Of a stretch of 64,000 nucleotides of DNA, positions 1 to 64,000 are shown one piece after another. The position numbers and the translations under genes were made by a program. The notes beneath the pieces are model-generated. The model saw nothing but the letters and a program-made list of their open reading frames with translations, had not been told where the DNA came from and made no database searches. This DNA is from Candidatus Dadabacteria bacterium (GTDB lineage: Bacteria; Desulfobacterota_D; UBA1144; Nemesobacterales; Nemesobacteraceae), in NCBI GenBank assembly GCA_951812945.1, contig CATOTB010000006.1, positions 6,696-70,695 on the forward strand, read 5' to 3'. How positions within the stretch are numbered: the stretch's first letter is position 1; each line of letters starts with the position of its first letter.

Positions 1-339
1 CGCCGTGGTCGCGAAGAGTGCCTCGCTATCCGTCTTCATCGTGGCCGCAATGGTTGCCATCACGAGCACAAGCACGGGAGACAGCCCTGCGATGGCGCCG
101 CGGTACCCGCCGGCAAGAGCGATGAGCAAGCACGCGGCGAAGTTTCCGAACAGCACCAGGCCCACGCCTTGGGAAGAATACGGGGCCAGCGCTCCGGAGA
201 ATATGAAGGTTCCGAAGGCCACCTGAGCGACCAGCAAACCGAGACCCGAGGTGATCCCGGCCGACAGTGCCGGAAGCGGAAGCGAAAACGGGATCTTGGT
301 ACGAAGCCCCCCGGCAGGATGTTTGGGAGACGATTTCAC
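1..339 (-). CDS. SulP-family inorganic anion transporter, N-terminal part (runs off the window start)
   Basis: Manual translation from GTG 339: MKSSPKHPAGGLRTKIPFSLPLPALSAGITSGLGLLVAQVAFGTFIFSGALAPYSSQGVGLVLFGNFAACLLIALAGGYRGAIAGLSPVLVLVMATIAA. Hydrophobic helices and the 'F..IFSG.L..Y...G.GL.LFG' pattern resemble SulP N-termini. Open to base 1; absent from the ORF track. Confidence 0.7.
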   Translation of the reverse strand, partial: MKSSPKHPAGGLRTKIPFSLPLPALSAGITSGLGLLVAQVAFGTFIFSGALAPYSSQGVGLVLFGNFAACLLIALAGGYRGAIAGLSPVLVLVMATIAATMKTDSEALFATTA

Positions 340-563
340 TTTGTGAGCCTCTCGCCCTGATAGTGCCAAGGGCTGTCGTTGCGGTCCTGCGGTTTGTCCC
401 GGTTCGCCGCCGGCACCGAGACGTAGCGGTACTCGGCGTCATCGAGCTGCACGGCAGACCAGTCGGCATCGCCCGCGTGGCGAAAGGCGCTTTTGCGTGT
501 GCCTCCGTATCCCAGGCCCGTATTGTCAAAACATTTTTCTTTGCCTGAAATTGTTTTCTCCAT
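336..563 (-). CDS. hypothetical protein (75 aa), possibly a gene remnant
   Basis: Its TGA overlaps the SulP GTG (GTGA). No recognisable motif. Confidence 0.3.
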   Translation of the reverse strand: MEKTISGKEKCFDNTGLGYGGTRKSAFRHAGDADWSAVQLDDAEYRYVSVPAANRDKPQDRNDSPWHYQGERLTK

Positions 564-693
564 CTATCATGCCTGCTTTGGCAAAAACTAAGAGTTTTAA
601 TTCGAAACGCGTTGCCCCGCTTTACTGACGGCTTTGCGAGCTGTCCGACAATAATAGTTCACTACTAATATAACATTTAGGATCTGACTTAAA

Positions 694-722
694 TTGCTTT
701 ACTAAGCCGTTTTTAGTAAACT
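694..722 (+). promoter_or_regulatory. putative sigma70 promoter overlapped by a palindromic operator
   Basis: TTGCTT(694-699)-17 nt-TAAACT(717-722), with inverted repeat TTTACTAA-N7-TTAGTAAA at 698-720. Confidence 0.45.
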
Positions 723-757
723 ATACTCCCTTTATAGAATAATCCGGTGGGTGGCTA

Positions 758-1135
758 ATGAAATCTACGCGAATAAAAATAAGCATAAGTCAAGACGGAT
801 CGCTTTCCAAAGAATCCGTCGATACTGTTGATTTTCAGTTTCCGGTCATTCCGAGAAAGCTTCTCAAGTCCATGGGGTTTGAAAAAGTAGATGATACGAC
901 TTATGTGGGTATCGTGTCCGTTTTTCTGAATCTTCTGGACAAGGAGCAGGAAATAGAATTTGAACTCGGGGTGGAGGCTTCCGACGCGAGAAAGAAAATC
1001 CTGGATCTTTTCGCTAAAGGTTTTCGAAGCATGAGCGGAGGCGAGATCCCCAGCGATAAGAAAAAAGCGAAACCCGCCCCGAAAACAAGAAAACCCAGGG
1101 CAAGGAAGGTTGCCGCCACAAAGAAGGCTGGCTAG
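758..1135 (+). CDS. hypothetical protein with Lys/Arg/Ala-rich C-terminal tail
   Basis: 125-aa ORF ending 5 nt before guaB; tail [25 protein letters not shown]. Confidence 0.7.
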
Positions 1136-1140
1136 CTGCT

Positions 1141-2613
1141 ATGCAGGATTTTGTTTTTGAAGAAGCGCTTACCTTTGATGACGTAATACTCTCTCCCCGC
1201 TACTCCGAAGTTCTTCCGAGTGAAGTTGATGTCTCGGTGCCCCTTACAAAGCATATAACCCTTAATATCCCCATACTGAGTGCGGCCATGGATACCGTAA
1301 CCGAGTTTCGGACATCAATTGCCATGGCGCAAGAGGGTGGTATAGGAATAATCCACAGAAATCTCTCTATCCCGGCACAGGCGGGCGAGGTTGAGAGGGT
1401 AAAAAAATACGAAAGCGGGATGATAGTGAATCCCCTGACCGTGCGTCCGGGGACCCGGGTCAGCGAAGCGCTTGAGATAATGGTTGAAAACGACATCTCC
1501 GGTCTTCCCGTTGTAAAGCCCAACAATACCCTTCACGGAATAATCACCAACAGGGACATAAGATTCGAAAAGAACATGGACCTTAAAATCGACAAGGTTA
1601 TGACTCCCAGAAAGAATCTTGTCACCGTCAAGGAAGGCACCACTCTTCTTGAAGCCAAGGAGCTTCTTCATAAGTTCAAGATAGAAAAGCTTCCGGTTGT
1701 CGATGACAGCTTCAAGCTCCGAGGCCTTATAACCATGAAGGACATAGAGAAAATAGAGAAATTCCCCAAGGCGTCTAAAGATGCGATGGGAAGGCTTCTC
1801 GTGGGAGCCGCAGTCGGAGTTGACAAGCACAGCCAGGAGCGGGTGGATGAGCTTGTTGCGGCGGGCTGTGACGTAATAGTGGTGGATACCGCCCACGGAC
1901 ATTCGAAAAGGGTGCTAGACAGCTTAGCCCGCATAAGAAAGAAATACCCCGATATAGATCTGGTGGCCGGAAACATAGCCACCTCCGAAGCCGCCGAGGA
2001 TCTTATAAAAGCAGGTGCGGATTGTCTTAAGGTCGGCGTCGGTCCCGGATCGATATGCACGACACGCGTGATAGCCGGTATAGGTGTGCCGCAGATAACC
2101 GCCATAAGAAAGGTCTGTTCCGTAGCGAAACAACATGACATACCCGTAATAGCCGACGGGGGAATAAAGTACTCGGGGGATATAACCAAGGCGCTTGCCG
2201 CCGGAGCGGATTCCGTAATGGTAGGAAATCTGCTCGCCGGGTCGGATGAAGCTCCCGGGGAAGTCGTTCTCTACCAGGGGAGAACTTACAAGGTGTACCG
2301 TGGCATGGGTTCTATTGAAGCAATGAGGGCTGGGAGCAGGGACCGCTACGCCCAGGACAATGAGATGATGGAGGAGGCTAAGCTTGTTCCCGAAGGGATA
2401 GAGGGCAGGGTTCCTTACAGGGGCAACATAGGGGCCATAATCTACCAATTGGTCGGCGGGCTTCGTGCGGGAATGGGATACACGGGTTCTGCGACGATAA
2501 AGGAACTTCAGGAAAAGGCGAAGTTCGTAAAGCTTACCAACGCCGGGCTTCAGGAAAGTCACGTTCACGATATCGTAATTACCAAGGAATCTCCCAACTA
2601 CAGGATCGGGTGA
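1141..2613 (+). CDS. guaB: IMP dehydrogenase
   Basis: [18 protein letters not shown] pair, catalytic [22 protein letters not shown]. Confidence 0.98.
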
Positions 2614-2709
2614 TAACGGTTTTCTTGTCTCATAAAGTCAGCCTCAAAAAGATCGGTTTACCCTTCAGGGTTCTTCGAATTTCACCGCAACGGGAGAGAC
2701 GGCCATAAA

Positions 2710-4242
2710 ATGCGGGAAAAAGTTCTAGTTCTTGATTTCGGTTCCCAGTATACGCAACTGATCGCCAGGCGCACGAGAGAACTCGGGGTCTACTCCGAGA
2801 TAAAACCCTACAACACTACAGCGGATGAAATAAGCAAAGAGCCGCCAGGGGCGATAATACTTTCCGGAGGGCCCTCAAGCGTCTGGGAGGACGGTTCTCC
2901 AAGAGTGGAAGGGGAAATACTGTCTTTGGGAATACCGGTTCTGGGTATCTGTTACGGGCTTCAGGTGCTTGTTTTTCAGCTCGGGGGAGAAGTTGAGCAC
3001 TCTCGGAAAAGGGAATACGGTCCAGCAGATTTAAACTTGCTGACGGAGGATCCGCTTTTCTCCGGCGTGGCGAAGACTTCGGGCGTCTGGATGTCTCACG
3101 GCGACAGGGTCTTGAGAGTGCCGGAGGGATTCGCGGCGATAGCCGATACCGAGAACACTGAGTGCGCGGCGGTGAGAAACGCAAGCGGAAGCATCTACGG
3201 GGTACAGTTCCACCCGGAAGTCGTGCATACGGAATTCGGAACCCGGATACTTTCCAATTTTCTTTTCCAGGTGGCGGGTCTCGGCGGAAACTGGACTGCA
3301 GGATCCTTCATAGAGCATTCGATACACGAGATAAGAGAAAGAGTCGGGGACGGCAAGATCATATGCGGGCTCTCGGGAGGAGTAGACTCCTCGGTTGCGG
3401 CAGCCCTTATTAACGAAGCGGTGGGCCGCAGGCTTCACTGTATTTTTGTTGACACGGGGTGTATGAGGCTTGATGAGGCGGAGGAGGTCTGCGACGCTTT
3501 TTCTGGGTTTGAGATGAACTTCATCCACGTCGATGCCTCTGAGAGGTTCCTCTCTTGTCTTGAGGGCGTTGAGGACCCAGAGACGAAAAGAAAGATGATG
3601 GGCGAGCAGTTCGTGAGGGTGTTTGAAGAGGAGGCCGAGAAGATATCAGGTGTCCGTTTTCTTGCCCAGGGAACCCTCTATCCTGACGTGATCGAGAGCG
3701 TGAGCGTAAAGGGACCTTCGGCCGTGATAAAGTCCCACCATAACGTCGGGGGACTTCCGGAAAAAATGAATCTTGAGATAGTCGAACCTCTTCGGGAACT
3801 TTTTAAAGACGAGGTGAGAAGTGTTGGAGAGAAACTGGGGCTTCCTTCCTCTCTCATAGGCCGCCACCCCTTTCCCGGTCCCGGTCTTGCGATCAGGATA
3901 ATGGGAGAAGTCACGCGCGAGAGACTTTCCATACTTAGACATGCCGACAGCATTTTTATCGACGAGCTTAAAAAATCGGGCGCCTACGATGAGATATGGC
4001 AGGCTTTCTGCGTTTTTATCCCCGTGAAAACAGTGGGAGTTATGGGTGATGAGCGAACCTATGAAAACGTCTGTGCGCTGAGAGCCGTGAGCAGTACGGA
4101 CGGCATGACCGCTGACTGGTCGAAGATGTCCTATGATCTGCTCGGGAAAATTTCGGTAAGGATAATAAACGAGGTAAAGGGGATAAACCGGGTGGTGTAC
4201 GATATATCCACAAAGCCTCCCGGCACCATAGAGTGGCAGTGA
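2710..4242 (+). CDS. guaA: GMP synthase (glutamine-hydrolysing)
   Basis: [55 protein letters not shown]. Confidence 0.98.
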
Positions 4243-4245
4243 AGT

Positions 4246-4458
4246 TCAGCTGACTCTCTTTTTGAATATGGCGAATTCACCCGTAATGGTGGCAAGTTCC
4301 CAGCCTTCTTCGCCAAGCGAGACCAAAGAATCTTCAAGGCTTCCCCTGCTGCTTTCCCTTCGCGAATCAGCCTCTTCCTTGTAGACGGCTATATCATGGT
4401 CCTGAGGCCTTTTAACGAGCACGTCGGTTGAGACTACCTTGTATTCCCAGCGTTGCAT
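4246..4458 (-). CDS. DUF4177-like small protein
   Basis: MQRWEYKVV...LGEEGWEL signature; TAATG overlap with the upstream ORF. Confidence 0.75.
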   Translation of the reverse strand: MQRWEYKVVSTDVLVKRPQDHDIAVYKEEADSRRESSRGSLEDSLVSLGEEGWELATITGEFAIFKKRVS

Positions 4459-4631
4459 TACTCTTCTTGCTCTCCGGTTTCCTCTTCTTCGTCTACGATA
4501 AGGAACGTTGCCTTATCACTTACGTCAGGCAGGGATTTTATGTGTTTTTCGTAATTCTTCTGCGTGGTCAGGCCTTCCTTTATATATCTCTTGTAGACCC
4601 TCACATCAAAAAATTCTTCATTATCCTGCAT
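4458..4631 (-). CDS. small hypothetical protein (57 aa, acidic tail)
   Basis: ATG 4631 preceded by GGAGG; FDVRV..RYIKEG......YEKHIKSLPDVSDK; coupled to the next gene. Confidence 0.7.
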   Translation of the reverse strand: MQDNEEFFDVRVYKRYIKEGLTTQKNYEKHIKSLPDVSDKATFLIVDEEEETGEQEE

Positions 4632-4704
4632 TATCCATCCTCCCAAAAAAGAAAATTGTAACCACGGGCAAGTTTTTTTCAAAGGCAAGGACTTTCGGCG
4701 GGTA

Positions 4705-5631
4705 TTAACCTCTTCCCTGCAAAAACCAGTTCCATGTTCTGAAAAGCCCTTCGCGCAAAGCTATCTGCGCACTCCATCCGAGATTCTCTGCCGCCAGTGA
4801 GCAGTCAAGACTTATTCTTCTTACCTCCCCGGGGCGCTCTTTTTCATGGACGGTTTCAAATCCGATTTTTGTTACTTCCCCGAGAATGCGCGCTATGTCG
4901 TTTACGGAGCTTTCAACTGAAGTTCCTATGTTGAAAGTGCCTTCTTCTTTTAGACTGGCGGCTAGCAGGTTCGCCCGGGAGACGTCAGAGACGTGCACGT
5001 AATCCCTCGTTTGTTCTCCGTCTCCGAATATGAGGCAGGTCTTTCCTTTGATTATGTTCTCGCAGAAAATCCCTATCACTCCGGCTTCTCCCTCGGGGTT
5101 CTGTCTTTCTCCGTACACGTTTGCGTATCTTAGAATCACGTGTCCGAAACCGTGGTTCTTCGAGTGATACCTTACGTAATTTTCCGTGGCGAGCTTCGAG
5201 ATGCCATATGGGGAGAGGGGAAGGGCTGGGGTAGACTCGTCTGCGGGAAGTTTGTCCGGTTCGCCGTAAAGGGCGCCTCCGGTGGATGAGAAAATAAACT
5301 TCTCGGTTCTGTATTCTGCGCAGAGTCTTAGAACGTTAAGGGAACCGCCTATGTTAACATCGGCGTCAAAACTAGGATCTTCAACTGAATCTCTTACGTT
5401 TATCTGCGCTGCGTGGTGGTTGACAACCTCGGGGCGGAACTGACGAAACGCTTTTTCGAGTTCAATGAAATCCCTTACGTCGCACTCAATGAATTCAGCT
5501 TCGGGCGGGATGTTATCTTCAGATCCCGTGGAGAGGTTGTCGATCACGAGAACCTCATGGCCCTCGGAAATATACGCTTCGCATACCCAAGAGCCTATGA
5601 AACCCGCTCCGCCTGTGACTATTATTCTCAC
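4705..5631 (-). CDS. NAD-dependent epimerase/dehydratase (GalE-like)
   Basis: VTGGAGFIGS Rossmann motif, YGISK (YxxxK), RYANVYG, QTRDYVHV. Start set at GTG 5631. Confidence 0.92.
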   Translation of the reverse strand: MRIIVTGGAGFIGSWVCEAYISEGHEVLVIDNLSTGSEDNIPPEAEFIECDVRDFIELEKAFRQFRPEVVNHHAAQINVRDSVEDPSFDADVNIGGSLNVLRLCAEYRTEKFIFSSTGGALYGEPDKLPADESTPALPLSPYGISKLATENYVRYHSKNHGFGHVILRYANVYGERQNPEGEAGVIGIFCENIIKGKTCLIFGDGEQTRDYVHVSDVSRANLLAASLKEEGTFNIGTSVESSVNDIARILGEVTKIGFETVHEKERPGEVRRISLDCSLAAENLGWSAQIALREGLFRTWNWFLQGRG

Positions 5632-5734
5632 TTTTTCTCCTTCCGGACGCGGTGAAATAATAGTTTTCCTCTGGGATTTTGTCAAAAAGCGGGCTCGATA
5701 CGAGCCCTGGGTTAGTTTAAATCATTCGGCGGAC

Positions 5735-5779
5735 AAAAAAACGGGCATGCAGGGTTTGTTGTTAACCTGATGCCCGTTT
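5735..5779 (-). terminator. rho-independent terminator of the lipoprotein gene
   Basis: Minus strand: AAACGGGCATCAGG...CCTGCATGCCCG followed by T7. Confidence 0.7.
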
Positions 5780-5813
5780 CTGAATTATGCTCCGGTGTTT
5801 CGTTACATCTCCA

Positions 5814-6548
5814 TTATTGTGGACGTTTCATGGGAGACAGCACGCCGTCAGCATCCAAGAGATCATGACAATTCCTAAGAGAACCGTCAGCGTCTGTCAG
5901 ATATTTTTCCAATGCGGAATGCACATTGTCTCCACCCATTTCACCACAGTCGCCCTCTCCTATGTCCTCTAACTCAGGAGTCCCATCTGGTACCATCACA
6001 TATGGACAAATTACCACAGGTTGGTAGTCTGTGGCGTCATCGGCGCGACGGTAAGCATAGCCAGCCCAGTAACCGGTATATATCGTGTCTGCCTCGATAT
6101 CATCGTCGGTTTTTGCGACAAGAAAATATGCTCCAGGCCTGTCAAAAGTTCCATCCGTATCACTTACGTAATAGGTTGAAATAGTTTCGGCATTCGTATC
6201 GCTTTCGTCTACCTTTACTCCTACCTGTACAAAAGTTGCAGTTCCGAAAGCAACACCACTTGCGGTGACCCTGACGTTCGGTTCACTGAGATTTCCGGCT
6301 TCTTGCTCGCGCAGGTCGACCTCTTCATTTGTACAATCTACTGTACCGTCTGCATTAACGCTGCTATAGAATCCTCTCATCTTTACCGGTTCCACCTGCG
6401 TTTCATCATCGTCATCCCAAAACTCAAGATCACAAGAAGAAAGTGCTAGCAACCCGGTAAGGCAGAACGCCACCGAAAGAGCAAGTATTCCAAAACCGCG
6501 TAACCCTCTGATACGGCGCCACGCGGGATTATTGTATGATTTCTCCAT
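5814..6548 (-). CDS. hypothetical acidic lipoprotein
   Basis: AGGAGG RBS; hydrophobic signal with lipobox-like LSSC; Asp-rich mature part with 4 further Cys. Confidence 0.75.
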   Translation of the reverse strand: MEKSYNNPAWRRIRGLRGFGILALSVAFCLTGLLALSSCDLEFWDDDDETQVEPVKMRGFYSSVNADGTVDCTNEEVDLREQEAGNLSEPNVRVTASGVAFGTATFVQVGVKVDESDTNAETISTYYVSDTDGTFDRPGAYFLVAKTDDDIEADTIYTGYWAGYAYRRADDATDYQPVVICPYVMVPDGTPELEDIGEGDCGEMGGDNVHSALEKYLTDADGSLRNCHDLLDADGVLSPMKRPQ

Positions 6549-6984
6549 CTCTTAAAACCTCCTTTTATTATAGTGCTTTTAGAATTCTGACATGACCAGA
6601 TTCCTCTCTCCCATTATCAAAGAATCCAGTTCCTCAGTTTACTTTTCAATTTAATAATAGCCCGTCGTTATTGTCAAGAACATTGGCAATCAAATTTAAA
6701 AAATAATTTCAGGGTGATAGGAAACGGTCCTTCCTAATAAAGTTCTGCCGGACCGGGGAAGAATCCTTTGAAGTGAAGTAGGGTTTTTAACCATGTCCTG
6801 TTTCCATGAATTTGAGGTAAAAAAGGGTATCAGCTTAGAGGGGAGCGCTTCGGTTTATCCTGTTTTTAAGTTATACTCCCCCCGAAACCGGTTTTTCTCC
6901 GTCGGAATAAAGGCATCTATCGTTCCAGAAATTCTTGAGCCTTTCATCAAATGGCCAGATCGTAAAAACCGGGCTTGATTCGCT

Positions 6985-7761
6985 ATGCTTCTCGCAATTG
7001 ACGTCGGCAACACCAGCATAATGGTCGGAATATTTTCAGGAGAGGACCTCGTACACAGTTTCAGGGTCGATACTGACAGAACCAAAAGCCCTGACGATTA
7101 CGGGATTATCCTCTTCGGGAAAATGGACGAGAAAGACATATCTCCCTCTTCGTTCAGTGGAGCCATACTCTCCTGCGTGGTTACCGAAATGCAGGAGGGG
7201 GTGGCTAAACTGGTAGAGAAATATTTCGGCCATCAACCTATAATCGTGGGTCCGGAGACAAGAACGGGAATGCCGACCCGGATTTATAATCCCGAAGAAC
7301 TCGGAGCTGACAGGATAGCAAACGCCGTTTCGGCTTACCACCGCTTCGGTGGAAGTGTTATAGTGGTCGATCTCGGGACGGCAACTACTTTTGACTGTGT
7401 TTCCGAAAAAGGAGAATATCTGGGCGGAGCTATAGTTCCGGGGATCGAGCTTTCCACAGTCGCGCTTTACCATGGAACCTCCAAGCTTCCGAAAGTCGAT
7501 CCCGAAAAACCCGAGCAGGCAATCGGCAAAGACACCGTCGAGTGCATACAGTCAGGGCTGTTTTACGGTTACGCCTCGATGATTGACGGGCTTTGCGCAA
7601 AGCTCAAGGAGGAGATGAGATCTTCACCCGAGATCGTAATCACAGGAGGTTTCGCCGACTCGATATCTGAGGAGTGCACCTGCGCGACACGGGTTGACAA
7701 GGATCTTGCTCTCCACGGCCTGAGACTTCTCTATGAACTCAACTCTCAGATACTCTGTTAG
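6985..7761 (+). CDS. coaX: type III pantothenate kinase
   Basis: LAIDVGNT, LGADRIAN, VVDLGTATTFD, GGAIVPG, ITGG. Confidence 0.96.
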   Translation: MLLAIDVGNTSIMVGIFSGEDLVHSFRVDTDRTKSPDDYGIILFGKMDEKDISPSSFSGAILSCVVTEMQEGVAKLVEKYFGHQPIIVGPETRTGMPTRIYNPEELGADRIANAVSAYHRFGGSVIVVDLGTATTFDCVSEKGEYLGGAIVPGIELSTVALYHGTSKLPKVDPEKPEQAIGKDTVECIQSGLFYGYASMIDGLCAKLKEEMRSSPEIVITGGFADSISEECTCATRVDKDLALHGLRLLYELNSQILC

Positions 7762-8129
7762 GAAAATAGTCTCGGAAACCACCTGTTTCGTACTTTCTCT
7801 TGAATTCACGGACGGCCGTCGCCACTGGGTTTTTCCAAACGCCGGATGGATGGATAAAAGGCAGAAGGCTATCGGGATCGAGTTTGAAGAAATCGACCTG
7901 TGGGCTTTTCTCCGCGGACAGTCCCACTCGGCTAAAGCCGATTTTTCTGTTTCCGGGAGGTACGTTTCGGGGCGTGAAGGCTCCTCCAAGCTCTCTTTTT
8001 GTCTCGATGATTCGTTATTTCTCCAGGGGAATTACGTTTTACTTTCTCCAAGCTGGGGGCGTCACTCAAAAAGAAAGATGTGGCTTCTAATCCCCGCTTC
8101 GGGGAGGGAGCGCGGTCGGCAGTAACGGA

Positions 8130-10862
8130 TTATTTGAGGCCGAGGTCAGTGGATATTCGCGTATGGTTTCCTGTTTCCGGGAGAATTTCAACCCGCTTTT
8201 CTGATTCCTGGGGTTTCGGATCATAAAAAATTTCCTTCTCGTTTGCCAAAAACAGATCTTTCCACAACGCGTATCCCTTTCTGTTCATGTGAAGACCGTC
8301 TTCGGTGAACAGTTCTTCTCTTATATCTCCGTTCTCATTTAGCATGTAGTCGTAGATGTTTAGGTAAAAGGCGTTTGGCTCTCTTGACAGGAACTGTCTT
8401 ACTAGATCGTTTGACGCTTTGATTCTGTCAATAAAATGGACCCTTACGGGACTCGGTTTTATGGAAACGAACGTCATTTTTGTGTGAGGATAGGATTCTC
8501 TGAAGCGGTGGTAAAAATCCAGAAAGAAATTCAGTACCTGCTTTGGAATGCAGCCGTCCCCTATATCGTTATCGCCCGCGTAGAAAACCAGGGATTTAAC
8601 GTCACCCGGTTTTATAAGCCGCTCGAAATAGTGGAGGCAGTAGGCGATTCTGGCGCCTCCGAAACCAAGATTCACAATGTTGTATTCTGGGAAATCCCTT
8701 GCCATGCCTCTCCAGAGGCGGAAACTTGAGCTGCCGTAAAATACCGTCGCGTCATTCTTTTTCCCGACATGGCGTCTTTCAATTATCCTCACGTCCTGTT
8801 CGAACAGGTTTTTATCGATTGCCGGGAAGTCTTTTTCAACCTGCTCAAAGGTTTTTAGGTTGATCTTTGAGGATTCCACCCGCCTTGCAAGTCCCGCCGC
8901 CTCTTCCACATATCTTCTGTACTCGTTTCCGTATTCCCGGATGAACTCAAAGAGCTTGTCTTTGTTTTCCTCGGGATTCTTTACGTAGTCGGATATCCTG
9001 AATGGCTTTTTTATCACCAGAGAAAACACGTTCTGGTTTATTCTTTTATCAAAATTCGCCACCGCAACGGGAACGATATATGGCTCGGGCGAGATGGACG
9101 CGGCCAGAAGAAAAGCGCCGAGTTTGAACGGACCGGGAGACTCCTCTGTCGTCATGCTGGTTCCCTCAGGACTTATTACTATGTTAAATCCTTTTCTTAG
9201 GTGCTCTTTGGCCGTTTCATAGAACCTTTTCCGCCACGCTTTTCTCCGCTCGGGGGTTTCCTGCGAAAGATCGGATTCGTCGGTGTAAACGTTTATATGA
9301 CCGAGTCTTTCGTAGTAGTACTCATGTCCGTATTCCTCCGCTCTTGGAACGCGTATGACGCGGATCCCGGCTTCGCCGTACTTGGCGTAGAGAACCATTG
9401 AGCTTATGAAGTGGGAATCAAGCGTAATCTGAAAATGGTTGGGGAGGGTGTTGTAGGGATGATTAAGCAGATGATTGTATATGAAGATGTGCCCGGGTTC
9501 GTCGGGCAAATTCTCCCAGCCTTCGATTACGTAAGGGGTGCTATTGAAAACTCCCGCGAACTGCTTGGCCGCCATGGTTCTTATTTCGCTTGGAGAAAGC
9601 GACTTGGGTGCGGCGGTCACGGACTGATAGACGTTTTTTAGTCCCTCGAAAAAGTTGTATTCCTTGTAGATCTTTCCGAGAATATCGAGACTGAGACGGG
9701 ACAGTTCCCTCTCAAGGCTTTCGCCTTCTTTTTCCAGTCTGAACAGAAGCCGGAAAGCGTCATCAAGGGTAAGCGGGCTGTTTAGCAGATGGGGAAGTTT
9801 ATGAATGGGGGAGGTTACGCTTAACTGCATAGAGTTCTGCTCGATAAGGTTGCTTATGGCCAGTATTTCGCGTTCGTATCTCTGTGATATGAGTCCCGCG
9901 CGGGCGTTTCGAAGCCGGATTGACACCAGCCACAGTAGCCTTCTGGCAAGAGCCAGTGCCGAGGAAGGATCCTGATAGAGAATCTTATGAAGGTTGCGGG
10001 CGCTTATGTGATAGATGACCGAATTTCTGCTCGCAACGCCGGTAACGTCGTTTGATCCGGCTGGAGCGGCGCCCATCCAGCCGACCATATATCCCGGGAG
10101 GTTGATCAGGTGAAGCGCGACGGAATCCTCGATTCCGCCCTGCGAACCGTCGGGGGAGAAGCATAGCACCGCCTTTCCGTAAGCCAGTATGTCTATTCCT
10201 CTCGAGGTATCCCCTTGGCTGAATATGGGTTCGTTGTTTAGATAGTATTTTTTCTGGGTCGCTTTTGCCAACTGGCGCAGTGTCTTGTCGGGAAAAACCT
10301 CGAAGAAGGGGGATTGCCTCAGGAGTGCAAGAGGGTTGGGTACGGATATGTATTTTCCTTCCTGGGAAAAACCGCCCGTTTTTCCCGCCTCGATGTCCCA
10401 GTTGACGTTGTTGTATTCCGCAAGCTCGGCTCTAACATGCTTTAGAAGGTTTATGCTTTTGCCGAGAACGAAAAGCAGGAATTCGCGTCCCAGAAGGGGT
10501 TCCTGGTCAAAGAATCTTTCAAGATTCTGGTGACTCCACTTTAGCAGGACGCAGGGCCTCTCGCATGTGATCGTTGTGTAGTAGCGTTTGGGAGAGCGGA
10601 AGCCTGACCAGCCTACGGGAGTGAATTTTTCGTCGCTCTTGCCCACCGAGAATTCATTGGTTCTGTCTTCGACGCTGATTGAAAAATTCACCAGACCTTC
10701 TATAAGGAAGTAGAAAGAATGGCTCGGTTCGAACTGTTTGGTGAGGACGTAGCGTTCGGGAACTTCTATCAGTTCGCCGATTTTAAGCAGGAAATCGGTT
10801 TTGTCTTTCTCGAAATTCGAAACGAATGGAAGTTCGTTGAATATCTCTGTTTTTTCCCACAT
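8130..10862 (-). CDS. multidomain protein: 2 cyclic-nucleotide-binding-like domains + PlsC-like acyltransferase + SGNH/GDSL hydrolase
   Basis: cNMP-like segments (ELPFVSNF...FYFLIEGLV...VGWSG; QSPFFEVF...IFSQGD...VGWMG); acyltransferase blocks IFIYNH, ISPEGT, IVPVAV; SGNH blocks FYGSSS, NLGFGG, YAGDND, DGLH. Confidence 0.8.
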   Translation of the reverse strand: MWEKTEIFNELPFVSNFEKDKTDFLLKIGELIEVPERYVLTKQFEPSHSFYFLIEGLVNFSISVEDRTNEFSVGKSDEKFTPVGWSGFRSPKRYYTTITCERPCVLLKWSHQNLERFFDQEPLLGREFLLFVLGKSINLLKHVRAELAEYNNVNWDIEAGKTGGFSQEGKYISVPNPLALLRQSPFFEVFPDKTLRQLAKATQKKYYLNNEPIFSQGDTSRGIDILAYGKAVLCFSPDGSQGGIEDSVALHLINLPGYMVGWMGAAPAGSNDVTGVASRNSVIYHISARNLHKILYQDPSSALALARRLLWLVSIRLRNARAGLISQRYEREILAISNLIEQNSMQLSVTSPIHKLPHLLNSPLTLDDAFRLLFRLEKEGESLERELSRLSLDILGKIYKEYNFFEGLKNVYQSVTAAPKSLSPSEIRTMAAKQFAGVFNSTPYVIEGWENLPDEPGHIFIYNHLLNHPYNTLPNHFQITLDSHFISSMVLYAKYGEAGIRVIRVPRAEEYGHEYYYERLGHINVYTDESDLSQETPERRKAWRKRFYETAKEHLRKGFNIVISPEGTSMTTEESPGPFKLGAFLLAASISPEPYIVPVAVANFDKRINQNVFSLVIKKPFRISDYVKNPEENKDKLFEFIREYGNEYRRYVEEAAGLARRVESSKINLKTFEQVEKDFPAIDKNLFEQDVRIIERRHVGKKNDATVFYGSSSFRLWRGMARDFPEYNIVNLGFGGARIAYCLHYFERLIKPGDVKSLVFYAGDNDIGDGCIPKQVLNFFLDFYHRFRESYPHTKMTFVSIKPSPVRVHFIDRIKASNDLVRQFLSREPNAFYLNIYDYMLNENGDIREELFTEDGLHMNRKGYALWKDLFLANEKEIFYDPKPQESEKRVEILPETGNHTRISTDLGLK

Positions 10863-11016
10863 GAAAATAAATCATACCTTTTTTGTCGCCATAATATACT
10901 TGTCATCCGAAGCCGTGTAACTATTCAGATAGGACGCAGGATTTTTCGCAATTCCGTTGAAAATAATTTATGCTGTTTGGAAAATTTCCAGACCATTTTT
11001 TTCAAGGAGCTTCAAG

Positions 11017-11319
11017 GTGATAAAACATATAGTAATGTGGAAACTAAAGGATTCACACGAAGGAATGAGTAAGGATGAATGTATAGCCAAGATCAAGCAG
11101 GAACTAGAGGGGCTAAAAAGCGCCATTCCGGAGATAAAGACAATGGAGCTTGGCAAGAATTTTAACGAGCTTCCCGTTTCGTTCGATGTTGCTCTTTATT
11201 CCGAGTTTGAATCCATGGAAGATCTCGAAATCTACCAGAAACACCCCGAGCACGTGAAGGTCGCCCAGTTCATCCGGCAGATAAGAACGGATGTGGCTCT
11301 TGCCGACTACGAAACGTAG
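11017..11319 (+). CDS. Dabb (stress-responsive A/B barrel) protein
   Basis: GTG after AAGGAG; IKHIVMWKLK...LYSEFES...YQKHPEH...DYE. Confidence 0.9.
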   Translation: MIKHIVMWKLKDSHEGMSKDECIAKIKQELEGLKSAIPEIKTMELGKNFNELPVSFDVALYSEFESMEDLEIYQKHPEHVKVAQFIRQIRTDVALADYET

Positions 11320-11333
11320 TTTTTAGCCTTTGC

Positions 11334-11379
11334 TCAAACGGAACTTTTCGGGTTGTTGTCTTGATGAGTCCGTTTTTGA
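11334..11379. terminator. hairpin between the convergent Dabb and hipA genes
   Basis: TCAAACGGA...TCCGTTTTTGA imperfect inverted repeat. Confidence 0.5.
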
Positions 11380-11380
11380 T

Positions 11381-12652
11381 TCAATCGGCAGTCTCAATCC
11401 GAAAATCTGCGGAAAGCAGTCGCCAGTGTTCTTTGAGTTGTTCTTTGTGAGCGTGATTCGCGGGCAGGTCACCAAGAGATTTTGGCCAGAGAGAACGCGC
11501 TTTATCCAGTGTATCGTCAAGCTGCGGTTTAATGGCTTTCCAAGGAATATCGGCTTTATTGGCCCAGGCTCTGAAATGATCAAAAGTGATTTTGTACCAA
11601 TTCTTGTTTCCACCCAAATTTAACGCATACTCCCTTTCATCACCCATATAAACACGAGTGATCACGATATCGTATGCGAGGGAAAGTTCGGGAGTAACCG
11701 TGTCGGGATAGACCAGAGACCAGTTTTTTAAATGCGCATCACCATTGGCTAGAAGAATGTTAGTCAGTAATCGTCGGGCGAATTGCTGGACGTTTTTGAG
11801 GCCGTCGCCAGTGTACTGATAGATGATCTTACCTATCTGTCCGTAATTCGGACCGTCGTACTTTTGCCATGAGTACTTAGCCAGAACCTGGGCGAAGTCT
11901 TCGGTGTGAATGCGTTGTCCATCCTTGCGGTCAAATCTTCGTATGGCAAATGCGAATTCTTCGTCAGGGAGACTTATGGCGGGGAGTTTATCGAGAGCGT
12001 CCACTTTAACCAAACGGGTATCCGGTATATCAATTCCCGCTTTTTGCGCAAGCCGCATGGCGGTGAATTCGTTTAGGGGAACGAGTTTGTGTCTGGTGGA
12101 CGGGGTTTTGATAATCCAGTCCCCAAGATTTCCAGATTCAGCAATCCGGTAGCGTCCATCCCGTTCCCGCATCGAAAATTTCATTTGTACGCCGGCAAGA
12201 GAAAAATGTTTTGCATCACTCTGCATATTGGCTTTAATGACTTTTGCCTTGGGAGTTAATACGTAGTCGGGAACATCATCAGGTTCTGTGGCGGTGACGA
12301 TTAGAGCTCCAGGAAGATCTTGCCCAAGGCTGGCGAGCAGTGCGAATTCATTATCAATATGAATTTTCAGATATTGAGCCAGCAATTCTCTCAATACTCC
12401 TTCGGGCAGCAGGTTGGAGAGCACAGGGTGCAGCCGTTGTCTCCTTGACCAGGGTTTTGCGAGCACCTTTTTTACGTTAGGAAAATCTGGATGCGTTGTC
12501 AGAGTGAAGGTCGGTCGCGAACTGTTACCTGTAAACTCGGGCGCAAACGTAAGGGTGCTTCGACCGTCCTTATGGCCCGTCAGATATCCGACCTTTGTTC
12601 TGTGCAAGGTGAGTTCTAAAACATGGATTTGTTCTGTGCCGCTCACGATCAT
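11381..12652 (-). CDS. hipA: HipA-family Ser/Thr kinase toxin
   Basis: NLLPEG, SLAGVQMK, IIKTP, NEF, RRFDR, HTEDFAQ, NGDAHLKNWS, AYDI. ATG 12652 overlaps the antitoxin stop (ATGA) and has a GGAGG RBS. Confidence 0.95.
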   Translation of the reverse strand: MIVSGTEQIHVLELTLHRTKVGYLTGHKDGRSTLTFAPEFTGNSSRPTFTLTTHPDFPNVKKVLAKPWSRRQRLHPVLSNLLPEGVLRELLAQYLKIHIDNEFALLASLGQDLPGALIVTATEPDDVPDYVLTPKAKVIKANMQSDAKHFSLAGVQMKFSMRERDGRYRIAESGNLGDWIIKTPSTRHKLVPLNEFTAMRLAQKAGIDIPDTRLVKVDALDKLPAISLPDEEFAFAIRRFDRKDGQRIHTEDFAQVLAKYSWQKYDGPNYGQIGKIIYQYTGDGLKNVQQFARRLLTNILLANGDAHLKNWSLVYPDTVTPELSLAYDIVITRVYMGDEREYALNLGGNKNWYKITFDHFRAWANKADIPWKAIKPQLDDTLDKARSLWPKSLGDLPANHAHKEQLKEHWRLLSADFRIETAD

Positions 12653-12966
12653 TCCTCCAGCAGCCCTTCCCAAGGATCATCGGGAGGAGGGTCCGCAGCA
12701 AGGCCAATATTAATTCTAGGGCCGGAACCTATATCGGTTCTTTCTTCCAGTATGTCGCGAACCAAGCGCAGTTTTTCCTGCGGGATAAGCAGTACCTCCA
12801 TCCTAAGCCCTTTGGCAACCAGTTCAAGAGTGTCCAAGCGTGGGTTGCCCTTGGATTCCAGCCGCTGATACTGCTGTCTTGGCATACCGACGCGCAGCAT
12901 CATATCTTTTTGTTTCAGGCCGAGTTCCTTTCGACGGATTTTAATCTGATCGCGTATTTTGCTCAT
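12649..12966 (-). CDS. hipB: HipB-like XRE helix-turn-helix antitoxin
   Basis: IKIRRKELGLKQKD...QYQRLESKGNPRLDTL; directly upstream of hipA. Confidence 0.88.
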   Translation of the reverse strand: MSKIRDQIKIRRKELGLKQKDMMLRVGMPRQQYQRLESKGNPRLDTLELVAKGLRMEVLLIPQEKLRLVRDILEERTDIGSGPRINIGLAADPPPDDPWEGLLEE

Positions 12967-13056
12967 TTTGGTTTTTTCTCCAAATTATATTTGTAAATAA
13001 ATAAGATGCTTTTAATGATTATAACAATATTTTAATTTCTTTTTAATTAATTGCAA

Positions 13057-13077
13057 TAGATAAATTGTTTTTATCTA
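13057..13077. promoter_or_regulatory. candidate hipBA operator
   Basis: Perfect inverted repeat TAGATAAA-N5-TTTATCTA in the very AT-rich region upstream of the antitoxin. Confidence 0.4.
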
Positions 13078-13170
13078 AAAAAGAATCATATATATATCTT
13101 TTGGAAAAACATACAATACTCTGGATGAAAATCTTGAGCCGTCTTATGGAGAAGATTCGAAAGGTATTAA

Positions 13171-13210
13171 GCTACTTCGGGCATAAGAACATTTGTCTTC
13201 CCGAAGTAGC
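13171..13210 (-). terminator. stem-loop directly after tsaD
   Basis: GCTACTTCGGG...CCCGAAGTAGC perfect 11-bp stem. Confidence 0.6.
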
Positions 13211-13211
13211 C

Positions 13212-14219
13212 TTAAGAGGTTTTCCGCCTGGCAGTTGAATAAGGGGATATATCAAGCGTGGATACTCTGTTATCCGCGTACATGTGGTAACCAAGCGTGG
13301 CTATCATTGCTGCGTTATCGGTGCAGAGGGCAGGAGAGGGCATGAAAACGTTTATCCCCTCGCTTCCGATTCTCTCTTCGCTAAGCTGCCTTAGCCTTGA
13401 ATTGCAGGCTACCCCGCCTGCTAAAACGACGCTTTTTACCCCGTTCTTCCTCGCGGCGTTAAGCGTCTTATTAACAAGGGTTTCCACTATGGCTTCCTGA
13501 AAACCGGCGCATACGTTGTGGAGATTTTCTTCGCTTTCAACAGGGTTTTTCTTTATGTGGTTTAAAAGTGCGGTTTTAAGCCCGCTGAAGCTGAAATCAT
13601 GGGATTTATTGTTAAACGGTCTTGGAAAACTGATTGCGTCGGGGTCACCGTTTTTTGAAAGCCTGTCTATTTCGACTCCTCCGGGGTATCCGAGCCCGAG
13701 AGCCTTTGCGCCCTTGTCAAAAGCCTCTCCCGCGGCGTCGTCCCTCGTGCTTCCAAGCAGTTCGAAGTCAAGAACCCCCCTTACCATGTAAAGGTTCGTG
13801 TGTCCTCCCGAAACTATGAGGGCCACAAAGGGGAAATCAATTTCGTTCTCAAGATGTGCCACCGCTATGTGTGCTTCCAGGTGGTTTACCCCGACAAGGG
13901 GTTTTCCGTGGGAAAACGCAAGCGCCTTCGCAGTTGAAATTCCGACCATAAGAGAGCCTATGAGCCCAGGTCCCTGGGTTACCGCTACGGCGTCCACTTC
14001 CCCGGCGGAAGCCTCGGCAGTCTCAAGAGCCTGGTTGATTACCTGGAGGATTATTTCCGTGTGCATGCGCGACGCTATCTCCGGCACTACTCCGCCGAAG
14101 GCGTTATGAACGTCAATCTGCGAGGAAACCACGTTTGAGAGCATATGCTTTCCGTCTCTTATCACTGCCGCGGAAGTTTCATCGCATGATGTTTCAATAC
14201 CCAGAATTAGAGAGGACAT
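13212..14219 (-). CDS. tsaD: tRNA N6-threonylcarbamoyltransferase
   Basis: LGIETSCDETS, GGVVPEIASRMH, NHLEAH, VSGGHT, DDAAGEAFDK, CTDNAAMI. Confidence 0.98.
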   Translation of the reverse strand: MSSLILGIETSCDETSAAVIRDGKHMLSNVVSSQIDVHNAFGGVVPEIASRMHTEIILQVINQALETAEASAGEVDAVAVTQGPGLIGSLMVGISTAKALAFSHGKPLVGVNHLEAHIAVAHLENEIDFPFVALIVSGGHTNLYMVRGVLDFELLGSTRDDAAGEAFDKGAKALGLGYPGGVEIDRLSKNGDPDAISFPRPFNNKSHDFSFSGLKTALLNHIKKNPVESEENLHNVCAGFQEAIVETLVNKTLNAARKNGVKSVVLAGGVACNSRLRQLSEERIGSEGINVFMPSPALCTDNAAMIATLGYHMYADNRVSTLDISPYSTARRKTS

Positions 14220-14386
14220 GAACCGAACCTTTTTTAGAAATAATAAGAGTAATAACTTTACCCAAGTGCCCGATTTAGTGAACCATGTACCAGAAAAAAG
14301 TCTTCACACTTACCTTGTTTCCGTGCTAACATGTACCGGTTGACATTGGCCCGGTTTAAAACTGTTTTTATATCGAAGAATTTACG

Positions 14387-15604
14387 ATGCAGAGAATTTT
14401 GAAGTTGCTGATTCCGTGTTTTCTTGTTTTCCTCTTACTTGGCTGTGACTGCGGGAGGAAAGACGCCACAGATGGACAGGTTGAAGCTCCCGTTGAACCG
14501 GTTTCACCGGAAATTCCCGCTGAACCTGTAGTACCTTCGGAAATTCCTACGGACCCCATGCTCTCGCGCATATCTCTCCCTGAGGGCTTCTCCATTTCAC
14601 TTTATTCAAACGAAGTGCCTGGCGCGCGTTCGCTCGCACTTGGCGCCAAGGGCACATTGTTTGTCGGCACCAGATCTAGGACTGTGTACGCCCTTAGTGA
14701 TAAAGACGGCGATAACTACGCCGAAACCGTCCGTATGATCGCAGACGACCTTAACACTCCAAACGGCGTTGCGTTTCGTAAAGGATCTCTTTACGTAGCG
14801 GAAATAAACCGGATTCTCCGCTATGACGAAATCGAGAACAATCTATCAACTCCTCCGGACCCCGTAGCTATAGTTGATACGCTCCCGAGGGATACGCATC
14901 ATGGGTGGAAATTCATCCGGTTCGGACCCGACGGGAAGCTCTACGTCCCGGTCGGAGCGCCGTGCAACGTTTGTAAAAGGAACGACGAGCGCTATGCGGC
15001 GATCTCGAGAATTGATCCCGACGGGGGAAATTTTGAGGTTTTTGCGCACGGTGTGAGAAATACCGTGGGTTTTGACTGGCATCCGGAATCGGAAGAGCTC
15101 TGGTTTACTGATAACGGAAGAGATAATATCAGTAGCGACCCGCGAATTAATGATAATAGCCCTCCAGACGAACTTAACCGCGCCGCCACCGCGGGGCTTC
15201 ATTTCGGTTTTCCGTACTGTCATGGAAGAGATGTTAGGGACCCGCAGTTCGGCTCGGAGCGCGGCTGCGGCGAATTCACTCCTCCCCAGTGGGAACTGCC
15301 CGCACATGTCGCGGCCCTTGGAATGAGGTTTTATACGGGTTCCATGTTTCCCGAGTCTTGGAGTAACGTGATTTTCATTGCGGAGCACGGTTCTTGGAAC
15401 AGAAGCATTCCCATAGGTTACAGGGTGACTTCTGTGCGCCTCGACGAATCGGGGGAAGCGGCTTCATACGATGTGTTTGCCCAGGGATGGTTAGGAAGCA
15501 ACGGAGCAGCGTGGGGAAGGCCAGTTGACGTTCTAGTCGCCCCCGACGGAGCGCTACTCGTATCAGATGACCTCAGAGGAGCCGTTTACAGGGTTTCCCG
15601 CTGA
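14387..15604 (+). CDS. PQQ-dependent sugar/sorbosone dehydrogenase family beta-propeller lipoprotein
   Basis: Lipobox LLGC; FGPDGKLYVPVGAPCNVC, GVRNTVGFDWHP, PPDELN, HGSWNR, GRPVDV...DGALLVSDD. Confidence 0.9.
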   Translation: MQRILKLLIPCFLVFLLLGCDCGRKDATDGQVEAPVEPVSPEIPAEPVVPSEIPTDPMLSRISLPEGFSISLYSNEVPGARSLALGAKGTLFVGTRSRTVYALSDKDGDNYAETVRMIADDLNTPNGVAFRKGSLYVAEINRILRYDEIENNLSTPPDPVAIVDTLPRDTHHGWKFIRFGPDGKLYVPVGAPCNVCKRNDERYAAISRIDPDGGNFEVFAHGVRNTVGFDWHPESEELWFTDNGRDNISSDPRINDNSPPDELNRAATAGLHFGFPYCHGRDVRDPQFGSERGCGEFTPPQWELPAHVAALGMRFYTGSMFPESWSNVIFIAEHGSWNRSIPIGYRVTSVRLDESGEAASYDVFAQGWLGSNGAAWGRPVDVLVAPDGALLVSDDLRGAVYRVSR

Positions 15605-15677
15605 CAGATCACAGCATCGCCGAGGCGTTTTTGTTATCCAAATTATTTGTAAAGGGACCTGTAATCCCCTAAACTAA

Positions 15678-17597
<1,920 letters not shown>

Positions 17598-17645
17598 ACA
17601 AATGTTTCTACATTCTTTTTGGTTTTAAGTGCCAAACCATAATAA

Positions 17646-18995
17646 CTACATATGTTCAGATTTTTCTCCTTTAACTGTGCGCTGTAATCCCTCGGGAGTA
17701 ACGCTTTCTGGATCAACTCGGTCCTCACGGACCCTAGGAGCCGGAGATTGATACGCGCGCAGACGTTGGCCAACAGTTTCATAAAAACCGGATACTAAAT
17801 TTTCTAACTCATCAATAAAGTTCTTTCGTTGTCCGAAACGCTTGGTCAACTGACGAATCATACAGACTTCAAATCTAAGAACATGCCGATCTTTGCTGTT
17901 TTCCCAAGCAATTCTTGAATTCTCTCTTAATTCTCCTAGAGCGTGTTGTGTGTGAGCTTTCCGACCGGGCCAATGTAGTTTTATGTGGATATCTGTTTCT
18001 GAGGATTTTTGTAATTGCTGTAGCAACCAACTGAGGCGAGAAGCAGTAGTTTTTCTGTTGTCGGGTGCTATCAGCATCATTGATGCACTGATAGTCCGTC
18101 TTTTTATGTCCACGACTACGTCAATTGATGCGGCGGCATTATGCACATCCAATCTAGCATTGAGTGTGTGGTTTTTAACAAGATTAGCGGTATCTTCCTT
18201 TGCACGAGTCACAGGGTCCAATTGAGAACGGGACAACTTTATTTCAACTTTAACATTAACTTGTCGGCTCAACATCAGACTAATATCCCGAACCTCTTGA
18301 TGCCAAGCGGCTACGACATCTTGTATCTCCTCGCTTTTTTGCTGAAGTGGAGCACCATCCGCAACTTTTTGCACAACCTCGGTCCACGCCGAGGGCATGC
18401 GGTCAAAGCTTTTTACTCCCGTGCTTGAGTGTGTAAGGAACCGTACCATCTCAGCCAAGATAAAATGCTGATCCTCGTCTTCAATGCTTTGATTGGAGAT
18501 GAGCAAATCAGCTTGCGTGATTATATACATCCATGACCAATGATAGATTTCTACCCTTGAGCGAGTCTTTGTAGATAACTTGATCGGGTGGTGGTCGGGC
18601 CTTGATGTGAATTGGTTTGAGATAGTGATTAAAGCATTAATATTATATTTTTTGGCAAGTTCTATGTAGTCAGCAATCTGCTCTTCACTCAATTTGGCAT
18701 TCCCGATTTTTGTTTCAATGAGTCCTCTCCATTCGCGTTTGCCGACCCTTAGAACAAGCAGACCATCTGGCCTATGTGTTTTTCCTTTAAAAACAACTTC
18801 GGTGTATGCTTTGAGATTTGCGCGTTTTCCAATCTTCTGATTAACCGAGGCTAGCATTGATTGACCAAATTCACGGACATGGACTAAGCATGATAAGAGA
18901 ATTGCTGTACTACGTCCTTCTTTTGAAGTATCTGCAAGAACTGGAAAAAGACGTGCTCTCTCACCACGCTCAAGATATTCGGGGAAATTACTCAT
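17646..18995 (-). CDS. PD-(D/E)XK nuclease-like protein with long C-terminal region
   Basis: TEVVF...RPDGLL...LIETK and downstream QIADY (QxxxY). AT-richer than flanks. Start ATG 18995 or TTG 19037. Confidence 0.7.
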   Translation of the reverse strand: MSNFPEYLERGERARLFPVLADTSKEGRSTAILLSCLVHVREFGQSMLASVNQKIGKRANLKAYTEVVFKGKTHRPDGLLVLRVGKREWRGLIETKIGNAKLSEEQIADYIELAKKYNINALITISNQFTSRPDHHPIKLSTKTRSRVEIYHWSWMYIITQADLLISNQSIEDEDQHFILAEMVRFLTHSSTGVKSFDRMPSAWTEVVQKVADGAPLQQKSEEIQDVVAAWHQEVRDISLMLSRQVNVKVEIKLSRSQLDPVTRAKEDTANLVKNHTLNARLDVHNAAASIDVVVDIKRRTISASMMLIAPDNRKTTASRLSWLLQQLQKSSETDIHIKLHWPGRKAHTQHALGELRENSRIAWENSKDRHVLRFEVCMIRQLTKRFGQRKNFIDELENLVSGFYETVGQRLRAYQSPAPRVREDRVDPESVTPEGLQRTVKGEKSEHM

Positions 18996-19145
18996 GACAG
19001 GAAATGCTAGTTTACCGTATGCATATCTTTTCTTCAAAACGACCTGTAGTAACTAGGGAATTATATAACTCTGTCTAGATTTTAAGGTAGTGCCCATGTC
19101 TACAAAGCTAGATTCAGAATCAGATCAAGTAATTGCAGGAGCCCG

Positions 19146-19766
19146 TCAAGGTTGTCGCTTAATCTTATGCTCAACATCCGAAATAGTCTCCTTCAAGTCC
19201 GTATAGCAACACTTGCGTGGCGAGAGCTTTTCGAGAGAACTCAGGCGAATGGTTTTTTGGTCTGGGCATTCTTGGTCAAGTGTCTTCGTTGGAAGAACAT
19301 AAAAATCCCATTTGCTTGTATTAAGAGGGTGAAGGGGCTTCTTCCCCTTAAATATGCAGAACACATAGATGTCGGCCCAACGTTTAATGCCTTCTCTATA
19401 CTCTCCGGTTTCAGCGTTCCAGCTTCTGTGGGGAGCGATCCCAAACTGAATAACCGAAGGCTTGGATTGTTCCCACGACTGCACGTATGCGGAACTCTTG
19501 ACTTCAATAGCGGTGCCGGATGCCATGCGGAGGTCAAACTCATCCCACTCTTTCCTTGGTTTTTTGTGGAAACCTAGTGCCGTCGCGATTAGAAATTCTG
19601 CCAGAATCCCACGGGAGGTGTTGTCCAGAAGTACGGAACCTGACCATTTCCAGTAATCAAGTAACCGCAGGGATTTTCTGACTCCCTTGCCGCGAAAAGG
19701 TTCATTGCCTTTCAGTAGTTTAAACTTGTGTTGCAACAAGCCGTCATTCATAAATACAGCATACAT
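19146..19766 (-). CDS. restriction-endonuclease-like PD-(D/E)XK protein
   Basis: RGILAEFL...WDEFDL...IEVKSSAY...ADIYVFC. Confidence 0.7.
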   Translation of the reverse strand: MYAVFMNDGLLQHKFKLLKGNEPFRGKGVRKSLRLLDYWKWSGSVLLDNTSRGILAEFLIATALGFHKKPRKEWDEFDLRMASGTAIEVKSSAYVQSWEQSKPSVIQFGIAPHRSWNAETGEYREGIKRWADIYVFCIFKGKKPLHPLNTSKWDFYVLPTKTLDQECPDQKTIRLSSLEKLSPRKCCYTDLKETISDVEHKIKRQP

Positions 19767-19923
19767 TGTGAAACTGTATGCGGAAAATGCAATATCAAGG
19801 TTTTTGCCGGTGTAGTTACCAGACGGCGACGCAATCTTCTGCGGGGGAACGGGATTTTCCCATGTTGCCTGTAAGCGCGTTATTAAGTATATATTTGCAA
19901 CCTGTTACAAGCTTCTCCGTTCC

Positions 19924-22900
19924 ATGCCCAAGCGAACTGACATAAAAACCATAATGGTCATCGGCTCCGGTCCGATAGTTATAGGACAGGCCTGTGAGTT
20001 TGACTATTCAGGCACCCAGGCGTGCAAGGTACTGAAGGAAGAGGGATACAGGGTGGTTCTGGTAAACAGCAATCCGGCCACCATAATGACCGACCCGGAC
20101 TTTGCCGACAGGACTTACATAGAGCCGCTCGTTCCCGAAATACTCGAAAAAATAATAGAAAAGGAAAAGCCTGACGCCCTTCTGCCCACAATAGGCGGAC
20201 AGACGGCCCTTAACCTGGCCGTTTCGCTTGCCGAGTCAGGCGTCCTGGAACGTCATGGCGTGGAGCTCATAGGTGCGAAAATTCCTGCCATAAATAAGGC
20301 GGAGAACAGGGATCTTTTCAAAAAAGCCATAGCCGACATAGGTCTTGAGGTGCCGAAAAGCGGAATCGCGCACAACATGGAAGAGGCCTGGGAAGTTGTG
20401 GACGAGATAGGGTTTCCGGTCATCATACGGCCTTCTTTTACCCTTGGCGGGACCGGCGGAAGCGTCGCCTACAACAGGGAAGAATTCCAGGAGTTCGCCA
20501 AGGCGGGGATCGAGAGCTCTCCTGCAAGCGAGATACTCATAGAGGAATCCATAGTGGGGTGGAAGGAATTTGAGTACGAAGTAATGCGGGACCACATGGA
20601 TAACGTTGTTATAATCTGCTCGATAGAGAATTTCGACGCCATGGGCGTTCACACGGGAGACAGCATAACGGTGGCTCCCGCCCAAACCCTTACCGACAAG
20701 GAATATCAGCATATGCGCGACGCGTCCATAGCGATAATAAGGGAAATTGGCGTTGAAACCGGCGGCTCGAACATCCAGTTCGCCGTTAACCCCAGAGACG
20801 GGCGGATGATGGTGATAGAGATGAACCCGAGGGTCTCGCGAAGCTCCGCGCTTGCTTCAAAGGCCACGGGGTTTCCGATTGCCAAGATAGCCGCCAAGCT
20901 TGCCGTCGGCTATTCGCTCGATGAGATCTCAAACGATATAACGAAGTACACCCCTGCGTCTTTTGAACCGACGATAGATTACGTTGTGGTGAAAATCCCC
21001 AGGTTCGCGTTTGAGAAGTTCCCGCAGACAAGCCCGACTCTCACCACGCAGATGAAATCCGTGGGTGAAGCCATGTCCATCGGAAGGACTTTCAAGGAGT
21101 CCCTGCAGAAGGCGATGAGATCTCTTGAGATAGATTCCCACGGTTTTGAGAAGATGTCTGATGATCCGGAAGAGGTAAGAGAAAGACTCAGGGTTCCCTC
21201 CCCGAGGCGGCTCTGGTACATAGCCGACGCATTCCGCCTGGGCATAGACCTGAAGGAAATTTATTCAATCTCTCACGTGGACCCGTGGTTTCTTCAAAAC
21301 ATAAAGCAGATTGTTGATTTCGAATCGGATCTTGGGGAGAACGGGCTTAACCGTGAAACCATACTTCGGGCCAAGCGCCACGGTTTCTCCGACATTGAGA
21401 TCGCAAAGATTCTTTCCACTGAGGAAGGGAAAGTCAGGGATTTCCGCCTGCGCGAGGGAATCGAGGCTTCTTTTAAGATGGTTGATACCTGCGCCGCGGA
21501 GTTCGAAGCCTACACCCCCTATCTCTATTCGACTTTCGAGAGCGAAAGCGAGGCGCTTCCCACGGACAGAAAGAAAGTGGTGATACTTGGCGGAGGGCCT
21601 AACCGCATAGGGCAGGGCATAGAGTTTGACTACTGTTGCGTGCACGCGTCTTTTGCGCTCAGGGAAGAGGGGTACGAGGCCATTATGGTTAACTGCAATC
21701 CCGAGACCGTGAGTACGGATTACGACACCTCGGACAGGCTTTATTTCGAACCGCTTACGCTTGAAGACACCTTGGCTCTTATAAAAAGGGAAGACCCTTG
21801 GGGAGTCATAGTTCATCTGGGAGGACAGACCCCGCTTCGACTCGCACTCGCGCTTGAGAGTCAGGGGGTGAGGATAATAGGCACTTCTCCTGAGAGCATA
21901 GATCTTGCAGAAGACCGCGACAGGTTCAGAAAGCTTGTTTCTGACCTGGGGCTGCTCCAGCCCCAAAGCGATACCGCGAGAAGCGAGGAGGAGGCCATTG
22001 GTATAGCTCGCGACATAGGATATCCGGTCATGGTTCGCCCGTCCTATGTTCTGGGTGGCCGCGCCATGGAGACAGTTTACGATGAGGAATCTCTTAGGAC
22101 CTACATACACGAAGCTGCGAGCGTTTCCCCGAATCACCCGATACTGATAGACAAGTTCCTAAAGGATGCGAAGGAAGTCGACGTGGACGCGGTTTGCGAC
22201 GGAAAGACGGTTGTTGTGGGCGGGGTGCTTGAGCATATCGAGGAAGCTGGGGTTCATTCGGGAGACAGCGCGGCGATTCTGCCTCCGTTTTCAATAGAAG
22301 CCGAAATTGTCGAGGAGATAAAATCCCAGACGAAAAAACTTGCGCTCTCCCTCGAGGTAAAAGGCCTTGTTAACATCCAGTTTGCCGTAAAGGACGGAGA
22401 GGTTTACATAATAGAGGTAAACCCAAGAGCTAGCCGTACCGTTCCTTTCGTGAGCAAGGCCATAGGAGTTCAGCTGGCCAAGATAGGGACCAAGGTGATG
22501 ATCGGAAAATCTCTTGAGGAACTCGGGTACACAGAAGAAATCGTCCCGGAGCACTACTGCGTAAAGGAATCGGTTTTTCCTTTCGTCAAGTTTCCGGAAG
22601 TTGACACGATCTTGGGTCCGGAGATGAAATCAACCGGCGAGGTTATGGGAATTGCTCCCGATCTTGATCAGGCGTTCGCCAAATCCCAGATCGCGGCCGG
22701 AAACAGCCTTCCTTCGGGCGGAGTGGCTTTCATAAGCATAAAAGACGAGGACAAGTCCGCCAAGATGCTTGATATCGCCCGAAGGCTAAGCGACACCGGT
22801 TTCGACATAATGGCTACCGGGGGCACATCGGAATTTCTCAATAAAAATGGTATATTTTCCCAGACGGTGAACAAGGTTAAGCAGGGCCGGCCCCACATAG

Positions 22901-23112
22901 TCGATCACCTTAAAAACGGTGATGTGCAGTTGGTTATAAACACTACTTTCGGGAAAAAGGAGATCGCGCAGTCTTATTCGATACGAAGGACCGCGCTCGT
23001 AAACAACGTTCCTTACTTCACGACTCTTGCCGGCGCAATGGCCGGAGTCGGTGCGATTGAAGCTCTTGTGAGAAGCGGTCTCGAGGTAAAGGCCTTGCAA
23101 AGCTACTACTAA
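19924..23112 (+). CDS. carB: carbamoyl-phosphate synthase large subunit
   Basis: [18 protein letters not shown], two ATP-grasp halves ([19 protein letters not shown]), C-terminal MGS domain. Confidence 0.99.
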
Positions 23113-23156
23113 CGTAATACGGGTACGGGGACGATGACGAAGGCACAGAGGAGAAT

Positions 23157-23636
23157 TTGATGAGTGCTCAGAGAGTTCTGATTACTCCCGATGGGTGGAA
23201 AAAGCTTCGGGACGAGCTTCACAGGCTAAAGACTGTTGAAAGACAGGAAGTGATTAAGCTGATAGCGTACGCTAGGTCTCTCGGGGATCTTTCCGAAAAC
23301 GCCGAATATGAGACGGCCAAGCAGAAACAGTCGTTCATAGAGGGCAGGATACTGGAAATAGAAGGCCGTCTTGGCCGCGCGGAAGTAATTGACCCCGAGA
23401 AAATCACTGCCCGGGACAGGGTTGTTTTCGGTCTTACGGTTACGGTGGAGGATGTAGATTCCGGGGATATAAAAAAATACAGGCTTGTGGGAGAAGATGA
23501 ATCCGAGCCCGAAAAAGGCTTTATATCTGTTACCTCCCCGGTTGGCAGCGCGCTTATCGGAAAGAGAGTTGACGACGAGATACAGGTCAGGGTTCCCGGG
23601 GGAATTAAGGAATTTTTGGTTCTTAGTATAGAATAA
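23157..23636 (+). CDS. greA: transcription elongation factor GreA
   Basis: GDLSENAEY, ISVTSPVGSALIGK, VPGG. Confidence 0.96.
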   Translation: MMSAQRVLITPDGWKKLRDELHRLKTVERQEVIKLIAYARSLGDLSENAEYETAKQKQSFIEGRILEIEGRLGRAEVIDPEKITARDRVVFGLTVTVEDVDSGDIKKYRLVGEDESEPEKGFISVTSPVGSALIGKRVDDEIQVRVPGGIKEFLVLSIE

Positions 23637-23645
23637 TGTTTTGGT

Positions 23646-24233
23646 ATGGGCGGCCCGGTTGACAATCTTAGGAAATTCATACTGTTTTCAATTGCCTTCC
23701 ATGTTCTTATATCTTTTGCTTGGGGGAAAATTGTCGTGCAGAGAAGCGTTCCCGTGTACGGTGATCACATAGAGGTTTCCCTAAGGCATTTTGAATTCAA
23801 AAAACCTGCACCCGCGAAAAAAGTTGTAAAGAAAAAGAAGGTTGTCGAAAAGAAAAAGGAAAAAACTGTAAAGAAAGTGGAAAAGCGGGATGATTCCTTG
23901 GCGCTGAAAAAAGAAGAAAAACCCTCTCAGGCCGAGGAACCCGAAGAGGATTATGCCACCGCGAGACCCTCTTACGGTTTTACCCCCAGACCCGGCTACC
24001 CAGCAGTTGCCATAAGACGTGGTTACGAGGGAAGCGTGCTGCTAAACGTGCGTGTGCTTCCAAACGGTAAGCCTGAGGAAGTAACCATTTTCAGATCCTC
24101 TGGTCACAAGGTTCTTGATAAAGCCGCTTTGAAAGCGGTAAAAAGATGGAAATTCGTTCCGGCGCAAAGAGGCTTCAAGGCGGTCTCAAGCTGGGTTAAG
24201 GTTCCGATAGAGTTTCGACTGGAGGGAGGCTGA
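23646..24233 (+). CDS. tonB: TonB-family energy transducer
   Basis: N-terminal TM with SxxxH, Lys-rich linker, YPAVAIRRGYEG...SSGHKVLDKAALKAVKRWKFVPA. Confidence 0.88.
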   Translation: MGGPVDNLRKFILFSIAFHVLISFAWGKIVVQRSVPVYGDHIEVSLRHFEFKKPAPAKKVVKKKKVVEKKKEKTVKKVEKRDDSLALKKEEKPSQAEEPEEDYATARPSYGFTPRPGYPAVAIRRGYEGSVLLNVRVLPNGKPEEVTIFRSSGHKVLDKAALKAVKRWKFVPAQRGFKAVSSWVKVPIEFRLEGG

Positions 24234-24291
24234 GCCGTCGGCCGGGAGCTTGCGGGATTTTCTTTCAGAATCGGAATACTTTGTCTCTTTC

Positions 24292-24789
24292 ATGAGAAAT
24301 TATCTGAGCGTATTCGTTATATCTTTTTTGGTCGTGTCGCTTGATCAGTTGACCAAGTGGCTTGTTAAGGCGCATGTCCCGTTTCTATCGAGAATAAACG
24401 TGTTTTCCTGGTTTGATATAACGCATTTGCGAAATCCGGGAATTGCATTTGGCATGTTAAGCGACATGCCCGAGAGTGTAAGGTTTTACTTTTACGTCAT
24501 TGTCTTTATTTTGGTGCTGGTCGTGATCTTTTTCTTTCTTCGCAAGCTGGGCGAGGAGCAGAGAGTTTTTCGGTATGCGCTGGCCTTGGTGCTTGGGGGA
24601 GCGATCGGAAACTCCATAGACAGGTTTGCCTACGGATACGTGACTGATTTTATCGCGGTCTACTGGCCGGGAAACCCCGGTCTTCTCTGGCCTCCTTTTA
24701 ACGTGGCCGATTCAGCGATTACGGTCGGAGCGATTTCGGTTCTGATTTTCGGAGTTTTGGGACGGAGCAAGGAAGGAGCGGATGTTTAG
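24292..24789 (+). CDS. lspA: lipoprotein signal peptidase II
   Basis: LDQLTK, NPGIAFG, GGAIGNSIDR, VTDFI, FNVADSAI. Start 24250 or 24292. Confidence 0.95.
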   Translation: MRNYLSVFVISFLVVSLDQLTKWLVKAHVPFLSRINVFSWFDITHLRNPGIAFGMLSDMPESVRFYFYVIVFILVLVVIFFFLRKLGEEQRVFRYALALVLGGAIGNSIDRFAYGYVTDFIAVYWPGNPGLLWPPFNVADSAITVGAISVLIFGVLGRSKEGADV

Positions 24790-25414
24790 CGGGATAGTTG
24801 AAGATATTGGAGCGGTCCGGGCGCTTGAGAAAAAGGACAAGGGCGTTCTTTTAAGAGTAGGGGTTCGGAAAATTGACGGCGGGGAGCTCGCTCTGGGGGA
24901 GAGCGTGGCTGTAAACGGCGTGTGCCTTACGGTGGTTTCAGCAGGGGACGGGGGTTTTTCCGTCGACGCGTCCCACGAGACCCTCTCCAAGACGAATCTT
25001 TCCGGCCTTCGGGCGGGAAGCGGAGTAAATCTTGAGAGATCTCTTCGGGTAGGAGACAGGATGGGCGGACATATAGTTACGGGTCACGTGGATGGGGTTG
25101 GCATAGTTCAGTCTATTACTCCGGTCGGAGAATCCCGGGTTTTTTCTTTTTCAATTCCCGATTCCCTCGCAAAATATGTAGTCGAAAAAGGATCGGTTGC
25201 CGTTGACGGCGTAAGCCTCACCGTTAATTCGGTAAAGGGCACTGAGTTTTCGGTAAACATAATTCCCTACACGCTTCGGGAAACGACATTTTCTGAGTTT
25301 CGCCAGGGCCGGGAAGTTAACATAGAGTGCGACATAATAGGCAAGTACGTTGAGAAAATGCTCTCCGGCGAAAACACCTCCGCTGGGGGTTCTCCTGCCG
25401 GAAGAAAACTTTAG
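24782..25414 (+). CDS. ribE: riboflavin synthase (alpha chain)
   Basis: MFSGIVE, SVAVNGVCLTV, VNLERSL, GGHIVTGHVDG, IIPYT. Confidence 0.96.
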   Translation: MFSGIVEDIGAVRALEKKDKGVLLRVGVRKIDGGELALGESVAVNGVCLTVVSAGDGGFSVDASHETLSKTNLSGLRAGSGVNLERSLRVGDRMGGHIVTGHVDGVGIVQSITPVGESRVFSFSIPDSLAKYVVEKGSVAVDGVSLTVNSVKGTEFSVNIIPYTLRETTFSEFRQGREVNIECDIIGKYVEKMLSGENTSAGGSPAGRKL

Positions 25415-25420
25415 AGTGAT

Positions 25421-25933
25421 TTGAACGAGAAACGACACATTTTCCTTGCAGGGTTCATGGGGGCCGGCAAAACCAGCGTCGGCCAGGACCTTTCCCGAAA
25501 GCTGCAAATGGATTTCTATGATCTTGACAGTGAAGTGGAACGGGCCCAGGGGCTTTCGGTGACCGAAATCTTCGAAGCGGGCGGAGAGGAGAGTTTCAGA
25601 CAGAAAGAAACCGAGATGCTCGCGAACCTCTCGCGGAAAACATCTCCGGCCGTGATCTCAACTGGAGGGGGAGCGGTACTGAGGCAGCAAAACCGTGACA
25701 TAATGGACGCCTCGGGCGAGATCTTCTATCTGAAGGCGGATATCGATACACTTTGGAACAGGGTAAGGCTCAAGAAGGGAAGGCCGCTTCTTGATGTTGA
25801 GGACCCCCGTGCTGAGTTTCGGGAGCTTTTTATGAAGAGAAAAGACATTTACGAAGGCTTGCCGCATGTTGTTTTTACGGATGATATGAGTATTTCCGAA
25901 GTTGCTGATAAAATAGTCGGGATGCTGAAATGA
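25421..25933 (+). CDS. aroK: shikimate kinase
   Basis: GFMGAGKT, DLD, GEESFR, STGGG, RPLL. Confidence 0.95.
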   Translation: MNEKRHIFLAGFMGAGKTSVGQDLSRKLQMDFYDLDSEVERAQGLSVTEIFEAGGEESFRQKETEMLANLSRKTSPAVISTGGGAVLRQQNRDIMDASGEIFYLKADIDTLWNRVRLKKGRPLLDVEDPRAEFRELFMKRKDIYEGLPHVVFTDDMSISEVADKIVGMLK

Positions 25934-27399
25934 AGCTGGAGGCTTTAACTATGAAGAAATCTGTTTTCTTGTTTTTTGCTGCTTGTTTTTTGGTTGTAGG
26001 TTCCCTTTCATGTGCAAAAGTTGAGGAAGACGACGAGACCTCTGGACTGGTGTCGGGCGAAAGCCCCCCGGAGCTTCTTTCTTCCTCAAGCCCCCCGGGA
26101 ACCTTTCCCTCGCTCTCTGGTCTTGTCGAAAAACAGAAACATTCTGTCGTTAACATAAGTACCACAAGTGTCGTAAAACGGGGACCCATGTTTCCTGATT
26201 TCGGCGAGGGAGACGTTTTCGAGGAGTTTTTCAAGAGATTCTTTCCGAACGACCGGGAGCGGGAATTCAGAAGAAAGGGTCTGGGTTCCGGGTTCATAGT
26301 CAGCAAAAACGGCTACATAGTTACTAACAACCATGTGATCAGCAAGGCAGAAGATATACAGGTCGTCCTCTACGACGGGTCGAGGTATACGGCCGAAATT
26401 GTCGGACAGGATGTAAAGACAGACCTCGCGGTCCTGAAAATAAAGGCTGAGAAAAAACTTAAGCCCGTTGTTTTCGGGGATTCGGACGGGCTTAGAATCG
26501 GCGACTGGGTTATGGCAATCGGAAATCCCTTCGGACTCGGCTACACAGTCACGGTCGGAATAGTGAGCGCCAAGGGAAGATCCTTGGGTCTTGGGGCCTA
26601 CGATGATTTCATTCAGACCGATGCGTCCCTTAACCCCGGAAACAGCGGAGGCCCGCTTTTTAACTTGGGGGGAGAGGTGGTCGGGGTTAACACCGCGATA
26701 GCAGCCAGAGGTCAGGGAATAGGTTTTTCTATCCCGGCCAGCATGGCCAAGGGGGTCATATCCCAACTCATGGAAAAAGGGAAGGTGGTAAGAGGATGGC
26801 TGGGAGTCATTATTCAGCCTATAACGCAGGAGATTGCCGAGAGCATGGGTCATGAAAGCACCGACGGGGCCCTTATATCCGATATAAGCCCGGGAAGTCC
26901 TGCGGAGAAGGCGGGTCTTAGAAGGGGAGACGTGGTAGTGGAATTTGACGGAGAATCCATAAAGGAGTTTACGTCTTTGTCCAAACTCGTGGGGATGAAA
27001 GCCCCTGGAACTTCATCTAAAATCACCGTTCTCCGCGACGGGAAGCGTAAGGATATTTCCGTTGTTCTCGGCAGTATGCCGGATGAACAAACTCCTGCCG
27101 AGTCCCGACGGGACGAGGATATTGAATTAAGCGATATTACCCCGGATATTGCTGCGCGATTCGGTGTTGAGGATAAAGCCGGAGTGCTGGTTACGAACGT
27201 AAACCGCGGCAGTTCCGCCTGGGAAGCGGGATTTCGTCCCGGGGACGTGATACTTGAGGTTGACAAGAACCCCGTGGCGAACCTTGGGGACTACAACAAG
27301 ATCGTGAGTGGCCTTAAGCCCGGAAAGCAATATCTTTTTCTGGTAAAGAAACGCAAAAACACCATTTATATCGGCTACGCCGTCAAAAAGGAACAGTAG
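25930..27399 (+). CDS. degP: DegP/DegQ (HtrA) serine protease with two PDZ domains, probably lipoprotein
   Basis: GSGFIV, TNNHV, TDLAVLK, QTDASLNPGNSGGPL; lipobox-like SLSC. Confidence 0.93.
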   Translation: MKLEALTMKKSVFLFFAACFLVVGSLSCAKVEEDDETSGLVSGESPPELLSSSSPPGTFPSLSGLVEKQKHSVVNISTTSVVKRGPMFPDFGEGDVFEEFFKRFFPNDREREFRRKGLGSGFIVSKNGYIVTNNHVISKAEDIQVVLYDGSRYTAEIVGQDVKTDLAVLKIKAEKKLKPVVFGDSDGLRIGDWVMAIGNPFGLGYTVTVGIVSAKGRSLGLGAYDDFIQTDASLNPGNSGGPLFNLGGEVVGVNTAIAARGQGIGFSIPASMAKGVISQLMEKGKVVRGWLGVIIQPITQEIAESMGHESTDGALISDISPGSPAEKAGLRRGDVVVEFDGESIKEFTSLSKLVGMKAPGTSSKITVLRDGKRKDISVVLGSMPDEQTPAESRRDEDIELSDITPDIAARFGVEDKAGVLVTNVNRGSSAWEAGFRPGDVILEVDKNPVANLGDYNKIVSGLKPGKQYLFLVKKRKNTIYIGYAVKKEQ

Positions 27400-27416
27400 C
27401 CGCGAGCTTTTGGTAA

Positions 27417-27848
27417 TTATTCTTTGGAGATGATTTTCTTTCGGAATTCCTCAGGCATCCGCACGGTTTTTCTTTCTTTGTAGTCGAAAAACACGAGCGA
27501 AGTTTTCACCCTGGCGACCTCTTTGCCGCTTTTTTCGTTCACAAGCGCGTAGATAAGCTCGAGAAAATGGTTGCCGTACTCGCCGATGCCGATGCTTATT
27601 TCTATTACGTCTCCGTAGAATGCCTCTGAACTGTAGGTGATTCCCACATCCCCCATTATGATTCCCACTCCCTCTATGTCGCCTTCGGTGTAGCCGTGTT
27701 TCGTGAGAAACCTTACGCGGGCCTCATGCGAGAGGGTGAGCACTGAGTCGTGCCCGAGATGAGAACCGTAGTTTATGTCGTCTATCCTTATCGGAATTTG
27801 CGTTGAGAAGACGAATTTGCTCGGGAGATCTATTTTTATTCTGGACAT
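27417..27848 (-). CDS. hotdog-fold acyl-CoA thioesterase (4HBT family)
   Basis: IRIDDINYGSHLGHD...HEARVRFL...EAFYGD. Confidence 0.88.
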   Translation of the reverse strand: MSRIKIDLPSKFVFSTQIPIRIDDINYGSHLGHDSVLTLSHEARVRFLTKHGYTEGDIEGVGIIMGDVGITYSSEAFYGDVIEISIGIGEYGNHFLELIYALVNEKSGKEVARVKTSLVFFDYKERKTVRMPEEFRKKIISKE

Positions 27849-27869
27849 TTACGTGGCTAGAGAAAAACT

Positions 27870-29186
27870 ATTTGAGCGTATACTATCTTACCTACCAATC
27901 ATATAAAATATGACAAATGACCAAAGAAGTTCGCTCGGTAGAGTTCGTTGTCCTGCCCACAAGCAGGGCGAAAGCGAGGAAGATGTTTCGGGTAGCTGGA
28001 GCCTGCAGATTTGTATGGAACCATTTCAGGAACAAGAACCTTGAGGACTACCAGAAATTCAAAAAAGGTAATGGGGACAGGCCGTCTGTCAGCCACTTCA
28101 GTCTCGGGGTGGAGTTCACCAAGTTTAGGCATGAGACGGATTGGCTTCGGGAACTTCCCGCAAATCCGGTTAAATACACCCTTAAGTATTTAGCGGATGC
28201 CTTGAAACAGGCAATACAAGGCAAAAAGGGATTTCCGAAGCCGAGAAGCAGAAAAAAGACAGCACCTAGCTTTACGCTTCCCGACACGGCCAATTTTAGG
28301 ATAAAGAAACTAGACAGAAAATACGGTTTCCTCCGCATTCCTTTGATTGGTTGGGTGAAACTCACACGCAAGGGAGGCAATCTTTGGGAAAACGGTGTAC
28401 CTAAGCAGGTGGTGCTTCGCCATGATGGACGGAGGTGGAGGGCTTTTGTCTTCTATGAAGTTGAAGTGGAAGAAAGAATGGACGACGGCGAGGTTCTTGG
28501 CGTTGATATGAACGTCCGCCAGGTTGCCACTTCGGACGGACATTTTTACTTTCTGCCGGATTTAAATAAGAAAGAAGCGAGAAGGATGTGGTATCAGAGA
28601 AGGATGGCGCGACAGGTCAAAGGTTCAAACAGGCGGAAAGACACAAAAAGGAAGCTTGCGAAGGTAAGCAGGAAAATCGCCAACATACGTAAAAACTGGA
28701 TTCATCAAACTACCCATGAGATTGCGGAGAAATGCGGAACCGTCGCGATAGAAGATCTAAATGTTAAGGGCATGACCGCTTCCGCAAAAGGAACTGTTGA
28801 GAATCCCGGGAAGAACGTAAAGCAGAAGGCGGGGCTTAACAGGGTAATACTTGATACCGCTTTCGCAGAGATAAGAAAAAAACTGGAATACAAGTGTGGG
28901 AGACTGATTGAAATTAATCCCGCATACACAAGTCAGACTTGCTCGGAATGCGGACATACGGATAAGGAGAATCGCAAAACTCAATCGCGGTTCCGATGCG
29001 TTTGCTGTAGTTTTACGTCCAATGCGGACACGAACGCCGCAGTAAACATACGGCGTCTGGGAATGGCGCAACTGCACGGGGAGGGTACTGATATTAGCAC
29101 GGTCCCTGCGAACCGTGAAATTGATACGAGGCCGGTCAACTAATGGCTAGCATTGTATATAATTCCCAGTTATAGTCATGCTTCAA
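27870..29186 (+). mobile_element. non-autonomous IS200/IS605-like element (tnpB only); boundaries approximate
   Basis: No tnpA: only 68 bp separate tnpB from the divergent thioesterase. Hairpin 29149-29182 followed by TCAA (29183-29186). Confidence 0.55.
27917..29143 (+). CDS. tnpB: TnpB RNA-guided endonuclease (IS200/IS605 OrfB)
   Basis: GACRFVWN, GFPKPR, RuvC-I GVDMN, RuvC-II AIEDL, zinc finger TSQTCSECG...FRCVCC, RuvC-III NADTNAAVNI. Confidence 0.95.
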   Translation: MTKEVRSVEFVVLPTSRAKARKMFRVAGACRFVWNHFRNKNLEDYQKFKKGNGDRPSVSHFSLGVEFTKFRHETDWLRELPANPVKYTLKYLADALKQAIQGKKGFPKPRSRKKTAPSFTLPDTANFRIKKLDRKYGFLRIPLIGWVKLTRKGGNLWENGVPKQVVLRHDGRRWRAFVFYEVEVEERMDDGEVLGVDMNVRQVATSDGHFYFLPDLNKKEARRMWYQRRMARQVKGSNRRKDTKRKLAKVSRKIANIRKNWIHQTTHEIAEKCGTVAIEDLNVKGMTASAKGTVENPGKNVKQKAGLNRVILDTAFAEIRKKLEYKCGRLIEINPAYTSQTCSECGHTDKENRKTQSRFRCVCCSFTSNADTNAAVNIRRLGMAQLHGEGTDISTVPANREIDTRPVN

Positions 29187-29205
29187 AAATTGTTCCAGCA
29201 AATTT
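29040..29205 (+). ncRNA. putative omega/re-RNA scaffold overlapping the tnpB 3' end
   Basis: Nested stems CACGG...CCGTG and AGGG...CCCT in the last codons, plus a downstream hairpin. Position is where TnpB guide RNAs are encoded; ends are inferred. Confidence 0.5.
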
Positions 29206-29224
29206 TTCTAGGAGGCAGAATCAG

Positions 29225-29446
29225 ATGGAAGAAAGGACAGAAAAGGAGCATGTCAGTAACCACGTTGATATTGAATCCAAGAGGTTTTTCTTTGACGTTA
29301 AGGAAAATCACAAGGGTCAGTACCTTAGGATTACCGAACTAAGCGGTGGCAGATCCAGCATAGTGGTTCCTTTTGAAGGAATAGAGCAGTTCAGGGACAA
29401 GCTGGTCGAAACGATAAAAGAATCCCTCGAGTTAGTGGGAAGCTAA
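29225..29446 (+). CDS. PUR-alpha (PurA/DUF3276) family ssDNA/RNA-binding protein, single repeat
   Basis: AGGAGG RBS; SKRFFFDVKEN..GQYLRITE...RSSIVVP...IEQF matches the PUR repeat. Confidence 0.88.
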   Translation: MEERTEKEHVSNHVDIESKRFFFDVKENHKGQYLRITELSGGRSSIVVPFEGIEQFRDKLVETIKESLELVGS

Positions 29447-29493
29447 GAAGTTCCCAAGCGTTTCAATCCCTCCCCCATTAGGGCATAGGCTTT

Positions 29494-30756
29494 TTACATA
29501 ACCGCTTTTGCCTTTATCACTCTGAGTTTTATATGATTCGGGTCGGGAAGTTTGCTTATAAATCCGACCTGAACATTTCTGAGCCACATTACCTGTTTCG
29601 GAGCGAGAACTTCTTCTATCTTGAAGCGGTTTGATCCGAAAGGCGTATTCGAGGATTTGAAAAACTCTATTTCAAGCTCTATTTTCTCATAAGTGATGTC
29701 GCTTATGTTCTCGATGACGAGCTTGCTGAGCGTCGCGGTCGCGCCGGGGATTCCGCTTCCCCATTTAAACTCCCTTATGATTATATCGTGCTTCGGGAAA
29801 GGTTCTCTGAGCTCTTCTTGGGAAAGTTCCGTGGTCTTGTCCGCAGCCGGACTGACCGGAGGGGAGACGCTCCCGGTTTCACCGCTGTAGCTGCTCTCGG
29901 GTTTATCGGAAGACGATGTTTCTTGCTGCGGTTCGGCTTTTTTTTCTCCGTCTTTTTTTCTAAGTATGCTCACGGAGCTGATTTTTTCTTTTATCCTCTG
30001 ACCGAGGCTTCCCCCACCCGAGAGAATATACTTTAGCTCCTTTGTTGATATCGCCTCGGCTCCGGAGATGGCGATCGATCTTTCAAGAGCGTTCGGACTC
30101 GAGAAGCCGACGTTTATTCCTGTAAAGGTTCTTTCTTCTCCGGCGGGAAGAACATCGTGTATTGTCACCGAAGAAAGATGAGTGCTTCCCGGCCCGCCTC
30201 CCCCGTCTTTTTCCGTTAGAAGTATCCTTATGTTTTTTAAGTGGGTTTCTCCGGTGTTCTCAAGGGTGATTTCCGTTATGAAGCCTTCCGTTCCGAAACT
30301 TGCGCCTTCAAATTCCCAGTTTTTTATGAAAATTACACTCTCGGCGCTTTCAAGCGAAGAACTTTTCGATAGCTCGGCACCCTTTACTATCGCCTCGGAA
30401 TCTTCAAGATCCGAGTTCATAAGTCCCAGATCCAGGTTGAAGAAAGTTCTCTCTTCTCCGGCGGGCAGTTCCTCGGGTATTGTTCCCTGAAGCGAGCCCA
30501 GAAGTTTGCCGGTTCTCGTAAACAGATCGACCCTGATTTTGATGTTCTTGTAGCTGTTTTTGCCGGAGTTTGCGACGGTTATTGCCCCAAGCGTCGCCAT
30601 GCGTCCGACTCCGTAGGATTTCCACGAGTAATCTTTTACGCTTAGCTCCGCCCGCGGATTTGCCTGTGCATAAGCCATCTCCGCCTGCGGAGAAAGGAGA
30701 AGCGGAAAAAGCAGAACAGCAAGAGTGATTGTCGTAGCGTGGATTAAACTTTTCAT
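29494..30756 (-). CDS. exported protein with three FxLYD-like Ig-fold repeats
   Basis: Signal peptide; three repeats of I.(L/V).N.....(Y/L)..I.I...(L/F)....G......I...L..GE...F; Ser/Glu/Pro linker before repeat 3. Confidence 0.7.
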   Translation of the reverse strand: MKSLIHATTITLAVLLFPLLLSPQAEMAYAQANPRAELSVKDYSWKSYGVGRMATLGAITVANSGKNSYKNIKIRVDLFTRTGKLLGSLQGTIPEELPAGEERTFFNLDLGLMNSDLEDSEAIVKGAELSKSSSLESAESVIFIKNWEFEGASFGTEGFITEITLENTGETHLKNIRILLTEKDGGGGPGSTHLSSVTIHDVLPAGEERTFTGINVGFSSPNALERSIAISGAEAISTKELKYILSGGGSLGQRIKEKISSVSILRKKDGEKKAEPQQETSSSDKPESSYSGETGSVSPPVSPAADKTTELSQEELREPFPKHDIIIREFKWGSGIPGATATLSKLVIENISDITYEKIELEIEFFKSSNTPFGSNRFKIEEVLAPKQVMWLRNVQVGFISKLPDPNHIKLRVIKAKAVM

Positions 30757-30938
30757 CAGGTCTGAAAAAGTATTTATAATAATATAACGGAGAGTTTTTG
30801 TTATGGAAGTTCCGAGAGGGAGCTTTTTTTCTTGAGATATCTTCCAGAAAAGTTATAAATTTAAAACAACTAACCGGCAACCGAAGGTTCTTTCGGCACA
30901 CGATTCGCCGTAACTCATAGAAACAGCAGGTTTTTTCA

Positions 30939-31277
30939 ATGGCAGTTTATATATTACTCAGCAGACTTACTCCCGAGGGCAGAAAAACCGTGAAGGAAAG
31001 GCCCGGGAGAATAAAGGAAGTCGACAAGGAACTTGAAGGTATAGGCGTCAGAGTTATCGAGCAGTATGCGACTCTGGGAAGGTACGATTTTGTAAACATT
31101 GTGGAGGCGCCCGATAACGAGACCATAGGAAAAGTCTCGGTGGACCTCTGCTCCAGGGGGACGCTCGAACTGATAACCCTTCCGGCGGTTTCGGTCGAAT
31201 CTCTGGTGGAGTCCCTTAACAGAACCAGGACGGAAAAAATGCCTCCCGTACCGTCCGGGGAAGATAAAGATGTTTAA
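30939..31277 (+). CDS. GYD-domain protein
   Basis: YILLSRLTPEG...YATLGRYDFVNIVEAPD. Confidence 0.88.
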   Translation: MAVYILLSRLTPEGRKTVKERPGRIKEVDKELEGIGVRVIEQYATLGRYDFVNIVEAPDNETIGKVSVDLCSRGTLELITLPAVSVESLVESLNRTRTEKMPPVPSGEDKDV

Positions 31278-31428
31278 GAAGTATTTCGGCGTAGTAGAAG
31301 AACAGTCGCAGGATGTTTTCGGGACCCATGCGAAAAAAACCCTCTCGGTTTTTTCATTTTTCTCGGTCGCCGCGGTCATCCTACCCCTTGCCATACTCGT
31401 CCTGTTCATTGTGCTGAAACTTTTCTAA
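31270..31428 (+). CDS. small membrane protein (52 aa), not in ORF track
   Basis: MFKKYFGVVEEQSQDVFGTHAKKTLSVFSFFSVAAVILPLAILVLFIVLKLF; overlaps the GYD stop and ends 7 nt before mutL. Confidence 0.6.
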   Translation: MFKKYFGVVEEQSQDVFGTHAKKTLSVFSFFSVAAVILPLAILVLFIVLKLF

Positions 31429-31435
31429 AGTATTA

Positions 31436-33235
31436 ATGGCAAAAATCAGAACACTTCCGGATGTCCTTGTCTCCAAGATAGCTGCCGGAGAAATAGTCGA
31501 AAGACCCGCTTCTGTAGTAAAAGAACTTGTTGAAAACTCAATTGACGCAGGGGCCACCAGAGTATCCGTACATCTTGAGGCTGGAGGCAAGAGGCTTATA
31601 AGGGTGGTTGATAACGGTCACGGGATGTCTCGTGATGATGCCCTTATGAGCATTGAACGCCACGCCACGAGCAAAATAAGGGATATAGACGATCTTTTCT
31701 CGATAGGGACTCTCGGTTTTCGCGGTGAGGCGCTTCCGAGCATAGCCAGCGTTTCAAGGTTCAGAATGATAACCGCCGCCGAGGGTTCGAAGTCCGGCAC
31801 GGAAATCTACATTGAAGGCGGAGTCATGAGAAAAGTTAAGGAGACGGCGTCTCCCGCGGGTTCTTCCGTCGAGGTTAAGAACCTGTTTTTCAACACGCCG
31901 CCGAGGCTTAAGTTTCTGAAAAGGCCGGAGACCGAGCTTGGCAGGGCTCTTGAGGTTATCCAGCGCGAGGCCCTTTCAAGACCCGGGGTGTCTTTTGAGA
32001 TTTTCTCAGACGGAAGAAATATCCATCGCTACAGCGCAAGCGAATCTCTTTCGCAGCGCGTAGCGCAGATAATCCCCGGCACATCCCTTTACGAGATAGA
32101 CTTTGAAGACGAAACCCTTGCGCTGTACGGTTTCCTGGGAAGCCCGCTGGATCCTCGCTCCTCGATGCGCAGGCTGTTTACTTACGTGAACACAAGACCT
32201 GTTAGGGACCGTTTTATAAACAGGATCATAATGGACTGCTACGGGAGGATGGTTGAAAAGGGGCGGTATCCCCAGGGGGCTGTCTTTATTGAGAGGGACC
32301 CCGCATTGGTGGACGTTAACGTGCACCCGACCAAAAGCGAGGTGATGTTCGAGGGCCAGTACGAAGTTGGCCAGAGCATTCGCCGTGCGATAGGCGGCAT
32401 GCTTGCCGACGCCCCGTGGATGAAGGGCTACAGGGAAAGGACACAGAAGGCCCTTGGGGATTTTTACGAGAGACAGAAAGACCCGGGGTCTCCCAAGAGA
32501 AATGATTACCCCGCGGCGACATCTTCAGCGAAAGCAGCTTCCGCGCAAGCCGCGTACAAGCCCGGATCAACATCATCTTTCCACGGCGGCGTTTCCACTG
32601 TACCCGAAAAGTCTGCGGAGACCGCAAAAGGGGACATGTTCTCCGACGGCTTTTACTCAAGCCTCAAGTTTCTCGGACAGGTCGGAAAGCTGTATCTTGT
32701 ATGCGAAAGCCCGGATGGAATCATTCTTATTGACCAGCATGCAGCCCATGAGCGGGTTAACTTCGAGAGAATAAAAAAATCCTATCTCGAAGAAACTTCC
32801 TCCTGCTCCCAGGAGCTTCTGATTCCCGAAGTGGTAGAACTTACGGTTCGGGAAATCAATACGGCGCGGCAGTTTGCAAACGAGATGGAGAGGCTTGGCT
32901 TTAATTTTGAGATTTTCGGAGAAAACGCGGTCAGGATAAAATCCGTCCCGGGGTTTTTAAGGGACTCTGATTACGCCCGGGTTTTTAGCGATCTGTTCGA
33001 CGAGCTTGATGGTTTCGGCGACCCCAAGAGCCTGAGGGAACATCTGGACACGGTGTGCGCCACAATGGCGTGCCACAGTTCGATAACCGCAAACCGTACA
33101 CTCTCGGAGCAGGAGACAAGGAATCTTTTTGCGGATATGGACGCTTCGGAGAATCCGCACGCCTGCCCTCACGGCCGGCCGGTTGCGACCCGGATATCGT
33201 ACAATATGCTTGAGAAGATGTTTAAAAGAACCTGA
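31436..33235 (+). CDS. mutL: DNA mismatch repair endonuclease MutL
   Basis: IAAGEIVERP, KELVENSIDAG, GFRGEAL, DVNVHPTK, DQHAAHER, CPHGRP. Confidence 0.98.
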   Translation: MAKIRTLPDVLVSKIAAGEIVERPASVVKELVENSIDAGATRVSVHLEAGGKRLIRVVDNGHGMSRDDALMSIERHATSKIRDIDDLFSIGTLGFRGEALPSIASVSRFRMITAAEGSKSGTEIYIEGGVMRKVKETASPAGSSVEVKNLFFNTPPRLKFLKRPETELGRALEVIQREALSRPGVSFEIFSDGRNIHRYSASESLSQRVAQIIPGTSLYEIDFEDETLALYGFLGSPLDPRSSMRRLFTYVNTRPVRDRFINRIIMDCYGRMVEKGRYPQGAVFIERDPALVDVNVHPTKSEVMFEGQYEVGQSIRRAIGGMLADAPWMKGYRERTQKALGDFYERQKDPGSPKRNDYPAATSSAKAASAQAAYKPGSTSSFHGGVSTVPEKSAETAKGDMFSDGFYSSLKFLGQVGKLYLVCESPDGIILIDQHAAHERVNFERIKKSYLEETSSCSQELLIPEVVELTVREINTARQFANEMERLGFNFEIFGENAVRIKSVPGFLRDSDYARVFSDLFDELDGFGDPKSLREHLDTVCATMACHSSITANRTLSEQETRNLFADMDASENPHACPHGRPVATRISYNMLEKMFKRT

Positions 33236-33324
33236 TTCGGACGGTTTTTACATGGTGGTGGTAAGCCGAAGTTTCCGAGAAAAATTACTCTTTGCAAATA
33301 TCATAAAGGAGGATCAAATCCGAA

Positions 33325-33894
33325 ATGGCTGTTGTTGAGACGAGTCGTTTTCATAAGGGGATGAAGATCGAGACCGAAGGGGCGATCTGGGAGATAGTTG
33401 AGTACAAGCATTCTAAGATGGCGCAGAGAAGCCCGATAGTTACCGCGAGGCTCAAAAATATTGCTACTGGAGCCGTCAGGGAAATGAAATTCCGCGCTGG
33501 AGATACGTTTAACGTTCCCGACATCCAGAAAAGGACGATGCAGTATCTCTACAGGGACGATTCAATGTTTTACTTCATGGATTCTGAAACTTTTGACCAG
33601 TTCCCGTTCAATGCGGACATAATAGGGGACACTGTGAAGTTTTTAAAAGAACAGCAGGAAGTCGTCGTTCAAATGCACGAGGGAGAACTCATAGGCGTGG
33701 AGCTTCCCACTGCAGTTGTCTTCGAGGTTACGCACACGGAACCCGGAGTAAAGGGAGATACGGTTTCAAGCACTACGAAACCGGCGACCATAGAAACCGG
33801 AGCGGTGGTTGCCGTCCCTATTTTTATTAATATCGGGGACATGATAAAAGTTGATACCAGGAACGGGAATTATCTCGAAAGGGCGAAATCCTGA
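33325..33894 (+). CDS. efp: translation elongation factor P (atypical loop)
   Basis: MQYLY, YFMDSETFDQ, TEPGVKGDT, KPATIETG, VPIFI, VDTR; AAGGAGG RBS. Confidence 0.96.
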   Translation: MAVVETSRFHKGMKIETEGAIWEIVEYKHSKMAQRSPIVTARLKNIATGAVREMKFRAGDTFNVPDIQKRTMQYLYRDDSMFYFMDSETFDQFPFNADIIGDTVKFLKEQQEVVVQMHEGELIGVELPTAVVFEVTHTEPGVKGDTVSSTTKPATIETGAVVAVPIFINIGDMIKVDTRNGNYLERAKS

Positions 33895-33923
33895 GCTAAG
33901 ACCGCCCGATTGCTAACCACGTC

Positions 33924-35225
33924 CTATTTTCCGAAAGGGTCCTCAAGTTCCGGGTGCCAGAGTCTGAAGTGTTCTTTGTGCAGGTCGTGGTATGAGTCTT
34001 TCTGGAAGTACTTGTCGTAGAACTCAAGATCGAGATGGTGGGCCTGGAATACCAGCCGAACGAACATCGGGTCAAGAAAAGCCGGGAATCTTCCGTAGTT
34101 CTCATGCACATAGGTGCAGAAATCCTTTACTATCTGTATCCTGACTTCGGAAGGATGGTATTCGTCGCGCAGGATCGAGGCGGGATCTCTGTAGGGAAAC
34201 GGGTTGTCTTCCTTCCAGAACTCCCCTCTTACTTCGAGAAATTTATCAACCGCTTCGCCCATGTCCGCCACGTAGGGAGGGCAGAGGGATTCGAAAACTC
34301 CGTCTCTTCCGACGGGATAGGGCGGATTGGTGCTCCGAAGACTTTGCTCCGGCTGGACGAACCGGAACCCGAGTCCCTTGTGGGAAGGGTCTAGCCCGAG
34401 GGCGTAATGGGGCAGCAGTCCCGTAAATGTCCAACCTCCGAGACCCAGAGCCTGCAGCGCGAGATTCATGTTCTGGCTTATGAAGGCCTGTTCCACGTTG
34501 AGCGTGGTCAGCACCCTTAATTCCAGATCAAACAGAGAAAGCCTGACGTCGTTTCTGATGTAGCCTTTTTCTATCCATTTATCAAGACCGCACGACCTTC
34601 CCCCGTTGAGTTCGTCAATAATGTTAAAACCGTACTTGGACCCAAAATATATGAACAGAAGCACCATGTACTCAACGGTGGTATTGGTCACCGGGATGAA
34701 AAAGCTTGTCCCCGGTTTATTGGTGTTCCAGGCGTTAAAGTCAAAAAGGCCGGGCTCTCCTTTGGGAAGATCCGCTCTTTGGTCCTCAAGGGTAATTCTG
34801 CTTGCCCTGAAAAGCTCAAGTATTTTTTCAAGCTGTTTTTCCCTATCAAGTGACATGAAGATCGAGGTGTCGGGGGGCATTAGGTCAAAAAGCCGTACCA
34901 TGTAGACCCCTTCGTCATTTGTGTAGAAAAGCTCGGTCGAATGGGAGTTGCAGGAGCACGGCCAGCTTCTCCCCGTCCACTGGAAAAGCCATGATATGCC
35001 GGTTCTTGGAAGGTCTCCCAGGGAGAGACCCGTGGTTCCCGTGCCCGCCCAGATCAGGAAAGCCTCTTCAAGTTCGGAAAGCGGAACCGGGTCATGAGAG
35101 GAGCTGTAAGCCAGATTCCCCTCGGGAATTTCCATGCCGAGGCCGAAACGCCGCGATCTTCTTGAAAATATGGAGTCCAGAAGACTGAAGTTTATGGCTT
35201 TCTCAAAGCCTTTGGGGATTTTCAT
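33924..35225 (-). CDS. uncharacterised nitroreductase-fold (FMN-binding) protein
   Basis: N-terminal RRSRRF and SQNMNLALQALGLGGW resemble nitroreductase-superfamily motifs. Confidence 0.6.
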   Translation of the reverse strand: MKIPKGFEKAINFSLLDSIFSRRSRRFGLGMEIPEGNLAYSSSHDPVPLSELEEAFLIWAGTGTTGLSLGDLPRTGISWLFQWTGRSWPCSCNSHSTELFYTNDEGVYMVRLFDLMPPDTSIFMSLDREKQLEKILELFRASRITLEDQRADLPKGEPGLFDFNAWNTNKPGTSFFIPVTNTTVEYMVLLFIYFGSKYGFNIIDELNGGRSCGLDKWIEKGYIRNDVRLSLFDLELRVLTTLNVEQAFISQNMNLALQALGLGGWTFTGLLPHYALGLDPSHKGLGFRFVQPEQSLRSTNPPYPVGRDGVFESLCPPYVADMGEAVDKFLEVRGEFWKEDNPFPYRDPASILRDEYHPSEVRIQIVKDFCTYVHENYGRFPAFLDPMFVRLVFQAHHLDLEFYDKYFQKDSYHDLHKEHFRLWHPELEDPFGK

Positions 35226-35271
35226 TTGTCCGCTCTTTTGGGAGGTCTGGCGAGAAACGGCTGGGTTCTGG

Positions 35272-35721
35272 TCAGTTGCTGAGGCTTTTGCATTCCTCGC
35301 AGATTCCGCTGAAAAGTACCGAGTATCCGAGAATTTTGTAATTGTCTATTTGGGGGTCAAGTTTCGAATAAGCTATGGAATCGTCGTAGAGATCCTCTAT
35401 CTTTTTGCATTTCACGCATACGACGTGATGGTGAGGTTCCATGTTGGCGTCGTATCTGGCGGCGTGATACAGGGTGTTCACTACGGATATGAGTCCCATT
35501 CTCTCAAATGTTTCAAGGGTTCTGTACACCGTGGTAAGAGATATGTTCGGGTAGTAATCCTTTATGTTCTTGTAGATCATTTCGGTGCTCGGGTGCTGCA
35601 TGCTTCCTGCAAGCTCCTTGTATATCGCTATTCGCTGGGGAGTTACCTTGAGCCCCAGTTCTTTGCTTCTTTTTATGAATTGCGATATCTTGTTTTCGGT
35701 TCTGGGTTCCGAATTCTTCAT
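35272..35721 (-). CDS. Fur-family regulator, PerR-like
   Basis: KVTPQR, HPSTE, SLTTVYRTL, RYDANMEPHHHVVCVKC, C-terminal CEEC. Confidence 0.9.
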   Translation of the reverse strand: MKNSEPRTENKISQFIKRSKELGLKVTPQRIAIYKELAGSMQHPSTEMIYKNIKDYYPNISLTTVYRTLETFERMGLISVVNTLYHAARYDANMEPHHHVVCVKCKKIEDLYDDSIAYSKLDPQIDNYKILGYSVLFSGICEECKSLSN

Positions 35722-35798
35722 AATCTGTCCCTTGATGGAAGTTAAAACAGACCAGTTTCAGTGTACATTAAAAGTGTTTAAGTCTCAAACCGCGCACC

Positions 35799-36410
35799 AT
35801 GGAAAAAACCGCGATTGAGTTTATGAAGAAAAACAGGGTCGTGGCCGTTATAAGGTCCGCCAGTTACGAAAAATCTCTTGAATTCGCAAGGGCATGCGTT
35901 GACGGCGGGATAAAACTCATAGAAGTCATATCAATCTCTCCGGGTTCTGAAAGGCTTCTTCGGGAACTCGCCTCTCGGGACGGAATATGCGTCGGGGCGG
36001 GTACGGTTCTTGACCGCGGCTCCGCTGAGCGGATGTATGACAGCGGGGCCAGCTTCATAGTTTCTCCGCACACCGACCCCGCGATAATCGAATATTGTCG
36101 GAAAAGCGACATCACGGTGATCTCAGGCGCCTTTACATCCTCCGAGATGGTTAACGCCCGCAACATTGGAGCTGACTTCGTAAAGATATTTCCCGCTTCG
36201 AGTTTCGGTCCGGGTTACGTGAAGGCTATAAAGGACCCTCTCGGATTTATGGATATCATGGTTACCGGAGGAATTACCGCGGACAACATCCGGGATTATT
36301 TCTCGGCGGGAGCCGCGCTTGCCGGAGTGTCTACCGCGCTTTTGAGCGGAGGAGACGACTATCAGTCAATAAAACAGAGGGCCGAGGAGTTCTCTCGGTT
36401 CTCCGCGTGA
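35799..36410 (+). CDS. eda: KDPG/KHG aldolase
   Basis: VAVIR, GAGTVL, FIVSP, VKIFPA, VTGGI. Confidence 0.9.
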   Translation: MEKTAIEFMKKNRVVAVIRSASYEKSLEFARACVDGGIKLIEVISISPGSERLLRELASRDGICVGAGTVLDRGSAERMYDSGASFIVSPHTDPAIIEYCRKSDITVISGAFTSSEMVNARNIGADFVKIFPASSFGPGYVKAIKDPLGFMDIMVTGGITADNIRDYFSAGAALAGVSTALLSGGDDYQSIKQRAEEFSRFSA

Positions 36411-36778
36411 AAATGAATACAAAGCCCCGGGCAAGGGAGTTTTATCTTGACTCAATAGACGAGGTGTTTGCCGAGATCTTTTTTCTTTTCGGCGGCGGCT
36501 TTGACGTTCAGATGGAAATCGCTTCTGAGACCTCGCTTGTAAGCGCTTCTTTTTCGCCCCGCATCACGGCGGTTGATAGAGAGGGGGCAGTCGACTTTGA
36601 GCTTTGTGCCTTTGAATGTTCAGGTGTTTCTGCGGAGAATCTCGAGGGGTATCTCGGGGTCCCGGTGCATACAAGCAGCGCGCTTGAGTTTTTTGACTAT
36701 GTTTTTTCCCAAAGATCCAAAGTTGCCTGCGGCGTGGATTTCGCGGGAAACAGCTGGATAATAGCCGTTACTGACTGA
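36407..36778 (+). CDS. hypothetical protein
   Basis: 123-aa ORF with GTGA overlap to eda; no motif recognised. Confidence 0.55.
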   Translation: MKMNTKPRAREFYLDSIDEVFAEIFFLFGGGFDVQMEIASETSLVSASFSPRITAVDREGAVDFELCAFECSGVSAENLEGYLGVPVHTSSALEFFDYVFSQRSKVACGVDFAGNSWIIAVTD

Positions 36779-36871
36779 AAACGGCCATTATTTCCGGCTG
36801 TTTTTAGATATTGATTTTCCTTTCCTGGTTGCTTTTTTGCGGGCTTGCTTAAAACCTGTTACTTTAGCAAA

Positions 36872-37231
36872 GTGAGGTTTTTGCCGTTATTGCTGATGTT
36901 AGTGACCGTGTTTTCGCTACCTGCTTATGCCCAAAGCGGGACGGGCCACGACTGGTATTCGGGAAACAGCTACTATTGGAATACGGATCCTGAGGGCAAG
37001 ACGACTGTTCATGGCTTTGACACGAAAACAGGAGCGTACTGGAATGCGACTATCGAACCAGATGGGGACATGAGGGGCTACGATAGCAATTACAATCCCT
37101 GGAGTTACGATAGCCGGACGGGATATTACTATAATTTTGGCACAGGTGAGAACTGTATCGGAAAAGGCTATGTCCGGACATGTTATTGGGGAGGCATGCT
37201 GAATGGTCCCATGGGCAGGGGCAATAAATGA
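36872..37231 (+). CDS. small secreted Tyr/Trp/Gly-rich protein
   Basis: Signal peptide RFLPLLLMLVTVFSLPAYA|Q; quasi-repeats GxDxxxxxxW; two Cys near the C-terminus. Confidence 0.7.
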   Translation: MRFLPLLLMLVTVFSLPAYAQSGTGHDWYSGNSYYWNTDPEGKTTVHGFDTKTGAYWNATIEPDGDMRGYDSNYNPWSYDSRTGYYYNFGTGENCIGKGYVRTCYWGGMLNGPMGRGNK

Positions 37232-37304
37232 GCAAGCCGTTCACTTTGGGAGTGGACAAGAAAAGGGAGACTCGGGTCACCGAGACAGGGTTGGATGATA
37301 GCCT

Positions 37305-38384
37305 CTAGAACCGTTCCAGAATTTCGTAATAGGTATTTCTCTGCGCGGGGTTAAACCCGGCGCTTTTTATCATGTGAACCAGTTCGTCTACGGTCGAGCG
37401 AATCTTGTTCTCAGCGCACCCCAGGACATTTTCGTCGTAAAGAGTCCCCCCGAGGTCGCTTGCGCCGTAGTGCATGGACATTGAACCCATCTTCTTTCCC
37501 TGGGTAAACCACGAGCCTTGAACATGCTTGAAGTTATCGAGAAATATCCTGCATACCGATAGAACCCTAAGGTATCTCTCCCCGCCGACCTCGTCCTTTA
37601 TTCTTTTTTCAAGCAGGGTGTTTTTTGGCTTGAATGTCCAAGGGATAAACGCTAGGAAATTCCCCGTTTCATCTTGAAGCTCTCTTATCCTGAGGAGGTG
37701 CTCGATTATGTCCTCGTCCTCCTCAAGGTGGCCGAACATCATGGTCGCGGTCGTCTTAAAGCCCGTCAGATGAGCTTCCCTGGTGATTCTCATCCATGTG
37801 TCGGCATCTATCTTGAGAGGGCTTATAGCTCTTCTCGCCTTGTTGGACAGCACCTCGGCGCCCCCTCCCGGTATTGTTCTCAGGCCCGCGTCCCAGAGGC
37901 TTTGCAGCACGTATTTTGTGTCGAGATTTTCATACTTGGCAATTGCGGCTATTTCCGGGGCGGAGAAGGCGTGGAGATGAAGGTCCGGTATCTCCTTTCT
38001 GGCCCTTTTTACGATTTCAATATAGTAGTCAAGCTTCAGTTCCGGGTTATGACCTCCCTGCAGAAGAACTGTAGTGGCGCCGTTATGGTATGAGGTGCGC
38101 ATTATTTCGATCACTTTGTCGACGCTCAGTGTGTAGGCGTCGTATGCGCCCGGCGGTCTCCAGAAGGCGCAGAAAAGGCACTCCGTGTCGCAGACGTTCG
38201 TGTAGTTGGGGTTTGTGTCCGCGACGAAGGTCACTATGTTTTCCGGATTAAACTTTTTCCTTACTATATCGGCTAGGGAACCGAGCTGGAGCAGGTCGGC
38301 TTTCCCGAGAAGCAAAGCGGCTTCATCGGTCGATATCCGCTTACCCTCAAAAACCTTCGCGTAGATGTTTTCAAGCGAACTCAT
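37305..38384 (-). CDS. mqnC: cyclic dehypoxanthinyl futalosine synthase (radical SAM)
   Basis: NYTNVCDTECLFCAF (CxxxCxxC), LLQGGHNP, PGGGAEVL, TATMMFGH, FIPWTF, QGSWFTQG. Confidence 0.88.
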   Translation of the reverse strand: MSSLENIYAKVFEGKRISTDEAALLLGKADLLQLGSLADIVRKKFNPENIVTFVADTNPNYTNVCDTECLFCAFWRPPGAYDAYTLSVDKVIEIMRTSYHNGATTVLLQGGHNPELKLDYYIEIVKRARKEIPDLHLHAFSAPEIAAIAKYENLDTKYVLQSLWDAGLRTIPGGGAEVLSNKARRAISPLKIDADTWMRITREAHLTGFKTTATMMFGHLEEDEDIIEHLLRIRELQDETGNFLAFIPWTFKPKNTLLEKRIKDEVGGERYLRVLSVCRIFLDNFKHVQGSWFTQGKKMGSMSMHYGASDLGGTLYDENVLGCAENKIRSTVDELVHMIKSAGFNPAQRNTYYEILERF

Positions 38385-38654
38385 AGAGAAAACTAATAAA
38401 GCTAATAGCGGAGGCAAAGTCAATTCTGCGTGCGGTGTTTCTGAAGCCGCCTTCGAAACAGGTGTGGGCAGAAGGTTTCCCGCAACTGAGAAAAAACGCA
38501 GGATTGAACATGGTTTCTAGCAGGTTGGAGTTAGCGGCATGCCGGGCAGTTTAGCAACGTGTCAACATGTCATTTCAACGGTTAATCCCGGTTTGCAATC
38601 TTCATAGCTCGATAAAATATATGTACCATATTCTTTCAGGAGCTCTAGATATCC

Positions 38655-39467
38655 ATGATCGGAATCTCAATCATTGCTACTTTTTGGATGCTGGTGACGG
38701 CATGCTTCGCAGGTTCTCCGGTATTGCCATCCGCTGTTATTTCACCTGATGCATGCGGCGACAAAGCACCGGTTGTCACTCGCGGAAATCTCGAACAGAC
38801 AAGCGAGGCTGATCATGTGATTCTGGCCCGTCGCATCAACGAAACGGAGTCGGGAATCCCGGATTTTCCCGGAGACGGTCTGGTCGACGAGATAGCGCGG
38901 GTTTTGGGGCTAATACGTGCTGTCTCCCCGGAGATGGCCGAGGTGAATGCACGTCCAAGATGGGAACCCGGGACACTGATTCTGGGCCTGGAACCGTCTT
39001 TGTTTAAAGCTGTGACCGTGGGTTTGCCCGAAGAGGGGACCTCCGGTCCTTTTTGTACCGGGCACCCGGAATTTGACGCTCTTAATGCGGCGGTCGGCCT
39101 TCGAGGCGTGGAAATTCTTCCTTTTGAATATGCACTCGCCATCGTGATCAGGTTTCACCCGCGCGAGGATGTCCGTTCCGCGACCATATCATATCATGGG
39201 ATAGAAGGAATCATCTACGCCCAGCCTGAATTCATGTTGGGAGATGGTTCCGATATTGAGGTGCTGTGGTCGGACGGAAAATGGTACACGGTGTTTCGCA
39301 AGGCATGGGGCGATTGTCCGTCCGGCTGTATCTTTTCGGAACTCCACTTCTTTGTCGAGCATGAAGGTAAAGTCAAACGAATTGATCCGGAGCGCGCGGA
39401 GCAAATCGGTGAGTTTGCCCAGCTTCTTGCGGAGCGCGGCTGGATGCAGCGGCCCGAAGGGCAATAG
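38655..39467 (+). CDS. hypothetical exported protein with WGDCPSGC motif
   Basis: AGGAG RBS, hydrophobic N-terminus, C-terminal AWGDCPSGCI. Confidence 0.7.
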   Translation: MIGISIIATFWMLVTACFAGSPVLPSAVISPDACGDKAPVVTRGNLEQTSEADHVILARRINETESGIPDFPGDGLVDEIARVLGLIRAVSPEMAEVNARPRWEPGTLILGLEPSLFKAVTVGLPEEGTSGPFCTGHPEFDALNAAVGLRGVEILPFEYALAIVIRFHPREDVRSATISYHGIEGIIYAQPEFMLGDGSDIEVLWSDGKWYTVFRKAWGDCPSGCIFSELHFFVEHEGKVKRIDPERAEQIGEFAQLLAERGWMQRPEGQ

Positions 39468-39645
39468 CTATTTGCCGGTTAACTTGTTGTGCAGAAGCGG
39501 GCAGTCTTGTTTTCTTTTGCTGTGTATTTTGATCCATTTTTGTTATCCTGTTTGAAAAGATCCTGCCCGGTTGTATGTCTGCGGTTTTCCCTTTCGTGGT
39601 GAATACGCACCGGGATTTCGGAATCGAAGATTGATATGTGCTTAG

Positions 39646-41397
39646 GTGTATGACTTGAAGAAATTTCCTGAAAAAAAGCTTCTTCTTTTTTTTCTTCTGT
39701 TTTGTCTCTCCTGTGCCGGTACGGGATTTTCCGTTGACCCTAACCGGGGTCTTGAAAGCGTGGACCAGGAGAGTGCCTATTACTACTTTGCGCTTTCGAC
39801 GCTTTATCTGCAGGAAGGAGACCTGCCACGCGCGGTAGAGAACCTTGAGATGGCGGAGCGGATCGATCCCCGGTCTTCCGAGATAAAATACCGTTTCGGT
39901 CTGGTTTACATGATTCTTAATAAGCCCGAGAAGGCAGTTGCCAAATTCACGCAATCCATCGTTCTTGATCCGTCAAACTCTCCGGCTTACAGGGATCTTG
40001 CCCGCATCTACCTCGCATACCCTGCCGAAACCATGAAGAAGAGGGGCAAGAAATTCCTGCTCAAGGCAGCCGAGATTGATCCCGGGGACAAGGAAACTTA
40101 TCTGCTTCTCTGTGCGACCGAATTGTATTCCGGCAATCTTGAAAAGGCGGAACAATACGCTCAGAAAAGTCTTTCAATAAGCCCAACCGATGTCATGGGC
40201 CACTTCTACCTTGGAAGCATTGCCTCCAGAAGAGACGATCTTGACGCCGCGGTAAAGCACTACAAAAGGGCACTTGAAATCCAGCGGACATACTACCCCG
40301 CTTTCGTCGGGCTTGTTGAAACCCTCGAGAAGGCGAAAAGAATCGAAGAGGCCATAGAACAGTACGACTCTGCAATCAGGAAATTCGCCCCTTACCGCGA
40401 TGTTTTCATTTCCTATGGAAACATGCTCTACCGCCACCGCAGATTAGAGGAAGCCATCAAACAGTACCGCAACGCGGAAGTTGCGGATCCTGATAATCCC
40501 GAGATCAAGTTCAGAACCGGCCTTCTGTACCTTGAAAGCGGCAGTTATGAGGAAGCGGTCGGAGAACTGGAACAGGTTCTTACGCGGTTGCCGGCACATT
40601 TCGAGGCAAAATACTACTCCGCCGTCGCCCATACTAAGCTGGGGCGGTATTCTCGGTCAAGGAAGCTTCTCGATTCCATACCCGAAAGCTCTCCACTTCG
40701 CGTAGATGCGGTTGTCCACAGAGCCTATATACACGAACTTGAAGGTTCGGCGCAAAAAGCGATTGAGATACTAAAAGCGCTTTACGAAAAGAACCCCTAC
40801 GAGTCCAAGGCCGTGAATTCCCTTGGCGAACTCTACGGAAGACAGGGAAGGCAGGAAGACTCGATCTCCTTGTACGGCAGGTATCTTGAGAAACATCCCG
40901 ACGACGAATCAGTTCTCTATTCGCTCGCTGTTTCCTATTACTACAGCGACCGTATACCGGAAGCACTTTCGGTAATGGGAGATGTAATTGGCAGGAATCC
41001 TGAAAACTTCGACGCGATGAACTTCATAGGGTACACCTACGCCGAGCGCGGGGAAAAACTTGATTACGCTGAGGAGCTAATAAACAAGGCATTGGATCTC
41101 GCTCCCGGCCGGGGTTATATAATTGACAGCCTCGGTTGGGTTTACTACCAGAGAGGCGATTTCACCAAGGCCCTCGAATACCTGCTTCGCGCCTCGGAGA
41201 TTCCTCCGCCCGATCCGGCTATCCTGGAGCATGTGGGCGATGCGTACAAAAAACTCGGCAAAAGAGAACTTGCGGTGGAGAATTACGCAAAGGCCCTTGA
41301 ACTTCTGGATTCTAAGAAACTGTTTACGGTTGAAGATAGAAAAATCCGCGCAAGGCTCCAGGAGAAACTAAAGGAATTCGGACGCGATGAGGCATAG
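39646..41397 (+). CDS. TPR-repeat lipoprotein
   Basis: Lipobox CLSC, many TPR units, C-terminal NFIGYTYAE...IIDSLGWVYY...ILEHVGD. Confidence 0.9.
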   Translation: MYDLKKFPEKKLLLFFLLFCLSCAGTGFSVDPNRGLESVDQESAYYYFALSTLYLQEGDLPRAVENLEMAERIDPRSSEIKYRFGLVYMILNKPEKAVAKFTQSIVLDPSNSPAYRDLARIYLAYPAETMKKRGKKFLLKAAEIDPGDKETYLLLCATELYSGNLEKAEQYAQKSLSISPTDVMGHFYLGSIASRRDDLDAAVKHYKRALEIQRTYYPAFVGLVETLEKAKRIEEAIEQYDSAIRKFAPYRDVFISYGNMLYRHRRLEEAIKQYRNAEVADPDNPEIKFRTGLLYLESGSYEEAVGELEQVLTRLPAHFEAKYYSAVAHTKLGRYSRSRKLLDSIPESSPLRVDAVVHRAYIHELEGSAQKAIEILKALYEKNPYESKAVNSLGELYGRQGRQEDSISLYGRYLEKHPDDESVLYSLAVSYYYSDRIPEALSVMGDVIGRNPENFDAMNFIGYTYAERGEKLDYAEELINKALDLAPGRGYIIDSLGWVYYQRGDFTKALEYLLRASEIPPPDPAILEHVGDAYKKLGKRELAVENYAKALELLDSKKLFTVEDRKIRARLQEKLKEFGRDEA

Positions 41398-42139
41398 CTG
41401 GGTTTTTATTCCGCTTGTCCTTCTCTTTTTTTCCTGCGCCGGCAAACTTCCCCCCGAAGTTGCCGAGCACTCGAACCTCTCCGCCGTATTGGCTAAGGCA
41501 AAGCAGACCCAGCAGGGCTTTACCTCAATAAAAGCCAGGGCGAGGGTCTCGATAAAATCCCCGCAGGGGAAAATTGTTTTCGATCAGGTAGCCACCGTTT
41601 CCCGCCCGGAGTTCCTCAGAATTTCGATTTTTGCTCCTTTCGGCGAAATGCTCGCAAGGGTTGTTTCTGACGGGAAAAGCGTGAGAATGAAAACCAACTG
41701 GGAAGAGCTGGTTTTTGAGAACGCGGATGATTTCAGGCTTTCCTATCTTTATCCGGGAATCCCTCCTCAACTTGGCGTTGGGGACATTGTAAACTTTCTG
41801 CTCGGGGGATCTCCCTTTGTCATTCCCAAGGAAGGTTATTCCGCGCGGGCGGGGAAGAGAGAAGGAGAGATAGTTTTCGTGTTTTCGGGGAGGGCGCCTG
41901 TTCAGGTCACGGTTGATACCCGGAGAAATTTCATAACCGGAGCGGAGGGCACACTTGCTGACGGAGAGAAGGCCAGAATTGAATTCTCCCTGCTGAAACG
42001 GATTGCCTCGGATACTTATTTTCCGAGAAAATTGCTGTTTGAGACCGCTGATTACAGTCTCAGCGTGAATTATGACGAGAATTTACGGGTAGACTCAAAG
42101 GCGGATATTTCTTTGTCCCGCCCTGGGGAGGAACGGTGA
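41387..42139 (+). CDS. lipoprotein, LolB-like/DUF4292
   Basis: Lipobox FFSC; LRISIFAPFG; follows the TPR gene as in TPR-lolB loci. Confidence 0.6.
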   Translation: MRHSWVFIPLVLLFFSCAGKLPPEVAEHSNLSAVLAKAKQTQQGFTSIKARARVSIKSPQGKIVFDQVATVSRPEFLRISIFAPFGEMLARVVSDGKSVRMKTNWEELVFENADDFRLSYLYPGIPPQLGVGDIVNFLLGGSPFVIPKEGYSARAGKREGEIVFVFSGRAPVQVTVDTRRNFITGAEGTLADGEKARIEFSLLKRIASDTYFPRKLLFETADYSLSVNYDENLRVDSKADISLSRPGEER

Positions 42140-42140
42140 A

Positions 42141-42434
42141 TTGTCGCAAAAACCGCTTGTAAGAACCTTCGTAATAAAAAACCAACTGGGTCTTCACGCC
42201 AGAGCGGCAGCGGTTCTGGTCGCGCTGACCAGCAGATTCAGTTCCAGTATAATGATAAGCAAAGACAGCTTCGAGATAGACGGAAAAAGCATACTAGGCG
42301 TTTTGTCCCTTGCCGCCATTTGCGGTACGGAAGTTGCGGTTGCGATAGAGGGGGAAGATTCGGAGCTTGCCATGGAGGAAGTCTCCCGTCTGATTGAAAG
42401 CGGTTTCGGAGAGGGAGTCGATCCGGGAAGCTGA
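42141..42434 (+). CDS. ptsH: phosphocarrier protein HPr
   Basis: NQLGLHARAA (His15), DGKSILG (Ser46), GED. Confidence 0.93.
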   Translation: MSQKPLVRTFVIKNQLGLHARAAAVLVALTSRFSSSIMISKDSFEIDGKSILGVLSLAAICGTEVAVAIEGEDSELAMEEVSRLIESGFGEGVDPGS

Positions 42435-42500
42435 GTTACGGCATTTTACAAACAGGATAAACTCAGACCCGGTTTTAGAGGAAAAAGCGCGGTTACGACC

Positions 42501-43793
42501 ATGAAGATTATAAGGATCAATTCGAAGAACCTAGAAAGAAGGTCAAGAGAAATAGAGAAATCGGCTTCCCATTTTGACCCCGAGCTTGTTTCGCAGACTG
42601 AAGAAATTGTGGAAGATGTTCGAGGTCGGGGAGACTCGGCGCTTTTCCACTACGCGAAAAAGTTTGACCGGGCACGTGTCAATGCAAAGAACGTGAGGGT
42701 TTCTGCTCGCGAGTTCAAAGAGGCGGCAACCGCAGTCGCACCGGGCATTGTAAGGGATCTTAGGAAGGCCGCCTCGCGGATTCGCTCCTACCAGAGAAAA
42801 AAGCTTCCGAAAGCCAAAACCTACAGGGATGCGCTCGGAAATGAACTTGGCTGGCTTATAAGACCTATTGAGAAAGTAGGGATATATGTTCCCGGAGGAA
42901 AGGCTTCGTATCCTTCGACCGTACTTATGACTGCCGTACCGGCGCGGGTTGCGGGAGCAAGCGAAATAAGCGTTGTTACGCCGTGTTCAGGGGAGCGTGT
43001 AAATCCCGAGGTTCTCTTGGCGTGTGAGATTGCCGGGGTGAGCAATGTCTACAAAATCGGCGGGGCCCACGCCATAGCGGCCCTTGCTTTCGGAACCAGA
43101 AGCATACCGAAGGTGGATAAAATAGTGGGTCCGGGGAACATATACGTCACGATAGCTAAAAAACTGGTTTACGGTTTCTGCGACATTGACATGCTGGCGG
43201 GCCCGACCGAGGTTCTTATTATCGCCGACGGTTCATGTCCGCCGGGGTGGGTGGCTTCGGATCTGCTTGCCCAGGCCGAGCATGACGAGATGTCAATCCC
43301 GATTCTCGCTACCACAAGCTACGATTACGGGAAGGAAGTTAAAAAGGAACTGCTCCTGCAGCTGGAGCAGCTTGACAGGAAGAAAATCGCGGGCGCCGCG
43401 GTCTCAAACAACGGAAGAATCTACGTGACCGAGAACATGGAGCAGGCCGCGGCCCTTTCAAACGCGGTTGCCCCTGAACATCTTGAACTCTGCGTGCGCT
43501 CTCCTAAATCTCTTCTGAAGAGTATAAAACATGCGGGAGCGGTGTTTTTGGGGTCTCTTTCAACTGAGCCTTTCGGCGATTATGTTTCGGGTCCGAGTCA
43601 CGTGCTTCCCACGGGGGGAGCGGCGAGGTTCTCCTCTCCTCTAAGCGTCTATGATTTCCTGAGAATGCCGAGCACCATATCAATGTCGAAGAAGGGATTT
43701 TCATCTCTCGGTGCGACCGTTATGAATCTTGCCCACGCCGAAGGACTTTCGGGGCATGCGTTTTCGGTAAAAAGACGGATTGAAGATTCCTGA
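42501..43793 (+). CDS. hisD: histidinol dehydrogenase
   Basis: GIYVPGG, KIVGPGN, DMLAGPTE, QAEHD, APEHL, GPSHVLPT. Confidence 0.97.
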   Translation: MKIIRINSKNLERRSREIEKSASHFDPELVSQTEEIVEDVRGRGDSALFHYAKKFDRARVNAKNVRVSAREFKEAATAVAPGIVRDLRKAASRIRSYQRKKLPKAKTYRDALGNELGWLIRPIEKVGIYVPGGKASYPSTVLMTAVPARVAGASEISVVTPCSGERVNPEVLLACEIAGVSNVYKIGGAHAIAALAFGTRSIPKVDKIVGPGNIYVTIAKKLVYGFCDIDMLAGPTEVLIIADGSCPPGWVASDLLAQAEHDEMSIPILATTSYDYGKEVKKELLLQLEQLDRKKIAGAAVSNNGRIYVTENMEQAAALSNAVAPEHLELCVRSPKSLLKSIKHAGAVFLGSLSTEPFGDYVSGPSHVLPTGGAARFSSPLSVYDFLRMPSTISMSKKGFSSLGATVMNLAHAEGLSGHAFSVKRRIEDS

Positions 43794-43830
43794 GTAATAT
43801 TCATACTACGGTTTAGACCAGGAGACACGA

Positions 43831-44904
43831 GTGTCTGATTCCAGTTCAATTAAAAGCAGGATTTCCAAGAATGTAAGGTCCATATCTCCTTACTCGGTGC
43901 CGAGGGTCGAGTGCTCGGTGAAACTCGACGGAAACGAAAGCCCTTACGATCTTGAGAGCCGGGAGAAGCTTGCGCTTTCCAAGCGGCTGGCGGAACTTCC
44001 CGTAAACCGTTATCCGGACCCTGAGGCTCTGGAGCTAAGAACCTCCCTTTCACGCACTGTAGGTTTCCCCAGAGACGGTATATTGCTCGGCAACGGCTCA
44101 GACGAGATAATCCAGATGATCGTCGAAGTGCTTGGGGGAAAATCCGGTCGCGTGCTCGTACCGTCCCCGACTTTTTCGATGTACAGGATCACGTCGCTTA
44201 TCCTGGGCAAACAGGTAACGGAAATCACGCTCGATGAGAACTTTGATATAGATCTAGAACCGACCTTGGAGATGATCAGCGCCGAAGATCCTGATATTGT
44301 CTTTCTCGCAACTCCGAACAATCCTACGGGGAACTCTTTCTCGGAGGAGAAGATTCTAGAGATCTTGGAGGCAAGCTCGGGTGCGGTGGTTCTTGACGAG
44401 GCCTACTGCGATTTTTCCAAAAAGAGCTATGTTCCCCATATAGAGAAATATGAAAACCTGCTGGTCCTGAGAACGATGTCCAAGATAGGATTTGCAGGTG
44501 CCAGGCTCGGAATGCTCTTTGCGCAACCGCAGATAGCAAGCGAAGTAAACAAGGCGCGGTTGCCCTACAACATAAATTCTCTTAGCCAGATGGTAATGTC
44601 CTTTGCGCTTGAGAACTCCGATTTTATTGAACGGAAAATAAGCCTTATATTGAGCGAGAGAGAAAGAGTTCACGCGTCGCTTGAGCGAATTGAGGGGATT
44701 CATGTTTATCCAACGGACGCGAATTTTTTCCTGATACGGGTTCCGGACGCGGATTTCCTTTTCACGGAGCTTGTCAAAAACGATATTCTGGTCCGTCGCT
44801 TTGAGGGAGAGGGGCGCCTTGCCGACTGCCTCAGGATCACGGTCGGAACCAGCGACGAAAACGACCAGCTCATAGAAGCCCTAGTCAGCATATTTCCTTC
44901 CTAG
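43831..44904 (+). CDS. hisC: histidinol-phosphate aminotransferase
   Basis: LDGNESP, RYPDP, GNGSDE, PNNPTG, DEAY, RTMSK, RITVG. Confidence 0.96.
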   Translation: MSDSSSIKSRISKNVRSISPYSVPRVECSVKLDGNESPYDLESREKLALSKRLAELPVNRYPDPEALELRTSLSRTVGFPRDGILLGNGSDEIIQMIVEVLGGKSGRVLVPSPTFSMYRITSLILGKQVTEITLDENFDIDLEPTLEMISAEDPDIVFLATPNNPTGNSFSEEKILEILEASSGAVVLDEAYCDFSKKSYVPHIEKYENLLVLRTMSKIGFAGARLGMLFAQPQIASEVNKARLPYNINSLSQMVMSFALENSDFIERKISLILSERERVHASLERIEGIHVYPTDANFFLIRVPDADFLFTELVKNDILVRRFEGEGRLADCLRITVGTSDENDQLIEALVSIFPS

Positions 44905-46464
44905 GTAGTTTTTCGCGACGAAAAGAATCGTTACCGCAAGGGCTATCCACGCGAATATATCTCCCACTTTTGTGTAGAGAGTTTCAATCGAATCGATCAA
45001 AACCACATTTCCCTTCAAACTCTCCTCAGTGAATATGCCCGTGCGGGCTTCGATTTTCCCTGTCGGAGATACGATCGCGCTTATACCGCTGTTTGTTGAT
45101 CTTACCAGGTAGCGACGCGTCTCGACCGCCCTCGGAATTGAAAGGAGCAGATGCTGATAGGGAGCTATACTCCTTCCGAACCATGCGTCATTGGTGAGGT
45201 TCACGAGCAGGTTAGCTCCTGTTTTCACGTAGTTCCTCGAAAGTCCCGCCATTATATCCTCATAACATATAAGGGGTCCTATCTTTATGTTCTTTCCGGG
45301 AATCTCAAGTACTCTGGATCCCTCTCCCGGGGTAAGGTCTCCGATCATGGGAAAGACTCTTTTCAAAAATCTGAGCTCCTCGTTTATCCAGGGGAAATAT
45401 TCACCCAGCAGAAAAAGCCGGGTTTTGCTGTATTGCTCAAGGATATTGCTTTGGGGATCAACTAAAAAAGCCGTGTTGTATTTTCTGTGATCTTCCTCGT
45501 CCCAGCCGTCTTCGAGCAGGGCGGGGTCCGGGATAAAGGAGAGTCCCCCGATAAGAAAGTGCGCTGCGTGTCCCGCCGGCACCACGTCTATTTGGTCTTC
45601 GATTCTGTACACGGAATCTTCTTTGGGGAACCAGTGCTGAACCGACGTTTCCGGCCAGATCACAAGATCCGCCTCGGTGAACTCCCGTGACATCTCCCTG
45701 TGTTTTTCCGTTATAATCGGTTCGTTGTCGAGATTCTTTTCTGCATAGTCGAAATTTGCCTGAACCATTGCGACTTCCACCCTAGGTTCTGTTTCAAGAA
45801 ATTTCTCTATTTCATTTATTCTGAAAGTTCCGTAACCGAACACGACCGCAATCGCGGCGACCGAGATTACCGGGGGAGCGAGTACGGGTCTGCTTCTTTG
45901 CCGTATATCGTCTACAAGGTAGAAAACCGATACGTTTGCAAAAAACATCAAAAACCCGAGAAAGTTAACCCCGAGCGTGTCAACCACCTGTATTACCGTC
46001 GGATAGTAGCCCTGGGAGACTCCTATTCCGTAGGGAAAAAGAACCGGGAAGAAAAATTCTGCGACTACCCAGGCAAAAGAAATCACAAGTGCGTTTGAGA
46101 CGCTTTTTCTGCGGCAGAGTCCGAGCCTTGAGATATACCAGGTGAAAATTCCGAACTGAAGTGATGAGTAAACGCAGAACACAAACACGGCCGCCATGCT
46201 TGGGACCAAGGGGATTTCCCCGAACCTAGTCAGGGTTCCGACGAGCCAGTAAAGCGAGACAAGGTTCATGGATGTCCCGGATATCATCCCCAGTCGAAGA
46301 GACTGCCGGGCGGTTTTTCCCCGAAGGGCCGCAAGCAGCGGGACAAAGCATATCCAGCCCAGTAAGCCGAGAGCGCTTGAGAAGAGGGATATGGAAAAAA
46401 GCACCCCGGATCCGGCGGCCAGGATCTGGCTTCCGGTCGGCTTGTTTATCCGGATTTTTTTCAT
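44881..46464 (-). CDS. lnt: apolipoprotein N-acyltransferase
   Basis: TM helices; nitrilase triad motifs WPET, YSK, ICYED; TNDAWFG; RAVE. Confidence 0.95.
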   Translation of the reverse strand: MKKIRINKPTGSQILAAGSGVLFSISLFSSALGLLGWICFVPLLAALRGKTARQSLRLGMISGTSMNLVSLYWLVGTLTRFGEIPLVPSMAAVFVFCVYSSLQFGIFTWYISRLGLCRRKSVSNALVISFAWVVAEFFFPVLFPYGIGVSQGYYPTVIQVVDTLGVNFLGFLMFFANVSVFYLVDDIRQRSRPVLAPPVISVAAIAVVFGYGTFRINEIEKFLETEPRVEVAMVQANFDYAEKNLDNEPIITEKHREMSREFTEADLVIWPETSVQHWFPKEDSVYRIEDQIDVVPAGHAAHFLIGGLSFIPDPALLEDGWDEEDHRKYNTAFLVDPQSNILEQYSKTRLFLLGEYFPWINEELRFLKRVFPMIGDLTPGEGSRVLEIPGKNIKIGPLICYEDIMAGLSRNYVKTGANLLVNLTNDAWFGRSIAPYQHLLLSIPRAVETRRYLVRSTNSGISAIVSPTGKIEARTGIFTEESLKGNVVLIDSIETLYTKVGDIFAWIALAVTILFVAKNYLGRKYAD

Positions 46465-46486
46465 GTGTAGCGGCGAAATTGCGGGT

Positions 46487-47245
46487 TCAGGACGCTTTGC
46501 TGCGCTTGCGAACGGATATGTATTTAAGCGCCCCTACAAGAATCAGAAAAAGCGCCATTATCTGCGCTACCGACAAGCCGGATATAGGGCTCTCGGTAGT
46601 ATTTCTTATGAACTCTACAAAGAACCTTTCAAGACCCGCGAGCACAAGATATATGCAGGCAAGCCATCCCACGGGCCTTTTGCTTTTCCTTAATTTCCAG
46701 AGCACTACGAACACCAAAGACATTATGATAATTTCATAGAGTTGCGTCGGATGCACGGCTTCAAGCGTCGGGGGAGAGCCCTTTGGAAACGGCATTGCCC
46801 AGGGAAGGGAGGAAGCGATTCCGTAATCGTCTCCCACCAGAAAGCAGCCGAGTCTTCCCGTCGCGTAGGCTATCGCGAGTGCCGGGGCGGTGGCGTCAAG
46901 AACTTTCCAGAAGCTTTCCCCGTGTTTTTTTATTACCACGAAAAAGGCAAAGAGGGCCAGAAAGAATCCCCCGTAGAAAGTAAGACCGCCTCTTAGAAGC
47001 AGATAATGCGCGGGGTAGGAGAGAAGATCGCTTAGGGGAATGTTCTCAATCAGAAAAAGGAGCTTGGCGCCCAGTATGCCTCCCACCAGAGAGGCGAGAA
47101 AAACGTGTTCGTGAAGTCGCCTTGATATTCCCTTTCTCTCAAACTCCATCCCGGAAACCCAGAAAGCGACGAGAAAAGCGGCGGCGACCATCGCCCCGAA
47201 AGAGGTAATCTGAAAATCGCCTATTCTGAGGAGTTCGGGATACAT
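46487..47245 (-). CDS. lgt: prolipoprotein diacylglyceryl transferase
   Basis: GGLTFYGG, GRLGCFLVGDDYG, HPTQLYE, RFFVEFIR. Confidence 0.96.
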   Translation of the reverse strand: MYPELLRIGDFQITSFGAMVAAAFLVAFWVSGMEFERKGISRRLHEHVFLASLVGGILGAKLLFLIENIPLSDLLSYPAHYLLLRGGLTFYGGFFLALFAFFVVIKKHGESFWKVLDATAPALAIAYATGRLGCFLVGDDYGIASSLPWAMPFPKGSPPTLEAVHPTQLYEIIIMSLVFVVLWKLRKSKRPVGWLACIYLVLAGLERFFVEFIRNTTESPISGLSVAQIMALFLILVGALKYISVRKRSKAS

Positions 47246-47374
47246 CTATTTTCTATCTTTCCTTGATTCCAGTTCTTTTTCCGCCTCGGAGTTTGATCTT
47301 GCGAGAAAAAATATGGACAGAAAAAGTGCTGCGCAGAGGATTATCTGGATCAGCAGGTTAGTTTTCATTTCCAT
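47246..47374 (-). CDS. small single-TM protein (42 aa), not in ORF track
   Basis: MEMKTNLLIQIILCAALFLSIFFLARSNSEAEKELESRKDRK; AGGAGG upstream; its TAG abuts the lgt ATG. Confidence 0.6.
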   Translation of the reverse strand: MEMKTNLLIQIILCAALFLSIFFLARSNSEAEKELESRKDRK

Positions 47375-47489
47375 GTTAAGGGACTTCCTCCTAGCTAGGC
47401 GATCACAATTTTAACGAACAGTTAAGGAAAATAAAAGTGTCGACACATTCTTGAATAACCTCCCCAAGCCGGTAAATTAGTCGGCTATT

Positions 47490-48086
47490 ATGCTTCAGTC
47501 ACCGGTACTGGTTTTGAACAGGTTTTTCGTCCCTGTCTCGGTAACGAGCCTGAAAAGAGCTTTTATTCTTCTTTATGGTGGGGCCGCAAGGGCCGTAAAC
47601 AGGGAGTATGAGACGTTTGACTTCGATTCGTGGAAGGATATCCGTTCGGTCGATGCTGACGACTGCGTGAGAACCGTTACCAACGTCATAAAGGCTCCCC
47701 GGGTGATAATTCTCGTGAGGTATGAGGGGTATCACAGAAAACAGCCTAAGTTCAACAGGATAAACATTTTCAGAAGGGACGCGGATAAGTGCCAGTACTG
47801 CGCGAAGGCTTTCCCGAAAAGAGATCTTACACTTGACCATGTAATTCCGCGGTCAATGGGCGGAAGAAGTACTTGGGACAACATAGTGTGTTGCTGCGTT
47901 AAGTGCAACAGGAAAAAGGGAGGAAAGACTCCCGAGCAGGCGAACATGAAATTGCTTGCCAAGCCTGTGAAACCCGCTGCGAGTATTTTTTCCAATCTCC
48001 ATTTCAGAACCGTGAGGTATGAGGAGTGGGAACCTTTTCTGAGCTTTGTCGACATGTCTTACTGGAACGTTGAACTGAGTGACTGA
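47490..48086 (+). CDS. HNH endonuclease (McrA-like)
   Basis: VLVLN, RINIFRRD..KCQYC, LTLDHVIPRSMGG..TWDNIVCCCVKCNRKKG. Confidence 0.92.
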   Translation: MLQSPVLVLNRFFVPVSVTSLKRAFILLYGGAARAVNREYETFDFDSWKDIRSVDADDCVRTVTNVIKAPRVIILVRYEGYHRKQPKFNRINIFRRDADKCQYCAKAFPKRDLTLDHVIPRSMGGRSTWDNIVCCCVKCNRKKGGKTPEQANMKLLAKPVKPAASIFSNLHFRTVRYEEWEPFLSFVDMSYWNVELSD

Positions 48087-48162
48087 AGGTCTATCTCGGT
48101 ATATATTTTTGCCGCGAGACCGCTGTCCGGTTTGCGGCCTCGGGGCCTGGAAAGAAAAAAAG

Positions 48163-49428
48163 ATGAGATTAGTGGTTGCGGTTTTCTTTACGCTCTTGTT
48201 TCTCCCCTGCTTGGCGACCGCGCAGATACTGCTTCCTCCGGCTACTTCTCCGATAAAGAAAATACCAATTGCCGTAGCTGTGCTTAAGGCCAAGGGGGAT
48301 TTAAGCATATACGGAAAGAATTTCACTAGTGTCCTCAAAAACGACCTCACCAATGCCGCCCTTTTCGAGGTCCGCCCGGCGAGCATACTGTTTTCCTCCT
48401 CTTTTGAAGATATAGACTTCGAATATTTGGATGCGCAGAAAACCAAGTATCTGGTGAGCGGAAATTTCAGCGTTTCCCCCCGGGAGGTTCTTTACGAACT
48501 CATAGTTTATGATGTGCCCGGAAGACGGGAGCGGTTGAGAAGAAGATATGTGACGTCTCCGCGCCACATAAGAAACGTGGTGCACAAATTTGCGGGCGAA
48601 ATCATGAGGGAAATTACCGGCCTTGACGGTTTTTTTGACTCTGAGATCGTGTTTGTCAGGGGGCGTGGTCATGGAAAGGATCTCTTTATCATGGATTACG
48701 ACGGGCACAACGCAAAGAAGCTTACCAATCACGGATCTTCGGTTCTTTCTCCTGACTGTTCACCTGACGGAAGCCAGGTGGTTTTCACTTCAGACAAAAG
48801 CTGGGACCATGACGTCTACCTGCTGAATTTCAAGGCCACCCAACTTCCCGCCGAGGGCAGGAGGATAACCCGGGGCATTCACCTCGACAATTCCCCACGC
48901 TGGTCCCCAGACGGCGCGCACGTGGCATTTAGCCGTAACGGAGACATATACATAGCTTCTTCCTCAGGGGAAATACTGAAGCGGCTTACCAGATCTCCCG
49001 CCATAGACCTTTCCCCGACCTGGTCTCCCGACGGCAAAAAGATCGCCTTTGTGTCTGACAGGGCGGGAGCGCCGAACATATACGTGATGAGTTCGGAGGG
49101 AGGCAGTGCCAGAAGAATTACCTCGGGAGGTTACAATACAGATCCGGTCTGGTCTCCAAGCGCCTCGGTTAACCGTATAGCGTTTGTGAAAGTAACAAAA
49201 TCCGAGGCTGATATCTACGCTGTAGGACCTGACGGCCGAGGGGAGCAGAGGCTTACAGCTTCGGGAAGAAACGAGCACCCCTCATGGTCTCCCGACGGTC
49301 ACTACATTACTTTCTCCTCAAAAAAGCTTGGAAAAAGGCAGATATATATCATGTACTTAAACGGTGAGAACAAGCTTCCGCTTTCCAAAGGCGAAAACGA
49401 TTCGTTTTCCACCTGGTGCGTGAAATAG
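48163..49428 (+). CDS. tolB: Tol-Pal beta-propeller protein TolB
   Basis: Signal peptide, IPIAV, HKFAGEI...ITG, MDYDG, repeated PxWSPDG. Start ATG 48163 preferred over GTG 48079. Confidence 0.9.
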   Translation: MRLVVAVFFTLLFLPCLATAQILLPPATSPIKKIPIAVAVLKAKGDLSIYGKNFTSVLKNDLTNAALFEVRPASILFSSSFEDIDFEYLDAQKTKYLVSGNFSVSPREVLYELIVYDVPGRRERLRRRYVTSPRHIRNVVHKFAGEIMREITGLDGFFDSEIVFVRGRGHGKDLFIMDYDGHNAKKLTNHGSSVLSPDCSPDGSQVVFTSDKSWDHDVYLLNFKATQLPAEGRRITRGIHLDNSPRWSPDGAHVAFSRNGDIYIASSSGEILKRLTRSPAIDLSPTWSPDGKKIAFVSDRAGAPNIYVMSSEGGSARRITSGGYNTDPVWSPSASVNRIAFVKVTKSEADIYAVGPDGRGEQRLTASGRNEHPSWSPDGHYITFSSKKLGKRQIYIMYLNGENKLPLSKGENDSFSTWCVK

Positions 49429-49450
49429 CGGATTGGGGAGGGCCTTGCTC

Positions 49451-49996
49451 TTGAGACTTTTTATCGCGGCTTTTCTTCCCGAGGAAACAAGAGACGCGCT
49501 TTTTCACTACGTGGAGTCGCTTCGGGGTTTTCTGCGGGGTGTGAGATGGGAGCCAAGAGAGAAATTCCACGTTACGCTCAGGTTTCTGGGAGATGTGGAT
49601 GAATCGCGGCTTGCGGGCATATCAACGGATATTGGTTCCATGGTTTATGGTTCGGGACACGTTGAGTCAGGATTTGGTAATCTTCGCCTGTTTCCGGGTT
49701 CGAGAAATCCCAGGGTGCTGGCCTTGAGTCTTATGAAAAGCGAGAGGTTTCAGTTTCTTTTTGACAAAGTCCAATGCGCGGTCCTGCAGAACGGGTTTGA
49801 GATGGAAAAGAGAAAATTCATTCCGCATGTGACTATAGGCAGGATCAAGGGGAGTTTTGAGGGGATCGAGAAAATCCCTCGACTGGACGAAACGGAGTTC
49901 TCCATTACCAGAATCGGGCTTGTGCGAAGTGAACTCGGACCCCGGGGATCCCGTTACACGATCCTCAAGACATGGGATCTTCAGGACGGCATTTGA
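49451..49996 (+). CDS. thpR: RNA 2',3'-cyclic phosphodiesterase
   Basis: RLFIA and two HxT motifs (FHVTLRFLG, PHVTIGR). Confidence 0.93.
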   Translation: MRLFIAAFLPEETRDALFHYVESLRGFLRGVRWEPREKFHVTLRFLGDVDESRLAGISTDIGSMVYGSGHVESGFGNLRLFPGSRNPRVLALSLMKSERFQFLFDKVQCAVLQNGFEMEKRKFIPHVTIGRIKGSFEGIEKIPRLDETEFSITRIGLVRSELGPRGSRYTILKTWDLQDGI

Positions 49997-50050
49997 CAAA
50001 AGAATTTTCTAACAGGCAAAATAGTGCTTCCATAAAGTGCGGAGGGTCTT

Positions 50051-50365
50051 ATGCACGCTGTTATAAAAACCGGCGGAAAACAGTATGTAGTCAAGCCGGG
50101 TGACATTATTGATATAGAAAAAATCTCCGGCGAACCCGGCGAAGAGGTAAACTTTGAAGAAGTCCTGCTCGTGTCTGCTGACGGAGAGGACGTCAAGGTC
50201 GGTAGCCCTGTTGTTGAAAGTGCCAAGGTTGAGGGTAAAATAATAAGGCAGAAAAAGGGCGAGAAAATAGTAGTTTTCAAGTTCAAAAGAAGAAAAGGGT
50301 ACAGGAAGAAGGCGGGCCATCGCCAGAACCTGACCAGCGTCGAGATTACTAGCATAAGCGCTTGA
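50051..50365 (+). CDS. rplU: 50S ribosomal protein L21
   Basis: [24 protein letters not shown]. Confidence 0.99.
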
Positions 50366-50384
50366 TTCGCGGAGGCGGGTAAGC

Positions 50385-50639
50385 ATGTCAACCAAAAAAG
50401 GCGGCGGAAGTTCCAAAAACGGAAGGGATTCCATAGGCAGGAGGCTTGGCGTAAAGAAATTCGGAGGCCAGCCGGTTGTCAAGGGGAATATAATAGTAAG
50501 GCAGCGTGGTACCAGCATCAAGCCTGGTCTGAACGTGGGGCTTGGAAAGGATTACACGATATTCGCACTGTCCGACGGGGTTGTGAAATTTCATAAATCC
50601 GGAAAGGGCAGAACCAAGGTTTCCGTAGTTCCCGCCTGA
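50385..50639 (+). CDS. rpmA: 50S ribosomal protein L27
   Basis: [25 protein letters not shown]. Confidence 0.99.
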
Positions 50640-50743
50640 GCGGTTTCCCGTAAAACTAGTTTTTTTGTTTTTCTCCTATTATAATTAGTGCAACACTTTT
50701 ACCGGCATATTGTCCTTCTGGATGAGTTAAACGGAAAGTTACC

Positions 50744-52168
50744 TTGAATCCTTCAAAAAACCGGAAAAAATCTTTTAATCTGGTCCCATCCTTTCCAGTA
50801 TTTCTTTTCTGTCTTATACTCTCGTCCGGGGCAGTTTTCGCATTCCAGCATTTTTACTTTCCGGAAAGATACGCCGATCTCAGAATTGCAGAAATGGAAG
50901 AAGTATTCGGCGAAGAAGACTTTTTCGCCGACCGTGCAAGGAGCGTTCTTGATACCAGAAATGATGTGGGGTACGTAAGGCTTCTTGATCATAACGGAGT
51001 GCTTGAGAAAAGTTTCGGCTTTCAGGATGACAAGGGTTTTGAAAAGCTTACGCTCAAGGGACCTGAGGGAAAAACCGTTCTTGTGGGCCTGAGAAGCTCT
51101 GTCAGCAAGAAATTCTACTTTGACGCTGTGCTCTGGAGCCTGATTTTCGGTTCCCTGATGGCAGTTGTCTTTACCTCCTTAATACGTTTTGTAAGCGATA
51201 GGGCGTTTAGGTTTCTCGGGGAATTCTCAGACGCTGTAAGTTCCGTTGCCAGTGGAGATTACTCGGTTCGTCTGGATGGTCGGTCTTCGCTTATTGCTGG
51301 TGCCGGCGTTCAGTGGCTCTGCCGTGAATTTAACGAAATGGCCTCTTCACTTGAAGGAGAGTCAGTTGGACGGGACGGTAAGGAGGAGCCAGATGATGTG
51401 GATTTTGACCGTTCCGCTGATTTGCAGGTGGATTTCCGTCCGAAGATAATCTTAAGTCAGGAACAGCCGTCGGAGGTTTCTTCATTTGAGACTCCCGCAG
51501 ATTCTTTTGACGAGGGGATCGTGGAAATCGTTCATGTTTCTGAGGAAGAGGACGCCGAACCTGAAGAGATCTCTTTTCCAGATACCGGCGTTGTGGATTC
51601 CGAGGGAGAAAAGACTGATATCAGCATACTCGTCGTGAAGATTGCGGACTTTGAGAGCCTGATTGAAGATATTTCGCCATCTAGCGTCAATTCCCTTACG
51701 GCTGATTACAGAAAATCCGTTTCAACCACTATAGGTTCCTTCGGGGGTACGGTAGAGGCCATACTCCGCGATGAGATCGTGGCTTTTTTCACCGACTCCG
51801 ATTCCAGTTCCGGTCCCGTGGCGGAACTCAGCTGCGTATGTTGCGCGGTTGAGATAATGCAGCTTTTCGCCGGAGTCGTGGATGGGAAGAGAATACCTGC
51901 CCGGTCGGATATAAAGCTTAAAATGGGCATTTCCTCGGCTGATTTGTCGGTACCTGCGGAATCGGATGTTTTCACGCTCGCAAAACCCTTTGTGGACGAA
52001 GCTAAGGCTCTTTGCGACGGGGCGAGGGCCTGGAGCATATTCGTTACGACCAATTTCCGCGAAAGCGCAAGCGATTATCTTGAAGTAAGACGTGAAAAGG
52101 TCGGGGGTGAACCCTGTTACGCCGTGACCGGGGTCGAGGAAGAAGCGTTGCGGCGAACCGGAAGATAG
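50744..52168 (+). CDS. membrane protein with HAMP domain and degenerate class III nucleotide-cyclase domain
   Basis: Two TM segments; HAMP (VASGDYSVRL...LCREFNEMASSL); acidic linker; SILVVKIADF...FGGTVEAILRDEIVAFF...KMGISS. Confidence 0.7.
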   Translation: MNPSKNRKKSFNLVPSFPVFLFCLILSSGAVFAFQHFYFPERYADLRIAEMEEVFGEEDFFADRARSVLDTRNDVGYVRLLDHNGVLEKSFGFQDDKGFEKLTLKGPEGKTVLVGLRSSVSKKFYFDAVLWSLIFGSLMAVVFTSLIRFVSDRAFRFLGEFSDAVSSVASGDYSVRLDGRSSLIAGAGVQWLCREFNEMASSLEGESVGRDGKEEPDDVDFDRSADLQVDFRPKIILSQEQPSEVSSFETPADSFDEGIVEIVHVSEEEDAEPEEISFPDTGVVDSEGEKTDISILVVKIADFESLIEDISPSSVNSLTADYRKSVSTTIGSFGGTVEAILRDEIVAFFTDSDSSSGPVAELSCVCCAVEIMQLFAGVVDGKRIPARSDIKLKMGISSADLSVPAESDVFTLAKPFVDEAKALCDGARAWSIFVTTNFRESASDYLEVRREKVGGEPCYAVTGVEEEALRRTGR

Positions 52169-52301
52169 GGTTCTTTTTTCACTTGCCGCTTCTGTCTCAA
52201 TTCAGTTTTCTACCATTCCTGTTATATTTTCTCATCCGGACTGAACAACGGGCTTCGCGGTCAATCGCGGTTCACCGTTTGGGTGTGCGGGGGTTTATCA
52301 G

Positions 52302-54923
52302 ATGAAAGGATACGAGGTCAGAAAAGAGTTTATCGAGTATTTCTCCGAAAGAGGCCATGAACCGGTCCGCAGTTCAACTCTCATACCGGAGAACGATCCG
52401 ACCCTTCTCTTTACCAACGCCGGAATGGTTCAGTTCAAAAATGTTTTCACGGGAACCGAGACCAGGGATTTCAAGAGAGCGGTTTCTTCCCAGAAGTGTC
52501 TCAGGGCCGGGGGAAAGCACAACGATCTTGACAACGTCGGGTATACGGCGAGACATCATACTTTCTTCGAAATGCTCGGAAACTTCTCTTTTGGGGATTA
52601 CTTCAAGGAAGGAGCCATCAGTTACGGATGGGATCTTATTACCAACGTTTACGGGCTGCCCAAGGGAAAACTCTGGGTAACTGTTTATGAAGACGACGAC
52701 GAGGCTTTTGAGATCTGGAACAAAGAGATCGGCGTTGCCAAGAAAAGGATCGTTAGAATGGGAGAGAAAGACAATTTCTGGTCGATGGGAGATACAGGTC
52801 CGTGCGGTCCGTGTTCCGAGATACTTATAGATCAGGGGGAGTCGTTCGGATGCGGGAAGCCGGGATGCGCCGTCGGGTGCGAGTGCGACCGCTATCTTGA
52901 ACTCTGGAATCTGGTGTTCATGCAGTTTGAGAGAAATGAGAGGGGAGAGATGGCGCCGCTTCCTCGTCCCAGCATCGACACGGGGCTTGGACTTGAAAGG
53001 CTCACGGCGGTTCTTCAGGGAGCAAGAAGCAATTATGAGACCGATCTTTTAAGAGGAGTAATAGCCCAGATAGAGGAACTTTCCGGAAGAGAATACTCCG
53101 CTGACAGCTCAACCGAAGTGGCTATGAGGGTTATAGCGGATCACTCAAGAGCGCTTGCCTTTCTTATATCGGACGGGGTATTCCCGTCAAACGAGGGGAG
53201 GGGTTACGTTCTTAGAAGAATACTAAGAAGAGCTGTTCGCCACTCGAAATTTCTGGGGATAGACGAACCTTTTATCTACAGGGTTCTGCCCGCGGTTGAA
53301 GGGGTCATGTCAGATGCCTATCCTGAGATCAGGGAAAAAGGAGATTTCGTGTCCCAGGTCGTGAAAAGTGAGGAAGAGAGGTTTCTTGAGACGGTGGACA
53401 GGGGACTTGAACTTCTTAATCAGGAAATCGCAAAGCTCGGGAAAAGGAAAAAACTTTCAGGCAAGGTGGTTTTCAGCCTCTACGACACCTACGGATTTCC
53501 GGTCGACCTCACAGAGGATATAACTAGAAACGAGGGTATAGAGATCGACCTGCAGGGTTTTGAAAAGGAGATGGAGAAGCAGAGAACCAAGTCAAGAAAA
53601 GCTCGTGGAGGCATGGGCGAAGACGATCTTGCGTCTCTTCTGCTTCAGCTTTCCGGGGAGATGACGACGGAGTTTGTCGGTTACAAGACACTCTCTTCCG
53701 ACAGTTTGGTTACGGGAATAATAAACCAGGAAGGAATTTCCCAGACAGCCGAAGAGGGACAGGAAGTACAGATATTGACTGATGTCACCCCTTTTTACGG
53801 AGAGTCAGGTGGGCAGACGGGAGACAGGGGCGAGATTGCCGGGCAGGGATTTCACGCGAAGGTCCTCGATACGAAAAAACTTAGCCCCACATTTTTCATC
53901 CATAACGTTGTTGTCGATAAGGGGCATGCGCGGGTCGGTGATCCTGTGCGCATGGAGGTTGCCCCGGCGTTCAGGCAAGGCGTTATGGCTCACCACACCT
54001 CAACCCATGTGCTCCACGCCGTTTTGAAGGAAGTTCTCGGTACTCACGTGAATCAGGCGGGATCGTTCGTTGGGCCCGACAGACTCAGGTTTGACTTCAG
54101 TCACTATTCTGCGATTGAAAAAAAGGACCTCGATTCCATAGAGCAGATTATTAACGAGAGAATAAGGCGTGACGACGCAGTCGTGACGAAAGAAGATGTT
54201 TCATACGACGAAGCCATAAAGGGCGGGGCTACCGCGATATTCGAGGAGAAATACGGCGATAGGGTAAGGGTTGTAATGATAGGGGATTACAGCAAGGAGC
54301 TTTGCGGCGGAACCCACGTGCGGGCCTCGGGTGAGATAGGAATGATGAAGATAGTGTCCGAGAGCGCGTCTTCGGCGGGGGTGAGAAGGATAGAGGCAGT
54401 AAGTGGCCAGGCGGCATGGAATTACATGAAAGGGCAGGAAAGTATCCTGAACGAATTCTCCATCGCCCTTGGTGCTCCCCGCTCCGAACTTCTTTCGAGG
54501 CTTGCCGGAGTGGTCGACGAAAACGCCAGGCTTCAGGCGGAAATGGAATCTTTCAGGGCAAAGGCTCTAGTTGAAACAGCGGCAGGGTTGGTTGACAAGG
54601 TTAAGAGCGTGGAAGGGATTAATCTTCTTCGGGAGAAGGTCTCCGTTTCAAAACCTGCGGAACTGCGTTCTCTTTGGGACTACCTGAAAGGAAAAATGAA
54701 CAATGCGGTTGCTGTTCTTGTTGCGGAGAATGGAAGGCAGGTCTTTATTCTTGTGGGAGTTACAAAAGATCTTGTCGGTAGGTACCATGCGGGAAAACTT
54801 GTAAGCGAGCTTGCAGGGGTCGTCGGAGGAAAAGGGGGCGGAGGTGCCGAGATGGCCCAGGCGGGTGGGAACATGCCCGGCAACATACCGAAAATGCTGG
54901 ACCGTTTAGGAGAACTACTATGA
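52302..54923 (+). CDS. alaS: alanine--tRNA ligase
   Basis: LLFTNAGMVQFK, HHTFFEMLGNFSFGDYFK, WNLVFMQ, editing HxxxH and ELCGGTH, GGKGGG. Confidence 0.99.
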   Translation: MKGYEVRKEFIEYFSERGHEPVRSSTLIPENDPTLLFTNAGMVQFKNVFTGTETRDFKRAVSSQKCLRAGGKHNDLDNVGYTARHHTFFEMLGNFSFGDYFKEGAISYGWDLITNVYGLPKGKLWVTVYEDDDEAFEIWNKEIGVAKKRIVRMGEKDNFWSMGDTGPCGPCSEILIDQGESFGCGKPGCAVGCECDRYLELWNLVFMQFERNERGEMAPLPRPSIDTGLGLERLTAVLQGARSNYETDLLRGVIAQIEELSGREYSADSSTEVAMRVIADHSRALAFLISDGVFPSNEGRGYVLRRILRRAVRHSKFLGIDEPFIYRVLPAVEGVMSDAYPEIREKGDFVSQVVKSEEERFLETVDRGLELLNQEIAKLGKRKKLSGKVVFSLYDTYGFPVDLTEDITRNEGIEIDLQGFEKEMEKQRTKSRKARGGMGEDDLASLLLQLSGEMTTEFVGYKTLSSDSLVTGIINQEGISQTAEEGQEVQILTDVTPFYGESGGQTGDRGEIAGQGFHAKVLDTKKLSPTFFIHNVVVDKGHARVGDPVRMEVAPAFRQGVMAHHTSTHVLHAVLKEVLGTHVNQAGSFVGPDRLRFDFSHYSAIEKKDLDSIEQIINERIRRDDAVVTKEDVSYDEAIKGGATAIFEEKYGDRVRVVMIGDYSKELCGGTHVRASGEIGMMKIVSESASSAGVRRIEAVSGQAAWNYMKGQESILNEFSIALGAPRSELLSRLAGVVDENARLQAEMESFRAKALVETAAGLVDKVKSVEGINLLREKVSVSKPAELRSLWDYLKGKMNNAVAVLVAENGRQVFILVGVTKDLVGRYHAGKLVSELAGVVGGKGGGGAEMAQAGGNMPGNIPKMLDRLGELL

Positions 54924-55780
54924 AGAAGACTGTTAATTCCTTTGTGGGTTTCGTAAGGATAGAAAACTGTAAGGCAAAACTTCTGGCAGGTGGTTTAACA
55001 GTTTTTTTACTGGTTTTTTTGGTCATTCCAAATGCCGGTTTTGCAGGTGGCGTGCCGGATGATCCAACGCAGAGCGAAAGCGAGAATGATCCTGCACAAA
55101 GCGAACCCGAACTTGTAAACTTCACCAAATACGCCGGGATCTTTGTCGGCCCCGCTTTTATGAAAAACCGAATAATAGATATCGATGGCTTTGCTGACGG
55201 GGGAAATCCCGGTTCGGTTTCCAAATATGACGATACGGGTTTTGCCGGTGGCGTCCTCGTAGGGGGGAAATTCGATGTAGGAGTCTTGACCCTAAGAATG
55301 GAGCTTGACAGTATGTTGACCAATGTGTCGGCGTCTACTGACAAGCTTGATCCTGACGGCTTGGACGAAACTGCTGAATCGGAATTTTCATGGATCGTTT
55401 CTGCGCGCGGGGGAGTTGAACAGGGAATCGGCCGCGTAACAGTATTTGTCACCGGCGGACTGGCTTTTGCAGGCATCAGCAATTCGGTAACCGATATTGA
55501 TTCCGATGATTCGGGTTCCATGGTGGATCCCGATGATTCGTTCAGCAAGGATTCAACGGAAGTGGGCTGGGTAATCGGAGCCGGCCTGGAAACCGCGCTG
55601 TCCGATGTCTGGGCGCTACGGTTAGAGGGTTTGTACCTGGATTTCGGTGAGAGCACCCATCTTGTTAACCGATCCGCAAATAACCGCTGCTGCGGACCCG
55701 AAACTCCCAGAAGGGCTGCGTCCTACGAAGTTGAAAACAGGCTTTCCACTGCCCGCTTGGCAATAATTCGCCGTTTCTGA
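54920..55780 (+). CDS. outer-membrane beta-barrel protein (Omp25/RopB-like)
   Basis: Signal peptide; FVTGGLAFA, GWVIGAGLE, LRLEGLYLDFG; terminal Phe; ATGA overlap with alaS. Confidence 0.8.
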   Translation: MKKTVNSFVGFVRIENCKAKLLAGGLTVFLLVFLVIPNAGFAGGVPDDPTQSESENDPAQSEPELVNFTKYAGIFVGPAFMKNRIIDIDGFADGGNPGSVSKYDDTGFAGGVLVGGKFDVGVLTLRMELDSMLTNVSASTDKLDPDGLDETAESEFSWIVSARGGVEQGIGRVTVFVTGGLAFAGISNSVTDIDSDDSGSMVDPDDSFSKDSTEVGWVIGAGLETALSDVWALRLEGLYLDFGESTHLVNRSANNRCCGPETPRRAASYEVENRLSTARLAIIRRF

Positions 55781-55902
55781 GTTCGATAAAATACTCTCCG
55801 GGTTAGTTTCTAAATCCAGAGTGTGCTTGTACGGAACTCCTCTCCATGAAGTTCAAATTTGACTAGGGGAGTCTATCTCTGCTTGGAAAAATCATAATTA
55901 AG

Positions 55903-56007
55903 ACGGACCCGAGGACCCCGTATAAATTCACGGTGACCGGCCCTATGCTCTCACTTTTACATGAGGGCACCGCCATATCCCATAAAACGTACGGGACCTC
56001 GGTCCGT
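55903..56007. repeat. ~105-nt imperfect palindrome between the convergent OMP genes
   Basis: ACGGACCCGAGGACCCCGTA ... TACGGGACCTCGGTCCGT outer arms; inner GCCCTATG...CATGAGGGC. Confidence 0.7.
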
Positions 56008-56043
56008 TAAATCTTTTTCCATATTGCTTGAAGTAACCAGAAA

Positions 56044-56982
56044 TCAAAACGCATATTTCATTACCAGACTGACTCCAAACGCGCTTAAATCGTCAGTTTC
56101 AATCGTGTATTCAACCGTATTCGTTCCTGAGCCATTGTTTGGGGCGTGACCGCGCAACTGGTCCCATTCATCTGTGCCGCTGAACTTGGCGTACTTGACC
56201 CAGCGACCCTTGACCCCGATTGAAGCACTGTCGGTCAGCATGTAGTCCACTCCCACCACTGCCTGATAACCAAGCACTGTGTCTTCGAGAGTATGGCTTG
56301 CCGTGCTTGTGGTGCCGGCGATTCTTTGATGCAGAGCTTGGCGATCCTCTTCTTCGTTGGCGGGGTCGGAACCCAGATATTCCGCATCGTCCGCCGTCGT
56401 AATTACATCCGGGTCTATATTACGGGCCCAAACGGCGTCCCATTCCACCTCGGCCATTCCGAAACCCACGCCGCCTCCAATGTAAGGACGTAGCTGTCCG
56501 GAGACTGGAAGGTCATAATAAACGTTAACGAACAGACTGTTTATATTTACCCCTCCTATGCGTTCATCAGAACGGATGAGTTCCTGATTTGCTTTATCCG
56601 CAATATCCCCACCTCCTCCAACAACCGGGGATGTCGAATCGTATTGCGCGCCAAAATAAAGATACTCAGCTTCAATTCTCGCGCCCAAATCTGTGCTGAC
56701 GCCCAAAGCGACTCCGGCTATTACTCCCGTTGCCCCGTCAAAGCTGTTATTCCAGACTGATGTCTCAGAAGAACATACACCAGGGTCAAAATGATTATCG
56801 CCCTTTGGGTTTAAGTGTTGATCGCACAGGGTGCCGAAATCGGTATCACTGGCGTCGGTATCCAGAGAATTTCCGATACCGAATCCCACCTCAGTACTTA
56901 TATAGAGCTGCTGGGCGTTTGATGAAAAAGGAATCAGCATTAAGAGAAGCAAAGAGAGAGCAACCGTTGTAAATCTATTCAT
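56044..56982 (-). CDS. outer-membrane beta-barrel protein (opacity/P44-like)
   Basis: AGGAGG RBS, signal peptide, RIEAEY, NVYYD, RPYIGGGVG, YQAVVGVDY, terminal YAF. Confidence 0.85.
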   Translation of the reverse strand: MNRFTTVALSLLLLMLIPFSSNAQQLYISTEVGFGIGNSLDTDASDTDFGTLCDQHLNPKGDNHFDPGVCSSETSVWNNSFDGATGVIAGVALGVSTDLGARIEAEYLYFGAQYDSTSPVVGGGGDIADKANQELIRSDERIGGVNINSLFVNVYYDLPVSGQLRPYIGGGVGFGMAEVEWDAVWARNIDPDVITTADDAEYLGSDPANEEEDRQALHQRIAGTTSTASHTLEDTVLGYQAVVGVDYMLTDSASIGVKGRWVKYAKFSGTDEWDQLRGHAPNNGSGTNTVEYTIETDDLSAFGVSLVMKYAF

Positions 56983-57172
56983 TTCATACCTCCTATCTGA
57001 ATTCACGGTTATGAGGAGAACCACACTACTTATTATAGAACATATTATAAATTGGGCATGAATTCAACTAGAATTTGCATCTGCAATTGGAAATAAGAAC
57101 TTCGTAAATAGTTAGAAATTTCAGGGTGTTAGGAGTGGAAGCTCTCTCGAGTTCGTCTTTACGTCAAAAATT

Positions 57173-58066
57173 CTATATATAGAATTCCTCTTTTTGAAAT
57201 TCCCGTCTGATTTTGTTAAGAGCGTTTTTCTCTATCTGTCTTACCCGCTCTCTTGAGATGCCGAATTTACGGGAAAGTTTTTCAAGAGTTTCGGGAGAAT
57301 CGGTGAGAACGCGCCTCTCGATAATGTATCTTTCCCTGTCTTTTAAGTTCGCCAAAGCCTCTTTTATTCTTTTCGCCACAAGCGGTCGGGCCTGGGAATC
57401 TTCAAGAAATTCTTCCTGATCAAACGTGTCCCCCAGAATGTCAAGGTAAGTGCGTTCCGTGCTCCCTTCCACGTTCGCGTCAAGAGACAGGTCTTTTCCG
57501 GACATTATCCGGTCCATCTCGATTACCTGGCTGTCTGGCACGTCAAGCTCCTTGGCTATCTCGGAATAGATGTCCTCTCCCATCTCCGCTCCGGTGGCTT
57601 CAATTTTGTTTTTTGTTGATCTCAGCTTGTAGAAGAGCTTTCTCTGTGACTGGTTTGTTCCGACTTTTACAAGACTCCAGTTTTTCATTATATGGTTCTG
57701 TATGTACGCCCTTATCCACCAGACCGCGTATGAAATAAGTCTGTATCCCTTGGTCGGATCAAAGCCTCTTACGGCCTTCATCAGTCCTATGTTGCCTTCC
57801 TGAATGAGATCCATGGTGTTTACGTTGTAATTCTTGTACTCGTTCGCGATACGCACGACGAATTTCAAGTTTGATACGATCAGCTGTCTTGCGGCCTCGA
57901 GGTCTCCCGTTTCCCTTAGCCTCATCGCAAGTTCGTATTCCTCTTCCCTGCTCAAAACAGGGTGGTTTCTGATCTGCGCCAGATAGCTTTGCAGGGAGTT
58001 TGAAAGTACAGGAAGAGATGAACTCGCTTTCTCCGGTTTCTTTTTTTCTTCTTTTTTGCCGGCCAT
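57173..58066 (-). CDS. rpoH: RNA polymerase sigma-32 factor
   Basis: DLIQEGNIGLMKAV, SYAVWWIRA, RpoH box WSLVK...QRKLFYKLR, ISRERVRQIE. Confidence 0.95.
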   Translation of the reverse strand: MAGKKEEKKKPEKASSSLPVLSNSLQSYLAQIRNHPVLSREEEYELAMRLRETGDLEAARQLIVSNLKFVVRIANEYKNYNVNTMDLIQEGNIGLMKAVRGFDPTKGYRLISYAVWWIRAYIQNHIMKNWSLVKVGTNQSQRKLFYKLRSTKNKIEATGAEMGEDIYSEIAKELDVPDSQVIEMDRIMSGKDLSLDANVEGSTERTYLDILGDTFDQEEFLEDSQARPLVAKRIKEALANLKDRERYIIERRVLTDSPETLEKLSRKFGISRERVRQIEKNALNKIRREFQKEEFYI

Positions 58067-58087
58067 TTTTACTCGGTATTAGATTTA

Positions 58088-58115
58088 TTGACTGTTTTTC
58101 TTATCTATATAAAAT
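58088..58115 (+). promoter_or_regulatory. sigma70 promoter of tRNA-Asn
   Basis: TTGACT-16 nt-TAAAAT, 35 nt upstream of the tRNA. Confidence 0.55.
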
Positions 58116-58150
58116 TAACTACTCCTTGGGTTTTTTCTATTTTCTACAGT

Positions 58151-58226
58151 TCCGGTGTAGCTCAGTTGGCAGAGCAGATGACTGTTAATCATCGGGTCGC
58201 AGGTTCGAGTCCTGCCGCCGGAGCCA
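58151..58226 (+). tRNA. tRNA-Asn (GTT)
   Basis: 76-nt cloverleaf: acceptor TCCGGTG/CGCCGGA, anticodon arm GATGA-CTGTTAA-TCATC, GGTTCGAGTCC, encoded CCA. Confidence 0.98.
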
Positions 58227-58472
58227 AATTCCCTCCTACCCAACTTATGTGATCTGGAAGTACGGCTTTAGAGGTTTCTTCATAAGCTTCCAGGGGAAGT
58301 TGTGGTTGCTTATCAGACAAGTTGCAACGATTGTTTAGGCTATTTCAAATTCCTTTTTTGAATTATCCTAGGGAATTTTAAGCTGCCTTCCGCTCGGTAA
58401 GACGTCCGATCCGGGATAATTTTTCAACCGCGATCAAATGGTTTTTGATGCACTTACGGCTTTCAGAGCTAT

Positions 58473-58820
58473 CTAAATCAGATAGTAAATCAGCATGAAG
58501 AGATAACGCATGTTCGGGCTTGAGTTGTGGGCCTCGAGTCTTCCCGAAAGATCACCGATTCCGCCGAAAAAGGCTTCGTTATAGACTTCCGACACTCTTT
58601 TGAACTCATCGAACTCGATAAGCGGTGGTTCGCGGACTGCAAGCGGTCGCACGTTTTTCTCTGCGGAAGTTATCCTGATTCCGTCATCTTCCGTTGTGGC
58701 CAGAAACCATCTCTGGGAGTCTTCGAGCATAAGTTCTATGCCGCCTTCGGTCTTCTGTTTCAGAAGTTCCCACTCTTCTTCCTTGGATTCGCTGAAAGGT
58801 ATTTTTCTGTCTGCAAGCAT
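58473..58820 (-). CDS. hypothetical protein
   Basis: 115-aa ORF downstream of uvrA with GGAGAG RBS; no motif recognised. Confidence 0.6.
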   Translation of the reverse strand: MLADRKIPFSESKEEEWELLKQKTEGGIELMLEDSQRWFLATTEDDGIRITSAEKNVRPLAVREPPLIEFDEFKRVSEVYNEAFFGGIGDLSGRLEAHNSSPNMRYLFMLIYYLI

Positions 58821-58888
58821 TTTTTCTCTCCGGAAAATTGTTTTTAAGGTTTTATTCTACCCCATGGCGAAAAAAATATGTAACGCTG

Positions 58889-61636
58889 CTAACCTAGAAG
58901 CGGTCTCAGATGCTCTCCGGTGTGAGAACCTTTTACGGAGGCTACCTGTTCGGGAGTGCCCGTGGCCACTATGCGGCCCCCGTTGTCTCCACCTTCGGGC
59001 CCGAGATCGATTACGTGGTCGGCGGATTTTATCATCTCAAGGTTGTGTTCTATCACTATCACGCTGTTTCCGGCGTCGACAAGCCTGTTGAGGACACTGA
59101 GGAGTTTGCCTATGTCGTCAATATGAAGTCCTACCGTGGGTTCGTCAAGGATGTAGAGGATATTGTTTTTTTCTTTTCTTGCGAGCTCCCTGGCTATCTT
59201 TATTCTCTGCGCCTCTCCGCCGGATAACGTTGTAGCGGGTTGACCGAGCCTCAGGTAACCGCATCCGACGTCCTTTAGAACCTTGAGTTTTCTGGTAACG
59301 GCCGGACTTCCCGAGAAGAAAACCATGGCCTGATCGACAGTGAGGTTAAGTATGTCATCTATGTTTTTCCCCTTGTATCTGTAGGCGAGCACCTCTTTTC
59401 CGAACCTTTTGCCCCCGCATTCCTCACACGTCACCATGACATCGGCGAGAAAGTGCATCTCGACCCTGTGGCTTCCCTCTCCCGTGCATTTCTCGCAGCG
59501 TCCTCCGCTCACGTTGAAGGAAAAATGTGACGGGGTAAGCTTGCGGAGTTTCGCTTGGTAGTGTCCGGCGAGGATTTTGCGTATGTCGTCGTAAACCTTT
59601 ATGTAAGTGGCGGGGTTTGATCTTGAGGTTCTTCCTATGCTCGCCTGATCAAGGATTATCACGTCGTCTATATTGTCTGTGCCCTCTATCCGTTTGTGTT
59701 TTCCGACCCTATCCGTTTTTCTTCTGAATTTTCTCAGAAGAGCGTTATACAGAATGTCGTTTACAAGCGAGCTTTTCCCCGACCCCGATACCCCGGTTAC
59801 GCACGTGAGAGTTCCGAGGGGAAAGCGCACGTCGATCTCTTTAAGATTGTTTTCGCCTGCCCCGATTACGTTTATTGAATTGCCGGTGGTCTTTCTGCGG
59901 GAACCGGGAACTTCTATTTTCTTTTCATTCGCGAGGTATTTTCTCGTGGTCGAGCTTTTCGCCGAACGCAGAAAACTCCTGAGTGTTCCCTGGTATACGA
60001 TTTCTCCTCCGCCGTCTCCCGCCTGAGGACCGAGCTCCACTATGTAGTCAGCGGATCTTACGGTGTCAAGATCGTGTTCTATGAGGATGATGGTGTTGTT
60101 TCTTCCCCGGAGTTCTCTTATAAGCGAGTTGAGCCGGTTCATGTCCCTCGCGTGCAGACCGATCGAGGGCTCATCCAGAATGTACAGGGTCTCGGTAAGC
60201 CGTGAACTCATCTGACAGGCGAGGTTTATTCTCTGCGCCTCTCCGCCCGATAGCGTGCGCGTGAGTCTTGAGAGAGTCAGGTAGTCAAGTCCCACGTGGA
60301 TAAGAAAATCGAGGCGTGAATTTATTTCCTTCATAATGTCGGAGGCGATCTCAAGTTCGTAAGCGGACGGCACTACGCGGTCAAACCAGGATTTTAGATC
60401 CTTTACGGACATCCCCGAGAGATCAAATATGTTTTTTCCTTCTATCCGTACGTTAAGGGCTTTTTCCTTGAGCCTGCTTCCGCGGCAGTCCCCGCACGTA
60501 AAAGCGGAGCGGTACCTTGAGAGAAAAACCCTTATGTGGGTTTTGTAATTTTTCCGCTCAAGCCTTCTGAAATATCCCCTCACGCCGTAGTAATCGTCGT
60601 TTCCGCTGAAAACCAGATCCTTCTCTCCGGCTGAAAGTTCCGAAAAAGGTTTCTCCGTATCTATTCCCACATCCTCGGCGAAGGCAAGCAGTTTTCTCAT
60701 TTGCTTTCTGTAGGAAGTTTTCGTAAAAGGTTCGATTGCCCCTTCGGCAAGGCTGAGAGCGGGGTCGGGAACGAGGAGCTCAGGGTCGATCTCGAGGTTT
60801 CTTCCGAACCCGCTGCACTCCTCGCATGCGCCGTAGGGACTGTTGAAGGAGAACATGTTCGGGGTGGGTTTTTCAAACGCTGTGTCGCAGCTGTCGCAGC
60901 GAAGTTCTTTTGAGAAACGGAGGCTTTGTCCTGTGGCTATGTGCACAAACGCCCGGCTGCCTTCTGAAAAGGCGGCCTCGAGGGCTTCTGTGACCCTCGA
61001 TTTTGATCGCTCGCCGATAGCGGTTCTCGCGGTGACTACCTGCGTCTTCCCGTTCGAGTGCTCTCCGCTTTTTTCCATGTCCTCCGTTTTCCCGTCCCTG
61101 TAGATGCGGGAGTAACCTTTTTTCATGTATTGAAAGAGAGGCACCCCCTCCTCGGTCTCAAAGCATATGACAGCTCTTTTTTCCGGGAATTTTTCGATCA
61201 GCAGCCGCATAATGGATTGAGGGGAGTGCTCGCTTACTTGCTCTTCGCACTCGGGGCAGCGGGTTTTTCCGATTTTCGCAAAGAGAAGTCTCATGTAGTC
61301 GTATATTTCCGTCGTGGTGCCCACGGTGGAGCGGGAGTTTATTACGCTGTTTCGGCTTTCGATCGCTATGGGAGTTGGAAGACCTTCTATGTCGTCCATC
61401 GCGGGGCGCTCGACTTTTTCTATGAACTGTCTTGCGTAGGTTGAAAGGCAGTCGATATACCTTCTGAGTCCTTCTTTGTAGACGGTATCAAGCACGAGGG
61501 ATGATTTGCCCGAACCGCTGAGACCTGTCACCACCGTGAACCTGTTTTGAGGGATCAGAACATCTATGTTCTTTAAGTTGTTTTCCCTGGCGCCTTTTAT
61601 TTCTATGTATCCGTTTCGTTTCGCGGTTTTCGCCAT
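58889..61636 (-). CDS. uvrA: excinuclease ABC subunit A (divergent paralog type)
   Basis: GARENNLK, two Walker A (GLSGSGKSS, GVSGSGKSS), two LSGGEAQR, zinc fingers, DLGPEGG. Start ATG 61636 or GTG 61648. Confidence 0.95.
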   Translation of the reverse strand: MAKTAKRNGYIEIKGARENNLKNIDVLIPQNRFTVVTGLSGSGKSSLVLDTVYKEGLRRYIDCLSTYARQFIEKVERPAMDDIEGLPTPIAIESRNSVINSRSTVGTTTEIYDYMRLLFAKIGKTRCPECEEQVSEHSPQSIMRLLIEKFPEKRAVICFETEEGVPLFQYMKKGYSRIYRDGKTEDMEKSGEHSNGKTQVVTARTAIGERSKSRVTEALEAAFSEGSRAFVHIATGQSLRFSKELRCDSCDTAFEKPTPNMFSFNSPYGACEECSGFGRNLEIDPELLVPDPALSLAEGAIEPFTKTSYRKQMRKLLAFAEDVGIDTEKPFSELSAGEKDLVFSGNDDYYGVRGYFRRLERKNYKTHIRVFLSRYRSAFTCGDCRGSRLKEKALNVRIEGKNIFDLSGMSVKDLKSWFDRVVPSAYELEIASDIMKEINSRLDFLIHVGLDYLTLSRLTRTLSGGEAQRINLACQMSSRLTETLYILDEPSIGLHARDMNRLNSLIRELRGRNNTIILIEHDLDTVRSADYIVELGPQAGDGGGEIVYQGTLRSFLRSAKSSTTRKYLANEKKIEVPGSRRKTTGNSINVIGAGENNLKEIDVRFPLGTLTCVTGVSGSGKSSLVNDILYNALLRKFRRKTDRVGKHKRIEGTDNIDDVIILDQASIGRTSRSNPATYIKVYDDIRKILAGHYQAKLRKLTPSHFSFNVSGGRCEKCTGEGSHRVEMHFLADVMVTCEECGGKRFGKEVLAYRYKGKNIDDILNLTVDQAMVFFSGSPAVTRKLKVLKDVGCGYLRLGQPATTLSGGEAQRIKIARELARKEKNNILYILDEPTVGLHIDDIGKLLSVLNRLVDAGNSVIVIEHNLEMIKSADHVIDLGPEGGDNGGRIVATGTPEQVASVKGSHTGEHLRPLLG

Positions 61637-61903
61637 TATAGTTTCCACTCCCCGTGTTTATCCTCTCCCGGAGGGATTTTCCGTTCCCCCCAGCGGCATC
61701 TATAACGAAATTGAGGTTTCCGGGGCATTCGGTATTCTTTTCCCCGGGAAAAATGAAATATCCCGTGGCTTCTCACTTTAAATTTACACAATTATCGTGC
61801 GGCTTTTTTCCAGCATACTGGATTATCGACGGGTCGCCGCGCCTGACGGTGCTTGGCCCAGAGGGGCCGTCTTCTAAATACTTTCTCGTTTCGAGGTGAA
61901 CAG

Positions 61904-63154
61904 ATGAGCCATCTAATGGGGATTGATGAGCAGATAGCTGAAGTTATCCGCATGGAAACACAGCGCCAGGAATGGAAACTCGAGATGATAGCGTCTGAGA
62001 ACTACGTTAGCGACGCCGTCATGGAAGCCATGGGGTCTGTGCTTACCAACAAGTACGCCGAGGGTCTTCCGGGAAGACGTTATTACGGTGGATGCGAATT
62101 CGTTGACGTGGCCGAGGATCTGGCGCGCGAGCGGGCACTTGAGCTTTTCGGGGCGGACGCCGTGAACGTGCAGCCGCACTCGGGAGCTCAGGCGAACATG
62201 GCCGTGTTCTTCGCCGCGCTTAAGCCCGGAGAGACGGTTCTGGGAATGAGGCTTGACCACGGAGGGCATCTTACCCATGGGCATCCTGTTAATTTTTCCG
62301 GCCGCCTCTATAATGTCGTTGCCTACGGGGTTTCAAAAGAAACGGGAACGATTGATTACGACGAGGTAAGGGAGCTTGCCCTCAAGCACTCTCCCGGGCT
62401 TATAATCGCCGGCTGGAGCGCTTACCCGAGGGATGTGGACTACGCGAAATTCAGGAGCATAGCGAACGAATGCGGAGCGCTTTTATGGGCTGACATAGCG
62501 CATCCGGCGGGACTTGTGGTCGCAGGGCTTCACTCGGACCCCGTTCCCCACTGCGATTTCGTAACGACTACCACCCATAAAACGCTTCGGGGACCGCGGG
62601 GCGGGATGGTAATGATGAAGGAGGAGCACGCTAAGACCGTAAACAGCAGGGTTTTTCCGGGAACTCAGGGCGGTCCGCTGATGCACGTGATAGCGGCCAA
62701 GGCCGTTGCGTTTAAGGAAGCTCTTCGACCTGAGTTTTTAGAGTACCAGCGCCAGACGGTGAAAAACGCAAGACGTCTCGGGAAAAATCTCGTAAACGCG
62801 GGTCTTAAGCTTGTCTCTGGAGGAACTGATAATCACTTGGTGCTGGTTGATCTTACAGAAACGGAGTTTACGGGACAGGTTGTTGAACAGACGCTTGAGC
62901 AGGCGGGTATAACGGTCAACAAAAACGCGATCCCCTTTGACCCACGCCCTCCCATGGTCACAAGCGGCGTAAGGATCGGGACTCCCGCGATTACCACAAG
63001 AGGAATGAAGGAAGCGGAGATCGATACGATATCCGGCTTCATAATGGAAGCCTTTAACAATCATGAGAATGAAAAGGTTCTCGGTAGAATAAAAGAAGAC
63101 GTAAAGGAACTGTGCCTGCGTTTTCCCGTTTACGGCCACAGATTAGGCGGATAA
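61904..63154 (+). CDS. glyA: serine hydroxymethyltransferase
   Basis: [37 protein letters not shown]; GAGGTG RBS before ATG 61904. Confidence 0.99.
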
Positions 63155-63157
63155 AAA

Positions 63158-63616
63158 ATGAAGTGTCCTTTCTGCAAGTCAGATGACACCAGGGTAGTTG
63201 ATTCAAGGGAAGGAAAAGACGGTTTTTCCGTCAGGAGACGCCGGGAGTGCAACGACTGCCAGGAGAGGTTCACCACTTACGAGAGAATCCATCACGCAGA
63301 AGTCATGGTGGTGAAAAAGGATGGGCGCAGGGAGGAATTTGACCGCAACAAGATAATAAGCGGTATGCGACGGGCGTGTGAAAAAAGACCGATCAGCACC
63401 GAGGTCATAGAGGATTTCGCGTCCGCCCTGGAAAAAGAATTTCTGGAAAGCGGGGAGCGGGAGATACACAGCGAAAAGATAGGAGAGAGGTTAATATCCA
63501 AGCTTTACGAAATTGATGAAGTTGCTTACGTCAGGTTTGCTTCGGTATACAGATCCTTTAAGGATGTAAACGAATTTCTTGACGAAGTATCAGGTCTTTT
63601 AAAGGAGAAGAAGTAA
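63158..63616 (+). CDS. nrdR: transcriptional repressor NrdR
   Basis: MKCPFC, VVDSR, RRRREC, RFTTYE, ATP cone, AYVRFASVY. Confidence 0.98.
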   Translation: MKCPFCKSDDTRVVDSREGKDGFSVRRRRECNDCQERFTTYERIHHAEVMVVKKDGRREEFDRNKIISGMRRACEKRPISTEVIEDFASALEKEFLESGEREIHSEKIGERLISKLYEIDEVAYVRFASVYRSFKDVNEFLDEVSGLLKEKK

Positions 63617-63621
63617 GCTGT

Positions 63622-64000
63622 ATGCTGGTTGATTCCCACGCCCACCTGCTTAGCCTCGAAGACCCCGAAGGCGCTGTCTCAAGAGCGGCGGACGAAGGTA
63701 TCGGAAAGATCATATCGATTGGAACTGGGCTTGAGTCCTCGCTTGCCACCATAGAGCTTTCAAAAAAATACAGGGGTGTTTACGTGTCGGTCGGAATCCA
63801 CCCTCATTCCGCTTCGGACTTTAACGAAGAAGCGATGCGGAAATTTGAGGACATGCTTGAAGACTCCAAGGTAGTGGCGGTTGGAGAGACCGGGCTTGAT
63901 TATCACTACATGAATTCCCCCGCAGAAGATCAGATAAGGTCGTTTGAGGCGCACATGGAACTTGCAAGAAAACACTGCCTACCTTTCGTGGTTCATGTAA
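63622..64000 (+). CDS. tatD: TatD-family hydrolase (runs off the window end)
   Basis: Manual translation MLVDSHAHL...VGIHPH...VAVGETGLDY...LPFVVH; absent from the ORF track. Confidence 0.93.
   Translation, partial: MLVDSHAHLLSLEDPEGAVSRAADEGIGKIISIGTGLESSLATIELSKKYRGVYVSVGIHPHSASDFNEEAMRKFEDMLEDSKVVAVGETGLDYHYMNSPAEDQIRSFEAHMELARKHCLPFVVHV

Follow-up and report, generated by a model that had tools for sequence, protein, structure and literature searches.

To our knowledge, deacylation and reacylation in bacteria are known only as the work of scattered, separate enzymes, and we know of no bacterial glycerolipid acyltransferase under the direct control of a ligand sensor in the same chain. In the mycobacterial protein Rv0998/MSMEG_5458, a cAMP-gated protein acetyltransferase, a cNMP-binding domain controls an acyl-group transferase within one chain. 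In neuropathy target esterase (PNPLA6), a lipid esterase is joined to cNMP-binding-type domains that reportedly do not bind cAMP, and E. coli Aas (2-acyl-GPE acyltransferase/acyl-ACP synthetase) unites two activities around a PlsC-type domain in the re-acylation of lysophospholipids. PAF-AH Ib is an SGNH enzyme, and PAF-AH Ib and the sialate O-acetylesterases stand alone or bind LIS1, while LPCAT1/2 belong to the PlsC/AGPAT superfamily. LPCAT1/2 have been described as lyso-PAF acetyltransferases (PMC4076079).

The gene studied here occupies positions 8130..10862 of the window, i.e., the whole 64-kb stretch of DNA that was analysed, and lies on the minus strand, as do all features given below. 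It is a single open reading frame with an ATG start and 910 codons plus stop. The original prediction had read it as two cNMP-binding-type domains, a helical connector, a PlsC-like acyltransferase and a complete SGNH hydrolase; this order was confirmed in one 910-amino-acid frame, with PF01553 marking the acyltransferase, and all of the motifs quoted (GW twice, NHLLNH, HFQITLD, SPEGT, IVPVAV, GSSS, GFGG, GDND and DGLH) are present. No signal peptide was apparent, as predicted, the N terminus being charged, nor was a membrane span apparent anywhere in the protein (best 19-residue Kyte-Doolittle mean, 1.47). Among 7981 candidates scored, 365 database proteins matched at E <= 0.001, including 25 that contain all three parts in full length (879-911 aa; 54-92% identity), thus indicating a protein-family match far beyond chance. 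NCBIfam gave no family above cut-off for the 910-aa protein, its SGNH part or the CE7 partner described below. The architecture had been thought uncharacterised, and a literature search for a CNB, acyltransferase and SGNH/GDSL fusion found no paper; a search for a bacterial CNB-patatin lysophospholipase found nothing except work on the lipocone superfamily. Upstream of the start codon lies a weak promoter-like site (10893..10921; 9/12 consensus matches), a lead only, with 7 such sites found in the scanned region versus 3.4 +/- 1.8 expected. At the other end, the variable C-terminal tail (residues 881-910; 8133..8222) is not conserved and has a pLDDT below 50 at residues 884-910.

Pfam PF00027 (cNMP_binding) matched the sensor region above its cut-off (E 2e-12) in two stretches, the best being residues 205-296 in the second domain, and Foldseek aligned the tandem domains to the tandem CNB domains of PKA-R and PKG in the PDB (E ~1e-13 over 300-350 columns), showing that they adopt the tandem beta-barrel CNB fold of PKA-R. 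When PDB sequences were searched with a profile of the whole protein, the best 60 matches were likewise exclusively CNB proteins. The first domain, CNB-A (residues 1-150; 10413..10862), comprises the beta-barrel and C-helix and was modelled with pLDDT values of mostly 87-96. Its profile matches DNR and CRP-family sensors along its entire length, but PKA/PKG only as far as profile position ~58-74. Its binding loop (residues 84-97; 10572..10613; GWSGFRSPKRYYTT) is conserved in alignment A2 with either esterase partner, namely, at G84 (116/116), W85 (112/116), F88 (113/116), P91 (111/116), R93 (116/116) and Y94 (110/116). The canonical phosphate-binding cassette has Gly-Glu plus Arg; compared with this pattern, the CNB-A loop has Gly-Trp for Gly-Glu and is one residue shorter, and it keeps the Arg (R93). 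A loop with a pLDDT below 50 and weak conservation in alignment A1 (residues 152-171; 10350..10409) joins CNB-A to CNB-B (residues 172-330; 9873..10349), which ends in a long helix (299-329) and has a degenerate binding loop: in alignment A2, G257 is found in 118/119 sequences and W262 in only 71/118, and no conserved Arg accompanies G261-W262. The view that both cassettes are atypical, with GW in each and the second devoid of Arg, was therefore upheld, and neither domain has the canonical Gly-Glu plus Arg. CNB-A is the likely ligand site of a sensor whose second domain is degenerate.

These features bear on whether the protein is an ordinary lysophosphatidic acid acyltransferase, controlled by cAMP or cGMP and fused to a lysophospholipase, i.e., the Lands-type cycle of the original prediction under a canonical second messenger. 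The PF00027 match, the likeness of the tandem domains to PKA-R/PKG and the invariant Arg of the first loop all speak for it, as does the label "lysophospholipase L1-like esterase" that the sources attach to relatives. However, the PKA/PKG alignments end before the binding loop of CNB-A, in which Trp stands for Glu in 112/116 sequences and one residue is missing relative to the canonical pattern. In addition, the second domain has neither the Glu nor the Arg, and no cyclase gene was found within the 64-kb window. We consider this reading distinctly unlikely.

A cNMP-binding-type sensor could also belong to a Pycsar-type anti-phage effector, in which a cyclic pyrimidine nucleotide is sensed and the membrane is then damaged by the enzyme. 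PADLOC indeed gave weak matches (7.3e-05 and 1.7e-03) between residues 23-124 and models of TIR-type effectors that carry cNMP-binding domains, but these were confined to the sensor domain, no cyclase gene adjoins the locus, and the esterase partnership described below has no counterpart in Pycsar. Rather than in a variable defence context, the gene is found between coaX and a Dabb gene, a housekeeping synteny, in 21/23 related loci, and we find an antiviral role barely credible. Apart from the esterase, no neighbours common to several clades were found, synteny being limited to within clades, so that the genomic context says nothing on the pathway. The Dadabacteria group is described as cosmopolitan in the sea, with streamlined genomes (PMC8115339). 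The related genomes span ~1.5-2.4 Mb as assembled, and retention of the family in these marine Dadabacteria suggests that its function is not dispensable.

The helical connector (residues 331-400; 9663..9872; helices 332-342, 352-359, 363-379 and 382-394) is restricted to sensor-bearing forms, sensor-less acyltransferase-SGNH proteins starting at A3 profile position ~68-74. It leads into an acyltransferase core of the GPAT/PlsC fold (residues 401-664; 8871..9662). PF01553 (Acyltransferase) matched residues 512-601 (E 4e-07; 30.4 bits versus a cut-off of 23), a match spanning only model positions 56-131 of 132 and leaving the HX4D part of the model unmatched. NCBIfam TIGR00530 scored 20.7 bits, far under its cut-off of 102.95, the acyltransferase profile reached PlsC (5kym) among PDB sequences at only E 0.2, and ESM Atlas returned "acyltransferase family protein", and nothing more specific, for residues 400-665. 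Foldseek with the full-length model retrieved tandem CNB proteins only, the acyltransferase fold becoming visible once residues 331-690 were modelled on their own (pLDDT 89.0; pTM 0.86). This model matched T. maritima PlsC 5kym (E 3.9e-07; TM 0.58 on target), with GPAT (8ia1/1k30/1iuq), LpxM, GPAT1 and PatA as further neighbours, and the 10 listed of 11 matches at E <= 0.001 were all GPAT/AGPAT-fold acyltransferases, so that the fold proposed for the middle domain withstood the structural check.

The catalytic region carries a variant motif I (residues 463-485; 9408..9476; NHLLNHPYNTLPNHFQITLDSHF), with NHLLNH and HFQITLD at residues 463-482. Its "ifiyNH" aligned with "FIVVANH" of PlsC 5kym, H464 matching the His of "ANH", and N463, H464, N467, N475 and D482 were each found in 120/120 sequences of alignment A2. 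The canonical HX4D spacing had not been recognised, and it is indeed absent, position 469, where the Asp would be needed, being Pro in the protein studied here and P in 63, E in 33, V in 7 and R in 6 sequences of the alignment. SPEGT (564-568) and IVPVAV (596-601), which we take to be the EGT-type motif III and the hydrophobic-Pro motif IV of the PlsC/GPAT superfamily, are conserved in the same alignment: P565, E566 and G567 in 120/120 sequences each, T568 in 105/120 and P598 in 120/120 within IVPxAV, "PEGT" also aligning to 5kym. R504 is likewise present in 120/120. Lacking HX4D, this acyltransferase could be slow, unusual or inactive.

A flexible linker (residues 665-694; 8781..8870; pLDDT below 50 at 665-680), within which the gene boundary is located in split forms, connects the acyltransferase to the SGNH esterase (residues 695-880; 8223..8780). 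The latter was matched by PF13472 (Lipase_GDSL_2; E 2.9e-12; residues 710-866), and PF00657 matched the 910-aa protein at E 4.7e-06. Its four blocks (I, II, III and V) contain GSSS at 710-713, GFGG at 733-736, GDND at 763-766 and DGLH at 855-858. Of these, G710-S711-S712, G735-G736, G763-D764-N765 and D855-x-x-H858 are invariant in 25/25 fused and split sequences (A4), and S712 (60/60), N765 (58/60), D855 (58/58) and H858 (58/58), proposed together with G735/G736 to be catalytic, are conserved in A2, as is D764 (55/60). The SGNH profile matched 6njc and 7pzg (2.3e-16), 2hsj (1.1e-15) and PAF-AH Ib 1bwp (4.9e-12) in the PDB, 7pzg being described as a P. vulgatus sialic acid acetylesterase, and the nearest solved relatives are thus acetyl-esterases. 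In contrast, lysophospholipases of the TesA/thioesterase I type matched only marginally (E 0.65-1), a further point against a cAMP/cGMP-controlled Lands-type pair. A complex prediction with acyltransferase region A3 and SGNH region A4 scored 0.01 (mark 0.32), which speaks neither for nor against docking.

We surveyed 80 related genomic loci, which comprised 23 with a fused gene, 29 with a separate SGNH gene, in each case directly downstream on the same strand, and 28 without SGNH. In 27 of these 28, a gene for a CE7 acetyl-esterase, nearest to cephalosporin C deacetylase 1l7a (1.8e-27), adjoins the sensor-acyltransferase gene on the opposite strand, while none of the 52 SGNH loci has one. The CE7-partnered loci cover three phyla and two arrangements, and a single locus of the 80 (L071) showed neither an SGNH nor a CE7 esterase within 8 kb. 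Most CE7 cases may come from one sensor-acyltransferase clade (one change, support 73), and the 27 loci are therefore not independent observations. Sensor-less acyltransferase-SGNH fusions of 451-461 aa were recurrent, being found on many contigs, the longest of 221 kb. The family is small: of the 1.84 billion representatives searched, 453 clusters belonged to it at E <= 0.001. The fusion is genuine, since besides the 23 fused loci it recurs across many independent assemblies, including whole chromosomes, thus ruling out an assembly artefact. Trees of the sensor-acyltransferase and of the SGNH part, both quick searches without a mixture model and with several long branches, gave an identical split (99*). 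Maribacter fusions grouped with split forms from Cytophagales and the fusions of Dadabacteria stood apart, indicating that fusion originated at least twice. The fused, split-adjacent and alternative-esterase arrangements and the congruent trees strongly support the earlier proposal that acyltransferase and esterase act together. Judged from these loci and from the sensor-less fusions, the core unit is the acyltransferase plus esterase, the sensor being an add-on that is not obligatory.

The exchange of esterases also bears on whether one catalytic module has been mislabelled, the acyltransferase domain binding lipid or acyl-CoA without catalysis and presenting substrate to the esterase, or the SGNH domain serving as a transferase or as a thioesterase that keeps the acyl donor in check. 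The missing HX4D is in line with the first option, and the second has precedent in SGNH-fold acyltransferases of the OatA/PatB type and in Aeromonas GCAT. However, the invariance of H464, D482, R504, E566, G567 and P598 (each 120/120) is hard to explain without catalysis, replacement of the SGNH partner by a CE7 hydrolase favours plain ester hydrolysis, and the marginal TesA-like matches argue against a thioesterase; we hold such a misassignment to be very unlikely.

On sequence grounds, both esterase types resemble acetyl-esterases and not long-chain lipases or TesA. The acyl group removed may thus be short, the SGNH domain being nearest to sialate O-acetylesterases and PAF-AH Ib and the alternative partner being a CE7 deacetylase, and the transferase and esterase activities may not be simple opposites acting on a long-chain lipid. 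This leaves room for a substrate other than a membrane lipid: a soluble metabolite or a derivative of a sugar could be switched, in a regulated manner, by O-acetyl or short-acyl groups that a PlsC-fold O-acyltransferase adds and the esterase removes. Such a non-lipid substrate would agree with the compounds for which both esterase families are known, namely, acetylated sugars, cephalosporin C and PAF as opposed to bulk phospholipids, with the absence of an apparent membrane span and with the small size of the family, which stands sharply apart from ordinary PlsC. Nevertheless, the structural neighbours listed at E <= 0.001 are all glycerolipid or lipid A acyltransferases, and the soluble plastid GPAT, aligned over ~365-380 columns, likewise has no membrane spans. 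We regard a non-lipid substrate as rather unlikely.

From the architecture, folds, conserved catalytic residues and esterase partnership observed here, we infer how and in which direction the enzyme is gated, by what kind of ligand, and on which substrate and with what length of acyl chain it works, as follows. We give about an even chance to a ligand-gated deacylation/reacylation module in which acyltransferase and esterase serve a common substrate. The product would be a soluble or peripheral three-module enzyme whose two cNMP-binding-type domains are arranged as in the PKA regulatory subunit, with the Gly-Trp loop of CNB-A, its Arg retained, as the likely ligand site and CNB-B degenerate. 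The helical connector would lead to a GPAT/PlsC-fold acyltransferase with a predicted catalytic His (H464) and invariant EGT and Pro motifs, in which the Asp of HX4D may be replaced by the invariant D482, 18 residues downstream where the following helix begins, and an SGNH esterase with an intact Ser-Asp-His triad would be tethered via the flexible linker. Acyltransferase and esterase would share one substrate with a hydroxyl group, for which a lysolipid-like molecule is the most likely candidate. The esterase would remove an ester-linked acyl group, probably short (acetyl-type), a preference suggested only by its nearest solved relatives, and the acyltransferase would add an acyl group taken from an acyl-thioester, the two together exchanging or setting the acylation state. 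Ligand binding to CNB-A would act through the long helix and connector to switch the acyltransferase on or off, leaving the esterase unregulated.

A more specific version is speculative, and we see only a slim chance that it is right. Across at least five phyla, the module would form a small-molecule-gated acyl switch like the animal PAF cycle. The PlsC-fold enzyme would add a short, acetyl-type group to a lysolipid-like signal molecule or precursor of the envelope, a dedicated acetyl-esterase of the SGNH or CE7 type would take it off again, and the Trp/Arg loop of CNB-A would sense a nucleotide-like metabolite distinct from cAMP and cGMP. What the loop recognises may be the 3'-phospho-ADP moiety of CoA or acetyl-CoA, in which case the switch would be coupled to the supply of acyl donors. 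If this were true, bacteria would have yielded their first known lipid acyltransferase gated by a ligand, and CNB domains would gain a new class of ligand. In any case, sensor, transferase and esterase in one chain make a compact, testable system, for which the natural split, sensor-less and esterase-swapped versions provide built-in controls and Marinoscillum, Jiulongibacter, Maribacter and Euzebya offer cultured hosts for genetics, and the sensor ligand, once identified, would widen the known range of CNB sensing.

Among known systems, PlsC (5kym) and plastid GPAT (1k30, 1iuq and 8ia1) share with this protein the fold, the motif I His, the EGT-type motif and the Pro motif, and plastid GPAT also has helices ahead of the alpha/beta core and no membrane span. 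Unlike them, the present enzyme has an 18-residue spacing to an invariant Asp instead of HX4D, only marginal sequence similarity (E 0.2), a small separate family and a fusion to sensor and esterase. PAF-AH Ib and the sialate O-acetylesterases 6njc and 7pzg fall in the same SGNH subgroup by profile search, with four intact blocks, ~185 residues and no signal peptide, but here the domain is tethered to, or encoded beside, an acyltransferase. Rv0998/MSMEG_5458 similarly joins a cNMP-binding domain to an acyl-group transferase, although it uses a GNAT fold on protein lysines, a canonical cAMP site and a single sensor domain and has no esterase. Neuropathy target esterase (PNPLA6), in turn, combines cNMP-binding-type domains with a lipid esterase, but this esterase has the patatin fold, and the protein is anchored in the membrane and has no acyltransferase. 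E. coli Aas is also a bacterial two-activity protein around a PlsC-type domain, but its partner is an adenylate-forming ligase instead of an esterase, and it has no sensor. In the mammalian PAF pair of LPCAT1/2 and PAF acetylhydrolase, too, an acyltransferase adds and an esterase removes a short acyl group on a lysolipid; these are separate animal proteins, differently regulated, and the likeness, including any acetyl- or ether-lipid handling, is one of analogy and not of membership.

The three-part gene (8130..10862, reverse strand) is a single ORF of 910 codons with an ATG start. In its product, Pfam recognized two stretches of the cNMP-binding family PF00027 (E 2e-12), the acyltransferase family PF01553 (E 4e-07; 30.4 bits against a cut-off of 23, over only the C-terminal 76 of 132 model positions) and the GDSL/SGNH family PF13472 (E 2.9e-12), and none of the NCBIfam models reached its cut-off. 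The domain order and every motif named in the original prediction were found where it had placed them. Since the N-terminus is charged and the highest 19-residue Kyte-Doolittle mean is 1.47, no membrane span is apparent in the protein and, in line with the original prediction, no signal peptide either.

We then asked whether the fusion is genuine. Among 7981 candidates scored in a word-indexed search of protein collections, 365 were relatives at E <= 0.001. The 120 matches listed included 25 full-length three-part proteins of 879-911 aa and 54-92% identity, some of them named Candidatus Dadabacteria, and four 862-aa three-part proteins named Maribacter (35-36% identity); the remaining ones were mostly sensor-acyltransferase proteins of ~610-715 aa without SGNH, along with a few shorter pieces. 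When one genome per species was scanned, 257 relatives were confirmed, and the best 80 loci were taken forward. The nearest loci (90-92% identity) lie on chromosomes or contigs titled Thermodesulfobacteriota or Candidatus Dadabacteria, a class within that phylum at NCBI, and the complete chromosomes among them measure ~1.5-2.4 Mb. As in the window, the neighborhood is a housekeeping one, with coaX, a 130-aa ORF and a Dabb-domain gene flanking the three-part gene in 21 of 23 loci. Because it recurs across many independent assemblies, some of them whole chromosomes, the fusion is not an assembly artifact, which the original prediction had named as a way in which it could fail.

Several other features of this region were recorded. 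The 130-aa ORF (7733-8125, forward strand) is convergent with the three-part gene, with 4 nt between its end and the stop codon of that gene, and shares 29 nt with the end of coaX; it had no match in Pfam, NCBIfam or PADLOC, is kept in 21 of the 23 related fused loci and is missing from other clades. Between the Dabb gene and tsaD, a HipA-like kinase gene (PF07804 and PF13657, 430 aa) and a 105-aa HTH_3 gene just upstream of it form a hipBA-type toxin-antitoxin pair (11381-12966, reverse strand). HipA is found in 5 and the HTH gene in 6 of the 23 related fused loci, and the pair is thus a variable insertion in an otherwise conserved synteny. A TnpB-type ORF of 408 aa (27917-29143, forward strand), with OrfB_IS605 and Cas12f1-like TNB domains, lies among housekeeping genes and is apparently what remains of a mobile element. 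The genes for Lnt and Lgt are neighbors (44881-47245, reverse strand) and LspA is encoded elsewhere in the window (24250-24789, forward strand); together with TolB- and TonB-type genes, they suggest that the cell has two membranes and a complete lipoprotein pathway.

HMMs of the three parts were run on all ORFs of the best 80 of the 257 loci. The fused state was found in 23 loci, all from Dadabacteria-like genomes. In 29 further loci, the sensor-acyltransferase gene is immediately followed by a same-strand SGNH gene of 194-221 aa, which either overlaps it by up to ~70 nt or lies no more than ~30 nt away; the hosts of this split state are Cytophagales (Marinoscillum, Jiulongibacter and Cyclobacteriaceae) and one Dadabacteria-like metagenome-assembled genome (MAG; locus L023). 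The remaining 28 loci, from Vicinamibacterales and other Acidobacteriota, two Polyangiaceae and one Roseivirgaceae, have no SGNH gene within 8 kb. In 27 of these 28, an AXE1/CE7 gene (PF05448, E 2.9e-34) adjoins the sensor-acyltransferase gene on the opposite strand, divergently upstream in most loci and convergently downstream in one (L077); the sole exception, L071, has neither SGNH nor CE7 within 8 kb. None of the 52 SGNH loci carries the CE7 gene. Among solved structures, the CE7 partner is nearest to cephalosporin C deacetylase and acetyl xylan esterases (1l7a, 1.8e-27, nearly full length). Besides the esterase, no neighbor is common to different clades across the 80 loci. The housekeeping synteny counts against a rival reading of the protein as a Pycsar-like defense effector, which is considered very unlikely.

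Two loci show broken forms of the gene. In one related chromosome (L013, counted as fused), the orthologue (4939-10394) is broken after about residue 114 by an insert of ~2.7 kb with ORFs of 231 and 606 aa, the latter with a weak, below-cut-off match to a MULE transposase (E 9.9e-05); this is probably a gene-inactivating mobile insertion. In one Cytophagales MAG (L078, 8001-10573), sensor, acyltransferase and SGNH are three ORFs in three reading frames, which could reflect frameshift errors, decay of the gene or another split.

For the sensor-acyltransferase part, a quick maximum-likelihood tree (82 rows; L013, L060 and L078 excluded as incomplete) placed the Maribacter fusions within a starred clade (99) of split Cytophagales forms and the Dadabacteria fusions in a separate starred clade (100) that also includes the split L023. 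The SGNH tree (58 rows) contained the same starred bipartition (99). The two parts thus evolved together, with fusion or fission at least twice; finer statements are unsafe, both trees being quick searches without a mixture model and with long branches. The titles of two loci disagree with the tree, L014 ("uncultured Spirochaetia") falling among Dadabacteria sequences and L070 ("Rickettsiales") being placed as the sister of Marinoscillum pacificum; these bins are probably mislabelled or contaminated. Taken together, fusion, adjacency, the swap to an unrelated esterase fold and co-evolution indicate that the acyltransferase and the esterase serve one process.

When 27 of 150 listed cluster representatives were analysed with Pfam, seven were acyltransferase-SGNH fusions of 417-486 aa without a cNMP-binding (CNB) domain, four had one CNB domain and the acyltransferase, eight were three-part proteins of 809-883 aa (PF01553 being undetected in one, P0184), one (P0151) had all three domains and is probably a fragment of an 855-aa form, and in the other seven PF01553 alone was detected. 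The sensor-less forms recur at fixed lengths (451, 452, 459 and 461 aa) on up to 36 contigs, with contigs of up to 221 kb, and one is a RefSeq protein of Euzebya tangerina. They begin near position 70 of the profile for the acyltransferase region, so residues 331-400 of the window protein are a connector belonging to the sensor side. The sensor is thus an accessory on the acyltransferase side. Further three-part clusters from Bacteroidota in the ESM Atlas serve as leads only.

The acyltransferase region was modelled separately (residues 331-690, 34-row alignment; pLDDT 89.0, pTM 0.86). Eleven Foldseek matches had E <= 0.001, and the ten listed were all GPAT/AGPAT-fold acyltransferases, among them PlsC (5kym, E 3.9e-07, TM 0.58 on the target), the plastid GPATs 8ia1, 1k30 and 1iuq (alignments of ~365-380 columns), LpxM, human GPAT1 and PatA. 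The middle domain, on whose fold the original prediction had staked itself, thus has the acyltransferase fold. In sequence, similarity to PlsC is marginal (E 0.2), and the pieces aligned are the correct ones ("ifiyNH" on "FIVVANH" and "PEGT" on "PEGT"). Twelve residues (N463, H464, N467, N475, D482, R504, E510, H513, P565, E566, G567 and P598) are invariant in 120 sequences. The HX4D spacing is absent, as had been suspected: position 469, the site of its Asp, is Pro, Glu, Val or Arg across the same alignment. D482 lies at the start of the next helix in the models, and we suspect that it stands in for the canonical Asp. Against 1.84 billion cluster representatives, a profile search gave only 453 clusters at E <= 0.001, of which 223 reached 1e-10 and 144 reached 1e-30; by this measure the family is a small and clearly delimited branch of its superfamily.

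In the esterase, none of the four SGNH blocks varies among 25 fused and split sequences, and a larger alignment kept S712 in 60/60, N765 in 58/60, D855 in 58/58 and H858 in 58/58. The rival possibility that one module is non-catalytic or acts as a transferase is considered unlikely, the invariant residues of the acyltransferase counting against it. The best solved relatives of the SGNH profile were the sialate O-acetylesterases 6njc and 7pzg (2.3e-16), the latter described as a sialic acid acetylesterase of Phocaeicola vulgatus (PMC9063846), followed by the putative PAF acetylhydrolase 2hsj (1.1e-15) and PAF acetylhydrolase Ib subunits (about 5e-12 to 7e-08); TesA and thioesterase I matched only at E 0.65-1.

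The full-length AlphaFold2 model (144-row alignment; mean pLDDT 84.2, pTM 0.67; low confidence at 152-171, 665-680 and 884-910) best matched the tandem CNB domains of PKA regulatory subunits and PKG in the PDB (E ~1e-13, 300-350 columns). The profile of the first CNB domain (A, residues 1-150) aligned with PKA/PKG only to about position 58-74, short of the binding loop, and its whole-domain matches were DNR, 3mdp, 2pqq and CRP-family regulators. The canonical cassette reads Gly-Glu ... Arg-Ser/Thr-Ala, and its Glu binds ribose. The sensor does not carry this cassette, in line with the atypical loops first noted: domain A keeps Gly and Arg, has Trp in place of Glu and is one residue shorter. 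Its loop is highly conserved (G84 116/116, W85 112/116, F88 113/116, P91 111/116, R93 116/116, Y94 110/116), whereas in domain B (172-330) only G257 is near-invariant (118/119), W262 occurs in 71/118 and no Arg is conserved. From these sequences we infer that domain A binds a specific ligand, one with an anionic group and unlikely to be cAMP or cGMP, and that domain B plays a structural role. The atypical cassette counts against a rival reading, a canonical Lands cycle under cAMP control, which is considered unlikely.

Overall, we give an even chance to a sensor-gated acyltransferase and esterase pair that exchanges or sets the acylation of one substrate. The esterase would take off an ester-linked acyl group, probably a short one since each partner family is known as one of acetyl-esterases, and the acyltransferase would acylate the same molecule or its product; the pair would thereby exchange or set acylation on a substrate with a hydroxyl group, probably a lysolipid-like one. 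A less likely rival reading retains the acetyl group and places the switch on a soluble metabolite. In the paired-enzyme reading, a ligand at domain A would gate the acyltransferase via helix 299-329 and the connector.

Each domain of the protein falls in a known superfamily, and the source names of its relatives are generic ("cyclic nucleotide-binding domain-containing protein," "GDSL-type esterase/lipase family protein," "lysophospholipase L1-like esterase"). A full-text literature search for the sensor-acyltransferase-esterase architecture found nothing relevant. The protein can be described as a PlsC-fold acyltransferase coupled to a putative ligand sensor and having an obligatory esterase partner. 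LPCAT1/2 and PAF acetylhydrolase belong to the PlsC and SGNH superfamilies, respectively. In function, the closest analogy is with the animal PAF cycle, in which acetyl is put on lyso-PAF, a reaction of LPCAT1/2 (PMC4076079), and then removed by PAF acetylhydrolase.

Follow-up and report, generated by a model that had tools for sequence, protein, structure and literature searches.

Bacterial EF-Ps with glutamine at the tip of the β3-β4 loop have been tabulated before. They make up 0.6% of 1166 sequences in the survey of Volkwein 2019 (PMC6544042) and are mentioned also by Sieber 2024. The tabulated entries include proteins of Thermodesulfovibrio yellowstonii (YP_002248247.1, M32/Q34), Caldimicrobium (WP_068516673.1, V32/Q34) and Elusimicrobium (WP_012414903.1, K32/Q34), and the portion of Dataset S1 of that survey used here records no EpmA, EpmC, EarP or YmfI for the Gln-tip entries. 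These are table entries, which can be likened to other proteins by their listed residues only. The sole accompanying experiment in that portion of the survey concerns the E. coli EF-P, in which K34Q, like K34A, K34M and K34N, is inactive; because of this, a Gln tip is evidently not tolerated in every loop context. A literature search, with subscription journals outside its coverage, returned no work on the function of any naturally occurring Gln-tip EF-P, and no paper on EF-P in Dadabacteria.

Other EF-P types, too, have no known modifier. The orphan arginine-type proteins, such as those of Deinococcus radiodurans (M32/R34) and Thermus thermophilus (L32/R34, PDB 1ueb/4v6a), have loops of the form K-[MLI]-G-R-x-G-A and no known modifier (Brewer et al. 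2026, PMC12931083). Such EarP-less proteins are known from 14 phyla, and the one from D. radiodurans, with no modifier present, restored the growth of E. coli and its translation of PP motifs (PMC12931083). The PGKGP-type EF-P of Actinobacteria is functional unmodified, the contacting residue being positioned by the loop sequence itself (Pinheiro 2020). EfpL (YeiP), which has the same three-domain fold, is also unmodified and carries Arg near the tip; it has a loop that exceeds seven residues and is tipped by R, and it accompanies a primary EF-P (PMC11611912). At the genome level, an EF-P that acts unmodified is indistinguishable from one that is modified through an undescribed pathway (PMC12931083).

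A complete efp gene with glutamine at the loop tip

The window analysed here is a stretch of 64,000 nucleotides from a Candidatus Dadabacteria bacterium, of an uncultured lineage from sponges and the sea. It contains a complete efp gene (Table 1) whose ORF encodes 189 residues plus stop. Three Pfam domains, the KOW-like EFP_N (PF08207, residues 6-62), the OB domain EFP (PF01132, 70-123) and the C-terminal OB domain Elong-fact-P_C (PF09285, 131-186), all score above their gathering scores. The protein exceeds the cut-offs of the NCBIfam equivalog TIGR00038 efp (234.2 against 185.8 bits) and of NF001810 (237.8 against 161), and PDB EF-Ps match it down to E 5e-54 (phmmer). A 52-sequence alignment (A1) has G144 in every sequence, with D145 and T146 conserved at 90% or more. 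The gene product is a full three-domain bacterial EF-P of the TIGR00038 family.

Table 1. Features of the efp locus, in window coordinates.
Feature	Position	Strand	Basis
AAGGAGG, Shine-Dalgarno-like sequence (predicted)	33306..33312	+	read from sequence; 12 nt upstream of efp ATG
efp, complete EF-P gene	33325..33894	+	ORF, Pfam domains, TIGR00038 score, PDB EF-P matches
Seven-residue β3-β4 loop K-M-A-Q-R-S-P, codons 31-37	33415..33435	+	ungapped alignment to E. coli K31-A37; DSSP on model
CAG = Gln34, site of modified Lys34/Arg in other EF-Ps	33424..33426	+	alignments, orthologous loci
AGA = Arg35, loop residue best conserved in the lineage, proposed operative residue	33427..33429	+	class-wide loop counts
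G144-D145-T146 codons, EF-P motif conserved in a domain III loop	33754..33762	+	alignment A1

The sequence-only reading had placed Gln at the Lys34 position, with MAQR in place of PGKG, by an ungapped alignment in which six residues coincide, and this placement holds. The window protein is 38% identical to the E. coli K-12 EF-P (reference sequence from NC_000913.3) over 188 residues with 0 gaps (BLASTP). E. coli K-P-G-K-G-Q-A aligns over the window loop, with Gln34 on Lys34, and F9, G12, K14, I15, G19 and K31 are identical in both proteins. The loop region is also gap-free against the PDB EF-Ps 1yby, 6rji and 6rk3 (phmmer). In the AlphaFold2 model of the protein (mean pLDDT 87.5), strands at residues 20-30 and 38-45 (DSSP) flank a loop of residues 31-37, the centre of which is predicted to be occupied by Q34 and not by R35. 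The strand register shift offered earlier as one way out is thus lost, the alignment being ungapped and the model keeping a symmetric seven-residue loop. In place of Lys or Arg at tip position 34 the protein has Gln34, followed by Arg35.

The window protein shares with the tabulated Gln-tip EF-Ps a seven-residue loop, the lack of Pro32, and Gln34, and the listed residues of the T. yellowstonii protein agree in both M32 and Q34. The novelty of the Gln tip was overstated at first: it stands in these tables already (Volkwein 2019, Sieber 2024), and cultured Thermodesulfovibrio and Caldimicrobium are listed with the same loop logic (M or V at 32, Q at 34, no known modifier). The window EF-P is another case of an already listed, uncharacterised Gln-tip type, and the loop type is rare. 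The part of the survey used here (PMC6544042) mentions neither Dadabacteria nor a conserved Arg35 in Gln-tip proteins.

Comparison with the other types brings out the particular features of this loop. Orphan arginine-type proteins belong to the same Pro32-less branch, and the window protein finds the T. thermophilus EF-P at E 7.7e-44 (phmmer). They have a Gly-flanked Arg at tip 34, whereas the window loop has a Gln tip, Arg35, and Ala and Ser in place of the glycines. The PGKGP type has a Lys tip between two prolines, and the window loop has neither that lysine nor P-G-K-G-P. It is likewise distinct from EfpL in its seven-residue loop, in being the sole copy, and in scoring below the EfpL models (NF003392, 130.3 against 216; TIGR02178, 119.2 against 264.05).

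Known modifiers and neighbouring genes

Among the window ORFs scanned (48 against NCBIfam, 16 against Pfam, efp against both), no match to the epmA, epmB or earP families was found, in agreement with the earlier statement that the window holds none of these genes. Statements at the genome level rest on relatives of the window rather than on its own genome; the EF-P of the closest relative (L001/G001) is 99% identical. In five closed relatives, nothing reached the EpmA cut-off, the only matches being LysRS- or AspRS-sized ORFs (~500 and ~600 aa) with at most 246 bits against 286.9, and EpmB was found in none of the five. EarP (PF10093) was found in 0/5 closed relatives and 0/119 class genomes, a result of uncontrolled sensitivity as the family matched none of 14 control genomes, none of which is known to carry EarP. 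Within this coverage the known modification routes are absent: EpmA and EpmB in the five relatives and, with less weight for want of a positive control, EarP in the class.

With M32 and Q34 instead of P32 and K34, and with EpmA and EpmB not found in the five relatives, the protein falls outside the EpmAB(C) lysine type. Its Gln tip separates it from the arginine-EarP type, as does the lack of EarP matches, weakened by the silent controls. The YmfI (5-aminopentanolyl) type requires a Lys tip with Pro two residues earlier, where this loop has Q34 and M32. The protein agrees with the Gln-tip, Pro32-less type of Volkwein 2019 in its residues and, subject to the same caveat on EarP, in the missing modifiers.

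Three gene contexts of efp were compared across subclades, and no enzyme gene is conserved beside efp in all of them. In the clade of the window the order is MutL-efp-hypothetical, with MutL upstream and a convergent gene for a conserved hypothetical protein of 433 aa downstream. In other Dadabacteria it is MutL-SIS-CysG_N-like-efp, in which the CysG_N-like protein is NAD-binding and an ECF sigma factor is also a neighbour. In the ~1 Mb genomes it is CysG_N-like-efp-prs-L25-pth.

The 433-aa neighbour has no match in Pfam, NCBIfam or PDB, and in the protein atlas it resembles only clusters of look-alike hypothetical proteins, one with 16% nitroreductase members. It was dropped as a candidate EF-P modifier because its family occurs in phyla without Gln-tip EF-Ps.

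Copy number, codon integrity and selection

Exactly one efp is present in 115 of 119 Candidatus Dadabacteria species genomes, the other four having none, and each of the five closed relatives yields one match. All 19 genomes of ~1 Mb (G101-G119) retain the gene. A canonical second efp, which beside an inactive copy here would have overturned the earlier reading, occurs in 0/119 class genomes.

A sequencing error in the loop, the other doubt raised at the outset, is refuted by independent assemblies that reproduce the loop. Among 35 orthologous loci (the window plus L001-L034), codon 34 encodes Gln in 34 (33 CAG, 1 CAA) and Arg (CGC) in the remaining one, and the flanking loop codons contain synonymous changes. 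Contigs from two other public runs (X2, X10) span the loop, with zero differences listed from 33354 to 33585. The dN/dS of efp is 0.035-0.068 (window against L002, L005, L019 and L032), and the whole gene is under strong purifying selection. Contigs of the RNA libraries X15 and X16, which are equal in size and possibly a single data set filed twice, cover 33795-33958 and not the loop, and are no demonstration of transcription.

Polyproline motifs bear on the need for EF-P. The 59 window ORFs contain 34 PP and 3 PPP motifs, and ValS keeps I-P-P-P-N-V-T-G beside the HIGH motif in 5/5 relatives. Retention of this PPP motif argues that EF-P activity is still needed in the lineage and, together with the purifying selection, gives indirect evidence that the protein rescues polyproline synthesis.

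Loop types in Dadabacteria and other phyla

Of 114 class-wide loops, 99 have Q at the tip, 8 have R and 7 have A. At the next position 107 carry R35; the other seven are K-M-G-R loops with R34, and Arg stands at 34 or 35 in 114/114. Seven V-M-Q-A-R-K-P proteins have lost Q34 to Ala and retain R35. K31 is replaced by Val in 19 small (~1 Mb) genomes, and position 34 varies between Q, R, K and A among close relatives. The 120 database proteins nearest to the window EF-P include 79 with a Gln tip, and R35 is found in 78 of these. In other phyla, R or K occurs at 35 or 36 in all ten Gln-tip sequences among 50%-identity representatives, and in 52/52 members of the same clusters, which carry the source names SAR202/Dehalococcoidia, Patescibacteria and Elusimicrobiaceae.

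A quick tree places the K-M-G-R-M-G-A proteins within the clade of Dadabacteria type (24 rows, support 99); its deep support is weak (12/92 inner branches starred), and beyond the starred clade it is not used to infer how many Q/R changes took place or which way they went.

A possible modification-independent EF-P

Most likely, the protein acts independently of modification, and Arg35 takes over the role of Lys34 or Arg34. Taken as a whole, the proposal is that the only EF-P type found in the lineage is a single functional factor which frees ribosomes stalled at polyproline and needs none of the four known modifications to do so, Arg35 being the operative residue; its probability is estimated at roughly 55%. 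The protein would be unmodified and Arg35 would be the contacting residue. We know of no EF-P pathway or enzyme able to modify a Gln amide.

The window EF-P belongs to the proline-32-less branch, as do the orphan arginine-type EF-Ps from Deinococcus and Thermus, and it is proposed that the loop changed within the lineage from K-M-G-R-x-G-A to K-M-A-Q-R-S-P. Arg stands one position past the geometric tip and Gln at the tip itself, where the Gln34 amide may contribute extra hydrogen bonds or shape the loop.

The sequence-only reading had left the choice between modification-independent action, a role of Arg35 reached by a register shift, and an unknown modification. The role of Arg35 gains support, without the shift, because R35 is more conserved than Q34 (107/114 against 99/114 loops) and the seven loops without R35 all have R34. 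Three observations run against the proposal: K34Q inactivates the E. coli EF-P, a close relative (P0013) has the loop K-V-A-Q-Q-S-P, without Arg at 34 or 35, and in the alignment and the model it is Q34 rather than R35 that lies at the loop centre.

Alternative explanations

An undescribed modification of Gln34 or Arg35, by an enzyme encoded elsewhere in the genome, would constitute a fifth EF-P activation route. Gln amide methylation, known from release factors and their GGQ motif, provides an example. The proposal, which we regard as unlikely, draws on the strong conservation of Q34 (99/114 loops, 34/35 loci) in spite of the fact that K34Q kills the E. coli EF-P, and on the EF-Ps without an assigned modification class that about half of all bacterial genomes carry (PMC13602936, PMC11388002). 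The alternation of Q, R, K and A at position 34 in close relatives is nevertheless hard to fit to a residue-specific enzyme. Moreover, seven genomes have Ala for Q34 while retaining R35, and none of the three gene contexts has a conserved candidate enzyme beside efp. Less likely still is the broader proposal that the Gln-tip EF-Ps of Dadabacteria, of SAR202/Dehalococcoidia, Patescibacteria and Elusimicrobiaceae (by source names) and of the tabulated Thermodesulfovibrio, Caldimicrobium and Elusimicrobium are activated by undescribed chemistry on the conserved Gln-Arg pair, with an enzyme not encoded beside efp. Gln amide methylation or a new arginine modification would be examples of such chemistry.

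The protein could instead be a weakened EF-P that gives slight help at polyproline stretches, the cells relying on ABCF factors (Uup, YfmR) or tolerating slow translation because of their slow growth. The inactivity of K34Q in E. coli (PMC6544042) is consistent with this, as are the orphan arginine-type EF-Ps that are barely active in E. coli and the backup systems, such as Uup, of other bacteria (PMC12931083). A loss of function of this kind is difficult to reconcile with a dN/dS of 0.035-0.068 over the whole gene and a conserved loop, with the retention of the single efp even in 19 genomes of ~1 Mb, or with the PPP motif of ValS, kept in 5/5 relatives, and we consider it improbable.

Modification by a core enzyme resembling deoxyhypusine synthase (DHS), acting directly on a lysine in the loop, K31 for instance, or via a polyamine, so that the Gln-tip loop would depend on it, seems very improbable. 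A DHS-like gene (PF01916, ~260-319 bits) is present in 5/5 closed relatives, in 112/119 class genomes and in 18/19 of the ~1 Mb genomes. Full-length strong matches occur in 98/106 genomes with a Q or A tip, and the seven K-M-G-R genomes divide into two with a strong match, three with a weak one (~145 bits) and two with none. The association between DHS and the loop is nonetheless weak, because the K-M-G-R genomes probably go back to just one or two events in evolution. DHS chemistry requires a primary amine, which neither Gln nor Arg offers, and K31 is replaced by Val in 19 small genomes that mostly retain DHS. DHS-like genes have been noted alongside Lys- and Asn-tip EF-Ps (Volkwein 2019, PMC6544042), but of three of the ~7 Gln-tip rows of Dataset S1, Thermodesulfovibrio and Caldimicrobium are without DHS and Elusimicrobium has it. 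In addition, Anabaena has a bacterial DHS-like protein, SpeY, that is a homospermidine synthase (PMC10385936).

Finally, the notion that an error in sequencing or assembly produced the Gln codon, or that efp is a decaying copy, is refuted by CAG at other loci and CAA at one more, by the concurring contigs of other runs, by the lack of any other efp in the relatives' genomes and by a dN/dS far under 1.

Implications

Gln-tip proteins provide the cleanest test case for EF-P activation, because none of the known enzymes acts on glutamine. The question is directly testable, since cultured organisms share the loop type: Thermodesulfovibrio, Caldimicrobium and Elusimicrobium. A whole bacterial class (119 species genomes, very small ones included) lives with the Gln-tip type as its only EF-P, and its invariant feature is Arg at 34 or 35 rather than the tip residue. 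If true, this Arg34/35 rule would relax the textbook requirement for Lys or Arg exactly at the tip of the EF-P loop, and would aid the design of modification-free EF-Ps.

Identity, copy number and integrity of efp

The efp product contains the three EF-P domains in a domain search and scores 234.2 bits against the EF-P NCBIfam equivalog model (cut-off 185.8); with the models of the paralog EfpL/YeiP it falls far under the cut-offs (130.3 vs 216; 119.2 vs 264.05). Its closest solved structures are EF-Ps (E 5e-54 downward), the loop being aligned without gaps. BLASTP against the product of the E. coli K-12 efp gene, taken from the annotated genome, gave 38% identity over 188 residues with 0 gaps. 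This ungapped alignment agrees with the sequence-only reading: F9, G12, K14, I15, G19 and K31 are shared, and glutamine occupies the Lys34 position, K-M-A-Q-R-S-P lying under E. coli K-P-G-K-G-Q-A. A strand register shift, also raised there, leaves no sign in an AlphaFold2 model built from a 52-sequence alignment (mean pLDDT 87.5), in which beta strands span residues 20-30 and 38-45; the loop therefore comprises residues 31-37, with Gln34 central.

The source lineage is Candidatus Dadabacteria / Thermodesulfobacteriota bacterium. Relatives are encoded at 39 loci in species-representative genomes, the best being L001, on a closed 1.59 Mb chromosome (99% identical). A sequencing error in the loop can be set aside: codon 34 across the window and loci L001-L034 encodes Gln in 34 of 35 cases (33 CAG, 1 CAA) and Arg in one, and contigs from two other public runs span the loop, with no difference listed at 33354-33585. 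The codons beside it vary synonymously (AAG/AAA, GCG/GCC/GCT/GCA, AGA/AGG/CGC, AGC/AGT, CCG/CCT/CCC/CCA) while the residues stay constant. Whole-gene dN/dS is 0.035-0.068 between the window and L002, L005, L019 and L032; synonymous sites are saturated against L022, L024, L025 and L026.

Genome-wide statements concern relatives' genomes, namely five closed chromosomes of the clade and 119 species genomes of the class of G001. Each closed chromosome has one efp match. In the class, 115 of 119 genomes have exactly one, four lack a match and no genome carries two; a canonical second efp, named beforehand as a refuting case, was not found in these genomes. The gene is kept in all 19 class genomes of about 1 Mb. 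The original observation is correct and the gene sound: it encodes the sole EF-P of the lineage and is under selection.

Polyproline motifs suggest that EF-P activity is still needed. The window's 59 ORFs (19,512 residues) contain 34 PP and three PPP motifs. The ValS proline triplet is said to depend on EF-P, a finding attributed to Starosta et al. in 2014. Beside the HIGH motif of ValS, I-P-P-P-N-V-T-G is kept in five relatives. A PP motif at the same place is reported for 99.8% of ValS proteins (Brewer and Wagner 2024, PMC11388002).

Arginine at position 34 or 35

Loops were read by tblastn in the efp stretches of 115 genomes, one truncated gene being left out (n = 114). At position 34, 99 of the loops have Q, eight have R and seven have A. 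The loops are KMAQRSP (39 genomes), KMAQRSA (28), KIAQRSP (11), VMQQRSP (8), VMQARKP (7), KVAQRSA (5), VMQQRAP (4), KMGRMGA (3), KVAQRSP (2) and, in one genome each, KMGRQGA, KMGRMSS, KMGRMSA, KMGRSGA, KVAQRGP, KMARRSA and KVAQRRP. Position 35 is Arg in 107 of the 114 loops, so Arg35 is more conserved than Gln34; in the seven V-M-Q-A-R-K-P proteins Gln34 has become Ala and Arg35 is kept. The seven loops that lack Arg35 are the K-M-G-R loops, all with Arg34, and arginine therefore stands at 34 or 35 in 114/114.

Among the 120 nearest database proteins the tip is Q in 79, R in 40 and K in one. Arg35 accompanies 78 of the 79 Gln tips, the sole exception being P0013, a close relative with K-V-A-Q-Q-S-P. 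In a quick maximum-likelihood tree these proteins form one clade with support 99 (24 rows, of which 15 have Q, 8 R and 1 K); the deeper branches of the tree are weak. The window EF-P belongs to the Pro32-less branch, which it shares with the orphan arginine-type EF-Ps, and its own clade alternates K-M-A-Q-R-S-x and K-M-G-R-x-G-x loops.

In a wider survey of 1.84 billion proteins, 142 of the 150 nearest 50%-identity representatives were readable through the loop: K 89, R 33, Q 10, N 6, plus single others, with similar counts in a multiple alignment. Other Gln-tip representatives carry K-M-Q-Q-R-A-P, K-M-Q-Q-R-T-P, R-M-Q-Q-R-K-A, R-T-A-Q-R-K-P, R-T-A-Q-R-R-A, K-I-A-Q-A-R-A, R-K-S-Q-A-R-A and R-S-S-Q-S-K-G. 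R or K stands at 35 or 36 in each of the 10 Gln-tip representatives and in all 52 cluster members read; the source names on the members are SAR202/Dehalococcoidia, Patescibacteria, Elusimicrobiaceae and an unclassified proteobacterial MAG.

Genes around efp and elsewhere in the window

Neighbours of efp vary by subclade, and no enzyme is common to the neighbourhoods. MutL lies upstream and a conserved hypothetical and Fur downstream in the window's clade; other class members have MutL, SIS protein, CysG_N-like NAD-binding protein, efp in that order, and small genomes CysG_N-like protein, efp, prs, L25, pth. The CysG_N-like protein (PF13241, about 205-220 aa) is encoded upstream of efp in several other subclades and does not adjoin efp in the window's own clade. 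Its gene is immediately 5' of efp in small genomes and at L031, with one or two small ORFs between at L028 and L179; at L173 (genome of about 1 Mb) its last few bases overlap the start of efp. The small genomes (G101-G119, 19 species, 0.8-1.1 Mb), with efp in the prs-L25-pth neighbourhood, have distinct loops, V-M-Q-Q-R-[SA]-P or V-M-Q-A-R-K-P.

For the 433-aa product of the gene convergent with efp, neither Pfam, NCBIfam nor PDB gave a match. Its conservation is unusual: identity is about 95%, against about 86% for MutL, and at L028 it is 79%, against 62% for EF-P. Look-alike clusters consist of hypotheticals from several phyla; in one of them 16% of the members are nitroreductases. The TnpB-like gene is absent from the same place in L001, related at 99%, and a distant TnpB-like ORF is found there in L011 and L013. 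The 198-aa ORF gives weak sub-cut-off matches (about 46 bits) to models of the RNA-guided nucleases IscB and Cas9d. The HipA N-terminal-domain protein and the ORF preceding it may form a HipBA-like toxin-antitoxin pair.

Features of the window and of related loci (L###, loci in species-representative genomes)
Feature	Position	Strand	Remarks
efp	33325..33894	+	ORF, 189 residues
Shine-Dalgarno-like AAGGAGG	12 nt 5' of efp start codon		read from sequence
Gln34 codon CAG	33424-33426	+	ungapped alignment to E. coli EF-P
Gene convergent with efp	33924-35225	-	433-aa protein
TnpB-like gene	27917-29143	+	OrfB_IS605 + Cas12f1-like TNB domain; between thioesterase and 420-aa hypothetical genes
198-aa ORF	47490-48083	+	directly 5' of tolB
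HipA N-terminal-domain protein (430 aa) and overlapping preceding 105-aa ORF	11384-12966	-	
CysG_N-like gene	L173:4370-4993		
CysG_N-like gene	L179:3656-4309		
CysG_N-like gene	L028:4693-5358		
CysG_N-like gene	L031:5047-5709		
DHS-like gene (example)	L054:1426-2490		

Proposed mode of action

Since what stays constant is a single arginine at 34 or 35, the window EF-P most likely acts without modification (probability roughly 0.55): Arg35 would reach the P-site tRNA, with Gln34 in a supporting role.

That the Gln-Arg pair instead carries an undescribed modification is a lesser possibility. Concerning the known routes, the window was said to lack epmA, epmB and earP, and its genes are indeed ordinary housekeeping genes, none encoding these enzymes. 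Across the five closed chromosomes, matches to the EpmA model were all sub-cut-off and fell in ORFs of about 500 and 600 residues (LysRS and AspRS sizes); the EpmB model gave none. The EarP model matched 0/5 closed and 0/119 class genomes, a negative that is not validated, as it also matched no control genome. A weakened factor backed by other systems is more doubtful still, and fits poorly with the strong selection on efp.

A link between the Gln-tip EF-P and a deoxyhypusine-synthase-like (DHS-like) enzyme is very unlikely. Its gene (PF01916) is core to the class (112/119 genomes, including 18/19 of about 1 Mb) and looks depleted in the seven K-M-G-R genomes (strong match in 2, weak in 3, none in 2) vs strong matches in 98/106 Q- or A-tip genomes. 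On chemical grounds the link does not fit, the small genomes do not conserve K31, the bacterial DHS-like SpeY is reported as a homospermidine synthase, and DHS is absent in two of three catalogued Gln-tip organisms (3 of about 7 entries). In five relatives the gene adjoins a class-I aminoacyl-tRNA synthetase gene, not polyamine genes.

Published work covers tip residues and modifiers. The tips of 1166 EF-Ps were K 81.11%, R 14.75%, N 2.23%, M 0.77%, Q 0.6% and A 0.51%; a Gln tip never occurred together with Pro32, and E. coli EF-P was inactivated by K34Q, as by K34A/M/N (Volkwein et al. 2019, PMC6544042). Dataset S1 of that study gives Thermodesulfovibrio yellowstonii (M32/Q34), Caldimicrobium (V32/Q34) and Elusimicrobium (K32/Q34), all without EpmA, EpmC, EarP and YmfI; these are three of about seven Gln entries, seven being our own arithmetic (0.6% x 1166). 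Sieber et al. (2024) also name glutamine among tip residues. Arginine-type EF-Ps without a known modifier number 206, in 14 phyla, and that of Deinococcus radiodurans is functional in E. coli without a modifier (Brewer et al. 2026, PMC12931083); unmodified lysine EF-Ps have been engineered (Tomasiunaite et al., preprint), and about half of genomes have EF-Ps outside known modification classes (2026 review, PMC13602936). The literature searched contained no work on the EF-P of Dadabacteria, nor any functional study of a natural Gln-tip EF-P.

Because the Gln-tip loop type is rare but already in print, the window EF-P is a further example of an uncharacterised type. What is added here is scale, in that a whole class relies on such loops, together with the rule of arginine at 34 or 35, which gives a direct mutational test.
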